Origin: a virus
Lineage: Duplodnaviria; Caudoviricetes
Direction: 5' to 3' (one strand)
Virus record (IMG/VR): IMGVR_UViG_3300006127_001273
Coordinates: 1-64,000 of that record
Length of the DNA stretch: 64,000 bases
The notes beneath the pieces are model-generated. The model saw only the letters and a list, made by a program, of their open reading frames with translations. It was not told where the DNA came from and ran no database searches. Both the position numbers and the translations under genes were made by a program. Shown here piece after piece: positions 1-64,000 of the stretch. Each line of letters opens with the position of its first letter. Positions within the stretch are counted from its first letter, which is position 1.

Positions 1-1309
1 ATCTGTTAACTGCAATACTAGTAGTTCCTAAGTTAAACGAACTAGATGTATAAAAGCCATTTGTAACAGTACCAGCATTACCATCAATACTGACACCAGT
101 TAATGTTTGACTTGCACTTGCTCGACCTAACGAAATACTAGTAGTTCCGACATAAAAACTACTATTTGCTAATGCACTATTTGGAATAGCCGTAAACCCG
201 GTTCCGATAGATCCACTCGTTAGCGCACCTACTGTTGTTAAATTAGCACTTCCGGCCCAGGTACTTAATTTTGTATTTTCAACATTACTTAATCCCACCA
301 TTGTAGCAGTAATACCACTAACAGTACCAGTAAATGTTGGGCTTGCTAATGGTGCTTTTTTAGTGTCTAATTCTGCAATTGCAGCTTGAACATTTGTAGA
401 TGCTACATTACCAGTCGGAGTAAATGTAATCCCTGATGCTGTACTGCTAATAGAGCCCCATACAACATTAACACCATCATTAGTAAGGTATTTTCCAATA
501 TTTCCTGTTAGACTTGGGAATCCTATACTTGCGGGAGAAACCCAACTAGTACTAGTTCCGTCAGTTGTGAGATATTTTCCAGTGTTATTTGCCTGTGCAG
601 GAAGAACTTTGGAATCAGATAAACTAGTAATCCAAGAGGGATTTGCATATGATCCAGTAGTATAAACCCCATTTGTAACAGTACCGGCATTACCATCAAT
701 ACTAATCCCAGTTAATGTTTGACTTGCACTTGATCTATTAACTGTAATACTAGTAGTTCCTAAATTAAACGAACTAGATGTATAAAATCCATTTGTAACA
801 GTTCCAGCATTACCATCAATGCTAACACCAGTTAATGCTAAACTTCCACTTGATCGATTAATAGCAACCGATGTCGTTCCGATATAGAATGGTTGGTTAT
901 TTAATGCTAATGTACCAGAAGACGATGGGAGCGTAAACGTAGTCGAATCAGTTCCTTGGAAGGTTATCGTATTACTAATAGTTACAACTTTTCCATCAGC
1001 AATTGTAAGTGTAGAACCGTTAGTAGGTGCTGTAATTGTTAATTTATTGATACTAGATGCAGATGCTGCACCTAATGTAGGAGCAACTAATACTGGATTA
1101 TTGCTGTACACAAGATTACCTGTTCCAGTAACCCCAGCAGTTGATGTACCTGTTAATGAAGAAACAAGCACACTGATCGAATTCTCAAAAGCGGTTAATT
1201 GTGTAACGGTTGCATATTGCGATAAGTCAGGATTATACGCGCTCTGCTCAACAGTACTATAAGAATTTAATACTGTAGCAACCTGTGACTGTAATGTAGT
1301 ATAATCCAT
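1..1309 (-). CDS. Tail fibre-like protein, N-terminal part (runs off window start; not in ORF track)
   Basis: Manual translation from ATG at 1309 (GAGG upstream): MDYTTLQSQVATVLNSY...; Thr/Ser/Gly-rich with repeated SIDGNAGTVTNG(F/V)YT and GKYLTxDG motifs shared with the 2070-aa fibre; TAAATA at 1334-1339 (minus). Confidence 0.8.
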   Translation of the reverse strand, partial: MDYTTLQSQVATVLNSYSTVEQSAYNPDLSQYATVTQLTAFENSISVLVSSLTGTSTAGVTGTGNLVYSNNPVLVAPTLGAASASSINKLTITAPTNGSTLTIADGKVVTISNTITFQGTDSTTFTLPSSSGTLALNNQPFYIGTTSVAINRSSGSLALTGVSIDGNAGTVTNGFYTSSSFNLGTTSITVNRSSASQTLTGISIDGNAGTVTNGVYTTGSYANPSWITSLSDSKVLPAQANNTGKYLTTDGTSTSWVSPASIGFPSLTGNIGKYLTNDGVNVVWGSISSTASGITFTPTGNVASTNVQAAIAELDTKKAPLASPTFTGTVSGITATMVGLSNVENTKLSTWAGSANLTTVGALTSGSIGTGFTAIPNSALANSSFYVGTTSISLGRASASQTLTGVSIDGNAGTVTNGFYTSSSFNLGTTSIAVNR

Positions 1310-1373
1310 AAACAACAACCTCAATTTATATCTTATTTACCGCTTTAATTTCATCGGTTATTATATATAATGT

Positions 1374-2216
1374 ATGATTATTGTTACTGGTGCATCGGGA
1401 TTTATTGGATCTAATTTAATTAAAGAGTTGTTAAATCGAGGGGAGCGTAATATTCGAGCTATCGATTATGAAACTAGAAACTATAATCCAACTGTTATAT
1501 TTTCCCCTGCCGATGACTTTTATAGTAATTTAGATCAGTATTGTAAAGGAGTGACTGCAATATTTCATGAAGGAGCAATATCGTCTACTACAGAAACTGA
1601 TTGGAAGAAATTATTTGATAGAAATGTTAGATGCACATGGAATTTGATTTACTACTGTAGAGATAACAACATTCCATTACAATACGCATCGTCTGCGTCA
1701 GTATATGGTAATCCATCCGTAGAAGAGTGGCATAATCCCAACAAAAAAATGAACCCGTTAAATCTATACGCTAAGTCAAAACAACAAATTGATTATGTTG
1801 CCGATTTAGTAATAAACAGTAGTCACACACCAACTTTGTTACAAGGGTTAAGATACTTTAATGTATATGGTCCAAACGAAGATCACAAAGGAAACCAATC
1901 TAGTCCTCACTATAAATTTCAAAAACAATTTGACAAAACGGGTACCATTACACTATTCGAAGGATCAAAAGAGTTTTATAGAGATTTTATATCAGTCAAA
2001 GAAGTTATTGATCAAAAATTGTATCACTTTGAAAATAGCAAGTCGGGCATATATGATATCGGAACAGGGAACCCAAGATCATTTTACGATATTGCAATAG
2101 AAATTTGCAAATCAGACGATTACATTAATTGGATTCCTATGCCCGAAAATTTAAAAGAACATTACCAAAAGTATACTTGTGCTATTCGATCCGATAAATC
2201 CCATTTTCAGCGTTAA
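1374..2216 (+). CDS. hldD: ADP-L-glycero-D-manno-heptose 6-epimerase (extended SDR), C-terminally shortened
   Basis: MIIVTGASGFIGSN NAD(P) motif, HEGAISSTTE, YASSASVYG, YxxxK (YAKSK), GLRYFNVYGPNEDHKG, RDFISV: all typical of HldD/RfaD. Confidence 0.88.
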   Translation: MIIVTGASGFIGSNLIKELLNRGERNIRAIDYETRNYNPTVIFSPADDFYSNLDQYCKGVTAIFHEGAISSTTETDWKKLFDRNVRCTWNLIYYCRDNNIPLQYASSASVYGNPSVEEWHNPNKKMNPLNLYAKSKQQIDYVADLVINSSHTPTLLQGLRYFNVYGPNEDHKGNQSSPHYKFQKQFDKTGTITLFEGSKEFYRDFISVKEVIDQKLYHFENSKSGIYDIGTGNPRSFYDIAIEICKSDDYINWIPMPENLKEHYQKYTCAIRSDKSHFQR

Positions 2217-2889
2217 CTCCTTCTACATGGATCGGATTCATCGACACTGCATTATCATGGGGAATATACAGATGATGGCACCGTTCCCAATTGCACATAG
2301 GCTTGCCAAATTCTTTGATCATTGTTAAAAAACAATTCTTAACAATCGAAGCATAATCATAAAATAATGTGGGACAGAAAGAAAATAATCTAGTTTCAAA
2401 ATATGTAACTGTTTCTCTGTGATTCTCAAAATTGTCAACACTCACATCCCAGTCATTAATTCTAAACGCATACTTCCCTTCAAATTTAGGATCATCATAT
2501 TCTGTAATGTCAAAACTTTCTGCTAACCTGTACCTTGCAGCAATTTTGAAAATTCTCTTGCCCACGATTGGTAATTGTTCAAGTTTCGTCAATGCACAAA
2601 ACATTAACATTGCTTCGCCTAATCCTTTAGATCCAACACCGTTAGTGAAAACTGTAAAAAGATTAGGTTCCATATATTCACAATAATCTGCAAACGATTC
2701 TAATTGACTCTTCTGTTCATCGGTTAACGGATCAATAGAGTTATCGACAAACACTATTTGTACATTTTCAACCTTTCTTCTAATCGAATTTAATGTTTCA
2801 AGTGTTTCATAGAATCGTTTTTCGTTTTCCACAACACCAATTGATGCATTTATTGTTGAACAAACTATAAAGGTGTAACCGTCATTCAC
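2182..2889 (-). CDS. Hypothetical protein, possibly glycosyltransferase-related
   Basis: 235 aa; IVFVDNS, KGLGE, RIFKIAARY motifs; last gene of a glycosyltransferase operon. Confidence 0.5.
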   Translation of the reverse strand: MNDGYTFIVCSTINASIGVVENEKRFYETLETLNSIRRKVENVQIVFVDNSIDPLTDEQKSQLESFADYCEYMEPNLFTVFTNGVGSKGLGEAMLMFCALTKLEQLPIVGKRIFKIAARYRLAESFDITEYDDPKFEGKYAFRINDWDVSVDNFENHRETVTYFETRLFSFCPTLFYDYASIVKNCFLTMIKEFGKPMCNWERCHHLYIPHDNAVSMNPIHVEGVNAENGIYRIE

Positions 2890-4298
2890 AATAGAAACTC
2901 CTGCTGAATGAATGCTTTAGCTTCTGCCATCGGTTCGTCCCATACTTTTGGTCTTACTTGCCTAAAGAATCTAAAGTTATCTCCATACCATAGGCTAGTA
3001 TATGGAGGTCTGTTCTCGGGCTTTGTTAGATATGTAAAATATGCAGCAATCGGAACAAACACTACAGTCTTAGTACCTACTGCACCTGCTAAATGCACCA
3101 CCGAAGTACACGTAGATACAACAATATCTAAGTTTTCAATTAGTGCAAGTGTATCATCAAACGAATTGATCTGGGATGCAACATCGATTAACTCGGGACA
3201 TTTTCTTGCTTCTTCTTCTCCGTCACCTTTTTGTAATGAATAATATTCTACATCATAACCTTCAAATGTGTCGTGCAGGAAATTCATCATGTTATCAAGT
3301 TCAATATGTCGATACAATAATTGATTGTTTCGCATATTACCGATAAACCTAACACCCACTTTAAGTTTTTTAGATTCCTTAACCCATTGCCATTTTTCTC
3401 TTGCTTGATCAGATGCCCAAAGGTAATGCTCGGTTATCATGTCCTCGGGCTTCATGTTTAGATATAAAGGAACTTCGAATGCAAAACACCATAATGCATC
3501 TTTGTCTTCAACATCTTCCCACCGAGTTACTGAAGTATATCCGCACCGATTAAAAATGTCCACAACGTCTTGACTTGCAGTGCAATATATAGGATTAAAA
3601 CCAGCTTTTTTAAGTTTTTGCCAATAGGAAATTGCAATAAAAGAATCACCAAATCCTCCGCCGGACATATACATGATTAAAGTTTTGCCGGGGAACACTC
3701 CACCATTCCAATACTTTAATGGGATTTCTTTATTGTTAAACCATAGATCTAACTTCTTTACATTGATCAAGAAACCGCCTAATCCTTTTAGAAAATGGCC
3801 AGCTTCCATGTCATATGTTCCTAAATTGAAATTCACAACATTTCGATGCCGTTCTCCGAGTAAATGTTCGTTGGCTTTTAGTTCCCGGAGTATTTGTTCT
3901 GCAGGGTCCTTTTGTCCGTTAAGAAAATATGAAAACACCATTTCCAACAACGTATCTGGATTATTTGGATTTACTGCTAAATTCTGCTCTGAATATACTA
4001 GCGATTTAACAGGGTCATTAAAGTTATTGTACATCTTACCTAAGTTCGACCGTACATTATATCGTTGTTCATCCGTTTCACACATCTCTAAAGTTTTTAA
4101 TGAATAGAGTTCTGCCTTTTCGTAATTCCTTACATCATAATAAAGTTTAGCGATACAGTTAATTGCTTCTATATGAATTGCTGCCGAAGCAAACGCATCA
4201 ATAACTTGCTCTGCTAGAGGCTCTAATTGACCTTTAATTAATTGTTTAACCACAAAAACTAACGGGTCATTTTCGCCGTACGTATCATTCTGATCCAT
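2886..4298 (-). CDS. TPR-repeat + GT9-like (heptosyltransferase-like, GT-B) glycosyltransferase
   Basis: N-terminal helical TPR-like repeats (AKLYYDVRNYEKAE, NLGKMY, NPNNPDTLLEM); GFGD motif; C-terminal SFDDTLALIENLDIVVSTCTSVVHLAGAVG matches GT9 signature. Confidence 0.75.
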   Translation of the reverse strand: MDQNDTYGENDPLVFVVKQLIKGQLEPLAEQVIDAFASAAIHIEAINCIAKLYYDVRNYEKAELYSLKTLEMCETDEQRYNVRSNLGKMYNNFNDPVKSLVYSEQNLAVNPNNPDTLLEMVFSYFLNGQKDPAEQILRELKANEHLLGERHRNVVNFNLGTYDMEAGHFLKGLGGFLINVKKLDLWFNNKEIPLKYWNGGVFPGKTLIMYMSGGGFGDSFIAISYWQKLKKAGFNPIYCTASQDVVDIFNRCGYTSVTRWEDVEDKDALWCFAFEVPLYLNMKPEDMITEHYLWASDQAREKWQWVKESKKLKVGVRFIGNMRNNQLLYRHIELDNMMNFLHDTFEGYDVEYYSLQKGDGEEEARKCPELIDVASQINSFDDTLALIENLDIVVSTCTSVVHLAGAVGTKTVVFVPIAAYFTYLTKPENRPPYTSLWYGDNFRFFRQVRPKVWDEPMAEAKAFIQQEFLL

Positions 4299-4307
4299 TT
4301 TTATTCC

Positions 4308-5036
4308 TTATAAAACTAATTGGCCTTTGTATGTTGTTTCATAACAATTATGCCAAAATCTCTTTAGTGTGCCTTTACCTTCGAGAACATGAAACGGTAA
4401 AGTGTGTATCATCTCTCGTCCGTTGTAATAATATACAAGGTCCGGGCCTCGATCTAATGCTGCCGCAAAGTGAGAAACTCCTGTACTTCCGCCTATAAAA
4501 ATCTCAGCTTCCATGATGTGATTTATATTACTCATAAAATCAATACTAAGAGAAAAGTCGTGCATATTAATGTCTGTCTGTGGAATATCCTTTGCACAAA
4601 CTAATTTTTGATAGGTTGGATAGTTTTCCGAATATTCTCTTAAAATCGAATCTAATAGTTTATCGGGCCAATTTCTATGTACATGATAGTCTGCATCATA
4701 GATCGGAAACACTACAATTTTCTTCTTAGTTTCCTTTGTGTTCTTAATCGAAACTACATCACCGCAGATGTCTCTGAAATCCCATAACATCAACTCATGG
4801 TATGGGAGATCTTGGAATCCTTCCTCATCAGAAAAGCAATCAGTGTGTTTTTTTAAAAAATCATAAAACGTTCTACAATAATCTTGATTAACAATTACAT
4901 TCGGGTTTATATGTAATTTAATATCGGAGTTGTTTTCTTGAATTCTAAACCATTGAAGAAAGTTTATTATGGCAATCATATCCCCGTTACGAATACCATA
5001 GTTATTAAAAGTTCCGGGCCAGACATTATAAATCAT
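4308..5036 (-). CDS. GT9-like glycosyltransferase
   Basis: RNGD near N-terminus, HRNWP, and IMEAEIFIGGSTGVSHFAAAL resembling the GT9 DSGxxHxAAA motif. Confidence 0.6.
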   Translation of the reverse strand: MIYNVWPGTFNNYGIRNGDMIAIINFLQWFRIQENNSDIKLHINPNVIVNQDYCRTFYDFLKKHTDCFSDEEGFQDLPYHELMLWDFRDICGDVVSIKNTKETKKKIVVFPIYDADYHVHRNWPDKLLDSILREYSENYPTYQKLVCAKDIPQTDINMHDFSLSIDFMSNINHIMEAEIFIGGSTGVSHFAAALDRGPDLVYYYNGREMIHTLPFHVLEGKGTLKRFWHNCYETTYKGQLVL

Positions 5037-5084
5037 ACTGTATTTTATGCTTTATTGCGCTAGCCTTGTTCGTTATTGAACTTT

Positions 5085-5092
5085 GATAAATA
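5085..5092 (+). promoter_or_regulatory. T4-like late promoter (GATAAATA)
   Basis: TAAATA core 18 nt upstream of a structural gene; same core recurs before many structural/late genes. Confidence 0.55.
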
Positions 5093-5110
5093 CTGAAAAA
5101 GAGATTCACC

Positions 5111-6607
5111 ATGAGTAAACCATTCGATATCCAAAACGACAAAGTCATCATTACTACACTAAATCTTAAGAATTTAGAAGGTGCTATAACACATGCAGGT
5201 TCGCTAGAAGTGTTAGGAAATGCAAATCTTCGAAGCAATGTTAACGTAGTTGGAACACTTACTGTTGGAACACTTAAAGTAGATAATTTACTTTCTAATA
5301 ACGGTCCACAACAGACTATTACTAATTGGAACGCTAACAACGAACAAGATCTTAACGGAAAAGGTTTTAGTTGGACGTGGAAATCAGATTCTGCAAATTT
5401 AATGTATCGAGCAGGGAAACATTTATGGACTAACTGCGATTTAGATCTTGCAGCGGGACAAACATACAAAATTAGTGACATCGATGTAATTGGATATGAC
5501 TTCTTAGGAACTCAAGTTAGCAAGAGTAATTTAACACAAGTAGGCACATTAGAATCATTGGAAGTTTCGGGCGATGCAACATTTGGACAATTTGCCTTTT
5601 TCAATGAAGCAACTAGTCGATTAGGATTAAACACTGATCAACCAAATGGCGTGTTAAGTGTTTCAGAAAATAATGTCGAATTTATTATCGGTGCTCCTAA
5701 TTACGGTGCTGCTACTATCGGAACTTATACTAATAGTGATGTGTTGTTCGTTAGTGATAACACACCTAGATTTACTTTAAAAAATACCGGCGAAGTTATA
5801 TTCGGTAACGCAATAACAAATTCAGCAGTAGTAACAATTAATGGTACTCTTAACGTAACTACGCTTTTATCAGATACTAGACTTGATAGATTTAGCCCGT
5901 TAGAATTTAAACCAAATGGCGGATCGTCAATTTATGGATTAGGATTGGTATGGACTGGAACATCGACTCCGACTAGATTAGTTATGATGCCGGATCCGGA
6001 TCGATTGTTTAGTACCGAATCTATCGATATCGATGCAAACCAATCATACTATGTAAACGGAAAGGCAGTTTTATCTGAAACTGAACTAGGCGCATCAATT
6101 GTTAGCTCAAATCTTTCTAAGTTAGGAACATTGTCTTCATTATTAGTTAGCGGTGATGCAACATTCGGTGGTAAGGTTAATGCACAGTTTGGTATTACTT
6201 TACCGCTATCGAACGATAATAGCTCAACAACTATTGTTGGTAATAATCTTAACACTAGTAAATCTTTCTCAATCTCTGTAGGATTAGATACTACATTTTA
6301 TACTGATTCGGGAAATGTTTCATTAGGTAATAAATTAAACACCAACCGTACTATTAACTTATATGGACAAGTTGGTATTGGATTATCAAGTATTGATTCA
6401 TCAGTTGGGTTAGATGTTGCAAGTAATATTCGATTCGCTGGTAAGAAATTTGTTACCGGTAATTCTGCGCCATTGCAAGGATCATTTGTAAAAGGAGATA
6501 TTTGTTGGAATCAAAACCCAATTCCTGGTAGTTATATTGGGTGGGTTTGCATTGCCAACGGTGGTCCAGGACAATGGGCACCATTCGGTTCCATCTCTCA
6601 ACAATGA
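5111..6607 (+). CDS. Virion structural protein (tail/fibre-like, beta-rich)
   Basis: 498 aa; duplicated module (SNLTQVGTLESLEVSGDATFG / SNLSKLGTLSSLLVSGDATFG); C-terminal GDICWNQNP..GWVC..GPGQWAPFG typical of tail proteins; late promoter upstream. Confidence 0.6.
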   Translation: MSKPFDIQNDKVIITTLNLKNLEGAITHAGSLEVLGNANLRSNVNVVGTLTVGTLKVDNLLSNNGPQQTITNWNANNEQDLNGKGFSWTWKSDSANLMYRAGKHLWTNCDLDLAAGQTYKISDIDVIGYDFLGTQVSKSNLTQVGTLESLEVSGDATFGQFAFFNEATSRLGLNTDQPNGVLSVSENNVEFIIGAPNYGAATIGTYTNSDVLFVSDNTPRFTLKNTGEVIFGNAITNSAVVTINGTLNVTTLLSDTRLDRFSPLEFKPNGGSSIYGLGLVWTGTSTPTRLVMMPDPDRLFSTESIDIDANQSYYVNGKAVLSETELGASIVSSNLSKLGTLSSLLVSGDATFGGKVNAQFGITLPLSNDNSSTTIVGNNLNTSKSFSISVGLDTTFYTDSGNVSLGNKLNTNRTINLYGQVGIGLSSIDSSVGLDVASNIRFAGKKFVTGNSAPLQGSFVKGDICWNQNPIPGSYIGWVCIANGGPGQWAPFGSISQQ

Positions 6608-6960
6608 ATCAAGAAATTAATCATATATTAATTCAACACGAGAAAGATATAAATCGTATTAGCAATCAACGACGACTATGGTCATATGCTAGTTCGGTAG
6701 TATTCTGCGTACTTATTTTTTTAATTTTTGGGTGGGATTGGCTCTCAACATTAACATCAAAAAAACTTTGGTGGGTGATTGTTAGTTTGATGATTATTAT
6801 TTCTATTAATTGGTGGTATTGGACAATGCGTGTTATTCGTATTATTCTCAAATACCAACACATTGAATACGACCTTCTTAAAAGCATTCTGTATGATGTG
6901 CAAACAATTCGAGTAGAAATAAGAGATTTAACTAATCAAGTATTTGACAAACGTAAGTAA
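6604..6960 (+). CDS. Small membrane protein (2 TM)
   Basis: ATG at 6604 overlaps upstream stop (ATGA); two hydrophobic Trp-rich segments then a coiled-coil tail. Confidence 0.6.
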   Translation: MNQEINHILIQHEKDINRISNQRRLWSYASSVVFCVLIFLIFGWDWLSTLTSKKLWWVIVSLMIIISINWWYWTMRVIRIILKYQHIEYDLLKSILYDVQTIRVEIRDLTNQVFDKRK

Positions 6961-6971
6961 TCCTGTATAAT
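6944..6971 (+). promoter_or_regulatory. sigma70-type promoter for queD
   Basis: TTGACA (6944-6949), 16 nt spacer, TATAAT (6966-6971); GAGG RBS follows. Confidence 0.65.
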
Positions 6972-6994
6972 TAACTCATATCATTGAGGTAATT

Positions 6995-7543
6995 ATGACT
7001 TGGATTATAGATAAAACGATTGAATGTTGCTACGGACATAGAGTATGGACTCAGCAACTTAACGGCGAATATGCAGCCGATCTCAAATGCGCTTGCAGAC
7101 ACTTACACGGACACGAAGGTAAGATTCAAATACATCTCTGTGCATCCGAACTCGATCAAACCGGAATGGTCACTGACTTTAGGCATTTAGAATGGCTAAA
7201 AAAGTGGGTTAATACCTATATTGATCATCAATTCATTATTGATCGCAATGATCCGCTGTATAACCGGTTAGTCGGAAAAGATACGCCGTTGATACCAGTA
7301 TATGTTCCAGATACCAACTATATCACAGGATGGCATATCGATCCACTGTTTTATGAAGATCTAGATGGACACGACTTTGAAATGTTTGAAGGATTTATGG
7401 TTGTTGACTTTGTTCCTACTAGTGAGAATCTTAGTAAATGGATGGCCGATTTAGTTGAAGAAAAAATGAAGAAACTCGGAGTTACAGTTCACAGCGTAGA
7501 ATGGTGGGAAACTCCTAAGAGCCGTTCTGTATACTACCGTTGA
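6995..7543 (+). CDS. queD: 6-carboxy-5,6,7,8-tetrahydropterin synthase (QueD/PTPS)
   Basis: GHR, CRHLHGH (CxxxHGH), GMVTDF, IDH, PTSENL, ETPKS motifs. Confidence 0.88.
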   Translation: MTWIIDKTIECCYGHRVWTQQLNGEYAADLKCACRHLHGHEGKIQIHLCASELDQTGMVTDFRHLEWLKKWVNTYIDHQFIIDRNDPLYNRLVGKDTPLIPVYVPDTNYITGWHIDPLFYEDLDGHDFEMFEGFMVVDFVPTSENLSKWMADLVEEKMKKLGVTVHSVEWWETPKSRSVYYR

Positions 7544-7568
7544 CATTATTACAAAATTACACTATAAT
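7540..7568 (+). promoter_or_regulatory. sigma70 promoter, probably giving a leaderless uvsE mRNA
   Basis: TTGACA (7540-7545), 17 nt spacer, TATAAT (7563-7568); ATG 6 nt later; no SD. Confidence 0.7.
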
Positions 7569-7574
7569 ATACGC

Positions 7575-8648
7575 ATGACTAACAAAATTGGCTTTGCTTG
7601 TAAATGGATCGATCATGCCGGACAGGTCGACGGAATTAAACCCACAGACGACTGTAAAAAGTATAATACAGGTACTACCACAGTTGCCTGGCTTAAGAGG
7701 CAATCTCGTTCGGTTGCCGAGGACAAATTATGGTCCTTAATGAAACAGAACATCGAAGCAACTCGCAAATTAGTACAGCGAGTAGGAGAATTAGATGAAC
7801 ATCTTCGAATGGTGCGGATTAGCAGCGACTTATTACCTGTCTATACTCACGATGACTTTAAGTATTTCTATAATCAACCAGATGTACAAGAGTACGCGGC
7901 TCGGCATTTTCACGAAATTGGAGTTATTAGCCGCAATTGTAATGTCCGTTTGTCTTTTCATCCTGGGCAGTTTTGTGTTATGGCATCAGACAATGATGAT
8001 ATTGTCAAACGTTCTATAGAAGAATTCGAATATCATGTAGACATGGCTAGATGGATGGGCTACGGTAAAACATTCCAGGATTTTAAAATTAACGTTCATA
8101 TCTCCGGTAGACAAGGCCCCGACGGTATTCGTAAGGCATATAAAAAACTTAGTCCCGAGGCTAGAAACTGTTTAACAATCGAAAACGAGGAGAATTCACA
8201 TGGTTTGGACGATTGTCTCAGCCTTAGCGATTTTGTACCTATTGTGCTTGATATTCATCATCACTTTGTTCGCGAAGGAGAATATATTAGTCTTAACGAT
8301 GATCGAGTAGCAAGAGTTATTGATAGTTGGCGTGGGGTTAGGCCAACTTGTCATTATTCAGTTAGTCGTGAAGAATTAGTTTCATCTCACTACCCATCTA
8401 GTCTTCCTGATCGAGATAAGTTGATAGAATTAGGAATCAATAAACAAAAATTACGAGCTCATTCTGATTTTATGTGGAACCGTGAATCTAACGAATGGGC
8501 ACTTCAGCATGTAGATTGGGCAGATATAATGGTCGAAGCGAAAGCAAAAAATCTTGCAAGTTTCTCATTATATGAGTTCTGGAAAGGCTTGAAAAATCCC
8601 GTGAGTTCGATTCTTGAGTCGGAAACACACTCCTCTTCCGATTCCTAA
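7575..8648 (+). CDS. uvsE: UV-damage endonuclease (UvsE/UVDE family)
   Basis: IGFAC, RISSDLLP, RLSFHPGQF, NVHISG, LTIENEE, LDIHHH, HYS, RAHSDF, DIMVEAKAK. Confidence 0.9.
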   Translation: MTNKIGFACKWIDHAGQVDGIKPTDDCKKYNTGTTTVAWLKRQSRSVAEDKLWSLMKQNIEATRKLVQRVGELDEHLRMVRISSDLLPVYTHDDFKYFYNQPDVQEYAARHFHEIGVISRNCNVRLSFHPGQFCVMASDNDDIVKRSIEEFEYHVDMARWMGYGKTFQDFKINVHISGRQGPDGIRKAYKKLSPEARNCLTIENEENSHGLDDCLSLSDFVPIVLDIHHHFVREGEYISLNDDRVARVIDSWRGVRPTCHYSVSREELVSSHYPSSLPDRDKLIELGINKQKLRAHSDFMWNRESNEWALQHVDWADIMVEAKAKNLASFSLYEFWKGLKNPVSSILESETHSSSDS

Positions 8649-9203
8649 CTCTTTACTAACATTATCTGCTGATTTACCATTATCCATTAACTTGATAGCA
8701 GTTTTATACAAATCGTAATTATCTCGATTTTTTCCTTCTAATATGGCGAGCTTTCTCTCTTTTGTACACGGTTTCTTTTTTCCGTACATTGGATTATTAT
8801 CGCCTTGTTTTGATAATGACAGATTATGTCGCCATTCGTCAGTTCGCGGAATACCTTTAAGTCCTCTGCTTCTTTTTTCAAGAGTAGATGTTGAAGGTTT
8901 CCATCCTTGCCGACTCGGGGGGCGAGCTCCAACTACAATATTGGTAAGATTTTTTAGACCTATAGATTCTGTAAGGTGTTCTTCATAATCATAAGCATCA
9001 CTTTCTATATCAAAATACTGTACAATATCAACAATCGGTTCTAATCCGTGTCGATGTAAATCTTTAATATATTCATCTTTGTAAGGATTTTTATTTCCAT
9101 CTTTAAAATTGTTGTGAGTCCATGCTCTAGTACCAGAACCTTTGCCAATATAAAAAGGTTGATTTGAACGAGGATCTAATAATTTATATACATAGTATTT
9201 CAT
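8568..9203 (-). mobile_element. Free-standing GIY-YIG (LEM-3-like) homing endonuclease with NUMOD3-like repeats
   Basis: YYVYKLLDPR..PFYIGKGSGTRA, AYDYE, LTN catalytic pattern; NLSLSKQGDNNPMYGKK NUMOD3-like; C-terminal HTH-like; ATG at 9203 preceded by TAAATA. Confidence 0.8.
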
Positions 9204-9248
9204 GTTATTATTTATTCTTTTGATGAATGTCGAATACAAAAATACATA

Positions 9249-9276
9249 TTGACTTTAACTCTATGTATGTTATAAT
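9249..9276 (+). promoter_or_regulatory. sigma70 promoter (extended -10)
   Basis: TTGACT (9249-9254), 16 nt spacer, TGnTATAAT (-10 at 9271-9276). Confidence 0.6.
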
Positions 9277-9303
9277 ACAATTTTAACTTACTAAACATAT
9301 TCT

Positions 9304-9465
9304 ATGAAAGTGATAGCAGAGGTTATTAAATCTCTAACATTCTTTGTTGTATTATTCTTAATTGTAGTATCTACACCAATTGGTATTCTCTATCTAATTG
9401 AACCACGTGCTATTCCTGATAATAGCGTTGCTGGAATGGTAATACTAATGTTAAAAGGAATGTAA
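9304..9465 (+). CDS. Small hydrophobic protein (53 aa, below ORF-track cutoff)
   Basis: MKVIAEVIKSLTFFVVLFLIVVSTPIGILYLIEPR...; downstream of a promoter; stop overlaps next ATG (TAATG). Confidence 0.5.
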   Translation: MKVIAEVIKSLTFFVVLFLIVVSTPIGILYLIEPRAIPDNSVAGMVILMLKGM

Positions 9466-9689
9466 TGGGTTACGATGTAACAACCTTTTTTCCTTTTGAA
9501 ATTAAGAATGTAGATTGGTCGGCAAAACTAACATTTTGTTTCTGGCCGAGAAGATGTTGGTATAGTAATAAACGAATATGGTTTAAAAAGGCGTATATTG
9601 GAACAGCATGGTTTAGAATCGATACTCAATTGCTGTCATGTACTATTTACGCAGATAAAAATCAATTTATAATACATCAACTATCATAA
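9465..9689 (+). CDS. Hypothetical protein
   Basis: 74 aa, FWPRRCWYSNKRIWFKKAY; translationally coupled; ends at terminator. Confidence 0.55.
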   Translation: MGYDVTTFFPFEIKNVDWSAKLTFCFWPRRCWYSNKRIWFKKAYIGTAWFRIDTQLLSCTIYADKNQFIIHQLS

Positions 9690-9715
9690 TAAAAGGGCTA
9701 AACAGCCCTTTTATT
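9688..9715. terminator. Bidirectional intrinsic terminator
   Basis: AATAAAAGGGCT-AAAC-AGCCCTTTTATT between convergent ORFs. Confidence 0.8.
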
Positions 9716-9964
9716 TTACTTTGTCTTTGCAGGACGTCCACGCTTCTTAGCAGTAGGTTTTTCAACAACCTTCTTTGCCTTTGGCGCAGGCTTTTCTCTA
9801 ACTTTCTTTTCTCTAGTAACCTTAGCCTTTTTAGGTGCAGCTGGTTTAGAAACAACAATATCAGAATCTCCTAAGGTAATCGTAACCGACTCTGATACTT
9901 CGACTTTACTAACAGACTCTTCTGCAGGTTTAATACCAAAGAGCTTCTTAAAAAATCCAAACAT
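9716..9964 (-). CDS. Small Lys-rich histone-like protein with AT-hook motif
   Basis: Amphipathic MFGFFKKLFG N-terminus, K/A/P-rich tail ending KKRGRPAK; AGGAG RBS; perfect TATAAATA at 9986-9993 (minus). Confidence 0.7.
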   Translation of the reverse strand: MFGFFKKLFGIKPAEESVSKVEVSESVTITLGDSDIVVSKPAAPKKAKVTREKKVREKPAPKAKKVVEKPTAKKRGRPAKTK

Positions 9965-9984
9965 TTTTGTTCTCCTTTTGTAGG

Positions 9985-10275
9985 TTATTTATAGTGTCCA
10001 ATTCTCTTAAGACTTGAAACTGGCATATCCCATATATGTCGCTGTTCAACCCCTTTTTCTTGTGCAAATCTCTTTGCATCACAATTATTACACACATGAT
10101 AAAAATTGTTGTTCAGCCGATTATGATCCATTGATCCTTTAGTTCTCTGAAACAATTCTCCACACGAATCGCATCTTAAATTAACTATCGTTGTCTTTCT
10201 TTTGTAGGTGTGAATATTTCCTAACTTACTTAATCTTTCATGATAAGTGATAATAAATTCAGTACCGATGAACAC
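9985..10275 (-). CDS. Zn-finger-like hypothetical protein
   Basis: CDSC ... HVCNNC; GTG start 4 nt after TAAATA (10280-10285, minus). Confidence 0.6.
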   Translation of the reverse strand: MFIGTEFIITYHERLSKLGNIHTYKRKTTIVNLRCDSCGELFQRTKGSMDHNRLNNNFYHVCNNCDAKRFAQEKGVEQRHIWDMPVSSLKRIGHYK

Positions 10276-10299
10276 AATATATTTACATTAAGATTATAA

Positions 10300-21909
<11,610 letters not shown>

Positions 21910-21911
21910 GA

Positions 21912-24900
21912 ATGACGAAGCAATTAATCAATATTGGACAAACAGCAAATGATCGAAGCGGAGATCCATTACGAACCGCATTTATAAAAATAAATGCTAA
22001 TTTTCAAGAACTGTATGGAAACCTACAAGGAGTAATTCCAACACCAACTGGACATATCGGAGAATACCTTACTAATGATGGTACTAATTTATTCTGGAAT
22101 ACAATAACTATTCCCGAAGGTACTTCATTAATTAATACTTCAACAACTGCTCCAACAAGTCCAACAACCGGTGAATTATGGTACGATCCTGTTTCGGGCA
22201 GACTGTATGTTTGGTTTGATTCGACATGGGTTGATGCTGCTCCAGAATTAGAATATACTTTACCTAAAGCTGGTCCGAGTGAATTAGGCGGAATTATTGT
22301 AGGAAACAATTTAACTATCGACGGTGATGGACGATTATCGGCATTGAACGCTTATACATTACCAATTGCTTCGTCGAGTGTATTAGGTGGTATTAAAATC
22401 GGCACTGGCTTAGTTATTTCGGGCGATGGAACAGTAAGTGCAAGTATCAATCAATTAGGAAACTTAACAATAAGTGACCAAACTATTACCGGACACGATG
22501 TTAATGGTGATATTGTTATTTTACCCAACGGAACTGGCTCGTTATCAACTAATAGTATTAAGATTCCAGTTGGTACATTAATTTCCGGTACTAGTACAAT
22601 TATTGCAAATATTGCTAATTTAGTACTTGCAGAAGTTATAGCTCACAGTTCAACTACTCCATTAACAACTGGGGCATATGGTATTACTAATGGTATCTCG
22701 GCACCGTGGACGGTATATTCATTTACAACTACTCCTTCTCCTATATTACAAATTAATGATATCATTGCTGGTGCAGGTATTCCCGTAAACAGTACTGTTG
22801 TATTTGTTGGATCAAATACATATGCAACTTATGTGATTGTTAATACAGATTTCGGAACTACAGAACCTGCAAGCGGAACAATAATAACAACCGCTCGACA
22901 AATTGTTAATGCGGGATTAAGTATCAAAACACTAGACAATACCGATATCACATTAAATGCGGGAGCAAGTGGTAACATTGTTCCGCATAGTGACATCCTA
23001 CCATATACTACTAACATTTGGAGATTAGGTAGCCCGGCACAACGATTTAAAGAATTATGGTTAGGTACCGGTACGCTTTATGTACTTGACGAAACATTAG
23101 GAGTAGACTTAGCAATCGGTGCTCGCGATGGTAATTTATATGTTGAAGGTGGTGCTGGATTACAAGTTGGTAACTTCTTATTCTCTAATAATAAAATTGG
23201 GCTAGTAGATACTTCACAAGATTTATTACTGGGAACAACTGGCGCTACTGGTAAGTTTGTTATCAATAGAAGCACACAAATTAACAGCGGTAATCTTAAC
23301 GTCTTATCTACAGACTTCGGACCAAACGCTAGTCCATTAACTGTATTTGGTACATCAGCATTAGTTAACACAGTTCCGTTGAATAATGCAGGAACAATGA
23401 CACATTGGATCAATCAGGATGGAAATCCATGTAGATTAGTATCTGATAGTTTTGGTACCGGTGCATACAATGTGCTTGCAGGAAGAATGGCACGAGGTAC
23501 ACTCGATACCCCTACTGCTACACAAAGCGGCGATGTGATGATAAGACTAGCCGGTAATGGTTACGGAGCAACTGGATTTAACACATTAGGTATAGGTCGT
23601 ATAGATATTCAAGCGACAGAAAATTATACTGATACTGCTAAAGGTAGTAAGGTAGTATTTTCATTGACTCCGACCGGAACAAACACAATACAATCAAATA
23701 CACTTACATTTGATACTAGCGGAATTAAATTCTTAGCAACAACAAGTGGCGGTACTGGAGGTATTACATTCCCAGATAGTACAAGACAAACTAGCGCGTG
23801 GACTGGATCAATTACTTCCGGACAAATCACTGGAAATATTGTTACTTCGATTACCGCAGGAACTGGATTACAACAAAATACTACTACCGGTGCCATTACA
23901 TTAAATGCAACCGGTGTGCAAAATGTCTATGGTACACAAGCGCAAGTTTATGTAACAGATGCAGGTGGTAAGAATTTAACATTAAGTTTACCACAGAATA
24001 TCGATACATCCTCTAATCCAACTTTTAATAATTTAACAGTAAACAACTTAACAGTTAATGGAACACAAACTATCAATACTAGTGCAAGTATTAATGGTAA
24101 GATCCTTTATCTAGCAAGTAATGCTACATTGTCGAGTCAAATAGATGGTGGTGGTATTATATTAGGAACAGGAAGTTTTGCTCGTTCAATTCTTTACAGT
24201 TTATCTAACGATTGGTGGGATACAGATGGTTCGGGAATTAACACCCAACAATTAACAGCAACCAATGCTACATTAAGTGGTAACATACGAGTTGCAGGAA
24301 CAGCACATTTAGGCACAGCATACGAAGGTATAGATTATCCTAATTCAGATTTACAAATCGATGCTAATGTAAATTCTTATGTTCAATTAGTACAACAAAA
24401 TCACAGCAATGGAACAAATGCATCATCAGATTTTGTAGCAGAAAATGATTTAGGAACAGACGGAACTCATTTTATAGATATGGGTATTAATAGTAGTACC
24501 TATAACGGAACTAGCGTTGGATGGACTGTTAGTGGTGCAAATGATGCATACTTATATAACAGCGACGGCAATTTAACAATCGGTACTGCAACTGCAACAA
24601 AAACTATCGCGTTCCACACCGGCGGTACGCTCCTAAGCAACATTCGCGCTACATTAAGTGACACAGGTTTAAATGTCGTTGGTGATGTAACCGCTGCAAC
24701 TTTACATGGCACATTAACTGGTAATGTAACAGGAAACTTAACTGGTAATGTTACTGGCAATGTAAGTGGTAATGCTGGTACAGTTACTAATGGTGTGTAT
24801 ACTTCGGGAACATACAATAATCCAAATTGGCTCGCATCATTAGCAGGTTCTAAAATTACTGGATATGTTGCAAATGCTACATCTGCAGACAATGCAACTA

Positions 24901-27900
24901 CTGTAACAAACGGTGTATATACAACCGGATCTTACAGTAATCCAAACTGGATTGCTAGTTTAGCATATACAAAAATTACGGGTGCTCCTACCGCAGTTTC
25001 ATCGTTTACTAATGATGCAAACTATGCAACTACTAGTCAGTTAACTTGGGGCAGTATTAGCAACAAACCAACTACACTTGTTTATACATCCGACACTGGA
25101 ACTGTTACTAACACAATGCTAGCTGGAAATATTAGCAATGATAAACTATTAAACACTGGCATAACAATTAATGGAACTACTATAAACTTAGGTGGATCCG
25201 GTACTGTAACAGCAAGTGCAAATACTTTAACTGGAACTACACTAAATTCAAGTATTGTTAATTCAAGTTTAACAAGTGTAGGAACATTAACTAACTTAAC
25301 TGTTACAAATACAATTACAGGTTCTATTACAGGTAATGCAGGTACAGTAACTAACGGCGTTTATACAACTGATACCGGCTCTGTTACTAATGCAATGTTA
25401 GCTGGAAGTATTTCTAATAATAAAATAGCAAATCCATATGTAACGATAAATGGTACACAAGTTAATTTAGGTGCAAGTGGAACAGTAACCGCAGCGGCAG
25501 GAACATTAACCGGAACTACATTAAATTCAACTGTAATTAATTCAAATTTACAAACAGTAGGAACATTAACAAACTTAACAGTAAGTAATCCAATCAGCGG
25601 ATCGATTACAGGAAACGCAGCCACAGTAACTAATGGTGTTTATACAACCAATTTATATTCAAATCCATCTTGGATCACTGATTTAGCATCAAGTAAAATT
25701 ACCGGTGCTACCATGACTATTACTGCCGGCACTGGATTAAGTGGTGGCGGGTCGTTAGCACTAGGTGGATCAGTAACATTAAACAACACTGGCGTACTAA
25801 GTGTAAATGGACAAGCAGGTGCAGTAACTAACATTGCTACATTAACTGGCGGTTATTTAACAACAAGCCAAATTCCTCCAAGTTTATTAGGTGGTGTTAA
25901 TTACCAAGGTACATGGGATGCAACTGCAAATAGTCCAAGTCTAGCTGACGGAACAGGTACTCAAGGTTACGAATATGTTGTAACTACCGCAGGTACTCAT
26001 AATTTCGGTCATGGAAATATTACATTTAATGTTGGTGACTTTGTCATTTATAGTGGAACTGTATGGCAACGAATCCCGTCAGGTGCAAATGTTACTAGTT
26101 TCAATACTAGAACCGGAGCAATTACATTACAAACATCCGATGTTACTAGCGTATTAACAACAGGTTCAGTAACTAACACAATGCTTGCAAATAGCAAAGT
26201 TACAATCGGATCCACTGACATAACATTAGGTAATACCGTAACAACTATTGCAGGTTTAACTAGTGTCACATCGACTGCATTTGTAGGTAATGTTACAGGC
26301 AATGTAAGTGGTAATGCAGGTACAGTGACTAACGGTGTTTACACATCTAGTTCGTATGCAGATCCAACTTGGTTAACTAGCTTATCATACAGCAAATTAT
26401 CCGGTGCGCCTACTGTTTACTCGAGCGTATACTTAGGATCAACTAGTGTACCATTTAATAGAGCTAGCGGGGCGTTAAGTCTTTCGGGAGTTAGTATCGA
26501 TGGTAATGCTGGAACTGCAACTATATTAGCAACTAGTCGTAACATCAACGGTATAGCATTTAATGGTTCAGCGGATATTACAATTACAGCCGCTAATCCA
26601 TACACATTAACAATTGGCACAGGATTAACTGGTACAAGTTACAATGGTTCAGGTGCTATTACGATTGCAGTAGATAACACAGCAGTTATGCTATTAAGTG
26701 GCACACAAACTATTGCAGGTACTAAGACATTCAGTTCAACTATTACAGGTTCTATTACAGGTAATGCAGGTACAGTAACTAACGGTGTTTATACAACCGA
26801 TACTGGAACTGTTACTAACACTATGTTAGCCGGAAGTATTGCTAATAACAAATTAACAAATAGTTCAGTTACAGTTACAGCAGGCACCGGAATGAGTGGT
26901 GGAGGAACTGTTTCTTTAGGCGGAACTATTACATTAACAAATGCCGGTGTTACAAGTGCGGTTGCAGGAACTGGTATTAATGTAAGTTCAGGAACCGGTG
27001 CAGTTACTATTACTAATACCGGGGTTACAAGTATCAATAGCTCATTAACTGGTGCAGTAACTGGCATTATTACTTCGTCTGACACCGGAACTGTTACTAA
27101 TACAATGTTAGCTGGAAGTATTGCTAATAACAAATTAACAAATAGTTCAGTAACAATTGGTACTACATCAATTTCATTAGGCGGAACTTCTACTACATTA
27201 GCTGGATTAACAAGTGTAAGTGCCACAACATTCACAGGTGCGCTAACAGGTAATGTTACAGGTAATGTAAGCGGTACTGCTTCAACTATTACAGGTACGT
27301 ACGGTGGAACATTAACATCAAGCCAAGTTACATCAGCATTAGGATTTACTCCAATACAAACTGCGGTAACAAGTTTAACTGGTACAGCAAATCAAATCGC
27401 TGTTTCGGCAAGCACGGGTGCAGTAACATTAAGTTTACCGAGTGCTGTAACAATGCCGGGCTCATTAACTTTAGCAGCAGGTACAGCAAGTGTTGCTCCA
27501 TTAACATTCCAAACAGGAACAAATCTAAGTACCGCAGTAGAAGGCGCAGCAGAATTTGATGGCAAGGTTTTATACTTTACTTCGAACAATGCAGAACGCG
27601 GCATTGTAAAAAATCCACAAGTGTTTGTTTTAAATGCTAATCATACATTAACTAACCAAGCATCTGTTCAGAGTTTACTTGGTAAGGGAGTTACTATAAG
27701 CAGTGGATTAAGATACTATTACCGTATATTATATACTGTATATCTTTCAAATAGCAGTAGGTTAACAAGTGCTCCTCAATTTGCAGTTGGAGGAACAGCA
27801 GTATTAGCTCAAAATACTTATTGGGTTAACCCATGCGGCAACTCATCACAGACTACTCCTACACAAACATATCAAATGAGTAACCATATTACTTCTGGAT

Positions 27901-28124
27901 TTGCTACAGGTGTTACGATTGCAAATACTACATCAGGTTCGCAGTATTATAGCATCATTATCGATGGGAATCTCGATTGTACAACTGGAGGAACCCTGAT
28001 TCCATATTTTGGATTAAGTACATCGACTCCAGGATCTAGCTCTTATATCCAGGCAGGTGCAATAATGGAAATTTACCCAATAAGTGCAGCAGGTGCTGAT
28101 ACTTCAGTTGGTACTTGGGCATAA
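21912..28124 (+). CDS. Long tail fibre (2070 aa)
   Basis: gp9/gp10-like N-terminus (NIGQTANDRSGDPLRTAFIKINANF); repeated GNAGTVTNGVYT and VTNTMLAGSI(A/S)NNKL shaft modules; Thr/Ser/Gly-rich. Confidence 0.8.
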   Translation: MTKQLINIGQTANDRSGDPLRTAFIKINANFQELYGNLQGVIPTPTGHIGEYLTNDGTNLFWNTITIPEGTSLINTSTTAPTSPTTGELWYDPVSGRLYVWFDSTWVDAAPELEYTLPKAGPSELGGIIVGNNLTIDGDGRLSALNAYTLPIASSSVLGGIKIGTGLVISGDGTVSASINQLGNLTISDQTITGHDVNGDIVILPNGTGSLSTNSIKIPVGTLISGTSTIIANIANLVLAEVIAHSSTTPLTTGAYGITNGISAPWTVYSFTTTPSPILQINDIIAGAGIPVNSTVVFVGSNTYATYVIVNTDFGTTEPASGTIITTARQIVNAGLSIKTLDNTDITLNAGASGNIVPHSDILPYTTNIWRLGSPAQRFKELWLGTGTLYVLDETLGVDLAIGARDGNLYVEGGAGLQVGNFLFSNNKIGLVDTSQDLLLGTTGATGKFVINRSTQINSGNLNVLSTDFGPNASPLTVFGTSALVNTVPLNNAGTMTHWINQDGNPCRLVSDSFGTGAYNVLAGRMARGTLDTPTATQSGDVMIRLAGNGYGATGFNTLGIGRIDIQATENYTDTAKGSKVVFSLTPTGTNTIQSNTLTFDTSGIKFLATTSGGTGGITFPDSTRQTSAWTGSITSGQITGNIVTSITAGTGLQQNTTTGAITLNATGVQNVYGTQAQVYVTDAGGKNLTLSLPQNIDTSSNPTFNNLTVNNLTVNGTQTINTSASINGKILYLASNATLSSQIDGGGIILGTGSFARSILYSLSNDWWDTDGSGINTQQLTATNATLSGNIRVAGTAHLGTAYEGIDYPNSDLQIDANVNSYVQLVQQNHSNGTNASSDFVAENDLGTDGTHFIDMGINSSTYNGTSVGWTVSGANDAYLYNSDGNLTIGTATATKTIAFHTGGTLLSNIRATLSDTGLNVVGDVTAATLHGTLTGNVTGNLTGNVTGNVSGNAGTVTNGVYTSGTYNNPNWLASLAGSKITGYVANATSADNATTVTNGVYTTGSYSNPNWIASLAYTKITGAPTAVSSFTNDANYATTSQLTWGSISNKPTTLVYTSDTGTVTNTMLAGNISNDKLLNTGITINGTTINLGGSGTVTASANTLTGTTLNSSIVNSSLTSVGTLTNLTVTNTITGSITGNAGTVTNGVYTTDTGSVTNAMLAGSISNNKIANPYVTINGTQVNLGASGTVTAAAGTLTGTTLNSTVINSNLQTVGTLTNLTVSNPISGSITGNAATVTNGVYTTNLYSNPSWITDLASSKITGATMTITAGTGLSGGGSLALGGSVTLNNTGVLSVNGQAGAVTNIATLTGGYLTTSQIPPSLLGGVNYQGTWDATANSPSLADGTGTQGYEYVVTTAGTHNFGHGNITFNVGDFVIYSGTVWQRIPSGANVTSFNTRTGAITLQTSDVTSVLTTGSVTNTMLANSKVTIGSTDITLGNTVTTIAGLTSVTSTAFVGNVTGNVSGNAGTVTNGVYTSSSYADPTWLTSLSYSKLSGAPTVYSSVYLGSTSVPFNRASGALSLSGVSIDGNAGTATILATSRNINGIAFNGSADITITAANPYTLTIGTGLTGTSYNGSGAITIAVDNTAVMLLSGTQTIAGTKTFSSTITGSITGNAGTVTNGVYTTDTGTVTNTMLAGSIANNKLTNSSVTVTAGTGMSGGGTVSLGGTITLTNAGVTSAVAGTGINVSSGTGAVTITNTGVTSINSSLTGAVTGIITSSDTGTVTNTMLAGSIANNKLTNSSVTIGTTSISLGGTSTTLAGLTSVSATTFTGALTGNVTGNVSGTASTITGTYGGTLTSSQVTSALGFTPIQTAVTSLTGTANQIAVSASTGAVTLSLPSAVTMPGSLTLAAGTASVAPLTFQTGTNLSTAVEGAAEFDGKVLYFTSNNAERGIVKNPQVFVLNANHTLTNQASVQSLLGKGVTISSGLRYYYRILYTVYLSNSSRLTSAPQFAVGGTAVLAQNTYWVNPCGNSSQTTPTQTYQMSNHITSGFATGVTIANTTSGSQYYSIIIDGNLDCTTGGTLIPYFGLSTSTPGSSSYIQAGAIMEIYPISAAGADTSVGTWA

Positions 28125-28137
28125 GGAGTAAATTAAA

Positions 28138-30327
28138 ATGTTAAATTTTCCAAATAATCCAGTAGACAGCGAAACATATGTTGCACCAAACGGTGTAACA
28201 TATACATTTGATGGTACAAAATGGATCGGTAAAAGTATTATCGCCCAATTAAACAATGGTAGTATTGTAGTAAATCAAAATGGAACTATTACATTCGATG
28301 GCATGTATACTCTACCAGCACACGACGGACAATCTGGACAAGCATTAATTACAAATGGTCAAGGTACTGTTAGTTGGCAAACTGTTAGCGGGTCCGGTGC
28401 CGATACTGGTGTTATTAGATTTGTGAATAATGTTATTCATACCGCTCAAGGACAAAACATTATTATTAATCCAAGCGACGATAGTGACAATAAAATTGTC
28501 ATTCCCGGGCAAGGTAATGGCGGATTATTTGATTTATTATTAGTAAACACCGAAGGCAATGTTACCTCTCAAGCAGGTGCTGCTCTATGGATTTTTGGAC
28601 CAGATGGAACATTTAATCTTCCTCAAAGTGCCGATCAAGGAAATGCTATTGTTCAGTCCCTTTATAATATTCAATTTAATGCTAGTGGCAATGTATTAAC
28701 ACTCGGTGTTGATGGTAGTCTAAGTCTACCGGTTCCAGGAAAACTGGTTCTTCCAACTAACTATCCACTAACGATTACTACAACAAATGACGAAGTTCCG
28801 CCCATGGGGACACATAATTTGAGCTTGAGCGCAGGTAGCATACAATCCGATGCTGTATATCTAGGATTAAGCACAAACGGTAGCCATGGACTTTTCATTG
28901 ATGAAAACGATGGTTATATAGAAGTAGGTAAACTAGGAACTTCCCCTGCTAGGTTTATCTATGATACACATACTCCTGCAAGTAGATTGGGTGACTTTGA
29001 AATTCAAACACTGAGATACGGATCTGGTGGTGAAAGTTCAGTTTGGATTAGTACACAAAGCAGAGATTACCAATGGAGATTTGACGGGTTTGGACAGACA
29101 ACCTTACCAGGTAATATAATATTCCCGCAAGGTAAATTAGGTGTTCCTAACATTAATGGAACTACTGATGCTATTAGATTATACGACTTTGGTAATGAAG
29201 GAACGCAATATAACTATGCTATAGGTTACGAAGGTAGCCATATTTGGTTTAATGTGGATCAAGCGAATAACGATAGTCTAGGATTCAAATTTTACGGTGG
29301 CGGAACACTAGCCGCTAAGATTACCACAGCTGGTAATTTATATATCGGCGGAATTAAATTTAATGACAACACTACGCAAACTACCGCATGGACTGGAATT
29401 TTACCTAGCCCGACGTATAGTGGAAGCAGTAGTATAGGCAATGTAACTCCGGCAGCCCTAAATTTAAATAATACAGGACCGTCGGGACAAGTTGAAACAC
29501 AATTAGCGTTAATCAATACTGCGGGAGGCGGAGGTACTGGAAGTGCTATTGATTTCTTTACTTACACTGATGAAGGTAACGGCGTTCCGGGTGCTAGATT
29601 GCAATCAATAGATGACAACAATTATAGTGCCAATTTTAGTATATCATTAAAAGGTACAGGGAATAATGGTAATAATGGATTAACACCATCTTGGACATTT
29701 GGTTCGGATCAAAGTTTAACATTCCCTGACACTTCGAAAATATTCGGCACAACCATAGGATTAGGATCAACAACATTTGCAGCAGCGCCTGGCGTGCCTT
29801 TAGTATTGCAGTCTTCAGTTTACGATGGTAGTCCTAGTTCTTGGACGTTCGGCACCGACGGTGATTTAACCTTGCCGGGAAATATAGTTGCAAACCGTGA
29901 CGAAGATATTGTTATTAAAACAGAAGGGTATGTAATGAGTAGCCCGCCCGGGTACCAAACAAAATCATTTACATTTGGTGCTAACGGTACTTTAACTGTT
30001 CCAGGAGCGATTACTGGCGGAGAATGGGGGCAATATCTACACCTAATAGGATCTACCACAATAAATCTAGATGCTCCAAGCATCTATATTGGTTACGGTG
30101 ATACTGGCGGACAGGTTTACATAGGTAGTAGTAATACTGCTAGCGTTTCACTTCAATCTCCGCGACTACAGATTCTTGCACATCCACCCAATAGCAGTAA
30201 AGGATCATCTGGCGATTATCTAGGAATGGTAGCATTTAACAGTAACTATATGTTCTATTGCACAAATGCTTATGATGGTACTACGGATATTTGGAAGCGT
30301 GTAGCTTTAACAGGCGGAACTTGGTAA
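28138..30327 (+). CDS. Tail fibre/receptor-binding-like protein (729 aa)
   Basis: LNFPNNP..TYTFDGTKW N-terminus, repeated WTFGxDGxLTxPG motifs, C-terminal SSKGSSGD..YMFYCT..WKRVAL; AGGAG RBS. Confidence 0.7.
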   Translation: MLNFPNNPVDSETYVAPNGVTYTFDGTKWIGKSIIAQLNNGSIVVNQNGTITFDGMYTLPAHDGQSGQALITNGQGTVSWQTVSGSGADTGVIRFVNNVIHTAQGQNIIINPSDDSDNKIVIPGQGNGGLFDLLLVNTEGNVTSQAGAALWIFGPDGTFNLPQSADQGNAIVQSLYNIQFNASGNVLTLGVDGSLSLPVPGKLVLPTNYPLTITTTNDEVPPMGTHNLSLSAGSIQSDAVYLGLSTNGSHGLFIDENDGYIEVGKLGTSPARFIYDTHTPASRLGDFEIQTLRYGSGGESSVWISTQSRDYQWRFDGFGQTTLPGNIIFPQGKLGVPNINGTTDAIRLYDFGNEGTQYNYAIGYEGSHIWFNVDQANNDSLGFKFYGGGTLAAKITTAGNLYIGGIKFNDNTTQTTAWTGILPSPTYSGSSSIGNVTPAALNLNNTGPSGQVETQLALINTAGGGGTGSAIDFFTYTDEGNGVPGARLQSIDDNNYSANFSISLKGTGNNGNNGLTPSWTFGSDQSLTFPDTSKIFGTTIGLGSTTFAAAPGVPLVLQSSVYDGSPSSWTFGTDGDLTLPGNIVANRDEDIVIKTEGYVMSSPPGYQTKSFTFGANGTLTVPGAITGGEWGQYLHLIGSTTINLDAPSIYIGYGDTGGQVYIGSSNTASVSLQSPRLQILAHPPNSSKGSSGDYLGMVAFNSNYMFYCTNAYDGTTDIWKRVALTGGTW

Positions 30328-30328
30328 T

Positions 30329-31114
30329 ATGCAAGCCTATGCCATAGTGTTAGAAGCTAGTGAGCTTGCTCGGCAGATATTTGCTGAGGCACGAACGTCT
30401 GCTGAACAGTATGGTATTACATTAGAACTACATCCTGCTGTTCTAGGTTATAATAGTCGACCATTATTTGAAGAGTACGGTATAGATAAGTTTCTAAATT
30501 ATACTATAATTGATAAACCAGGACACCAAGGCTGTTTTCTTAGCCATTTTCAACTGTGGCAGAAATGTCTAGAATTCGACGAACCTATCATAATCTTAGA
30601 ACACGATGGTATATTCATTAGGCCCTTGCCCGAAGATGTGTTAGATCATTTTGATGAAGTGTTAAGATTAGACTGCTACCAGTGGTTTAAAGAGGGTTAC
30701 AACGATCAAGTCGAAGCTAGTTTATCTAACTCCATAGGTTATACCCGCAGACCCGCAGACTACTCGTGGCACAGTTCGGGCGGATATTATGTTGGTGCTT
30801 ACGGTTACATAGTCAAACCCCAAGGTGCGGCCAAGCTCATAGAACATGCACAACAACGAGGTGTAGTCTGTACAGAAGCGCACCTAGGATTAGATATTGT
30901 TGACATAGTTTCAACTACTGCTACGGTGGTTCGTATGCACGATCATTATATAGAGCAAGATGAAACCGAATGGCAAAAATATAGCACAACTAATAACTTA
31001 GGACTGGTTATGCAAGGTGCTAATTCAATGCAAAATGCCACTTACGTAAGCCCTAAAAAGTACAAAGAATTGAATACTGCTAAAGCGGTAAATACTAAAA
31101 AGGAACGAACATGA
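30329..31114 (+). CDS. Glycosyltransferase family 25
   Basis: GCFLSHFQLWQKC, IIILEHDG, GAYGYIVKPQGAAKLI: GT25 (Lic2A/LgtB-like) motifs. Confidence 0.8.
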   Translation: MQAYAIVLEASELARQIFAEARTSAEQYGITLELHPAVLGYNSRPLFEEYGIDKFLNYTIIDKPGHQGCFLSHFQLWQKCLEFDEPIIILEHDGIFIRPLPEDVLDHFDEVLRLDCYQWFKEGYNDQVEASLSNSIGYTRRPADYSWHSSGGYYVGAYGYIVKPQGAAKLIEHAQQRGVVCTEAHLGLDIVDIVSTTATVVRMHDHYIEQDETEWQKYSTTNNLGLVMQGANSMQNATYVSPKKYKELNTAKAVNTKKERT

Positions 31115-31665
31115 CATTACAACTAGTAAATTTAGGAAATTATGCTAACGACGGTACTGGCGACGATTTACGAACTGCCTTTCAAAAAGTTAATGCTAAT
31201 TTTACTGCATTAAACACCGAAACTAATATTTCTAATGGTGCTAATTTAGGATCCGGAGTCGGTCTTTTCAAAGATCGAAATGTTGCAAATTTAGAATTTA
31301 AAAGCCTAACTAGCACAGGAAATACTGTTGCTATTACGAGTGCAGCAAATACAGTAAATCTAGAAACCACTACTACTCTAGAAAACGATCTCAATCCTAC
31401 ATTAGCTGGAACATTGAATCTTAATGGAAATTATGTTTACGGAGGCGATGTTCAAACTTCAATTTTCGGTATTAATATTCCGATTATTGCGGGATTATTA
31501 GAATTAATTTTACAATCTAATCAGCTAATAGTAGATATGGGAAGTGTTTTATCCCCAGCAGGATCTAAAGTTTCCGGAGATAGAGGTACTGTTTTAGATT
31601 TAGGATACATTGCAGATCCAGTCTATTCAAACAATAATCTAAATTTCGGCAACATCGTAAACTAA
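31111..31665 (+). CDS. Baseplate/tail protein with gp9/gp10-like N-terminus
   Basis: VNLGNYANDGTGDDLRTAFQKVNANF; TAAATA at 31089-31094; AGGA RBS. Confidence 0.7.
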   Translation: MTLQLVNLGNYANDGTGDDLRTAFQKVNANFTALNTETNISNGANLGSGVGLFKDRNVANLEFKSLTSTGNTVAITSAANTVNLETTTTLENDLNPTLAGTLNLNGNYVYGGDVQTSIFGINIPIIAGLLELILQSNQLIVDMGSVLSPAGSKVSGDRGTVLDLGYIADPVYSNNNLNFGNIVN

Positions 31666-31701
31666 AAATAGCGATAAATACTGCTATAAAAGAGAGCAAG
31701 T

Positions 31702-34266
31702 ATGGCGCTAGACATATGGACTATAAAATCCGGATATTCATTCGGACAATTTGAAGAAAGAACGGTTATTAACATTCCTTTACCGGTATCAACATCGGCT
31801 GGTATTACATTTTCAGTGATATCAGGTCAACTACCGCCGGGATTACGAATCGAAAATGATCATATTATCGGCACACCATTTACTGTTCCAAGATTAACAA
31901 AATTTACATTCTGTATCCGCGCAGACAATAGCACAGATGTTTCCGATAGAACGTTTAGTATCTCTATCAACAATACTGAAATTCCAGTGTTTATTACTCC
32001 AGCGGGCGAATTACCGTTAGGACCTAGCCAACAATTATTTGCGTTAGCAGATACGTATATTGATTTTCAAATAGTTGTTAATGATTTATCGCTAGTTGCT
32101 GGAAAAAAGTTAACCTTTTTCATCGCCGATGAAGATGGCATCTTACCACCTGGTTTGATTTTAACTGATTCTGGACGTCTTGTGGGATTCATACAACCGG
32201 TATTGTCAATCAAACCAGAAGATGGTGACGGTAGTTACGATACTGGCCCGTACGATAATGTCGCATTTGATTTTGGATATCGTTCAACCAACGGATATGA
32301 TAGTTACATTTTTGATAGTGTGTTTTATGATTTTAATGCAGCTATTAACATTCCAAGACAACTTAATAGAAATTACGAATTTATTGTCTCAGTAACCGAT
32401 GGCGACAATGTTGTTTCAAGAAAATTTGATATTTTTGTAGTCGGCGACGATTATTTTAAAGCCGACAATAATACATTACTCGACGGTTCAGGATTATTTA
32501 CAGCTGACGCAACATATCTAACTGCACCAGTATGGAGTACACCAGGTAATTTAGGCACTATACGAGCAAATAATTACGTACTCATTCCAGTAACCTTATA
32601 TGATACACTTAATGTTATTTGTAGTAAAGAATTAGTAAATGCAGATATCATTGCAACTACCCTACAGTTGTTATCAACGGATAATGTTCTCGGAGGTACT
32701 CATCTTACACTTTACGAAGCATCATCCACTCCAATTGTCGGTCAATATCTCACCTTTGATGGGTTATTTTTCGGAGCAACATCTACGATTCATCAAATTA
32801 TTGCTGTTCAACCTATGCAAGATTCAAAATATCGGGTAACATTAGATAGTATATTAGAGGCAACTGTTCCGTCCGGAGTTAGATTTACTATAGGGTCGTT
32901 AAGCCAATTACCTCCGGGAATGGAATTTGACGAAAATGATAACGTATTATATGGATATGTTCCTTATCAACCAGCTATTACTGCATCATATAAATTTACT
33001 ATTGTAGCTATACGAAGAAGCGGAACCACATCGGAACTTGCAAAATCGTGGAGAGTATTTACTATTAATGTAATCGGTGAGATCGAAAGTGCAATTACGT
33101 GGAACACCGATCCGTACCTAGGAGATATTGCTGCTAATTATATTTCTACATTAAAAGTGCAAGCGTCATCAGTTATTTCAAACGGTGTTGTGGTTTATTC
33201 GCTAACATCAGGTCAATTACCACCAGGTCTAAGTTTAAATGTTGACGGTGAAATTATAGGGAAAGTAAATCAATTTGGTACTCCGACAACAGCAGGTATA
33301 ACTAATTTTGATTTCTTTTTAGATAACAGTACTACTACAATCGATTGTGACTTTGTATTCACAGTCACGGCAACAATTTTATTTGGATACGGTGCTACTT
33401 CTAGAACATTTACTATTACTGTTACTACACCTAGTGACGTTTCATATAGCAATATAAAAGTCAAACCATATTTAAAATTAGATCAAAGATCAAAATGGAA
33501 CGACTTTATTAACAATCCGAACATTTTTTCTCCGTTGAGCATTTATCGATCTAATGATATAAACTTTGGAATTCAAAAAAGTTTATCTATGTTAATTTAC
33601 GCTGGAATCGAAACTGTAGAGGCTGCAAAATATATAAGCGCAATCGGTTTGAATCATAAGAAAAAGAGATTTAATTTTAACGGAATAAAGAAAGCTATTG
33701 CATATAATCCGGGAACAACCGATGCAGTATACGAAGTTGTTTATATGGAAATGATCGATCCATTAGAACCTAACGGACAGCATTTACCCAGCAAATTAAC
33801 ACAATTAGGAAAAGACCCATCTCCAATTACAGTAGACGAAGGGTTAACGATGTGGAATATCATACCATCTGATATTGCACTAAATTCTGTTCGACCAGAG
33901 TTAATGATCACTATCGATCGCACTGGTTATATAAGTTCAGATCCAAATATTAATACTTATTATCCGAGTAGTATTACAAATTGGAGACAGAAACTTAAAA
34001 GTGTTGGATTATCCGAAAGAAACTTTTTACCTCTATGGATGAGAAGTATTCAACTAGGATCAAAACAACAATTAGATTTTCAGCTAGCAGTTCCGATTTG
34101 TTATTGTAAACCAGGAACCGCAGATAAAATTATTTTAAACATTAAGTATAGTGGATTTGATTTCACATTATTAGATTACACCATAGACAGATATACAATC
34201 GATGCTGTAGAAGGATCTATAGCAGATAAATATCTTGTATTTAGAAACGACAGGATTACCCTATGA
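31702..34266 (+). CDS. Structural protein with putative Ig (He_PIG-like) domains, probably baseplate
   Basis: Four (S/G)xLPPG(L/M) Ig-like repeats; GATAAATA at 31673-31680. Confidence 0.65.
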   Translation: MALDIWTIKSGYSFGQFEERTVINIPLPVSTSAGITFSVISGQLPPGLRIENDHIIGTPFTVPRLTKFTFCIRADNSTDVSDRTFSISINNTEIPVFITPAGELPLGPSQQLFALADTYIDFQIVVNDLSLVAGKKLTFFIADEDGILPPGLILTDSGRLVGFIQPVLSIKPEDGDGSYDTGPYDNVAFDFGYRSTNGYDSYIFDSVFYDFNAAINIPRQLNRNYEFIVSVTDGDNVVSRKFDIFVVGDDYFKADNNTLLDGSGLFTADATYLTAPVWSTPGNLGTIRANNYVLIPVTLYDTLNVICSKELVNADIIATTLQLLSTDNVLGGTHLTLYEASSTPIVGQYLTFDGLFFGATSTIHQIIAVQPMQDSKYRVTLDSILEATVPSGVRFTIGSLSQLPPGMEFDENDNVLYGYVPYQPAITASYKFTIVAIRRSGTTSELAKSWRVFTINVIGEIESAITWNTDPYLGDIAANYISTLKVQASSVISNGVVVYSLTSGQLPPGLSLNVDGEIIGKVNQFGTPTTAGITNFDFFLDNSTTTIDCDFVFTVTATILFGYGATSRTFTITVTTPSDVSYSNIKVKPYLKLDQRSKWNDFINNPNIFSPLSIYRSNDINFGIQKSLSMLIYAGIETVEAAKYISAIGLNHKKKRFNFNGIKKAIAYNPGTTDAVYEVVYMEMIDPLEPNGQHLPSKLTQLGKDPSPITVDEGLTMWNIIPSDIALNSVRPELMITIDRTGYISSDPNINTYYPSSITNWRQKLKSVGLSERNFLPLWMRSIQLGSKQQLDFQLAVPICYCKPGTADKIILNIKYSGFDFTLLDYTIDRYTIDAVEGSIADKYLVFRNDRITL

Positions 34267-35615
34267 CAAGCCAAATTAATACTAGCAACATCGATATTTT
34301 ATATCCGATTGCCGGACAAGATAATAATAGCCAAGGATTTCGAGATAATTTTTCTGCTATTCAAGAAGGTTTGAATACCGCAGCATCAGAAATTACTGCA
34401 TTGCAATCACACGCAATTGTTAGTGCCGATGCAAATAATGTTGCAGTTAGCAATAATTTCAACGGTAGCACATTATCAAATGGATATTACAGCCAATTTA
34501 ACGGAGTGTTTTATTCATCTACTGTTACAACATCTGCTGCCGACATCGATTTAAACAACGGTCCTGTTCAACAATTTACATTAACCCAAAATACTGCATT
34601 TACATTTAAGCATTGGCCGGCTTCAGGGTGCGGTATAGTTCGTGCATTTTTTAAAAGCAATCTAGGCGGGGTATTTGTTCCTACATTTGCAACAGCAAAC
34701 TCTGGTGCTATCAAGTATGATATCAATTTTCCATCATCACCAGTCGGCAATATTTTAGTATCGCAAGCATCATCAGGAACAAATGTATTAACACTTTCAA
34801 GTGCAACTGGATTAACTGTTAACACCGCAGTTGTTTTAAATAAATCGATCGGCGGATTAGTTGGCGGTTCAGTTTATTATGTAAAGACCATCAATAATTT
34901 ACAGATTACAGTATCTGCATCTACAAATGCAGGTATTCCAGGAGATGCTGTGGTATTAACCGACGAAACATCTATTGGCGGTATTATTTTAAGTCTTGCA
35001 AATATTGCTAATCCGGGATTTACTGTCGGCGGAGAATCATTACTTAGTGCAACCGTAATTACGCCCGGAACTGATTATATCACTCCTGCAACTATTACTA
35101 TTACCGGCGGTGATCCCGTATTACAGTTTGTTGTACCTACTTTAGTTGCAACTTATAAAGTTATTAGTCCAACTCCTTCGGGCGGAAATGCCGGCAACGG
35201 ATATGCTGTCGGAGATATTTTAGTTTTAAATAGCAATTCTGCAATTACATTTACTGTTGCTTCTATCACCGGCGGTGGTTCTACAGGTCCGATTGGATCA
35301 GTTAATGTAAGAACTAATGGCGGACCGCTAGTATTACCGATTTCGGGTGTCAAAAATGTTACTGCTGTTACAGGATCAGGTACTGGCGCACAATTAACAG
35401 TAAAATCGGGCATCTTTGGCATAACTATTATAAATCCAGGCGACGGATATAATACCGTAATTCCAACAATTACTGTAACTGGAAGTACATCTTCTAGTGA
35501 CGCAACAGTTAAAGCAACCCTAACAGCTGGCACGGCTGATAACATTAAAGGTATCGAAGCATGGTCGTACGATGCCGGTGCAACTGTATATATTCGGTAT
35601 CTTGGAGAATTCTAA
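34263..35615 (+). CDS. Virion structural protein (tail/baseplate)
   Basis: YPIAGQDNNSQGFRDNF N-terminal anchor plus coiled coil; PGxGY repeats; Thr/Gly-rich. Confidence 0.6.
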   Translation: MTSQINTSNIDILYPIAGQDNNSQGFRDNFSAIQEGLNTAASEITALQSHAIVSADANNVAVSNNFNGSTLSNGYYSQFNGVFYSSTVTTSAADIDLNNGPVQQFTLTQNTAFTFKHWPASGCGIVRAFFKSNLGGVFVPTFATANSGAIKYDINFPSSPVGNILVSQASSGTNVLTLSSATGLTVNTAVVLNKSIGGLVGGSVYYVKTINNLQITVSASTNAGIPGDAVVLTDETSIGGIILSLANIANPGFTVGGESLLSATVITPGTDYITPATITITGGDPVLQFVVPTLVATYKVISPTPSGGNAGNGYAVGDILVLNSNSAITFTVASITGGGSTGPIGSVNVRTNGGPLVLPISGVKNVTAVTGSGTGAQLTVKSGIFGITIINPGDGYNTVIPTITVTGSTSSSDATVKATLTAGTADNIKGIEAWSYDAGATVYIRYLGEF

Positions 35616-35845
35616 TGCATCCATTAGTCGGAAATTTAGCCAATCTTAAAACTTCAGAGCTCGAAAATAAAATTAATGAGCTGTCGAAGAAGTACTTTAT
35701 GGCACCAGGATACGAACTTCAACATCAAATTTCTTTAGTATTAGAAACGTATAAAGCCGAATTAGCTATAAGACGACAACAAGAATGGGAAAAGATGATG
35801 GAAAGTCGTAATAAAGATCTTGACAAACTTATAAACGTCAATTAA
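35615..35845 (+). CDS. Hypothetical helical protein (76 aa)
   Basis: ATG overlapping upstream TAA (TAATG): MHPLVGNLANLKTSELENKINEL. Confidence 0.6.
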   Translation: MHPLVGNLANLKTSELENKINELSKKYFMAPGYELQHQISLVLETYKAELAIRRQQEWEKMMESRNKDLDKLINVN

Positions 35846-35848
35846 AAT
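35820..35848 (+). promoter_or_regulatory. sigma70 promoter, probably leaderless mRNA
   Basis: TTGACA (35820-35825), 17 nt spacer, TAAAAT (35843-35848); ATG 6 nt later. Confidence 0.6.
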
Positions 35849-35854
35849 ATAGGC

Positions 35855-36355
35855 ATGCGCCTAGACAAATACAACAATCCTATATACAACTCGCAAGATA
35901 TTTTCAATCTACTTTATCAAGGTAAGGTAGATTGTCTCACGGACATTACAGTTGACTCTGATAAAGAGATACGTCAACTAGAACACATCTCTAATTTTTT
36001 ACTCAATGATTTCTTATCAGAAAATATTTCTATCGAAGAATTCGATAGATTAAGTCAAACGAATTGGTTCATGCCTGAAGACTATTATCCAAACTTAATG
36101 GAAATGTTATACGGAATGTGCGAAACCGCAGAACAAACTACCCGTGTAAGTGAAGAGCTAGAAGCATTTATAGAACATGGTATGATGGACTTGTTATTTT
36201 ATCTAAAATATCTAGTTGACATATTACGTAAAAATAATATCGTGTACGGAGTAGGTAGGGGGTCTAGTGTTGCAAGTTATGTATTATATCTCATCGGAGT
36301 ACATCGCGTGGATAGTCTAAAATATAATTTAGACTGGCGAGAATTCTTGAGATAA
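35855..36355 (+). CDS. DNA polymerase III alpha (DnaE)-like fragment
   Basis: RVSEELE..., GVGRGSSVASYVLYLIGVHRVDSLKYNLDWREFL matches the DnaE GxGRGS...DP..xLxFERFL segment; only 166 aa. Confidence 0.8.
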   Translation: MRLDKYNNPIYNSQDIFNLLYQGKVDCLTDITVDSDKEIRQLEHISNFLLNDFLSENISIEEFDRLSQTNWFMPEDYYPNLMEMLYGMCETAEQTTRVSEELEAFIEHGMMDLLFYLKYLVDILRKNNIVYGVGRGSSVASYVLYLIGVHRVDSLKYNLDWREFLR

Positions 36356-36380
36356 GTATTCAATCAAAGGAGAACATTGT

Positions 36381-36695
36381 ATGCCATTAAAGGAACAATC
36401 AAGACAAGTATATAAAACAGCAATCAACGGTAAAGAAGTTGACATGCATAAACTTGTCATGCAAAATGAAATGACAGTTGCAGTAGGTAACGTGCGAGTA
36501 AACGCAAGGGGTGACGAACTTGGCCCAAATGGACAAGTTATTCGTAGAAGGGAAGAAGTATCAGTAACATCTAATGTCCCAGATCAACGAAGCACTAGAC
36601 CCGCACCTGTAGTGGAAGAAAAAGTAGAAGTAAAATCAACACCGGCTAAAACTCGTAAAAATGTTGAAGACATGGATCCAGAGGGAAATGAATGA
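36381..36695 (+). CDS. Hypothetical protein
   Basis: 104 aa, AVGNVRVNARGDELGPNG; AGGAG RBS; GATAAGTA late-promoter variant at 36351. Confidence 0.65.
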   Translation: MPLKEQSRQVYKTAINGKEVDMHKLVMQNEMTVAVGNVRVNARGDELGPNGQVIRRREEVSVTSNVPDQRSTRPAPVVEEKVEVKSTPAKTRKNVEDMDPEGNE

Positions 36696-37060
36696 AATTA
36701 ACAGCAATTCAAGATCACATTCTCGTAACTGAAATGAATTTTGGAGAACGAACTACGTCAAGTGGAATCGTATTAAGAAGTGATAATGGAACAAGTGAAG
36801 GAGTTCGGCCACGGTGGGCAAAGATTTATGCTGTGGGACCATTACAAACTCTTGTATCAGTCGGACAATGGATACTTGTAGAACATGGCAGATGGACTCG
36901 AGGTGTCGAAATTTCCGAAACCGATGACGAAAATAAAATTGAACTGTTTAGGATCGATCCAAATGGTATTTTAGTAGTGTCAGACGATGAGCCGGCTGAT
37001 GACATGTTTGGCGAATTTGCAACGCAGACCCGCCCCGGGTTGTCTGATTTTATTATCTAA
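36692..37060 (+). CDS. groES: Co-chaperonin GroES/Cpn10-like
   Basis: LTAIQDHILV, ERTTSSGIVL mobile loop, IYAVGP, VSVGQWILV. Confidence 0.75.
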   Translation: MKLTAIQDHILVTEMNFGERTTSSGIVLRSDNGTSEGVRPRWAKIYAVGPLQTLVSVGQWILVEHGRWTRGVEISETDDENKIELFRIDPNGILVVSDDEPADDMFGEFATQTRPGLSDFII

Positions 37061-37063
37061 TAT

Positions 37064-37094
37064 AAAAACAGGGATTGACATGCCCTGTTTTTTT
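37064..37094 (+). terminator. Intrinsic terminator overlapping a promoter
   Basis: AAAAACAGGG-ATTGACATG-CCCTGTTTTTTT. Confidence 0.75.
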
Positions 37095-37103
37095 CTCTAT
37101 AAT
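37075..37103 (+). promoter_or_regulatory. sigma70 promoter for clamp-loader operon
   Basis: TTGACA (37075-37080), 17 nt spacer, TATAAT (37098-37103). Confidence 0.75.
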
Positions 37104-37133
37104 TTACAATACTAACAGGCCAAAGGAGATTGT

Positions 37134-38054
37134 ATGAAAGATTTATGGGTTGACAAATATCGCCCTAAGACAATGGACGGATATGTTCTTAAAGATCCGC
37201 AATTAAAAGAAGATATTGACGAATGGATTGCACAAGGTACTATCCCGCATCTTTTACTCAGCGGAAAAGCGGGGGTTGGTAAAACTACATTAGCAAAAAT
37301 ATTGCTAGAAGAAATTGGTGTTCAAGAAGAAGACATCATGTATGCTAACGGTAGTAAAGAAGGTAGGAAAATCGAATGGCTCGATAAGGTCGAAATGTTT
37401 TGTTCAACTAGACCGTTCGGTCCATTTAAAGTTGTATTTGTTGACGAAGCAGATTACATGAATCAGCAGTCTGTACAACCTGCGTTACGATATCTAATGG
37501 AAGACTATTCTCATAGTGTTAGATTTGTAATGACGTGTAACTATCCGCATCGAATTTTGCCTCCATTGCACAGTCGATTTCAATCAGTGCATATAGACAG
37601 AACTGACGAAGTTGAATTCACAGCTCGGGTTGCAACGATTCTTGTTAACGAAAACGTTGAATTTGATTTAGATACGCTCGATGCTTATGTAAAAGCGGTA
37701 TACCCCGACTTAAGAAAGTGCATTAATAATTTGCAATTAAATAGTCAATCAGGGATATTGCGTAAGTTAGATGCAATCGATTCTAGTACTGACTATAGAA
37801 CCGAAATGGTCGAATTGTTTAAGGCTGGTAAAATTTCAGAAGCTCGTAAATTAATTTGTAGTCAAGCCGATCCCGAAGAAATGGGAGAAATCTTTCGTTG
37901 GCTGTATGACCATGTTGATATTTTTGGCGACGAGACTATTCAAGATAAAGCAATTCTTATTATTAAACAAGGACTTGTAGACCACGCATTGGTAATCGAT
38001 CCAGAAATTAACCTTGCAGCAACTTTAATTAGATTAGCACACTTGAATCCATGA
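37134..38054 (+). CDS. Clamp loader AAA+ subunit (RFC small subunit/T4 gp44-like)
   Basis: LWVDKYRPKT, PHLLLSGKAGVGKTT (Walker A), VFVDEAD (Walker B), TCNY, LHSRF, DLRKCINNLQ. Confidence 0.9.
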   Translation: MKDLWVDKYRPKTMDGYVLKDPQLKEDIDEWIAQGTIPHLLLSGKAGVGKTTLAKILLEEIGVQEEDIMYANGSKEGRKIEWLDKVEMFCSTRPFGPFKVVFVDEADYMNQQSVQPALRYLMEDYSHSVRFVMTCNYPHRILPPLHSRFQSVHIDRTDEVEFTARVATILVNENVEFDLDTLDAYVKAVYPDLRKCINNLQLNSQSGILRKLDAIDSSTDYRTEMVELFKAGKISEARKLICSQADPEEMGEIFRWLYDHVDIFGDETIQDKAILIIKQGLVDHALVIDPEINLAATLIRLAHLNP

Positions 38055-38467
38055 AAAAAATATTAATTATGGGATTGCCCGGTGCTGGTAAGACTACCTT
38101 AGCACAAGAATTAGTTAATATCTTAACCCGAGCAACCTATTCGGTACACTGGCTCAACGCCGATAACATTCGAAGAGAATACAATGATTGGGATTTTACT
38201 GAAGCCGGAAGAATTCGTCAAAGCGAACGTATGCGAGATTTAGCAAATGTTCGCACAGAAGACTTTGTCATTTGTGATTTTGTTGCACCATTGCCAGTAA
38301 TGCGTGATAATTTTGATCCTAGATATATAGTTTGGGTTGATACAATTACAGAAGGAAGATTTGAAGACACAAATAAGATGTTTGTTTTTCCGGATAAAGT
38401 TGACGTACATGTGAATTCAAAAAATGCAAAATACTGGGCAACTATTGTTTTTAATCACGTAGTATGA
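38051..38467 (+). CDS. Adenylylsulfate kinase (CysC)-like P-loop kinase, short
   Basis: IMGLPGAGKTT, LNADNIR, DFTEAGRIRQ, ICDFVAP. Confidence 0.7.
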   Translation: MKKILIMGLPGAGKTTLAQELVNILTRATYSVHWLNADNIRREYNDWDFTEAGRIRQSERMRDLANVRTEDFVICDFVAPLPVMRDNFDPRYIVWVDTITEGRFEDTNKMFVFPDKVDVHVNSKNAKYWATIVFNHVV

Positions 38468-38961
38468 AACAGAAATTTAAAGAAGCCTATATGAAAACCG
38501 CAGAAATATTTGCGGAACTGAGTTATGCCGAACGATTACATGTTGGTGCAATTATTGTAAAAGATGATCGTATTATTTCAATCGGATATAATGGAATGCC
38601 AGCCGGTTGGAATAATAATTGCGAACATAAAGTTTATATGAGCTGTGATGCAGGCGGATGGTTAGACGTAGAAGATATCGAACACCGATGGCCGTTTGAA
38701 GATACACGCGGTCGTTATAATTTAAAATCAAATCCAGAGGTCCTTCATGCGGAATCGAACGCGATTGCGAAATTGGCTAAGAGCACTGAATCAGGTTCTA
38801 ACGCTACTATGTTTATTACTCACAGCCCATGTCTTGATTGTGCCAAACTTATATACCAGTCTGGTATTACCGGTGTTATCTATCGTAACTCTTATCGGAG
38901 TGATGATGGAATTGTATTTCTCAACAACTCAGGTGTAAAGGTAGAACAACTCGAGAAATAA
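38464..38961 (+). CDS. dCMP deaminase
   Basis: VGAIIVKD.RIISIGYNG, LHAESNAI, THSPCLDC Zn motifs. Confidence 0.9.
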   Translation: MKQKFKEAYMKTAEIFAELSYAERLHVGAIIVKDDRIISIGYNGMPAGWNNNCEHKVYMSCDAGGWLDVEDIEHRWPFEDTRGRYNLKSNPEVLHAESNAIAKLAKSTESGSNATMFITHSPCLDCAKLIYQSGITGVIYRNSYRSDDGIVFLNNSGVKVEQLEK

Positions 38962-38964
38962 TAT

Positions 38965-39360
38965 ATGTCACAACCTAGAAAATTTAAAAAAGAAGTTGCA
39001 AAATGGGATGATCCGAAAAAACGATTCTTAAGTCATAATCTTAGACGTGCAAAGAATAGAAAAGATGGTAAAGTATTTGAAATCGACGTAGAATACCTAT
39101 TTCGTCTAGGTCAACAACAAGGTTGGAAATGTGTATTCACAGGAGAACCTCTTGAATTTGATCGTGGAGGATATCACAGCGGAAAACGATGGTGGAATCC
39201 ACGAAGTTGTTCAATCGATCGAATCGATAGTACTAAAGATTACATACCGGGAAATGTACAATTAGTATGGTGTGTTGTTAATCAGATGAAAGCCGACATG
39301 GACGAAGAATTATTCCATGAATTTATTCAAAAGATTTATAATCAAAAAAAGGGCCCTTAG
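38965..39360 (+). CDS. HNH/His-Me-type endonuclease, probably a free-standing homing endonuclease
   Basis: QQGWKCVFTG...SIDRIDSTKDYIPGNVQLV..VNQMK beta-beta-alpha-Me pattern. Confidence 0.7.
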   Translation: MSQPRKFKKEVAKWDDPKKRFLSHNLRRAKNRKDGKVFEIDVEYLFRLGQQQGWKCVFTGEPLEFDRGGYHSGKRWWNPRSCSIDRIDSTKDYIPGNVQLVWCVVNQMKADMDEELFHEFIQKIYNQKKGP

Positions 39361-39371
39361 GGCCCTTTCTT
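39344..39371. terminator. Bidirectional intrinsic terminator
   Basis: AAAAAAAGGGCCC-TTA-GGGCCCTTTCTT between convergent genes. Confidence 0.8.
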
Positions 39372-39373
39372 GT

Positions 39374-40093
39374 TTAGTCTCCGTAAATTGCGAGAACCTC
39401 CTTTACTGCATCATGTCTTTCAATATCTCGCGCGTCAAATTGGACTAAATCAATATGTCTTAATCCTGTATTCTCTGCGAGTAGGGTACAGAAGTTAATC
39501 AAACCGTTATCATTTAAACGGTCTGCTTGGGCCAAATCGCCGGTTACAACCATTTTGCTATTTTCACCTAACCGTGTTAATAACATTTTCATTTGGTTGA
39601 TAGTTGCATTTTGCATTTCGTCCGCAACAATATAAGAATTCTTAAATGTACGTCCGCGCATATATGCAAGTGGACTGATTTCAATAACCCCTTCTTCTAA
39701 CATCTTATCGATGTCTTTCTTTTGATAATATTCTGCAAATACATCAAATATAGGTCTTGTCCACGGCGCCATCTTTTCATTAAGGGTACCTGGTAAGAAT
39801 CCTAAATCTTCATCTACAGAAACGGCGGGTCGTGTAACTACAATTTTATCGATCTTGCCTTCCTGGAATAACTTAATTCCGTATAAAACTGCCAACATTG
39901 TTTTACCTGTTCCTGCTGGTCCGATTGCAAATAGAATACTTTTGTCATCATCTTTTAATTTATTGACATATTCTTTTTGATTATTTCCTCTCGGAACTAG
40001 GGAAACGCGAGACTTCTTTGGTGGAAGGTATGTTTGATGAAAATCGATTACTTGAACGTCTGATGTGAAACGCTTCTTCACTCTTTTACTCAT
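39374..40093 (-). CDS. phoH: PhoH-family ATPase
   Basis: GPAGTGKT, TRPAV, LGFLPG, PLAYMRGRTF, DEMQN, LTRLGENSKMVVTGDLAQAD, RHDAV. Confidence 0.93.
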   Translation of the reverse strand: MSKRVKKRFTSDVQVIDFHQTYLPPKKSRVSLVPRGNNQKEYVNKLKDDDKSILFAIGPAGTGKTMLAVLYGIKLFQEGKIDKIVVTRPAVSVDEDLGFLPGTLNEKMAPWTRPIFDVFAEYYQKKDIDKMLEEGVIEISPLAYMRGRTFKNSYIVADEMQNATINQMKMLLTRLGENSKMVVTGDLAQADRLNDNGLINFCTLLAENTGLRHIDLVQFDARDIERHDAVKEVLAIYGD

Positions 40094-40174
40094 GTAGTTA
40101 AATCTCCTACTCTAATAGTAAAGTAGGACATGTAGTGACCGCCCGATAACTACAGAGGTCCTACAATTTATTTA
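40091..40174 (-). promoter_or_regulatory. Late promoter plus structured, apparently bistable 5' leader of phoH
   Basis: TAAATA (40169-40174, minus) followed by GUAGGAC/GUCCUAC and UGUAGU/ACUACA stems that are mutually exclusive with SD- and AUG-sequestering stems. Confidence 0.6.
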
Positions 40175-40251
40175 ATCGTTTAAAATAAAAGAAAACTGCT
40201 ACGTTATCATTTTAACCCAGCTAAATAAGTATAGTTAAACTGGAAGTTACT

Positions 40252-40836
40252 ATGTACGATGTATTAGATCTTATTAAAAATATTGACGATATCTACGAAA
40301 ATAATACAAGTCTTGCAATCCTAAAAGATTTTGAACGAGTATTAGACGAAATGGATATGTATGCTTACGAACACTGGATCGATGGAGAATTGGCATACGG
40401 GCCGCAAGTTGATCGACACTGGATCACAGCAGGATTTATGTGGCCAAAAACTAAGATGCCAAACCCGGAAGCAGCACGAAGACTGATGGAATTGGGATGT
40501 AAAGTAAAATATCAAAAGAGCCATCTTATCGAACCAAGAAGAATTCGTACACCTGAAGATTTTCGTCCAGGGACAAAAAAAGGTAAGTTAGACCATAAAC
40601 CAATTTGGATTGTCGAAATTCAAATGCCTAAGAAGATCGCGTTTGACATATATCGTGGGTACATGGACAAGTTAAAGGGTGAAAAACTAGAAGGAGTTGC
40701 ACCGAAGGAAGCGGCGCCGCCTGTAATGCCAGCTCAAATGGCTCCGGGCGGGGCTCCGGGCGGAGCTCCGGGAATGGCTCCGGGCGGAGCCCCTCAACCA
40801 ATGGCAGCAGGTGCTGCATCAACACCGGCAATTTAA
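40252..40836 (+). CDS. Hypothetical phage protein with APGG low-complexity tail
   Basis: 194 aa; TAAATA at 40222-40227. Confidence 0.7.
   Translation: MYDVLDLIKNIDDIYENNTSLAILKDFERVLDEMDMYAYEHWIDGELAYGPQVDRHWITAGFMWPKTKMPNPEAARRLMELGCKVKYQKSHLIEPRRIRTPEDFRPGTKKGKLDHKPIWIVEIQMPKKIAFDIYRGYMDKLKGEKLEGVAPKEAAPPVMPAQMAPGGAPGGAPGMAPGGAPQPMAAGAASTPAI
40741..40788 (+). repeat. 12-bp tandem repeat x4 (GCTCCGGGNNNN, encoding APGG/APGM)
   Basis: gctccgggcggg gctccgggcgga gctccgggaatg gctccgggcgga. Confidence 0.85.
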
Positions 40837-40837
40837 A

Positions 40838-41566
40838 ATGATTATCGAAAGTTTAAGAGCAAATGACCTAAGACATTTTGTAAGAAAAGTTTTTGAAATC
40901 GATTCTTATAAAAGTAAAATTGGGGACGAAGACGATATTATCACAGTAAGTTTTACTGTAACACAAGAAGAACCAGCAAAAGATCTTGAACATTTCATCG
41001 AAATGGGGTACGATTATGTACTCGACGCCGATGTTAGTCCAGGAGAAACTGACGATGGCACATATAAAGTGTATTTCGAAATCGAAAGAACGCGACATGC
41101 TGCAAAACAAATCCGCGAAATATTAAACGGTATGGAAAAAATTACCGGGATTGACGATTTTCGTTTTAGATATTTTAAAAGTTTTAAAAGTGTTGACGCA
41201 TCGACCGAAAATCTCGAAGCAGCAATTCCAACTAATTCCGAAGGGTACAGGCTAGCAGCTGAGAAACATAGCATAAATAGCTATAGTAATTTCTTTGTTA
41301 ATAGCTCATCCGACAATATTAGTGTTGCAAATGAATCTATTACATTTAAACGCTTGTATGCAGATCCGTTAACATTTGAAATTATTAGTAGCGGGCCAAA
41401 ACGCGAAGTATATGATACACTTCGCGGACCAATTATGTTAGAACACAAGGATATTGCCGAAGTGTTATATCTAACTAAGTCAATCGGTAATTATAATATT
41501 ACTAAAATAGGCAACGCTTTTGTATTCGAAAATAACGGCTGGGCCGTAGCATTGGAGAAAAAATAA
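40838..41566 (+). CDS. Hypothetical phage protein
   Basis: ATG at 40838 just after upstream stop (MIIESLRANDL...); coupled to endolysin. Confidence 0.65.
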   Translation: MIIESLRANDLRHFVRKVFEIDSYKSKIGDEDDIITVSFTVTQEEPAKDLEHFIEMGYDYVLDADVSPGETDDGTYKVYFEIERTRHAAKQIREILNGMEKITGIDDFRFRYFKSFKSVDASTENLEAAIPTNSEGYRLAAEKHSINSYSNFFVNSSSDNISVANESITFKRLYADPLTFEIISSGPKREVYDTLRGPIMLEHKDIAEVLYLTKSIGNYNITKIGNAFVFENNGWAVALEKK

Positions 41567-42198
41567 TGAGCGAAGGTTTTAAGTTTAACTTTACAAAAGA
41601 AAAATTAGCAAAGATTATTCCAGGTAATCCATATCTCGATAATTGGTATGAGGCACTTTCTAATATTCTTCCTAATTATGAAATTAATACTGCACCTCGA
41701 GTTGCTGCATTCTTAGCACAATGCGCACACGAATCGGGCGGTTTTAAGGCATTGAAAGAAAATCTAAATTATCGTGCGGTAACATTAAGAAAAGTATTTC
41801 CTAAGTATTTCCCAACTGATGCATTAGCAGCACAATATGCAGGACAACCTGAAAAGATTGCAAACAAAGTTTATGCTAATCGTATGGGAAATGGCGACGA
41901 AGCAAGTGGCGACGGGTTCCGTTATTGTGGTCGTGGCTTAATTCAATTAACTGGTAAAGAAAACTATTCTTGGTTTGCAGCAAGTATGGGGGTCGAAGTA
42001 GAAGATGTTGCAGAATATCTTTCCACATTCGAAGGCGCTGTTCAATCAGCTTGTTGGTTCTGGGAATCAAATAATCTTAACCAATATGCAGATAGCGGCG
42101 ATGTACTTACAATGACTAAGAGAATTAATGGTGGTACTATCGGTCTTGAAGATCGTAAGAAACACTATGCTCATGCAGTCCACGTATTACAAGGATAA
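41566..42198 (+). CDS. Endolysin, glycoside hydrolase family 19
   Basis: AAFLAQCAHESGGF, ENLNY, YANRMGNG, GRGLIQLTGKENY, SACWFW, TKRINGG.IGLEDR. Confidence 0.9.
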   Translation: MSEGFKFNFTKEKLAKIIPGNPYLDNWYEALSNILPNYEINTAPRVAAFLAQCAHESGGFKALKENLNYRAVTLRKVFPKYFPTDALAAQYAGQPEKIANKVYANRMGNGDEASGDGFRYCGRGLIQLTGKENYSWFAASMGVEVEDVAEYLSTFEGAVQSACWFWESNNLNQYADSGDVLTMTKRINGGTIGLEDRKKHYAHAVHVLQG

Positions 42199-42200
42199 AA

Positions 42201-42701
42201 ATGTTTTTAATACAATTCTTTGCTAGCAATTATCTATATTTGATAGTTGATGCAATATTATTAGCAGGCATTGCAGGATTCGTCGTTGCATATTTCTGCT
42301 TTTTTATTCCTATCCTAATACCGTACAGACCTACCATTAAACTTGTTTCAGTGGTGTTATTAATCGCCGGTTCATACTATAAAGGGTTGTTGCACACCGA
42401 AGAGGAATGGCAACAACGAATTGCTAGTGTTCAAGCGCAATTAAAAATCGCCGAAGAAAAATCTAAACAAGAAACTGTTAGAATCGAAACACAGGTAATA
42501 GAAAGGGTTAAAGTAGTAAAGGAAAAGGTCCATGAAAACAAAAAGGCAATCGAAAAACATAAAGCCGTTATTAATGCTGAGTGCAAGTTACCTGATGTTG
42601 CAAGGATGCTCTACAACCGTTCCGTTGTACATGAAATTCCCGGAAGCCCCACCAGTACTAATGCAACCGGCTCCGGAGTTAAAACCTCTAGATCAAAATG
42701 A
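42201..42701 (+). CDS. Putative i-spanin (Rz-like)
   Basis: N-terminal hydrophobic segments, then a coiled coil and C-terminal Cys; directly after endolysin; overlapped by a lipoprotein ORF. Confidence 0.65.
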   Translation: MFLIQFFASNYLYLIVDAILLAGIAGFVVAYFCFFIPILIPYRPTIKLVSVVLLIAGSYYKGLLHTEEEWQQRIASVQAQLKIAEEKSKQETVRIETQVIERVKVVKEKVHENKKAIEKHKAVINAECKLPDVARMLYNRSVVHEIPGSPTSTNATGSGVKTSRSK

Positions 42702-42831
42702 TAAGGATCTTAGCGATTTGCTTCAAAATGCTAACGATAATTATGGGAAGTATCATGAGCTTTCTATAAAATATCAAGCATGGCAAGAATGGTATAAAGT
42801 ACAACATGATATTTTTGAGGATATAAAATGA
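42532..42831 (+). CDS. Putative o-spanin (Rz1-like outer-membrane lipoprotein)
   Basis: Basic N-region, lipobox LQG-C, Pro-rich FPEAPPVLMQPAPELKPL; overlaps i-spanin in another frame. Confidence 0.7.
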   Translation: MKTKRQSKNIKPLLMLSASYLMLQGCSTTVPLYMKFPEAPPVLMQPAPELKPLDQNDKDLSDLLQNANDNYGKYHELSIKYQAWQEWYKVQHDIFEDIK

Positions 42832-43229
42832 GATTTTTAATGCTTATGTTATTACTTCCTCTTTCAGGATGTGCAGTAGTAGATGCTTACTTCATGGCTA
42901 AATTTGATTCGAACGAATATCAATTAATCAATCAAATCAAATCGGCTGCTGAAGCAAATGTTCAAAACTGTAACGATAGAGAGAAGATGAATCATGTGAC
43001 AGAATACTTGTTTGTTAAGGGAACAGAGTTTAAAAATTATACAGCTCAAATTCCACATAACGAAAAAGCAACTGTTCTTTCATCTGAAATCTATAAGGAG
43101 TTAATTGGATTGCATAATAGATATGCTGATCCTAAAAAGATTAGTGAAACGTATTGTAAGACGAAACTTTCTACTATAGAAGAATCGGCAAATACAATTC
43201 AAGAAGTTATAGGAGATAAACCTCGATGA
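42828..43229 (+). CDS. Lipoprotein
   Basis: MRFLMLMLLLPLSG-C lipobox. Confidence 0.7.
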   Translation: MRFLMLMLLLPLSGCAVVDAYFMAKFDSNEYQLINQIKSAAEANVQNCNDREKMNHVTEYLFVKGTEFKNYTAQIPHNEKATVLSSEIYKELIGLHNRYADPKKISETYCKTKLSTIEESANTIQEVIGDKPR

Positions 43230-43498
43230 GTACAACTAACGATATCTTATATGGATTGAGCGCATACGAAAATGCATCCGATCCAAAATTACAAAGCATT
43301 GCCCGTAATGCAAAGTCTTTAACAGAAAATTTTGCAAACGGCAGTTTAAGTGCGGATGAATACGGCGAACTTCTTCAAGATTTAGAAACACAAACAAGAA
43401 TCGTAGAAGGTGCGTCCGATTTAGCAGAACAAAAACAATTAAATACAATAGTAAACGCAGCAATTACTTTAGCGGCAATTGCAGCAAAAGCAATATAA
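43226..43498 (+). CDS. Hypothetical helical protein
   Basis: 90 aa, coupled to lipoprotein gene (ATGA overlap). Confidence 0.6.
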   Translation: MSTTNDILYGLSAYENASDPKLQSIARNAKSLTENFANGSLSADEYGELLQDLETQTRIVEGASDLAEQKQLNTIVNAAITLAAIAAKAI

Positions 43499-43516
43499 TA
43501 ACATAAGGAGCGAATT

Positions 43517-43972
43517 ATGGCAGATCAAAACAGTACAATTACAGACAAGTGGCGTCCTATGATGGGATGGACTTACATGGCAACATGTTTGTTCGATTTT
43601 ATCATTGGTCCAGTAACTTACAATGTTTTACAATTTTTAAACCCGGGACAACACGTTGATATGTGGCAAGCAATCACATTACAAGGCGGCGGATTATATC
43701 ACTTATCAATGGGTGCAGTATTAGGCATTTCAGCATATGGTCGTACACAAGAGAAGATTAACGGTGCAGCAACACCAACTCCTCCTGCGGCGCCAGCAGC
43801 ACCGATTGCGCCTGCTCCGGTAGCACCTGCGCCAGTGTATGCACAACCTGCTCCGGTAGCACCAGCACCAGTATATGCACAACCAGCACCAGTAGCACCA
43901 GTTGCACCTGCTCCAGTTGTTAGCACAGCGTTTGGTCCAGGTCCTGCACCACAAGTTGACGAACCACTATAG
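43517..43972 (+). CDS. Holin (GTA_holin_3TM-like) with Pro/Ala-rich tail
   Basis: WRPMMGWTYMATCLFDF..., MGAVLGISAYGRTQEK; AGGAG RBS; in lysis cassette. Confidence 0.7.
   Translation: MADQNSTITDKWRPMMGWTYMATCLFDFIIGPVTYNVLQFLNPGQHVDMWQAITLQGGGLYHLSMGAVLGISAYGRTQEKINGAATPTPPAAPAAPIAPAPVAPAPVYAQPAPVAPAPVYAQPAPVAPVAPAPVVSTAFGPGPAPQVDEPL
43811..43900 (+). repeat. 36-bp tandem repeat x2.5 (PAPVAPAPVYAQ)
   Basis: cctgctccggtagcacc...tatgcacaa units at 43811, 43847 and partial at 43883. Confidence 0.8.
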
Positions 43973-43980
43973 GAGTAATT

Positions 43981-44232
43981 ATGAAACATTTATTAGCAAT
44001 CTTTTTAACCGGATTCTTAACAGTAAGCGTAGCAAGCGCATGTGAACATGACAAGGCACCGGCAAAGGCAGAAGCATCTAAGGAAGCAGCAAAAGAAGCA
44101 CCAAAGGCAGCTGAAGACTTTAAGGAAGGCGAAGTTAAGAAAGTTTGTGTTGTAATCAATGGCAAAGAAAAATGCAAGAACATGAAGATGCATCACAAGT
44201 TTGAAGGCACTAAAGTACCTGCAAAGAAGTAA
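43981..44232 (+). CDS. Small secreted/periplasmic protein
   Basis: Sec signal peptide (MKHLLAIFLTGFLTVSVASA), K/E/A-rich, Cys pair in C-terminal hairpin; AGGAG RBS. Confidence 0.65.
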   Translation: MKHLLAIFLTGFLTVSVASACEHDKAPAKAEASKEAAKEAPKAAEDFKEGEVKKVCVVINGKEKCKNMKMHHKFEGTKVPAKK

Positions 44233-44245
44233 GACAATCAAAGAT

Positions 44246-44302
44246 TTGACAGGTCAAGGTTAATGTAGTATAATTATACTATATTACTTGACCTGTTTTT
44301 TT
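44246..44302 (+). promoter_or_regulatory. sigma70 promoter embedded in a long palindrome/terminator upstream of dnaJ-clpA
   Basis: TTGACA (44246-44251), 17 nt spacer, TATAAT (44269-44274); inverted repeat ACAGGTCAAG..TAATGTAGTATAA|TTATACTATATTA.CTTGACCTGT followed by a T-run. Confidence 0.7.
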
Positions 44303-44317
44303 GAGTAGAGGGCCAAT

Positions 44318-45175
44318 ATGCAGAATTACTATGAAACACTCGGAGTTAGCGAAAATGCTTCTCCTGACGAAATTAAAAAGGCTTATAGAAGTCTTGCTAT
44401 GAAACATCACCCGGATAGAGGCGGTGATCAAACTAAATTTAAAGACATTTCAGCGGCATACGATACATTAAACGATCCGCAAAAGAAAGCCGAATACGAC
44501 CAGCTGCGGATGGGCGGACCGCAAATGCACTTTGGAGGCGGAAGTCCGTTTGGTGCTCACTTCCATGACATTTTTGGAAACGGGGGTCCATTTAGTGCCC
44601 ACTTCCACGATGTGTTCGGGAGACAGCATCCTCATATGCAACGAAATCGAGATTTGAACATTCAATGCCAAATAACACTTCTTGAATCATATCAGGGAAA
44701 ACAATTAGAAGCGGCATACAACCTTCCTAGCGGTAAGCCACAGACTGTAGTAATTAATGTACCTGCCGGTGTTGAAAATGGAGCAACTATACGCTACCAA
44801 GGGCTCGGAGACGATTCTAATCCTGCTGCACCTCGAGGAAATCTAAATGTTACAATATTAGTAGCACCTGATAATCGATTTACTAGACACGGAGACGACC
44901 TGTATACTACACTTGATATCAACCCAATCGAAGCCATGATCGGGTGTAAAAAGAAACTGCAATTAATTACTGGACAAAAAATGGAATTGGATGTTCGTGC
45001 AGGAGTTGAAACCGGAACTGAATTCGCAAGTCAAGGTAAAGGATTTACTAATCCCCATACTGGGCACAAAGGACGGTTTGTGATCATCATTAATATTAAA
45101 ACTCCGGCAATCACCAATCCGGCAATTGTATCAAAACTACGACATATTAACAAGGAGATCACTGGATCTGATTGA
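44318..45175 (+). CDS. dnaJ: DnaJ/CbpA-type co-chaperone (no Zn finger)
   Basis: J-domain NYYETLGV..IKKAYRSLAMKHHPD, G/F-rich linker, DnaJ C-terminal domain (GDDLYTTLDI, PAGVENG). Confidence 0.9.
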   Translation: MQNYYETLGVSENASPDEIKKAYRSLAMKHHPDRGGDQTKFKDISAAYDTLNDPQKKAEYDQLRMGGPQMHFGGGSPFGAHFHDIFGNGGPFSAHFHDVFGRQHPHMQRNRDLNIQCQITLLESYQGKQLEAAYNLPSGKPQTVVINVPAGVENGATIRYQGLGDDSNPAAPRGNLNVTILVAPDNRFTRHGDDLYTTLDINPIEAMIGCKKKLQLITGQKMELDVRAGVETGTEFASQGKGFTNPHTGHKGRFVIIINIKTPAITNPAIVSKLRHINKEITGSD

Positions 45176-45200
45176 CTACACCCATTACATATGCTATTAT
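45172..45200 (+). promoter_or_regulatory. sigma70 promoter for clpA
   Basis: TTGACT (45172-45177, contains the dnaJ stop), 17 nt spacer, TGnTATTAT. Confidence 0.5.
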
Positions 45201-45233
45201 CAAACATCATAAACATTTTTAGAGGAAAACATA

Positions 45234-47495
45234 ATGGTTGAACCAAGTGATAACCTACAGGCAGTTTTTGAACGAGCTGTCGAAACTGCTAAGAAATTGC
45301 ATCACGAATATCTCACTGTTGAACATATTTTATATGCTATGCTCGAAGAAGATGCATTTTCTAAATGTATCGCAGGGTATGGAGCGAATCCCACTAACTT
45401 TAAAAGTAATATTTCAGATTACTTAACTACTAAGTGTAAAGATATCACTACACAAGAAGTTGTCGTAAAACCAAAGAAGACACAAACTGTAGAACGTGTT
45501 CTTAATCGAGCATTTACGCAAGTGCTGTTTAATGGTCGTCAAAAAATTGAACCTACCGATGTTTTCCTCGCAATGTTGAGTGAAAAGAAGTCATGGGCAT
45601 TCTATTACACACAACAGGCAGAAATCGATAAAGACAAGTTTGCCGATTATCTTAACAATTCAGTCGACGAAGAGGAAGAAATGGATCAACCAGATACAGG
45701 AAGTAATAAAGCACTAAATGCGTATACCACAAATCTTAACGAACAAGTTAATAAGGGTAAAGTTGATCCCGTTATCGGTCGAGTTGACGAACTTGAAAAT
45801 ATTGCACTTGCACTTGGACGCCGCAGTAAAAACAACGTAATTCTTGTAGGCGATCCTGGAGTAGGTAAGACTGCTATTGCTGAGGGGCTTGCATATAATA
45901 TTGTTAAAGGCGCAGTCCCGGCATTCCTTAAAGATTACACCGTTTATAACCTCGACATTAGCGCAATGCTTGCAGGTAGTAAATACCGAGGCGATTTTGA
46001 AGAAAGGTTTAAACAAGTACTCAAGGCACTACAAAAGAAAGGGCAAGCAGTATTGTTCATCGACGAAGCACACATGATGAACGGTGCAGGTTCAGGAGGT
46101 AATAGTGCAAACGACCTTGCTAATATGATGAAACCTGCACTTAGTAAGGGAAACATCAAGGTTATTGCATCTACTACCTGGGAAGAATATCGCAAACATT
46201 TCGAAAAGGACCGTGCGTTAATGCGTCGATTCCAACGTATTACTATCGACGAACCTACACAAGAAGTAACATTGCAGATTCTTAAAGGCATTAAAAAGTA
46301 TTATGAACAACATCACAATGTTAAAATCAAGGATGATGCACTCCAGGCTGCAATTAAGTTGTCAGTTAAATATCAGGCAGATAAGAAACTTCCAGATAAG
46401 GCAATCGATCTTATTGACTGTGCATGTTCTCGATTCCATCTAAAGATTGCCGAAGATAGAGTCATCGGTGAACACGAAATTCAGTTCGAACTTAGCAAGA
46501 TGGTAAATCTTCCTGAAGAGCAAGTAATGGAAACCGAAAGTGTGTGCTTGTCAAAATTGCAACAAGGGCTCGAAGCCGATGTTTACGGTCAGGATCTTGC
46601 AATCGAAGAAGTTGTTGACAAGATTATTGTTGCACAGGCAGGACTTAAATCCGAAAACAAGCCAGTTGGATCATTTGTATTCATGGGCCCAACTGGCTGC
46701 GGTAAAACTGAGACTGCAAAATCACTTGCAAAGCACCTTGGGGTAAAACTAATTCGCTTTGATATGAGCGAATACCAGGAACAGCATAGTGTTAGTAAGT
46801 TGATCGGTAGTCCACCGGGGTATGTAGGCTTTGAAGAGAATGCAGGGCAACTTATTACACAGATTCAAGAACACCCAAATGCTGTGCTATTGCTCGATGA
46901 AGTTGAAAAAGCGCACCCAGATGTTACAACTGTTCTGTTGCAGTTAATGGATAATGGATTTGTAACCGGATCTAATGGTAAGAAAGCCGATTGTCGAAAT
47001 GTTATCCTTATTCTTACTACAAATGCAGGTGCGCAGGCTGCTGAAAAAAATGCAATCGGATTTGGAACACAACAAAAAGATTACAGTGACGGTGATCTTA
47101 AGAAGTTCTTCACTCCGGAGTTTCGCAATAGACTCGATGGCATCGTAACATTTAATAGACTCGATAAAACTACTTCTATTAAAATTGTTCATAAGTTTAT
47201 CGACGAATTACAAGGAATGATTAAGGAGAAGGGCATTAAGATTAAGATCAATAAGGAAGCAGTTAATTGGCTTATCGAAAAAGGGTTTGATGACAAAATG
47301 GGTGCAAGGCCGTTACAACGAGTCATTGACAAAGAAATTAAAAGAGATCTTGCTAAAATGATGTTGTTTGGTGATCTTAAGAACGGCGGTCAAGTATCAA
47401 TCACAATCGTAGATGATGCAATTACTCTTGTTGCAAAGCCAAAGGTATCTAAGATCCCGTTGCTTACTACTGAGATTGTAAATGATCCAGTATAA
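45234..47495 (+). CDS. clpA: ATP-dependent Clp protease ATP-binding subunit ClpA
   Basis: Clp N-domain (HEYLTVEHIL), two AAA+ modules (GDPGVGKT, GPTGCGKT), RFDMSEY, IGF ClpP-docking loop, no long M-domain. Confidence 0.92.
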   Translation: MVEPSDNLQAVFERAVETAKKLHHEYLTVEHILYAMLEEDAFSKCIAGYGANPTNFKSNISDYLTTKCKDITTQEVVVKPKKTQTVERVLNRAFTQVLFNGRQKIEPTDVFLAMLSEKKSWAFYYTQQAEIDKDKFADYLNNSVDEEEEMDQPDTGSNKALNAYTTNLNEQVNKGKVDPVIGRVDELENIALALGRRSKNNVILVGDPGVGKTAIAEGLAYNIVKGAVPAFLKDYTVYNLDISAMLAGSKYRGDFEERFKQVLKALQKKGQAVLFIDEAHMMNGAGSGGNSANDLANMMKPALSKGNIKVIASTTWEEYRKHFEKDRALMRRFQRITIDEPTQEVTLQILKGIKKYYEQHHNVKIKDDALQAAIKLSVKYQADKKLPDKAIDLIDCACSRFHLKIAEDRVIGEHEIQFELSKMVNLPEEQVMETESVCLSKLQQGLEADVYGQDLAIEEVVDKIIVAQAGLKSENKPVGSFVFMGPTGCGKTETAKSLAKHLGVKLIRFDMSEYQEQHSVSKLIGSPPGYVGFEENAGQLITQIQEHPNAVLLLDEVEKAHPDVTTVLLQLMDNGFVTGSNGKKADCRNVILILTTNAGAQAAEKNAIGFGTQQKDYSDGDLKKFFTPEFRNRLDGIVTFNRLDKTTSIKIVHKFIDELQGMIKEKGIKIKINKEAVNWLIEKGFDDKMGARPLQRVIDKEIKRDLAKMMLFGDLKNGGQVSITIVDDAITLVAKPKVSKIPLLTTEIVNDPV

Positions 47496-48102
47496 GGAAA
47501 TGAAGAAATTGTACTTGGGCAAATACCAGCATAAAATTATGCTGGTGGTCCAAGGGGCTCATTACCTTCGAGGAGGAAATTTAGATAACTCAGTTGATCG
47601 AATAATTTCTAGTAGAGATGATTACGATTACTATGGTACTAAGAACCGGGCAACTCGACCACAAGATTACGAGCTGTTACTAAACATAATTGACACACTA
47701 CGTGGTATCGAAGATTTTACCGTTCGAGTAGAGAAATGTTATCTTTCTATATATGTTAACAAACCTAACCACATTGGTTGGCTTAAGAAGGTAGGCGGAA
47801 ATGCCGTACGAGAAATTCATTTTCCAAAAGTAGAATTAACAGTAGGATCAGTTGTATCAACCTTGCCGTATGATTACAAAGTTCATGCTCAAATCAATCG
47901 TAATACCGATTACGAAGGATTTATTAACTGGGCACAAGATAACACAAATTTACGTGTTCCGCCGAGATCACTTCGGACGCTACAGCACATGAATTATTCT
48001 CAACATATTTACTTTTATGTAACCGGCGAAAAAAACTTAACTATGGCAAAGATACATCTCGGAGCCGGTGTTAAGCAAGTTGAAAAAATAATCAATCCAT
48101 AA
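47482..48102 (+). CDS. Hypothetical protein
   Basis: 206-aa ORF overlapping clpA end. Confidence 0.6.
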   Translation: MIQYKEMKKLYLGKYQHKIMLVVQGAHYLRGGNLDNSVDRIISSRDDYDYYGTKNRATRPQDYELLLNIIDTLRGIEDFTVRVEKCYLSIYVNKPNHIGWLKKVGGNAVREIHFPKVELTVGSVVSTLPYDYKVHAQINRNTDYEGFINWAQDNTNLRVPPRSLRTLQHMNYSQHIYFYVTGEKNLTMAKIHLGAGVKQVEKIINP

Positions 48103-48108
48103 TTTAAT

Positions 48109-48165
48109 CTTGATATTGCGGATAAATAACATATCCGCAATTTTTCTTGCGACTGTAATATCAAG
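48109..48165 (+). terminator. Hairpin/terminator containing a late promoter
   Basis: ATTGCGGATA-AATAACA-TATCCGCAAT-TTTT with GATAAATA at 48121-48128; outer CTTGATATT/AATATCAAG inverted repeat. Confidence 0.6.
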
Positions 48166-48175
48166 GTTTTAAATT

Positions 48176-48535
48176 ATGCGCATACAAGATTTGTTTGAAA
48201 ATAAAATAGACGGTTTTATCGAATATAAGAATGGCAAACCGGAATTAAAATTCGATTTAGCCGAAGATTTAGTATACTTCATGCACAACGACGACGAAAG
48301 TTATCGTAGACATGTATATCCAGTCATCGCAATGTGTTTGAAGAAAAATCAAAAGAATGAAACATTTAGTCCGGAAATTTTTCGAAAAGCAACTTTAGAA
48401 TGCTATAAGAATTACTTAACGCAATTTCCAATCCGAGAACTTCCTGAAGAGTTAGACGAAAAGTTAACCAAAAAAGTTTGTGAAAAATTACACGAAGAGT
48501 TTAATGAACACATTCGCGACGACAAATATAACTAA
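48176..48535 (+). CDS. Hypothetical protein, putative head-packaged (MRIQDLFE N-terminus)
   Basis: 119 aa; N-terminal motif shared with neighbours; late promoter upstream. Confidence 0.6.
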   Translation: MRIQDLFENKIDGFIEYKNGKPELKFDLAEDLVYFMHNDDESYRRHVYPVIAMCLKKNQKNETFSPEIFRKATLECYKNYLTQFPIRELPEELDEKLTKKVCEKLHEEFNEHIRDDKYN

Positions 48536-48544
48536 GGAATCATT

Positions 48545-48931
48545 ATGAAAATTCACGAAATTATTTTAGAAAGTGATACCCCGGCAAATCCTAACAAAAT
48601 GCCAAAAGATCAAGTTGCAGCATTTAAAGGTGCCATTAGTATGCCCGGTATTAGTATGAACAAATCGAACGGTAGTTCATATCTACAGTACCGTTTCGGG
48701 CTTGCGTTAGCCGGTGCACCAGAATATCCAACACAAGCAGCAGGTGCATTTGCAGGTGATCCATTATTATCCACTTATACTGATGAAGAATTAGAAATGA
48801 TTAATTCTGCTTCTAAAATGGTCGGAGCGGGCCCTGTTAAAAAATTAGGTAGCAATCGAAGCACTGAATTAGATAACACTAATAAAACATCACCAGTTGC
48901 AAAAATTAAAAAGAACAAATACGGTATCTAA
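48545..48931 (+). CDS. Hypothetical protein, putative head-packaged (MKIHEIILE N-terminus)
   Basis: 128 aa; shared N-terminal motif ending ILE. Confidence 0.6.
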   Translation: MKIHEIILESDTPANPNKMPKDQVAAFKGAISMPGISMNKSNGSSYLQYRFGLALAGAPEYPTQAAGAFAGDPLLSTYTDEELEMINSASKMVGAGPVKKLGSNRSTELDNTNKTSPVAKIKKNKYGI

Positions 48932-49191
48932 TGAAACAGTATCGAATCACATCGCAAAATATCCCAACAACTTCCAACGAAGATTGTTATATTGCACCTG
49001 ACGATCCTGTCCACGAACTAATTGCTGTTCAAGTAATGGATGGGTTGGGCGCACAAGTAAGATTAGACGAATACAGATCAAAAAATGCTTTTCCTAAAAT
49101 AGAATGTGATAAAGGACGATACCAACGAGAAAATAATGTACAACCAGGAACTCCGGCATGGTTTGAATTATGGTACGGCGATAAGAGATAA
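48931..49191 (+). CDS. Hypothetical protein
   Basis: 86 aa, NVQPGTPAWFELW C-terminal motif; translationally coupled. Confidence 0.6.
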   Translation: MKQYRITSQNIPTTSNEDCYIAPDDPVHELIAVQVMDGLGAQVRLDEYRSKNAFPKIECDKGRYQRENNVQPGTPAWFELWYGDKR

Positions 49192-49193
49192 TA

Positions 49194-50471
49194 ATGCTAC
49201 TAAGAGAATTATTTAATAATCTATCACTAAAACTATACGAAGGAGGAAATCTTCACATCGGTCAACATGCAGCAGATGAGATCGATCTCAAAGTACATAA
49301 TCGTACTTATATGGTGGGAATTTTAGATAAATTATTACATAATATAAATCAATCGTTTAGTGCGCAGTATAAACAGCCACTATGGTCTCCGCAGTTATTG
49401 CAAAGTAGACAATTCCTTGGTGGTAGTTCATTATCATTTTTTAATTTACCAGAAATTTCAGATGAAGTATACCTAGCCAAAAAACCAAAAGTAGGTGACA
49501 TTGATACACAATGCAACAAACAACTAGAACCGCAAATTAATGAATTCTTAACCAATTTAGTAAACAAAAGAATTGGCAATTCTACGTTCTTAGGATTTAG
49601 CAAAGGTAACGAACAATATAATGCGTTATTTCAATTAGACGAACCACCTGTCAAAATTCAAATTGATTTTGAATTTGGCCGATACGATCCGGAAACTAAC
49701 GAACCTGATGCATGGTACAAGTTTAGTCATAGTTCAGAATGGGAGGATATCAATGCTGGAATTAAAGGTGTATTCCACAAATATATCTATCAAGCATTAT
49801 CAAGTGTTTCTAAAACTGAAGTATATTTTGCTAAACTCGAAGGTAGAGGTGCAAAAAGAGGATATGTCATTGGCGACGAACCTATTCGAATGAATAAATT
49901 ATCGTTTGCTGTTTCGAGTTCACAAGGTGGAGGAGTTAGTACAAAACTTGCTCCGTATCCCGATCCGTCTACTGGGCAACCGATGTATAAGAATGGCATC
50001 CCTGTAATGATCGAGGTGCCATCAAAAGAAAGAAATTATATTCAAGATCTTTCTCAACAGTTTGTATTATTCTTCGGTCATCAACCAACTGTCCAAGATT
50101 TACAATTACAGAAATCATTTGTCGGCACCATGCAATTAATGAATAAGTATCTATCACCGGAGACTAAAGAAGTTGTTGCAAAGTCATTTATCGGTGCATG
50201 TTTTAGAGCCGGTGTTCAAATGATTACACGAGACGATCCAAAAAGAGATGCAAAAATTAAATTTGTCGCAGTTGATCGTATGCTGACTGATCTTAAATTA
50301 CCTCAGTTACGTGACTATGCTGAAGAAAAGGCCATACAATACGAAGAAGATTATCACGAATTGGAGGCATACAAAAAAGCAAATCCAACTGATAAACAAC
50401 CGCGAGCATCATTAAAAAAATTAAAAGCACAACAAGGTCAGACTGACCCTGGAGAATCAGATGAAGATTAA
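49194..50471 (+). CDS. Putative Pol-beta-superfamily nucleotidyltransferase, head-packaged
   Basis: MLLRELF...LYEGGN N-terminus; LGGSS...VGDIDT...IQIDF pattern (GS, DxD, third Asp). Confidence 0.5.
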   Translation: MLLRELFNNLSLKLYEGGNLHIGQHAADEIDLKVHNRTYMVGILDKLLHNINQSFSAQYKQPLWSPQLLQSRQFLGGSSLSFFNLPEISDEVYLAKKPKVGDIDTQCNKQLEPQINEFLTNLVNKRIGNSTFLGFSKGNEQYNALFQLDEPPVKIQIDFEFGRYDPETNEPDAWYKFSHSSEWEDINAGIKGVFHKYIYQALSSVSKTEVYFAKLEGRGAKRGYVIGDEPIRMNKLSFAVSSSQGGGVSTKLAPYPDPSTGQPMYKNGIPVMIEVPSKERNYIQDLSQQFVLFFGHQPTVQDLQLQKSFVGTMQLMNKYLSPETKEVVAKSFIGACFRAGVQMITRDDPKRDAKIKFVAVDRMLTDLKLPQLRDYAEEKAIQYEEDYHELEAYKKANPTDKQPRASLKKLKAQQGQTDPGESDED

Positions 50472-50715
50472 CGAATTATTAGGCGAAACTGCTACCGCAG
50501 GTGCAACTATGTCTGCAAATATCGGCACAGTTGATGCACCACAATTAAGTCCAGGCAAAGCACGTGGTAAAAAATCATACATCGGCAGTCCTGGAAAAAG
50601 TGGAACTAAAGCACCGCCACAACCAAAAGTTGTACAACCAAAAACATCAGCAGGAACCGCGAGCAATGCATTAGATATGAAGTCTAATATATTCGGTGCG
50701 CCGCTAAAACGATAA
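50461..50715 (+). CDS. Small basic protein, putative head-packaged (MKINELLGE N-terminus)
   Basis: 84 aa; ETATAGAT after the N-terminal motif; K/P/G-rich. Confidence 0.6.
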   Translation: MKINELLGETATAGATMSANIGTVDAPQLSPGKARGKKSYIGSPGKSGTKAPPQPKVVQPKTSAGTASNALDMKSNIFGAPLKR

Positions 50716-50741
50716 ATATACTATAAGACCGGAGTTCACTC

Positions 50742-52196
50742 ATGAGCAAGAAACAAATTAACGAATTCGACATCCATGCAGGTTTAGAGACACCACCGTC
50801 TCATCCACATGTCGAACCAACACAAGATTTTATTCCACAAGGCGAAGAAGATCACGAAGGCGCAATGGCTAGAGCAGATCTTTATAAGATGGCTAACTAT
50901 GCAGTAAAATTATTCAAGAAATTAGATGATAATGCACAACTAGAAGGTTGGGTACAAGCAAAGATTACTAAGGCTGCTGATTATATTGCATCAGTTTATC
51001 ACTATCTCGAATACGAAATGAAATTTAGCGAATATGGCAAGCAATTAGAAAATTCTGACATGTTCAACGAAAGTGAAAAAGAAGAACTTAAACTAAAGTT
51101 GAGCGAAGCGAGAGAGAAGATTGCACAGTTAAAGATTGCACAACTTCAAAAATTAGAAGAAGGCAAGAAGAGTCCTAAGGCTAAGAAAGATTGGGATAAG
51201 GACGGTAAGATCGAATCTGAAAAGGACGAAGTTATCGGAAGTCGTCGTAAAGCAGCCGGATTAGACGAATCATGGGACGATGATGACGAAGATGCAGATG
51301 TTAAAAGAGCAGACGACGAATTAAGAAAGCGTAAAGTTAAATTACCAAAGACTAAGGCTGATCCAGATAAGGATATGAGCAAGTTGGCAAAGAAATCTAA
51401 GAAAGAAGATGACTTAGATGAAACTTACGGTCAAGGCATTTACGAAGGATGGGACGACGATGACGACGAAGATCCAGATGTAAAGCGAGCTGATTCGGAA
51501 TTAAAGAAGCGCGGTGTTAAGTTACCTAAGGTAAAGCACAAAGAAGTTCCAGTTAAGAAAACTGCTAAGGACAAGGAAGAAGAATTAGATGAAGGTTCTG
51601 GTCCTTATCAATTAAGCGATCCTAAGCATCCTAAATTCAAATCAAATTACGAAAAGTTTAAGAAATCAAATCCAGATAAGAAGTTAGCCGATTTTGTTGC
51701 TGCTATGAAAAAGAAGGATAAGGCTGGATTAGATGAATCATGGGACGATGATGACGAAGACGATGATGTTAAAAGAGCTGATTCTGAATTAAAGAAGCGC
51801 GGTGTTAAGTTACCTAAGGTAAAGCACAAAGAAGTTCCAGTTAAGAAGACTGCTAAGGACAAGGAAGAAGAAAAACTCGACGAAATTTCTCAAAAAACAG
51901 CAGTGGGTTATGTCAAGAAAGTAGCAGACAATGCTGAATCTAACAAAGACACATTTACTCCTAAACGTCTTAAAGGTGTAATAACTGCGGGCAATAAAGT
52001 TATGGGAAAGCCTCATGCTAAAGTTCCAGCAACTAACGAAGGTAAGAAACCAGACTTCTTAGACTTAGACAAGGACGGTAACAAGAAAGAGCCAATGAAG
52101 AAGGCTGCTAAGGAAAAGACATCTAAGAAAGAATGTATGAAAGAGTCAGTTGAACTCGATCGTATGAAAGAGTTCTTAAAACGTCTAAACGGATAA
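50742..52196 (+). CDS. Highly charged repeat protein, putative prohead core/internal polyprotein
   Basis: 484 aa; many LDE/LEE sites; three WDDDD..DVKRAD.EL.KR.VKLPK repeats; two DxDKDG motifs; GATAAATA at 50711-50718. Confidence 0.6.
   Translation: MSKKQINEFDIHAGLETPPSHPHVEPTQDFIPQGEEDHEGAMARADLYKMANYAVKLFKKLDDNAQLEGWVQAKITKAADYIASVYHYLEYEMKFSEYGKQLENSDMFNESEKEELKLKLSEAREKIAQLKIAQLQKLEEGKKSPKAKKDWDKDGKIESEKDEVIGSRRKAAGLDESWDDDDEDADVKRADDELRKRKVKLPKTKADPDKDMSKLAKKSKKEDDLDETYGQGIYEGWDDDDDEDPDVKRADSELKKRGVKLPKVKHKEVPVKKTAKDKEEELDEGSGPYQLSDPKHPKFKSNYEKFKKSNPDKKLADFVAAMKKKDKAGLDESWDDDDEDDDVKRADSELKKRGVKLPKVKHKEVPVKKTAKDKEEEKLDEISQKTAVGYVKKVADNAESNKDTFTPKRLKGVITAGNKVMGKPHAKVPATNEGKKPDFLDLDKDGNKKEPMKKAAKEKTSKKECMKESVELDRMKEFLKRLNG
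51262..51875 (+). repeat. Three copies of a ~30-45-aa acidic/basic module; copies 2 and 3 near-identical at DNA level
   Basis: gaattaaagaagcgcggtgttaagttacctaaggtaaagcacaaagaagttccagttaagaa at ~51498 and ~51786. Confidence 0.85.
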
Positions 52197-52200
52197 TATA

Positions 52201-53127
52201 ATGGACATGAAGAAAATTCTACAGGCACTTGATAATACAGCATCAAAGCCTGTAGAAGGTGCTAATGATATTAAAAAATCGTTGCAAATTTTAGAAGAGG
52301 GGGCTAATCCGCATAAGGTTAGCCTTCCTGTTCAAATGGCTATGCAACATTATCAAGCACCAGTTGTGGAATCTAAACCAAAGAAAGGTTCGATTCTTAA
52401 AAAATATTTTGCAGAAGCTGAACAAGAAGTAGAAGCAGCTCGAGAACAAGAACAGTTAAGAATTCAAATGTATTCTCGTAAGATTGCACAAAAAGTCTTA
52501 GGCGAAAGCAAAGTTAGTGAAGCACCAATTGCATATAACAAAGACGAACCTATGAATCCTTTAATTCATAGCCACAAAGGTGTAAATCAATCTACATTAA
52601 AGGGACGTATTATGCGAGCTCGTTCACAAATAAAAGAACTTGCTGACTACGCGCAATACGATGATTTAAACATGTGGAAAACAATTGTAAACCATTGGCC
52701 AGAAGTATCTATGAATATTGATCAAATCGACCATGGAATACAAGAATTATCTTCGTTACGTAAAAAAGGCGGGATTAAAAGTCGCGGTATCGATCCAACA
52801 TTAGAAGATGAATTAGTTAATCCAGAAGATGCTGTAAAAATGGACATCCCATTATTAATTCGTCTTTTAGAATATGCTCGTGAAGATGCTAAAACAGACA
52901 TGGATCTACATAATGTTGCTGAAATGCTTATTAATTTAAGTAAAGACGGCGATACTTTATCAATGGATCAATACGACCAAATTGTAGGCGATCAAAAATT
53001 ATTACCTAGCCCAACTGACGAAGGACGAAATCCTTGTTGGAAAGGTTATAGACAGCTCGGAACTAAAGCAAAAGGCGGTTACAGAGTGCCTAATTGTGTT
53101 CCAGAAAAGAAAAAGAGATTTAGATAA
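52201..53127 (+). CDS. Modular putative head/internal protein
   Basis: MDMKKILQALD N-terminus; modules separated by ILEE, VVES, LGES, VSE, TLED, TDE; C-terminal CWKGY...KGG..VPNCVP micro-domain. Confidence 0.55.
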   Translation: MDMKKILQALDNTASKPVEGANDIKKSLQILEEGANPHKVSLPVQMAMQHYQAPVVESKPKKGSILKKYFAEAEQEVEAAREQEQLRIQMYSRKIAQKVLGESKVSEAPIAYNKDEPMNPLIHSHKGVNQSTLKGRIMRARSQIKELADYAQYDDLNMWKTIVNHWPEVSMNIDQIDHGIQELSSLRKKGGIKSRGIDPTLEDELVNPEDAVKMDIPLLIRLLEYAREDAKTDMDLHNVAEMLINLSKDGDTLSMDQYDQIVGDQKLLPSPTDEGRNPCWKGYRQLGTKAKGGYRVPNCVPEKKKRFR

Positions 53128-53128
53128 A

Positions 53129-54547
53129 ATGACACTAGAACACTCTATCAGACAAGAATTAGTCGAAAGTTTCGGATATCAATTAGACGAAGAAGGCCTT
53201 GGCGCAGATATGATGAAAAGATTATCGGCACATTCTGCTAATACATCAGTAATGTCTAAAGGTCCTGATTTTACAAAAGCTGTAAAGGCAGGAAATACAA
53301 AACTACTAACTCGACTAGCAACTGTTTTTGGATTATACGAGTTATGGGTCCCTGCGCAAAATGCTATAATCAATATACAAAATCGTCTTGATAAAAATGA
53401 GATATCAGAAGAGCAAGCAATTAAAGAAATGGATATCACCGTAGCACAATTTTCTGCAAGAGTGTTATCAACATTGATCACTAGCGGACTATTATTTAGA
53501 GTGTTACCTATTGTAGCAAGAATTGCAACTCCTATTCCATTTTTTGGACCAATATTTGCCGGATTAAGTCTAATTGCTATGACACCAGCTGCTAGAACTT
53601 ATATCAGTACTTGGGTAAATTCTAATGGATCGTGGTTAAGTAAAATTATTGCTACCTATTTATTATCTCACGTGATACCACCAGACAGTAAGATAATTGC
53701 TTCTGCAGCCAGTTTAGCCGCCGAAGGAACGAAAAAGTTCGGTGAATTTTCCGATCAAATGCTCAGCGATGTAGGATCTTCAGTATTACACCGTCATTCC
53801 GACACTCCAGCTGATACAACTACTGCACCTAGTAATTCTCAAGATGATTATATCAATCCAGCCTCAGTTGGCGGAGCTCAGACACCGTCTATAAATCAAA
53901 AAATAGATAAAATTCGAGAAAAGTTAATTAGCTTAGGAGAAAAAATTCCTGCAACTGGCGCACCTGATGAAGAATTTTACGCTGCATATCATAGACACAG
54001 AAATGATGTTAAAGGCATTCAAGAATCAGGTGAGTCAATTCGTGAGTTATCATTAAAATTACAAATCCTTGAAGATGCAAAATCTGATGCAGAAGCAGGC
54101 GCTAAAGAATTTATGCAAGATTTTCCAGATTTAGTACAAATTATTCAACAGAGAATGACACAGAACGCTCCTGCTCAAGGCGGAACTCCTACACCTGCAC
54201 AGCAAGACATACCTGCACAAGGCGGAACCTCTGCACCAGCAGTTAGCACAACTGCGGGTCCTTTGGGTGCGCAAGCATCTGCAGGTGGATTAAATGTATC
54301 TGCCGGACCGCAGGGTAGCAATTTTGATGCAAGCGGACATATCACCGGAATGCCGCCTACAACATTAAATGGACCAAATCAAGAATTATTAAATAAAGCG
54401 GCAGAACTCACAAAGGCAGGAAATACCGAAAAGGCAAAGATATATACAGACGTATATGCAAGACAAGTAGCACAACAAAAGGCTGCTAAACCTACATCTG
54501 AAAATACAGAATTAAACAGAATCATTACATTAGCAAAAAACAAATAA
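53129..54547 (+). CDS. Putative ejected/internal virion protein with hydrophobic helices
   Basis: ATG at 53129; LVES/LDEE/IQES/ILED sites; hydrophobic VLSTLITSGLLFRVLPIV...IFAGLSLIAM; PG-binding-like IREKLISLG..PATG; C-terminal ELNRIITLA. Confidence 0.5.
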   Translation: MTLEHSIRQELVESFGYQLDEEGLGADMMKRLSAHSANTSVMSKGPDFTKAVKAGNTKLLTRLATVFGLYELWVPAQNAIINIQNRLDKNEISEEQAIKEMDITVAQFSARVLSTLITSGLLFRVLPIVARIATPIPFFGPIFAGLSLIAMTPAARTYISTWVNSNGSWLSKIIATYLLSHVIPPDSKIIASAASLAAEGTKKFGEFSDQMLSDVGSSVLHRHSDTPADTTTAPSNSQDDYINPASVGGAQTPSINQKIDKIREKLISLGEKIPATGAPDEEFYAAYHRHRNDVKGIQESGESIRELSLKLQILEDAKSDAEAGAKEFMQDFPDLVQIIQQRMTQNAPAQGGTPTPAQQDIPAQGGTSAPAVSTTAGPLGAQASAGGLNVSAGPQGSNFDASGHITGMPPTTLNGPNQELLNKAAELTKAGNTEKAKIYTDVYARQVAQQKAAKPTSENTELNRIITLAKNK

Positions 54548-54558
54548 CATCATTTACA

Positions 54559-54587
54559 TTGACAGTAAATAAGAATTAATCTAAACT
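54559..54587 (+). promoter_or_regulatory. sigma70 promoter for dsbA-like/polB operon
   Basis: TTGACA (54559-54564), 17 nt spacer, TAAACT (54582-54587). Confidence 0.6.
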
Positions 54588-54610
54588 AGGCATTTAAAGG
54601 GAGAAAATTT

Positions 54611-54865
54611 ATGAGTAGAGCATATGGCGCCGAAGAAAAGGCAAAACTTGAAAGACTTATCAATGAAGGTTCAACTGTTTTAAGAGAAATTGAAGATCTC
54701 AACGAAGGTCTCAAGGACACAGTCAAGGCAGTAGCAGAGGAACTAAATATCAAGCCGAGTGTTATCAACAAGGCTATCAAAATTGCACATAAGGGCAATT
54801 GGCAAGATCATAATTCCGATTGGGAAGAGATCGAAGCAATTCTAGACGTCACAAAGCGCATCTAA
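54611..54865 (+). CDS. T4 DsbA/GapR-like dsDNA-binding protein
   Basis: 84 aa helical: KLERLINEG..LREIEDL..LKDTVKAVAEELNIKPSVINKAIKIAHK. Confidence 0.65.
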   Translation: MSRAYGAEEKAKLERLINEGSTVLREIEDLNEGLKDTVKAVAEELNIKPSVINKAIKIAHKGNWQDHNSDWEEIEAILDVTKRI

Positions 54866-54878
54866 TTGCAACAGGAAA

Positions 54879-54936
54879 GGTTCTACGAGCCATAAATCGT
54901 ATTGCGGGTGAGTGTGAGCCGAAAATCACACAGGAG
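54879..54936 (+). promoter_or_regulatory. Tandem hairpin/pseudoknot elements abutting the polB SD (putative translational operator)
   Basis: GGT-TC-TACGA-GCC-ATAAA-TCGTA and GGT-GA-GTGTGA-GCC-GAAAA-TCACAC, then AGGAG. Confidence 0.55.
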
Positions 54937-54940
54937 AAAA

Positions 54941-57607
54941 ATGAGTTATGTCGATGCATATTTCGACCGTGATAATGATATCATTAAAATTGTCGAAAGA
55001 AATTCTAAAGGTGAACGGGAATTTAGAGATGTTCCTGTAAAACACACTTTCTATTATAAAGATCCAAAAGGAAAACATCAAAGTATTTACGGTGACCCAG
55101 TATCAAGGGTTGTTTGTAAAAATACTAAAGACTTCCGAAAGGAAATGGCTATTGCTAGCGGCAAGCAAATATATGAAGCAGATATTAATCCAATCTTTGT
55201 TTGTTTGTCAGAAAACTATTTAAATCAAGATGCTCCGAAACTTAATGTAGCATTTTTCGATATCGAAGTGGACTTTGATCCAGAAAGAGGCTATGCTAGT
55301 CCAGATGATGCATTTATGCCTATTACTGCAATCGCTGTCCACTTACAATGGTTAGAAACACTTGTATGTCTTGCAATTCCTCCAAAGACATTAACTATGG
55401 AGCAAGCACAAGAGCAAATCAAAGACTTTCCAAATACTATTTTGTTTGATAATGAAGCAGAATTGTTAGATACGTTTTTAGATTTAATTCAAGAAGCAGA
55501 CATTTTAAGTGGATGGAATAGCGAAGGGTTCGATATTCCGTATACAGTTAATCGTGTTATTAAGGTGTTATCGAAGGAAGACACTAGACGATTCTGTTTG
55601 TTTAATCAATTACCAAAAAAGCGTGAGTTCGAAAAGTTCGGTAGACAAGCAACTACATATGACTTTGTCGGGCGTGTACATATGGATAGTTTAGAACTAT
55701 ATCGTAAGTATACCTATGAAGAAAGACATAGTTACAGACTAGACGCAATTGCCGAATACGAGTTAGGAGAACGAAAAACACAGTATGAAGGTACACTTGA
55801 TCAGTTATACAACAATGATTTCAAAACATTCATTGAATATAACAGACAAGATACTATGCTTCTTGATCGTTTAGATAAGAAATTAAAGTTTTTAGATCTT
55901 GCTAATTCACTTGCACACGAAAATACAGTATTGCTCCAAACTACAATGGGAGCAGTAGCAGTAACAGAACAAGCAATCATTAATGAAGCACATCGTAGAG
56001 GATTTGTTGTCCCAAATCGTCCCAAATCAGATGAACGGGAAAACACCAATGCAGCCGGTGCGTATGTTGCATATCCAAAAGAAGGAATTCAAGACTGGGT
56101 AGGATCTTTAGACATCAACTCCCTATATCCTTCAGTAATTCGTGCGTTAAATATGGGCCCGGAAACGATTATCGGGCAATTAAGAACAGTCGGAACCGAT
56201 GCGTATATCGAAACTCAAATGGCAAAGGGCAAATCATTTGCATCTGCATGGGAAGGTCATTTTGGCACACTTGAATATGAGTCGGTAATGAAGCAAGAAA
56301 TCGGTACTGATATCACAATCGATTGGGAAAATGGTGATATTGATATTGTAAGTGCAGCCGAAGTATATCGACTAATTTATGAAAGTAATCAACCTTGGAT
56401 GTTAAGTGCAAACGGTACTATCTTTACGTGGGAGAAAGAAGGAGTTATTCCCGGATTGTTAAAGCGTTGGTATGCAGAACGTAAAGAAATGCAGGCTAAA
56501 GAGAAGGATGCACAAAATGCAGGTAACGAGATTGAAGAAGAATACTGGGCAAAGAGACAGTTAGTTAAAAAGATTAATCTAAATAGTCTATATGGTGCTA
56601 TTCTTAATCCAGGTTGTAGATTCTTCGATAAGAGGATAGGACAATCTACTACATTAACTGGTCGTCAAATTGCAAAACATATGGCTTCCAAAGTTAACGA
56701 GGTTATTACAGGTGATTACGATCACGTAGGCAAAGCAATTATTTACGGTGATACTGACTCCTGTTATTTTTCAGCGTATAAGATCTTAAAGAAGGACATC
56801 GATAACGGTAGTATTCCATGGTCAAAAGAAGCAGTAACTCAACTATACGATCAAATTGGCGAAGAAGTCAATGGAACATTTGCACAATTTATGTTAGACC
56901 AGTTTCATTGCCCTAAAGTTCGCGGGGAAGTTATTAGAGCAGGACGAGAAATTGTAGGATCAAAGGCATTGTTTATTACTAAAAAGCGGTATGCAGTACT
57001 TGTATATGATAAAGAAGGTAAACGTAAGGATAAGGACGGCAAACCCGGAGAAATTAAAGCAATGGGGTTAGATCTCAAACGTTCAGATACTCCAGAATTC
57101 ATTCAAGACTTTTTAAGTAAAGTACTCGAAATGGTACTTACTGGCTCTCAGGAACAAGAAGTATTAGATTACATCACTGAGTTTAGGACTGAATTTAAAA
57201 TGCGACCGGGTTGGGAAAAAGGAAGCCCTAAAAGAGCTAATAATATTACCGAATACGAAGCAAAGGAAAAACGCCAAGGCAAAGCAAATCTTCCGGGACA
57301 TGTTAGAGCAAGTATTAACTGGAATACATTAAGGAAATTATATAACGACAAGTATTCTATGATTATCCTCGATGGAGCGAAGGTTATCGTATGTAAACTT
57401 CGGCCTAATCCACTAGAATTTACTAGTGTAGCATATCCAGTAGACGAACTTAGATTACCGCAATGGTTTAAAGATTTGCCATTCGATCATTCAGAAATGG
57501 AAGCAACTATTATCGATAAGAAACTAGATAACCTAATTGGAGTATTGAACTGGAATTTATCTAGTACTGAAGAGAAAAATACATTTAATAGTTTATTTGA
57601 GTTTTGA
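54941..57607 (+). CDS. polB: Family B DNA polymerase with 3'-5' exonuclease
   Basis: FFDIEVD (ExoI), GWNSEGFDIPY (ExoII), YNRQD (ExoIII), DINSLYPS, KINLNSLYG, YGDTDS, KKRY; start set at ATG 54941 after AGGAG. Confidence 0.95.
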   Translation: MSYVDAYFDRDNDIIKIVERNSKGEREFRDVPVKHTFYYKDPKGKHQSIYGDPVSRVVCKNTKDFRKEMAIASGKQIYEADINPIFVCLSENYLNQDAPKLNVAFFDIEVDFDPERGYASPDDAFMPITAIAVHLQWLETLVCLAIPPKTLTMEQAQEQIKDFPNTILFDNEAELLDTFLDLIQEADILSGWNSEGFDIPYTVNRVIKVLSKEDTRRFCLFNQLPKKREFEKFGRQATTYDFVGRVHMDSLELYRKYTYEERHSYRLDAIAEYELGERKTQYEGTLDQLYNNDFKTFIEYNRQDTMLLDRLDKKLKFLDLANSLAHENTVLLQTTMGAVAVTEQAIINEAHRRGFVVPNRPKSDERENTNAAGAYVAYPKEGIQDWVGSLDINSLYPSVIRALNMGPETIIGQLRTVGTDAYIETQMAKGKSFASAWEGHFGTLEYESVMKQEIGTDITIDWENGDIDIVSAAEVYRLIYESNQPWMLSANGTIFTWEKEGVIPGLLKRWYAERKEMQAKEKDAQNAGNEIEEEYWAKRQLVKKINLNSLYGAILNPGCRFFDKRIGQSTTLTGRQIAKHMASKVNEVITGDYDHVGKAIIYGDTDSCYFSAYKILKKDIDNGSIPWSKEAVTQLYDQIGEEVNGTFAQFMLDQFHCPKVRGEVIRAGREIVGSKALFITKKRYAVLVYDKEGKRKDKDGKPGEIKAMGLDLKRSDTPEFIQDFLSKVLEMVLTGSQEQEVLDYITEFRTEFKMRPGWEKGSPKRANNITEYEAKEKRQGKANLPGHVRASINWNTLRKLYNDKYSMIILDGAKVIVCKLRPNPLEFTSVAYPVDELRLPQWFKDLPFDHSEMEATIIDKKLDNLIGVLNWNLSSTEEKNTFNSLFEF

Positions 57608-57619
57608 TAAGAATAATTC

Positions 57620-57648
57620 TTGACTACAGACAATAACCTAAATATAAT
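57620..57648 (+). promoter_or_regulatory. sigma70 promoter with overlapping TAAATA
   Basis: TTGACT (57620-57625), 17 nt spacer, TATAAT (57643-57648). Confidence 0.65.
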
Positions 57649-57672
57649 AACATAATACGGAGAATAATAATA

Positions 57673-58413
57673 ATGAAAGATATTTTACAGGATTTAATTG
57701 CACATACTCACGCACTAGGATTTATTCCATTAGTTAAGGTTTCGTCTATTAATAGCGAAACTGTTATCGAAGCACGAGCTGATGATCTTTCAGTAAATGT
57801 GTTTGGCAAGACTAATAATCCAATTGAAGGATTCGACGGGGTATTCGGCATGCCTAATCTAAATAAACTCGACATTCATTTAAAATGTCCTGAGTATAAA
57901 GAAAACGCACAAATTACAATAGAGACAGAAGACCGAGATGGGGTAGAGGAACCTGCTGGATTACACTTTGTTAATGAAACTGGCGATTTTAGGAATTATT
58001 ACCGATTCATGAGCAGTATTGTTGTTAACAGCAAATTAAAATCAGTGAAATTTAAAGACAATGGTCCAACGTGGGTTATCGAATTTAACCCGTCGCAGAA
58101 TAGCATCCAACGACTTAAATTCCAGCAATCTGCACATTCAGAAGAAACAGTTGTTAAAGTCAAATCAGATAACGGTAATCTTGTTTTTAGTTTCGGTGAT
58201 GCAAACACTCATGCTGGCTCATTTGTTTTTGAATCAGGTATTTCAGGATCATTAAAGCAACCGATGTCATGGCCTATTTCACAATTAATTAGCATTTTGT
58301 CTTTGCCTGGCGATATGAGCATTAAAATTGCAGAAAATCCAGGTGCGATGATGATCACTGTTAATAGTGGATTAGCAGAATACAATTACGTATTACCTGC
58401 TCATACGAAATAA
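57673..58413 (+). CDS. Putative sliding clamp (gp45/PCNA-like)
   Basis: 246 aa, alternating beta/alpha pattern ending YNYVLPA; directly after polB; clamp loader present; no diagnostic motif. Confidence 0.5.
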   Translation: MKDILQDLIAHTHALGFIPLVKVSSINSETVIEARADDLSVNVFGKTNNPIEGFDGVFGMPNLNKLDIHLKCPEYKENAQITIETEDRDGVEEPAGLHFVNETGDFRNYYRFMSSIVVNSKLKSVKFKDNGPTWVIEFNPSQNSIQRLKFQQSAHSEETVVKVKSDNGNLVFSFGDANTHAGSFVFESGISGSLKQPMSWPISQLISILSLPGDMSIKIAENPGAMMITVNSGLAEYNYVLPAHTK

Positions 58414-58414
58414 G

Positions 58415-58615
58415 ATGGAAACACATAAAAGAACTATTGTTCGAATGATTACTTATAGAATATCTGCATGGTTATTCACGATTCTATGGACATACATGTT
58501 CACTAACGATATCGGAAAAAGTACAGGATTTGCAACAATATTACATATTCTTTTAAGTATCGATTACTATATTCACGAACGAATATGGTTAAAAATTAAA
58601 TGGGGCAAAATATGA
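58415..58615 (+). CDS. DUF2061-like small membrane protein
   Basis: ETHKRTIVRMITYR...YYIHERIWLKIKWG. Confidence 0.75.
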   Translation: METHKRTIVRMITYRISAWLFTILWTYMFTNDIGKSTGFATILHILLSIDYYIHERIWLKIKWGKI

Positions 58616-59016
58616 ACGAAGATTTTGATTTAGAAAAATTTGTAGAATTATTTGATATAGCAATGACATCAGATAATCCTACTGTAAGAAAAGCATTTAA
58701 AAATTTAATGATCGTTGCGGCATTAGTAGATTCGGAAAATACCAGTAAATCACTCGGACCATTAAAAGAGATTCTTACTGAATTTAGAAAGCTGTCTAAT
58801 CGGGTGAACACATTAGAGGTATCTAGGTATACATCAACGCCTTATACTAACGGAAATGTTACAATTAATACTAATACTCCGTACTATGGAATAGCACCTA
58901 CATATACTTCTACTACTAGCGTATCGACTGCAAATATGGGGTATACTATTACTAATGATCAACTCGATAAGTACTCTCACATTTATACTACTTTAAGCAA
59001 ACCTACCGATGAATAA
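58612..59016 (+). CDS. Hypothetical protein
   Basis: ATGA overlap at 58612; helical N-terminus and Thr/Tyr-rich tail. Confidence 0.55.
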   Translation: MNEDFDLEKFVELFDIAMTSDNPTVRKAFKNLMIVAALVDSENTSKSLGPLKEILTEFRKLSNRVNTLEVSRYTSTPYTNGNVTINTNTPYYGIAPTYTSTTSVSTANMGYTITNDQLDKYSHIYTTLSKPTDE

Positions 59017-60670
59017 AGATTTAACAGCAACACAGAACGATTATGCAGTATTCTTACCTGCAACATCTGGATTCTATGCTACCTTTATCGGAAAACAACG
59101 GTATAGCAATTATGTCGACCCTGCAAGACTTCCCACATCATTCACTAATGGTGTAGAAAGTCTCAACTACCTAGAGCCAGAAAAGGGATTATTTTACTAT
59201 AACTGGTGCTTATATTCTGCAGGCCATGCTAACTTAGATATTAGTAAGCAAGACGAAGCAGAAGATATGTTTCGAAATAGAGATAGAACTACTAGTTGGG
59301 TTCTCGGTGATTCGGGCGGATTTCAGATCGGCAAAGGCGTATGGGAAGGAGATTGGAAAAATCCTAATTGTCCAAAAGCACAAAAGAAGAGAGAACAGGT
59401 TCTAGCATGGATGGACGCATACATGGATTATGGTATGTGTTTAGATATTCCGGCATGGGTATGTCGTAGTCCCGAAGGGCAAAAAGCAACTGGTATCCGA
59501 ACATATGAAGAAGCAGTAGATGCAACGTACATTAACAATGAATACTTCGTTAATAATCGAAACGGTAATTGTAAGTTTCTAAATGTTCTTCAGGGAGAAA
59601 ATCACGCGCAAGCTGATGATTGGTATAATCGAATGAAGAAGTATTGCGATCCAAATATCTACGGTGATAAGGCATTTAACGGGTGGGCGATGGGCGGACA
59701 AAACATGTGCGATGTTCACTTAATTCTAAAAAGATTAGTCACACTACGATTCGACGGATTATTAGAACAAGGTAAACAAGATTGGATGCACTTCTTAGGA
59801 ACTAGCAAATTAGAATGGGCAGTATTATTAACTGATATTCAACGTGCTGTTCGTAAATATCACAATCCTAACTTTACTATTAGTTTTGACTGTGCAAGCC
59901 CATTCCTAGCAACTGCAAATGGACAGATTTATATTCAAACTGAAACTAAAGATAGAGAAAAGTGGGTTTATAGAATGGTTCCAAGTGCAGATAATAAAAA
60001 GTATTCATCCGACACACGATTGTTTAAAGATGCTGTTGTACAAGATAAACTTTTTAAAAAGAAATCAAATAGCAATGAATTCTATGGGTTTGAATCTAGT
60101 CCTCTAATTGACCAGGTCGAAATGAAGGACGTCTGTATTTACAGTGCAGGAGTTCCTAATCCTACCTTACCAAAAAATGTAACACCGGATCCATACAATC
60201 CCGATCATTGGGAAGTATTACCTAGTTACAATAAATTAGGAAAAGTAAGCGAACGGACAAGTTGGGATAGTTTCAGTTATGCTATTCAAATGGGTCATAA
60301 CGTGTGGCATCATATCAATGCTGTGCAAGAAGCAAATCGTCAATATGACATCGATGTTAGACCATCAATGCTTATTCGAGACGGTCTTGTAAAAACAGAA
60401 TACTTTAGAAATCTAGTCGACGAAATTTTTCAAATAGACGATTTCGATAAAGCAATGGCACTTGTTGAAGAAAATGAAAAGTATTGGGATACTATTATCG
60501 GAACTAGAGGTAACACTGGAAAACGTCTTATGAATTCTTCAACGAATTTTCATAATTTGTTTGAAGAAGTTCCGCAAGAAGAATCCGACGATGACTTTGA
60601 AACAGATCCTGATAACTTTTCAGAAGAGAAACTTGATAAATTAGAAGAAGAACTTAGAAATGAAACGTAA
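59009..60670 (+). CDS. dpdA: TGT-fold transglycosylase, DpdA-like (7-deazaguanine insertion into DNA)
   Basis: LGDSGGFQ, CLDIP, NVLQG, GWAMGG, HFLGTS, SFDCASP: TGT catalytic motifs; no obvious tRNA-TGT Zn site; queD and T-fold genes in window. Confidence 0.75.
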   Translation: MNKDLTATQNDYAVFLPATSGFYATFIGKQRYSNYVDPARLPTSFTNGVESLNYLEPEKGLFYYNWCLYSAGHANLDISKQDEAEDMFRNRDRTTSWVLGDSGGFQIGKGVWEGDWKNPNCPKAQKKREQVLAWMDAYMDYGMCLDIPAWVCRSPEGQKATGIRTYEEAVDATYINNEYFVNNRNGNCKFLNVLQGENHAQADDWYNRMKKYCDPNIYGDKAFNGWAMGGQNMCDVHLILKRLVTLRFDGLLEQGKQDWMHFLGTSKLEWAVLLTDIQRAVRKYHNPNFTISFDCASPFLATANGQIYIQTETKDREKWVYRMVPSADNKKYSSDTRLFKDAVVQDKLFKKKSNSNEFYGFESSPLIDQVEMKDVCIYSAGVPNPTLPKNVTPDPYNPDHWEVLPSYNKLGKVSERTSWDSFSYAIQMGHNVWHHINAVQEANRQYDIDVRPSMLIRDGLVKTEYFRNLVDEIFQIDDFDKAMALVEENEKYWDTIIGTRGNTGKRLMNSSTNFHNLFEEVPQEESDDDFETDPDNFSEEKLDKLEEELRNET

Positions 60671-61184
60671 TTATTCAACCGGAACTACAGATAATGTTAC
60701 ATTTTTTACCGGAGTTGAAATTGAAAAGACTCCTGCTTACGGAAAGCAAACGCTTTTCGTAGTGGGACTACATCCGGTAAACACAATTGAAGAAGTATTA
60801 GCCGAAACTACATATGATACAAGGCATATCTTTTTTGGCGCTAATCATAGTTTTAATCCGCGAATTTCCGAAGATTGGGATCAATGGGAAAAAATGATAA
60901 CTCACTTTTTAGAGAAAGGTTACTTGTGTTCATTAGACATCCCGTTATCACATGCTGAAGAGTTTAATGAAGGGGGATTGTGCAGTTACGGCACTTTTAT
61001 TCCGCAAATTAGAATACCATTGCCTTACATGCAACTTTGGAATTATAATACTATGATCAAACTCGATGATAAAGGATTTAATGCAACTAATCCTGGTGTT
61101 TGGAGTCATAGTTTACATGAGCTGAAGGATCGTGAGAATTTTACTTCATGGTATGATTATAAAAATGACAGAATTATTAAATAA
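60660..61184 (+). CDS. Hypothetical protein coupled to dpdA-like gene
   Basis: 174 aa; FFTGVEIEKTP, HIFFGANHSF, KLDD.GFNATNPGVW. Confidence 0.6.
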   Translation: MKRNYSTGTTDNVTFFTGVEIEKTPAYGKQTLFVVGLHPVNTIEEVLAETTYDTRHIFFGANHSFNPRISEDWDQWEKMITHFLEKGYLCSLDIPLSHAEEFNEGGLCSYGTFIPQIRIPLPYMQLWNYNTMIKLDDKGFNATNPGVWSHSLHELKDRENFTSWYDYKNDRIIK

Positions 61185-61200
61185 GATTCGTTCTTATCTA

Positions 61201-61229
61201 TTGACATATTATAATGTATTTGTTACAAT
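61201..61229 (+). promoter_or_regulatory. sigma70 promoter (extended -10)
   Basis: TTGACA (61201-61206), 17 nt spacer, TGnTACAAT (-10 at 61224-61229). Confidence 0.65.
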
Positions 61230-61258
61230 AAACTATAAATTAACAATAAAGAACAAAA

Positions 61259-61636
61259 ATGAGTCAACAAGAAACTAATATGATTTGGGTAACGTTTAGA
61301 AAGGAGGGCATCCATGCATACCCTGCTGCACTAACCGAACCTGCACTCGAGGATGTTAAATTTTTAGGACATCCTCATAGACATATGTTTCATTTTAAAG
61401 TTTGGATTCAAGTATATCACGATGACAGAGATATCGAATTCATTCTATTTAAACGCGAGCTCGAAGGGTTATATAACAACTCTGTACTTGAGCTTAACAA
61501 CAAATCTTGCGAAATGATTGCTCGTGATTTATACGAAGAAATCCATCGCAGATATCCAGGCCGCGAGGTTTGTATCGATGTAAGTGAAGATGGCGAAAAC
61601 GGCTGCTTCATTAAATTTCCTTTCACTATATTTTAA
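61259..61636 (+). CDS. QueD-paralog T-fold protein, DpdL-like (putative CDG decarboxylase)
   Basis: EGIH, LGHPHRHMF (LxxxHRHxF), DRDIEF, SCEMIA, VSEDGENG; lacks the QueD CxxxHGH motif. Confidence 0.6.
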   Translation: MSQQETNMIWVTFRKEGIHAYPAALTEPALEDVKFLGHPHRHMFHFKVWIQVYHDDRDIEFILFKRELEGLYNNSVLELNNKSCEMIARDLYEEIHRRYPGREVCIDVSEDGENGCFIKFPFTIF

Positions 61637-61650
61637 GAGATAATAATAAA

Positions 61651-61923
61651 ATGGCTAACAACGAGAGATATTCAAACAAGCAATCTAAGCAAACTTATTT
61701 TGAACGTCGACCCGATATTGTTAAGATCTTTGATGATCTTGAAGCATACCTTAATTTTTGCCGCATTGAACTGTTGCCATACAATCCGGCAGACTTGTAT
61801 AATAAACACGCAAAAACTTGGCAGATTTACGAGCGCGAAGTAAAGGGTCATAAGCGTCCATGGAATAACGACCGCCGTAATCAAAAGCAAGGTGCAAGAG
61901 TTAATAAGCCAAGGTCACACTGA
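61651..61923 (+). CDS. Hypothetical protein
   Basis: 90 aa, IFDDLEAYLNFCR..YNPADLY; basic tail. Confidence 0.6.
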   Translation: MANNERYSNKQSKQTYFERRPDIVKIFDDLEAYLNFCRIELLPYNPADLYNKHAKTWQIYEREVKGHKRPWNNDRRNQKQGARVNKPRSH

Positions 61924-63008
61924 TGACTATCTTTCTAGTTGACTTAGAGGCGGTTTCGACACGATACACAGAACAATGGAAGGCCTATGTACCGCTTCTG
62001 CTACAAGAACAAGGACATAAAGTACATGTTATTTCAGGCCCTACTGATATCCCAAATGATACTACTCCTGGTGCTTTTCTCAATTTTGCTGGCACCAATA
62101 TCTATAAGGCTGCACAAGTTGAGGCTATGGCTAGATTGTTCTCCGAAGGCAAGGTGGTTGCTGGCGATCATTTTATTTTCACAGATGCTTGGCATCCTGG
62201 CGTTATCAACTTAAAGTACATGAGTGAATTGTTACAAATTCCTGTAACAATTCACGCACTGTGGCATGCTGGTAGTTATGATCCGCAAGACTTTTTAGGT
62301 AGACTCATTGGTGATGAACCGTGGGTACGTCACGCTGAACAAAGTTTCTTCCACGCGATCGATCATAATTACTTTGCTACAGATTTTCATATAGACATGT
62401 TCTTTGAGAACTTATTAGGTGTTAATTTCAATCCCGGATTTAATGTTGCAAATAAAGTAGTACGCACTGGCTGGCCGATGGAATATATGGAATCTACATT
62501 AGATCCGTTTAAGAATATGGCTAAACGAGATTTAATTTTATTTCCGCATCGAATTGCTCCAGAAAAGCAAGTAGAGATTTTTAAAGACCTCGAAAAAAGT
62601 TTGCCGCAATACGAGTTTGTTGTTTGCCAAGAAAATAAATTAACAAAAGATCAATACCACACATTGCTAGGTGAATCAAAAATGGTCTTTAGTGCTAATT
62701 TACAAGAAACCCTCGGCATTAGCATGTATGAAGGTGCGATTGTAAATTCAATTCCATTAGTGCCGGATAGATTAAGTTATTCCGAAATGTACATCGACGA
62801 ATTTAAGTATCCTAGCGAATGGACGCTATCGTGGGATCATTATATTGCCAACAAAGATAAAGTTTGTCAGCATATTACAGATCTTATGACAGATTATGAT
62901 TCTATCACTAGTAAGATAGAACAACAAAAAGAGGTCCTGCGAGATAAGTTTTTCTCAGCAGGTGTATTAATCGAGCATATTAAATGGCCACAACAGCTAC
63001 TACAATAA
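61923..63008 (+). CDS. GT-B glycosyltransferase (GT4-like)
   Basis: LWHAGSYD, FPHRIAPEKQ, QETLGISMYEG (ExxGxxxxE signature), VPDRLSYSEM. Confidence 0.75.
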   Translation: MTIFLVDLEAVSTRYTEQWKAYVPLLLQEQGHKVHVISGPTDIPNDTTPGAFLNFAGTNIYKAAQVEAMARLFSEGKVVAGDHFIFTDAWHPGVINLKYMSELLQIPVTIHALWHAGSYDPQDFLGRLIGDEPWVRHAEQSFFHAIDHNYFATDFHIDMFFENLLGVNFNPGFNVANKVVRTGWPMEYMESTLDPFKNMAKRDLILFPHRIAPEKQVEIFKDLEKSLPQYEFVVCQENKLTKDQYHTLLGESKMVFSANLQETLGISMYEGAIVNSIPLVPDRLSYSEMYIDEFKYPSEWTLSWDHYIANKDKVCQHITDLMTDYDSITSKIEQQKEVLRDKFFSAGVLIEHIKWPQQLLQ

Positions 63009-63400
63009 ATTTACCGCATCCGTATACAATTACAAATGGTACATCAGGGGCAACATTAACATCTAATCTTGGAGTAAATGGTGCTAGTGTTAGTTGGACT
63101 ACTCCTAACACTAATTTTATTAATGGTACAGGTAAAACAGTAATGACAATTCCTCACGGTGGAGACGAAATTATTGTAGAGCCGAATGCAGCATTAGTTG
63201 TAAAAGGGTCAGTTAAAATAAACGGAGTAGATTTGGAAGAAAGATTAGAAAGAATTGAAACACTCTTACATATTCCAACCCGTGATACAGCAATGGAAAA
63301 TGAATTTCCTAAGTTAAAGAAACTGTGGGAAGAATATAATCAAGAATTAGAAAAATATAAAACTTGGAAAAGGCTAAACAATGGACAAGAGAAGAATTAA
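62984..63400 (+). CDS. Hypothetical protein
   Basis: 138 aa; Thr-rich N-terminus, C-terminal coiled coil. Confidence 0.55.
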   Translation: MATTATTINLPHPYTITNGTSGATLTSNLGVNGASVSWTTPNTNFINGTGKTVMTIPHGGDEIIVEPNAALVVKGSVKINGVDLEERLERIETLLHIPTRDTAMENEFPKLKKLWEEYNQELEKYKTWKRLNNGQEKN

Positions 63401-63908
63401 GCATAAAGAATTTAAGAAACTAGTACAAGACATCTGCAATCAAATCGAAAAGAGCAATTGGAAGCCTGACTATATTGTAGGTATTACACGAGGTGGATTA
63501 ATGCCTGCGTTGTATATTAGTCATTATCTCAAGGTTCCTATGAATACTTTAAAGATTAATCTTAGAGACCATACAGAAAACGATTGTGAAACTAATTGCT
63601 GGATGGCCGACGATGCATATGGATATAATGGAGATATTGATCAGCAAGTTTGCAAAAATATTCTAGTAGTAGACGACATTAATGATACCGGTGCAACACT
63701 TAATTGGTTAATGGCTGATTGGCAGTCTAGTTGTTTGCCCAACGACGCACGATGGGATCATGTGTGGAATCAAAATGTAAAATTTGCAGTACTAGTCGAT
63801 AATTTATCGAGTGATTGCAAAGTAAAAATGGACTTTTGCGGAATGGAAATTAACAAAGCCGAACAGGACGTTTGGATTGATTTTCCATATGAATCATGGT
63901 GGAAATAA
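63381..63908 (+). CDS. Type I purine phosphoribosyltransferase (Gpt/HPRT-like)
   Basis: IVGITRGGLMPA, ILVVDDINDTGAT PRPP-binding loop, WIDFPYE. Confidence 0.85.
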   Translation: MDKRRIKHKEFKKLVQDICNQIEKSNWKPDYIVGITRGGLMPALYISHYLKVPMNTLKINLRDHTENDCETNCWMADDAYGYNGDIDQQVCKNILVVDDINDTGATLNWLMADWQSSCLPNDARWDHVWNQNVKFAVLVDNLSSDCKVKMDFCGMEINKAEQDVWIDFPYESWWK

Positions 63909-64000
63909 TGACCGAATTAACTGCACAACAACTAAGAGAAAAGATTGAACAAGTTAAAAAGGATGTTGAGTTAGTAAGAAATTCTGCAGACTCGGGTCAC
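63908..64000 (+). CDS. Partial ORF running off window end
   Basis: TAATG overlap; MTELTAQQLREKIEQVKKDVELVRNSADSGH... Confidence 0.5.
   Translation, partial: MTELTAQQLREKIEQVKKDVELVRNSADSGH

Follow-up and report, generated by a model that had tools for sequence, protein, structure and literature searches.

The phoH gene of an uncultured freshwater jumbo-type phage is preceded by a 74-nt leader that is a new, undescribed RNA family of a type already known, the Shine-Dalgarno (SD)-sequestering leader switch. Two helices compete for one strand of this leader, UCCUAC: helix P1 of a 5'-terminal hairpin and an anti-SD hairpin that buries the SD. Both pairings are kept in >94% of cells among the leaders of the window's clade. 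The leader is tentatively read, at a probability of about 40%, as a self-contained translational gate that would work like the Levivirus maturation-gene leader, with timing and not a bound factor deciding.

The window, i.e., the whole stretch of 64,000 nucleotides that was analysed, belongs to a record of 116 kb. Its minus strand from 40164 to 40091 (the sense strand of phoH) matches exactly the sequence given in an earlier note, which had proposed a bistable RNA switch at this locus. Three structures are distinguished below. Fold A is a 5'-terminal hairpin of P1 (7 bp), P2 (6 bp) and a short P2a that leaves the SD free. Fold C pairs the 5' strand with GGUC-N-CUAC (GUAG/CUAC, GACC/GGUC and UCUG/CGGG). 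The third is the anti-SD hairpin. The parts of the locus, listed in the direction of phoH transcription, are the following.

40209..40238, minus strand: possible sigma-70-like promoter TTAACT-18-TAAAAT from a consensus scan (9/12 matches); the count of such sites is no higher than in shuffles
40169..40175, minus strand: late-type promoter box TTAAATA; probable +1 on the first hairpin G, 4-5 nt further downstream
40158..40164, minus strand: strand a, GUAGGAC; SD mimic, 5' arm of P1 (Fold A) and of Fold C
40145..40154, minus strand: strand b, UGUAGU-U-AUC; 5' arms of P2 and P2a, paired in Fold A only
40131..40144, minus strand: loop GGGC and strand c, GGUC-ACUACA; 3' arms of P2a and P2 (Fold A) or partner of strand a (Fold C)
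40123..40129, minus strand: strand d, GUCCUAC; 3' arm of P1; the anti-SD arm starts at its second base; the strand competed for
40105..40128, minus strand: anti-SD hairpin (B1), UCCUACUUUA, loop CUAU, UAGAGUAGGA; buries the SD
40104..40110, minus strand: Shine-Dalgarno region GUAGGAG, 10 nt before the AUG
39374..40093, minus strand: phoH coding sequence, 239 aa (PF02562, E = 5.4e-72; phrog_170, E = 1.8e-74)
39344..39368, minus strand: intrinsic terminator AAAGGGCCC-UAA-GGGCCC followed by U7, read directly; the same palindrome was called on the plus strand

The encoded protein has a basic N-terminus. In a domain search, the phage PhoH comprised the PhoH ATPase domain (PF02562) only and lacked a PIN domain. 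As the coding sequence ends at an intrinsic terminator with U7, phoH is a one-gene transcription unit. The intergenic region upstream of it is 158 bp long, divergent and shared with a virion-protein gene (phrog_12928). About nine structural-type genes in the window have a (G/C)(A/T)TAAATA box 22-37 nt upstream of their start codons, and the divergent neighbour also has one. The phoH box, with TAAATA at 40174-40169, is located 81 nt upstream of the start, and phoH is alone among the boxed genes in having a long leader. T4 late promoters provide the analogy that places the +1 just downstream of the box. The T4-type late unit has a TATAAATA-like box at -10 and no -35 element; here, a (T)TAAATA is common to the structural-type genes and the divergent neighbour of phoH encodes a virion protein. 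Counted from TAAATA, the hairpin begins with its first G after 5 nt in 148 distinct sequences of the window's clade (clade 1) and after 4 nt in another 13; for the other clades the spacing is 5 nt (50 sequences), 4 nt (11) or 6 nt (1). From this constant spacing we infer that transcription starts on the first stem base or right beside it, and the spacing fits the start point that the earlier note had assigned.

Two other interpretations of the sequence were rejected. A repeated element or general start of late transcripts is not indicated: the window has just one TAAATA with GTAG after it, GTAGGAC is not enriched, and the model matches the 116-kb record, which holds a single copy of the leader, only once. 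A leader peptide was discarded because the 13-codon upstream reading frame of the window begins at an AUG that is missing from most relatives.

The leader is known in >230 related phage and metagenome contigs and is always found directly upstream of phoH. A protein-based search of IMG/VR returned 413 PhoH relatives, the best 80 of which are 78-94% identical in PhoH; among these 80, all 77 loci with intact upstream DNA carry the leader. In 55 distinct leaders retrieved via the protein alone, the core from the box to GUCCUAC is ~100% conserved. Strand a and the SD (GUAGGAG) are invariant in all 55, and GGCGGUC is found in 54. Variable in the same sequences are the third codon positions of phoH, the loop of the anti-SD hairpin and the spacer between SD and AUG. 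Some leaders retrieved by pattern have GUGGGAG as the SD. The pattern scan of viral contigs gave 112 distinct leaders, 106 with a PhoH match downstream; four of the remainder are cut by the contig end yet show the phoH start, and two are too short to tell. Similarly, 111 of 119 matches in metagenome contigs (mostly from lakes) have PhoH downstream and four are truncated copies. No true instance before a non-phoH gene was found among these metagenome matches, the last four being GC-rich chance matches. A scan of 185,579 species genomes yielded one true copy only, in a Flavobacteriales MAG, where it sits on a phage-like contig of 2.3 kb. A cellular version of the motif was rejected, since the genome scan produced only this mis-binned contig and one GC-rich chance match.

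The earlier note had not recognised the element as a known riboswitch, and no Rfam family was found in the window or in 16 relatives. A search of Rfam 15 with positions 39900-40400 at E up to 10 returned three chance matches of 11.8-16.9 bits, compared with gathering scores of 50-100, and the 16 related loci gave no match at E up to 0.1. No phoH riboswitch or phoH leader was found described in the literature.

The 90-nt stretch containing the leader has a predicted minimum free energy (MFE) of -26.5 kcal/mol, which beats 200 of 200 dinucleotide shuffles (z = -3.15). The pairings on which the earlier note had built its two folds are all present in the window. These are GUAGGAC (40164-40158) with GUCCUAC (40129-40123) and UGUAGU (40154-40149) with ACUACA (40136-40131) for the ON state, and, for the OFF state (its Fold B), UCCUACUUUA (40128-40119) with UAGAGUAGGA (40114-40105), a 10-bp helix over the SD, and UGUAGUUA with UAACUACA, an 8-bp helix reaching the A of the AUG (40093-40091). 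The MFE structure of the window is neither of these folds. It combines Fold C, which had been missed, with the 10-bp anti-SD hairpin; Fold C spans nt 1-33 and is separated from the hairpin by a gap of 2-3 nt.

The within-clade pairing percentages are based on an alignment (A1) of 107 distinct leaders. The helix of UGUAGUUA and UAACUACA is paired in 61% of cells and keeps its G-C pair in 3 of the 107 leaders. It is confined to the window and its closest relatives and was dropped as a conserved feature on these figures. The anti-SD hairpin, in contrast, is paired in 94.3% of cells; four pairs of its upper stem are changed on both sides (U-A to A-U), and its loop varies in length and sequence. 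The mutual exclusivity proposed earlier is retained insofar as UCCUAC pairs either in P1 or with the SD, but half of the former OFF fold is not conserved and the 5' hairpin of the OFF state is Fold C. Covariation in relatives, suggested in the earlier note as a check, is found in the upper anti-SD stem and, across PhoH clades, in P1.

P1 and P2 of Fold A are paired in 98.8% of cells of the 107 leaders, with wobble changes only (U-G 31 and G-U 8, 18 and 3 in P1; U-G 47 in P2). Strand a is paired with 40129-40123 in 99.5% of cells; in Fold C its partners are CUAC and GGUC. The RNAalifold consensus is Fold A with the additional 3-bp helix P2a (AUC/GGU). Strand b is at least 90% conserved although it forms the apical loop in Fold C, and its variants UGUGGU, ACU and AUU (the latter two in P2a) retain the pairing of P2 and P2a. 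In the 55 protein-retrieved leaders, only purines (A in 25, G in 29) occur at the base after GGCGGUC, which lies opposite U16 in P2, in line with pairing to a U. The variants of strand d (GUCCUGC, GUUCUAC and GUCUUAC) are wobble-compatible transitions that keep the pairing to both GUAGGAC and GUAGGAG. Since the two partners differ little in sequence, these changes fit P1 and the anti-SD hairpin alike. For Fold C, 96.8% of cells are paired, and one of its pairs is seen as U-A, U-G and C-G. Bases left unpaired by Fold A, namely CUC of the junction and GG of the loop, are paired in Fold C; a single invariant C, bulged within GGCGGUC, pairs in neither. Within the window's clade, the predicted Fold A draws its support from how well strand b is conserved and from homology to the other clades.

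The many G-U pairs indicate that the constraint acts on the RNA of the phoH sense strand and not on DNA. The earlier note had likewise placed the element at the RNA level, and the wobble pattern bears this out. A DNA-level element, i.e., an inverted-repeat operator or a part of the divergent promoters with no RNA function, would agree with a 7-bp inverted repeat in a 158-bp divergent region that is flanked by two late-type boxes. Such an element is highly improbable: read from the opposite strand, or as a DNA duplex, the G-U wobbles would turn into A-C mismatches, the stems covary around loops of differing length, and both the orientation and the distance to the phoH SD are always the same.

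Leaders of a second clade were reached from a PhoH representative at 61% identity. They open with GUAGGGC, GUAGGAC, GUAAGG or GUAGAGC at the same distance from the box and pair this segment with a distal strand around an inner hairpin. P1 positions 4-7 show G-C, A-U, C-G and U-A pairs in this clade, and 39 different P2 helices occur among 52 leaders. The window has the very same P1 strands as clade-2 members, in which P1 plus P2 is the covarying MFE structure. Within the P2 loop, clade-2 leaders contain an internal "decoy" that can pair with nt 1-7. A complementary run of at least 6 is reached by 32 of the 52 leaders; the mean run is 5.6 versus 4.0 after shuffling (p <= 0.05 in 22/52), and the decoy state is predicted to be 5.8 +/- 2.6 kcal/mol less stable than the MFE. 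A separate clade-2 hairpin pairs UCCAU with the start codon. In clade 3, an 11-bp 5' hairpin is followed by two bases and then by UUCUA, which is paired with the SD and does not overlap the 5' hairpin.

A cultured close relative was not found; the best is Pseudomonas phage PA5oct, with 56% PhoH protein identity. Its phoH gene is preceded by ATAAATA, 5 nt and an 8-bp hairpin, and the divergent neighbour is a structural gene as in the window. The PA5oct paper gives sigma-70-like promoters only and is silent on phoH.

Across clades, P1 is paired in 97.5% of cells, and 31 cells are changed on both sides compared with 7.6 +/- 2.2 in shuffles (0/500 as high). Covariation of P1 across all clades shows the 5'-terminal hairpin to be a genuine RNA structure. 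Conservation between clades does not extend to loops and junctions, and in clades 2 and 3 the hairpin at the SD or start codon does not overlap P1. The overlap of the P1 3' strand with the anti-SD is special to the window's clade, and the competition may be confined to it.

These comparisons also bear on the idea of an orphan metabolite riboswitch of the translational ON type, in which a ligand would stabilise P1 of a Fold A aptamer and thereby keep the anti-SD off the SD. The layout is the classical one, with the 3' strand of the aptamer P1 doubling as the anti-SD, the 42-nt core is extremely conserved, and the apo state is predicted to be mostly OFF. A riboswitch would have to be a new class, since no known family matches. 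It is nevertheless quite improbable, as nearly all conserved bases left unpaired by Fold A (CUC and the loop GG) pair in Fold C, and as loops and junctions differ between clades, down to the many P2 helices of clade 2. In addition, a single gene family lies downstream in >230 contigs, and cellular genomes lack the element except for the mis-binned phage contig.

The predicted structure of the growing chain changes twice, as follows for the window (chain lengths counted from G1).

23-33 nt: MFE structure is Fold C
41-58 nt: MFE structure is Fold A
59 nt onward: MFE structure is Fold C with the anti-SD hairpin

The same order is predicted for the family. Fold C is the MFE structure at completion of strand c in 107/107 leaders, and Fold A at completion of strand d in 104/107 and just before the SD in 106/107. 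At full length, the MFE structure is Fold C with the anti-SD hairpin in 73/107 leaders and Fold A in 33/107. The end states are nearly isoenergetic across the family, with a predicted ON-OFF difference of 1.0 +/- 2.1 kcal/mol at 37 °C. The window is the OFF extreme of the family, with OFF favoured by ~5 kcal/mol; the error of the energy model is of the same size as these differences. A near balance of alternative folds is predicted across the family, but the window itself leans towards a closed structure containing the fold that the earlier note lacked. The step from Fold A to the closed state is estimated to face a barrier of 7.6 kcal/mol for the window and of 9.9 +/- 1.6 kcal/mol for the family; the reverse barriers are 16.5 and 13.9 kcal/mol, respectively. 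An RNA thermometer was rejected, given a predicted mean ON-OFF difference in the family of 1.5 kcal/mol at 10 °C and 1.0 kcal/mol at 45 °C.

The predicted OFF preference of the window would suit a static design. The 5' hairpin would then protect the mRNA end, a fixed SD hairpin would throttle translation, and Fold A would be a by-product of the GUAG/CUAC repeats. Clade 3 has exactly such a layout without overlap, the hairpin starts 4-5 nt after the box as expected of a 5'-end protector of the ompA/aprE type, and P1 shows no double-sided covariation within the window's clade. On such a design, however, strand b would be a loop, yet it is at least 90% conserved and its changes all keep P2 and P2a. 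Fold A is moreover the predicted MFE structure at intermediate lengths in 104-106 of the 107 leaders and at full length in 33, and the P1 strands of the window recur unchanged in clade-2 members whose MFE structure is a covarying P1 plus P2. A static design is considered unlikely.

The reading preferred here, the self-contained translational gate, takes the alternative folds as functional. From the +1 of a T4-type late box, or from a base right beside it, the phoH mRNA would begin with a 74-nt leader that acts as a three-strand-exchange switch governing ribosome access. In the ON state, UCCUAC of strand d would be held by the 5' SD mimic GUAGGAC in P1, closed by P2 and P2a (Fold A), and the SD would be free. 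In the OFF state, UCCUAC would pair with the real SD, GUAGGAG, to form the anti-SD hairpin and bury the SD, and the freed 5' strand would pair with GGUC-N-CUAC (Fold C), locking this state. The growing chain is predicted to pass from Fold C to Fold A and then to Fold C with the anti-SD hairpin. From this folding order it follows that new transcripts would have a short open-SD period, after which most would relax to a closed or nearly balanced state. The output of PhoH from a strong late promoter would in this way be limited to a brief period or a low level. On this reading, both folds would form in vivo. The modest refolding barrier implies times of ms to s, and a purely kinetic gate may be too short-lived. 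Further points against the gate are that P1 and P2 show wobble changes only in the window's clade, that no overlap with P1 is seen for the SD or start-codon hairpin of clades 2 and 3, and that the window's own predicted preference for OFF is ~5 kcal/mol.

The near balance of the end states also suits a protein-operated operator, in which a trans-acting protein would bind or remodel the 5' hairpin and shift the balance between Fold A and the anti-SD hairpin; since these states are nearly isoenergetic, little binding energy would be needed to switch between them. The PhoH ATPase itself, a predicted relative of RNA helicases, is the candidate protein, although PhoH autoregulation is speculation. 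Consistent with an operator, phoH is the sole gene with which the element is associated, hairpin sequences differ from one PhoH clade to the next, the invariant C bulged in GGCGGUC pairs in neither fold, and the N-terminus of PhoH is basic. Some plausibility is added by a 2026 bioRxiv preprint on structured RNAs next to PhoH2 genes (10.64898/2026.10.21.760802), but these RNAs are long (357 nt), bacterial and candidates themselves, and the phage PhoH lacks the PIN domain of PhoH2. The alternative pairing alone already accounts for the sequence conservation, and an operator of this kind appears rather unlikely. Somewhat doubtful, too, is the related idea that the leader is the cognate RNA partner of phage PhoH and that PhoH, or a ligand reporting the nucleotide or phosphate state, remodels the equilibrium between Fold A and the anti-SD hairpin. 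If this were true, phoH would sense its own product or the state of the cell, the association of PhoH2 with RNA would extend to the most widespread phage auxiliary gene, and the cognate RNA would offer a first testable molecular function for phage PhoH.

Few phage "auxiliary" genes are as widespread as phoH, which also serves viral ecologists as a marker. To our knowledge, neither the function nor the regulation of phage phoH has been established. The leader gives a first regulatory handle on this commonest of phage auxiliary genes. It is compact, specific to phoH and has a clear ribosome-binding-site logic, and lineage-specific relatives include the culturable PA5oct, so that the question of what PhoH responds to or acts on can be turned into simple experiments. 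Read as a gate, the leader would be a clean natural example of a three-strand-exchange switch in the late mRNA of a dsDNA phage.

Several known systems resemble the phoH leader in part. In translational ON riboswitches of the adenine add type, the 3' strand of the aptamer P1 is the anti-SD. The phoH leader likewise has one strand that pairs with the P1 5' strand or with the SD, a compact conserved core and a predicted OFF default. In contrast to the add type, it has no recognisable ligand pocket, is associated with a single gene family and matches no Rfam family, and its conserved unpaired bases are explained by a third fold.

Stem-loops at the 5' terminus stabilise the mRNA in the leaders of ompA, aprE and T4 gene 32. 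The phoH hairpin similarly starts at the predicted first base and is fixed relative to the promoter in all clades. Stabilisers, however, need neither sequence conservation nor competition for the SD, whereas the 5' strand of the phoH hairpin mimics the SD and shares its partner.

The PhoH2 preprint describes lineage-specific structured RNAs beside bacterial PhoH2 (PIN-PhoH) genes, with a lead case of 357 nt (10.64898/2026.10.21.760802). The phoH leader is also a lineage-specific structured RNA adjoining a gene for a PhoH-domain ATPase. The PhoH2-associated RNAs are bacterial, long and multistem, with no stated SD-sequestering logic, whereas the phage case involves the PhoH domain only and a leader of 74 nt.

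The parallel drawn for the gate is the maturation-gene leader of MS2, in which an upstream complement of the SD comes almost directly after a 5' hairpin and pairs with the SD in the final structure, and a metastable hairpin hides this complement (PMC4615214). In Levivirus leaders, the SD is open briefly during synthesis, delayed folding controls translation, and the alternative structures are conserved (PMC4615214). The phoH leader likewise consists of a 5' hairpin followed by an anti-SD sequence, has conserved alternative structures and is predicted to open its SD briefly. The two share no sequence homology, and the phoH leader belongs to a late mRNA made by RNA polymerase from a dsDNA phage and not to a replicating ssRNA genome. 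Its predicted metastable state is the long-range P1 with the very 5' end, the SD mimic, instead of a local hairpin, and its final states are predicted to be nearly isoenergetic rather than strongly OFF. By analogy, the phoH leader is thus considered to work like the Levivirus leader as a counterpart in dsDNA phages, not as a homologous member.

Two kinds of short box motif are found in the window. Among relatives of its PhoH (the clade alignment), the TAAATA box in front of the leader hairpin is itself preceded, at a distance of about 25 nt, by a second conserved element, and late-type boxes recur on the opposite strand:

40186-40200, minus strand: second conserved box, consensus CAGTTTAYTATT (alignment columns about 145-157)
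approximately 5087, 10311, 31089, 31675, 34227, 40222, 48123 and 50713, plus strand: late-type boxes, (G/C)(A/T)TAAATA

Possible roles for the CAGTTTAYTATT box are a binding site or a promoter element of the middle type. The distance from (G/C)(A/T)TAAATA to the start codon of structural-type genes is 22-37 nt, with one exception of 53 nt, and the motif has the appearance of a consensus for the phage's late promoters.

Two further features are located within the leader and behind phoH:

40129-40131 (start) through to 40091, minus strand: 13-codon uORF, its AUG within CUACAUGUCC
39344-39368: palindromic terminator GGGCCC-UAA-GGGCCC, with A-runs and T-runs on either side

The UGA stop of the uORF overlaps the phoH start (AUGA). 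The uORF is probably non-functional, since the position of its AUG is occupied by AAG in most relatives. The terminator is predicted to be used by the convergent genes of both strands.

The full leader together with phoH is also found on a 2316 bp contig in a Flavobacteriales MAG (JBBALS010000393.1, locus L208). The contig most likely comes from a phage and ended up in the MAG through binning; it is at best a weak hint at the host. GGAG-type SDs are widespread across the window, which argues against a Bacteroidota host.

More distant phoH loci carry leader structures of their own:

L210-L288 (clade 2), from about 25 nt upstream through the phoH start: start-codon hairpin, UCCAU pairing with AUGGG
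L301:277-376 (one distant phoH leader): terminator-like hairpin followed by U7, between the 5' hairpin and the SD

The clade-2 hairpin is conserved and encloses the SD; AUGGG comprises the start codon and the GG of a Gly codon, and the pairing could also be the reason why the protein's MGA N-terminus is conserved. The L301 structure is a possible transcription attenuator.

In Pseudomonas phage PA5oct, the nearest cultured relative by PhoH, phoH has the same divergent structural-protein neighbor as in the window, and an upstream hairpin:

MK797984.1 190292-191736 (L289), locus positions 204-234: ATAAATA, 5 nt, then GUAAAGAU-UAG-AUCUUUAU

The culturable PA5oct offers a tractable test system for the leader family.
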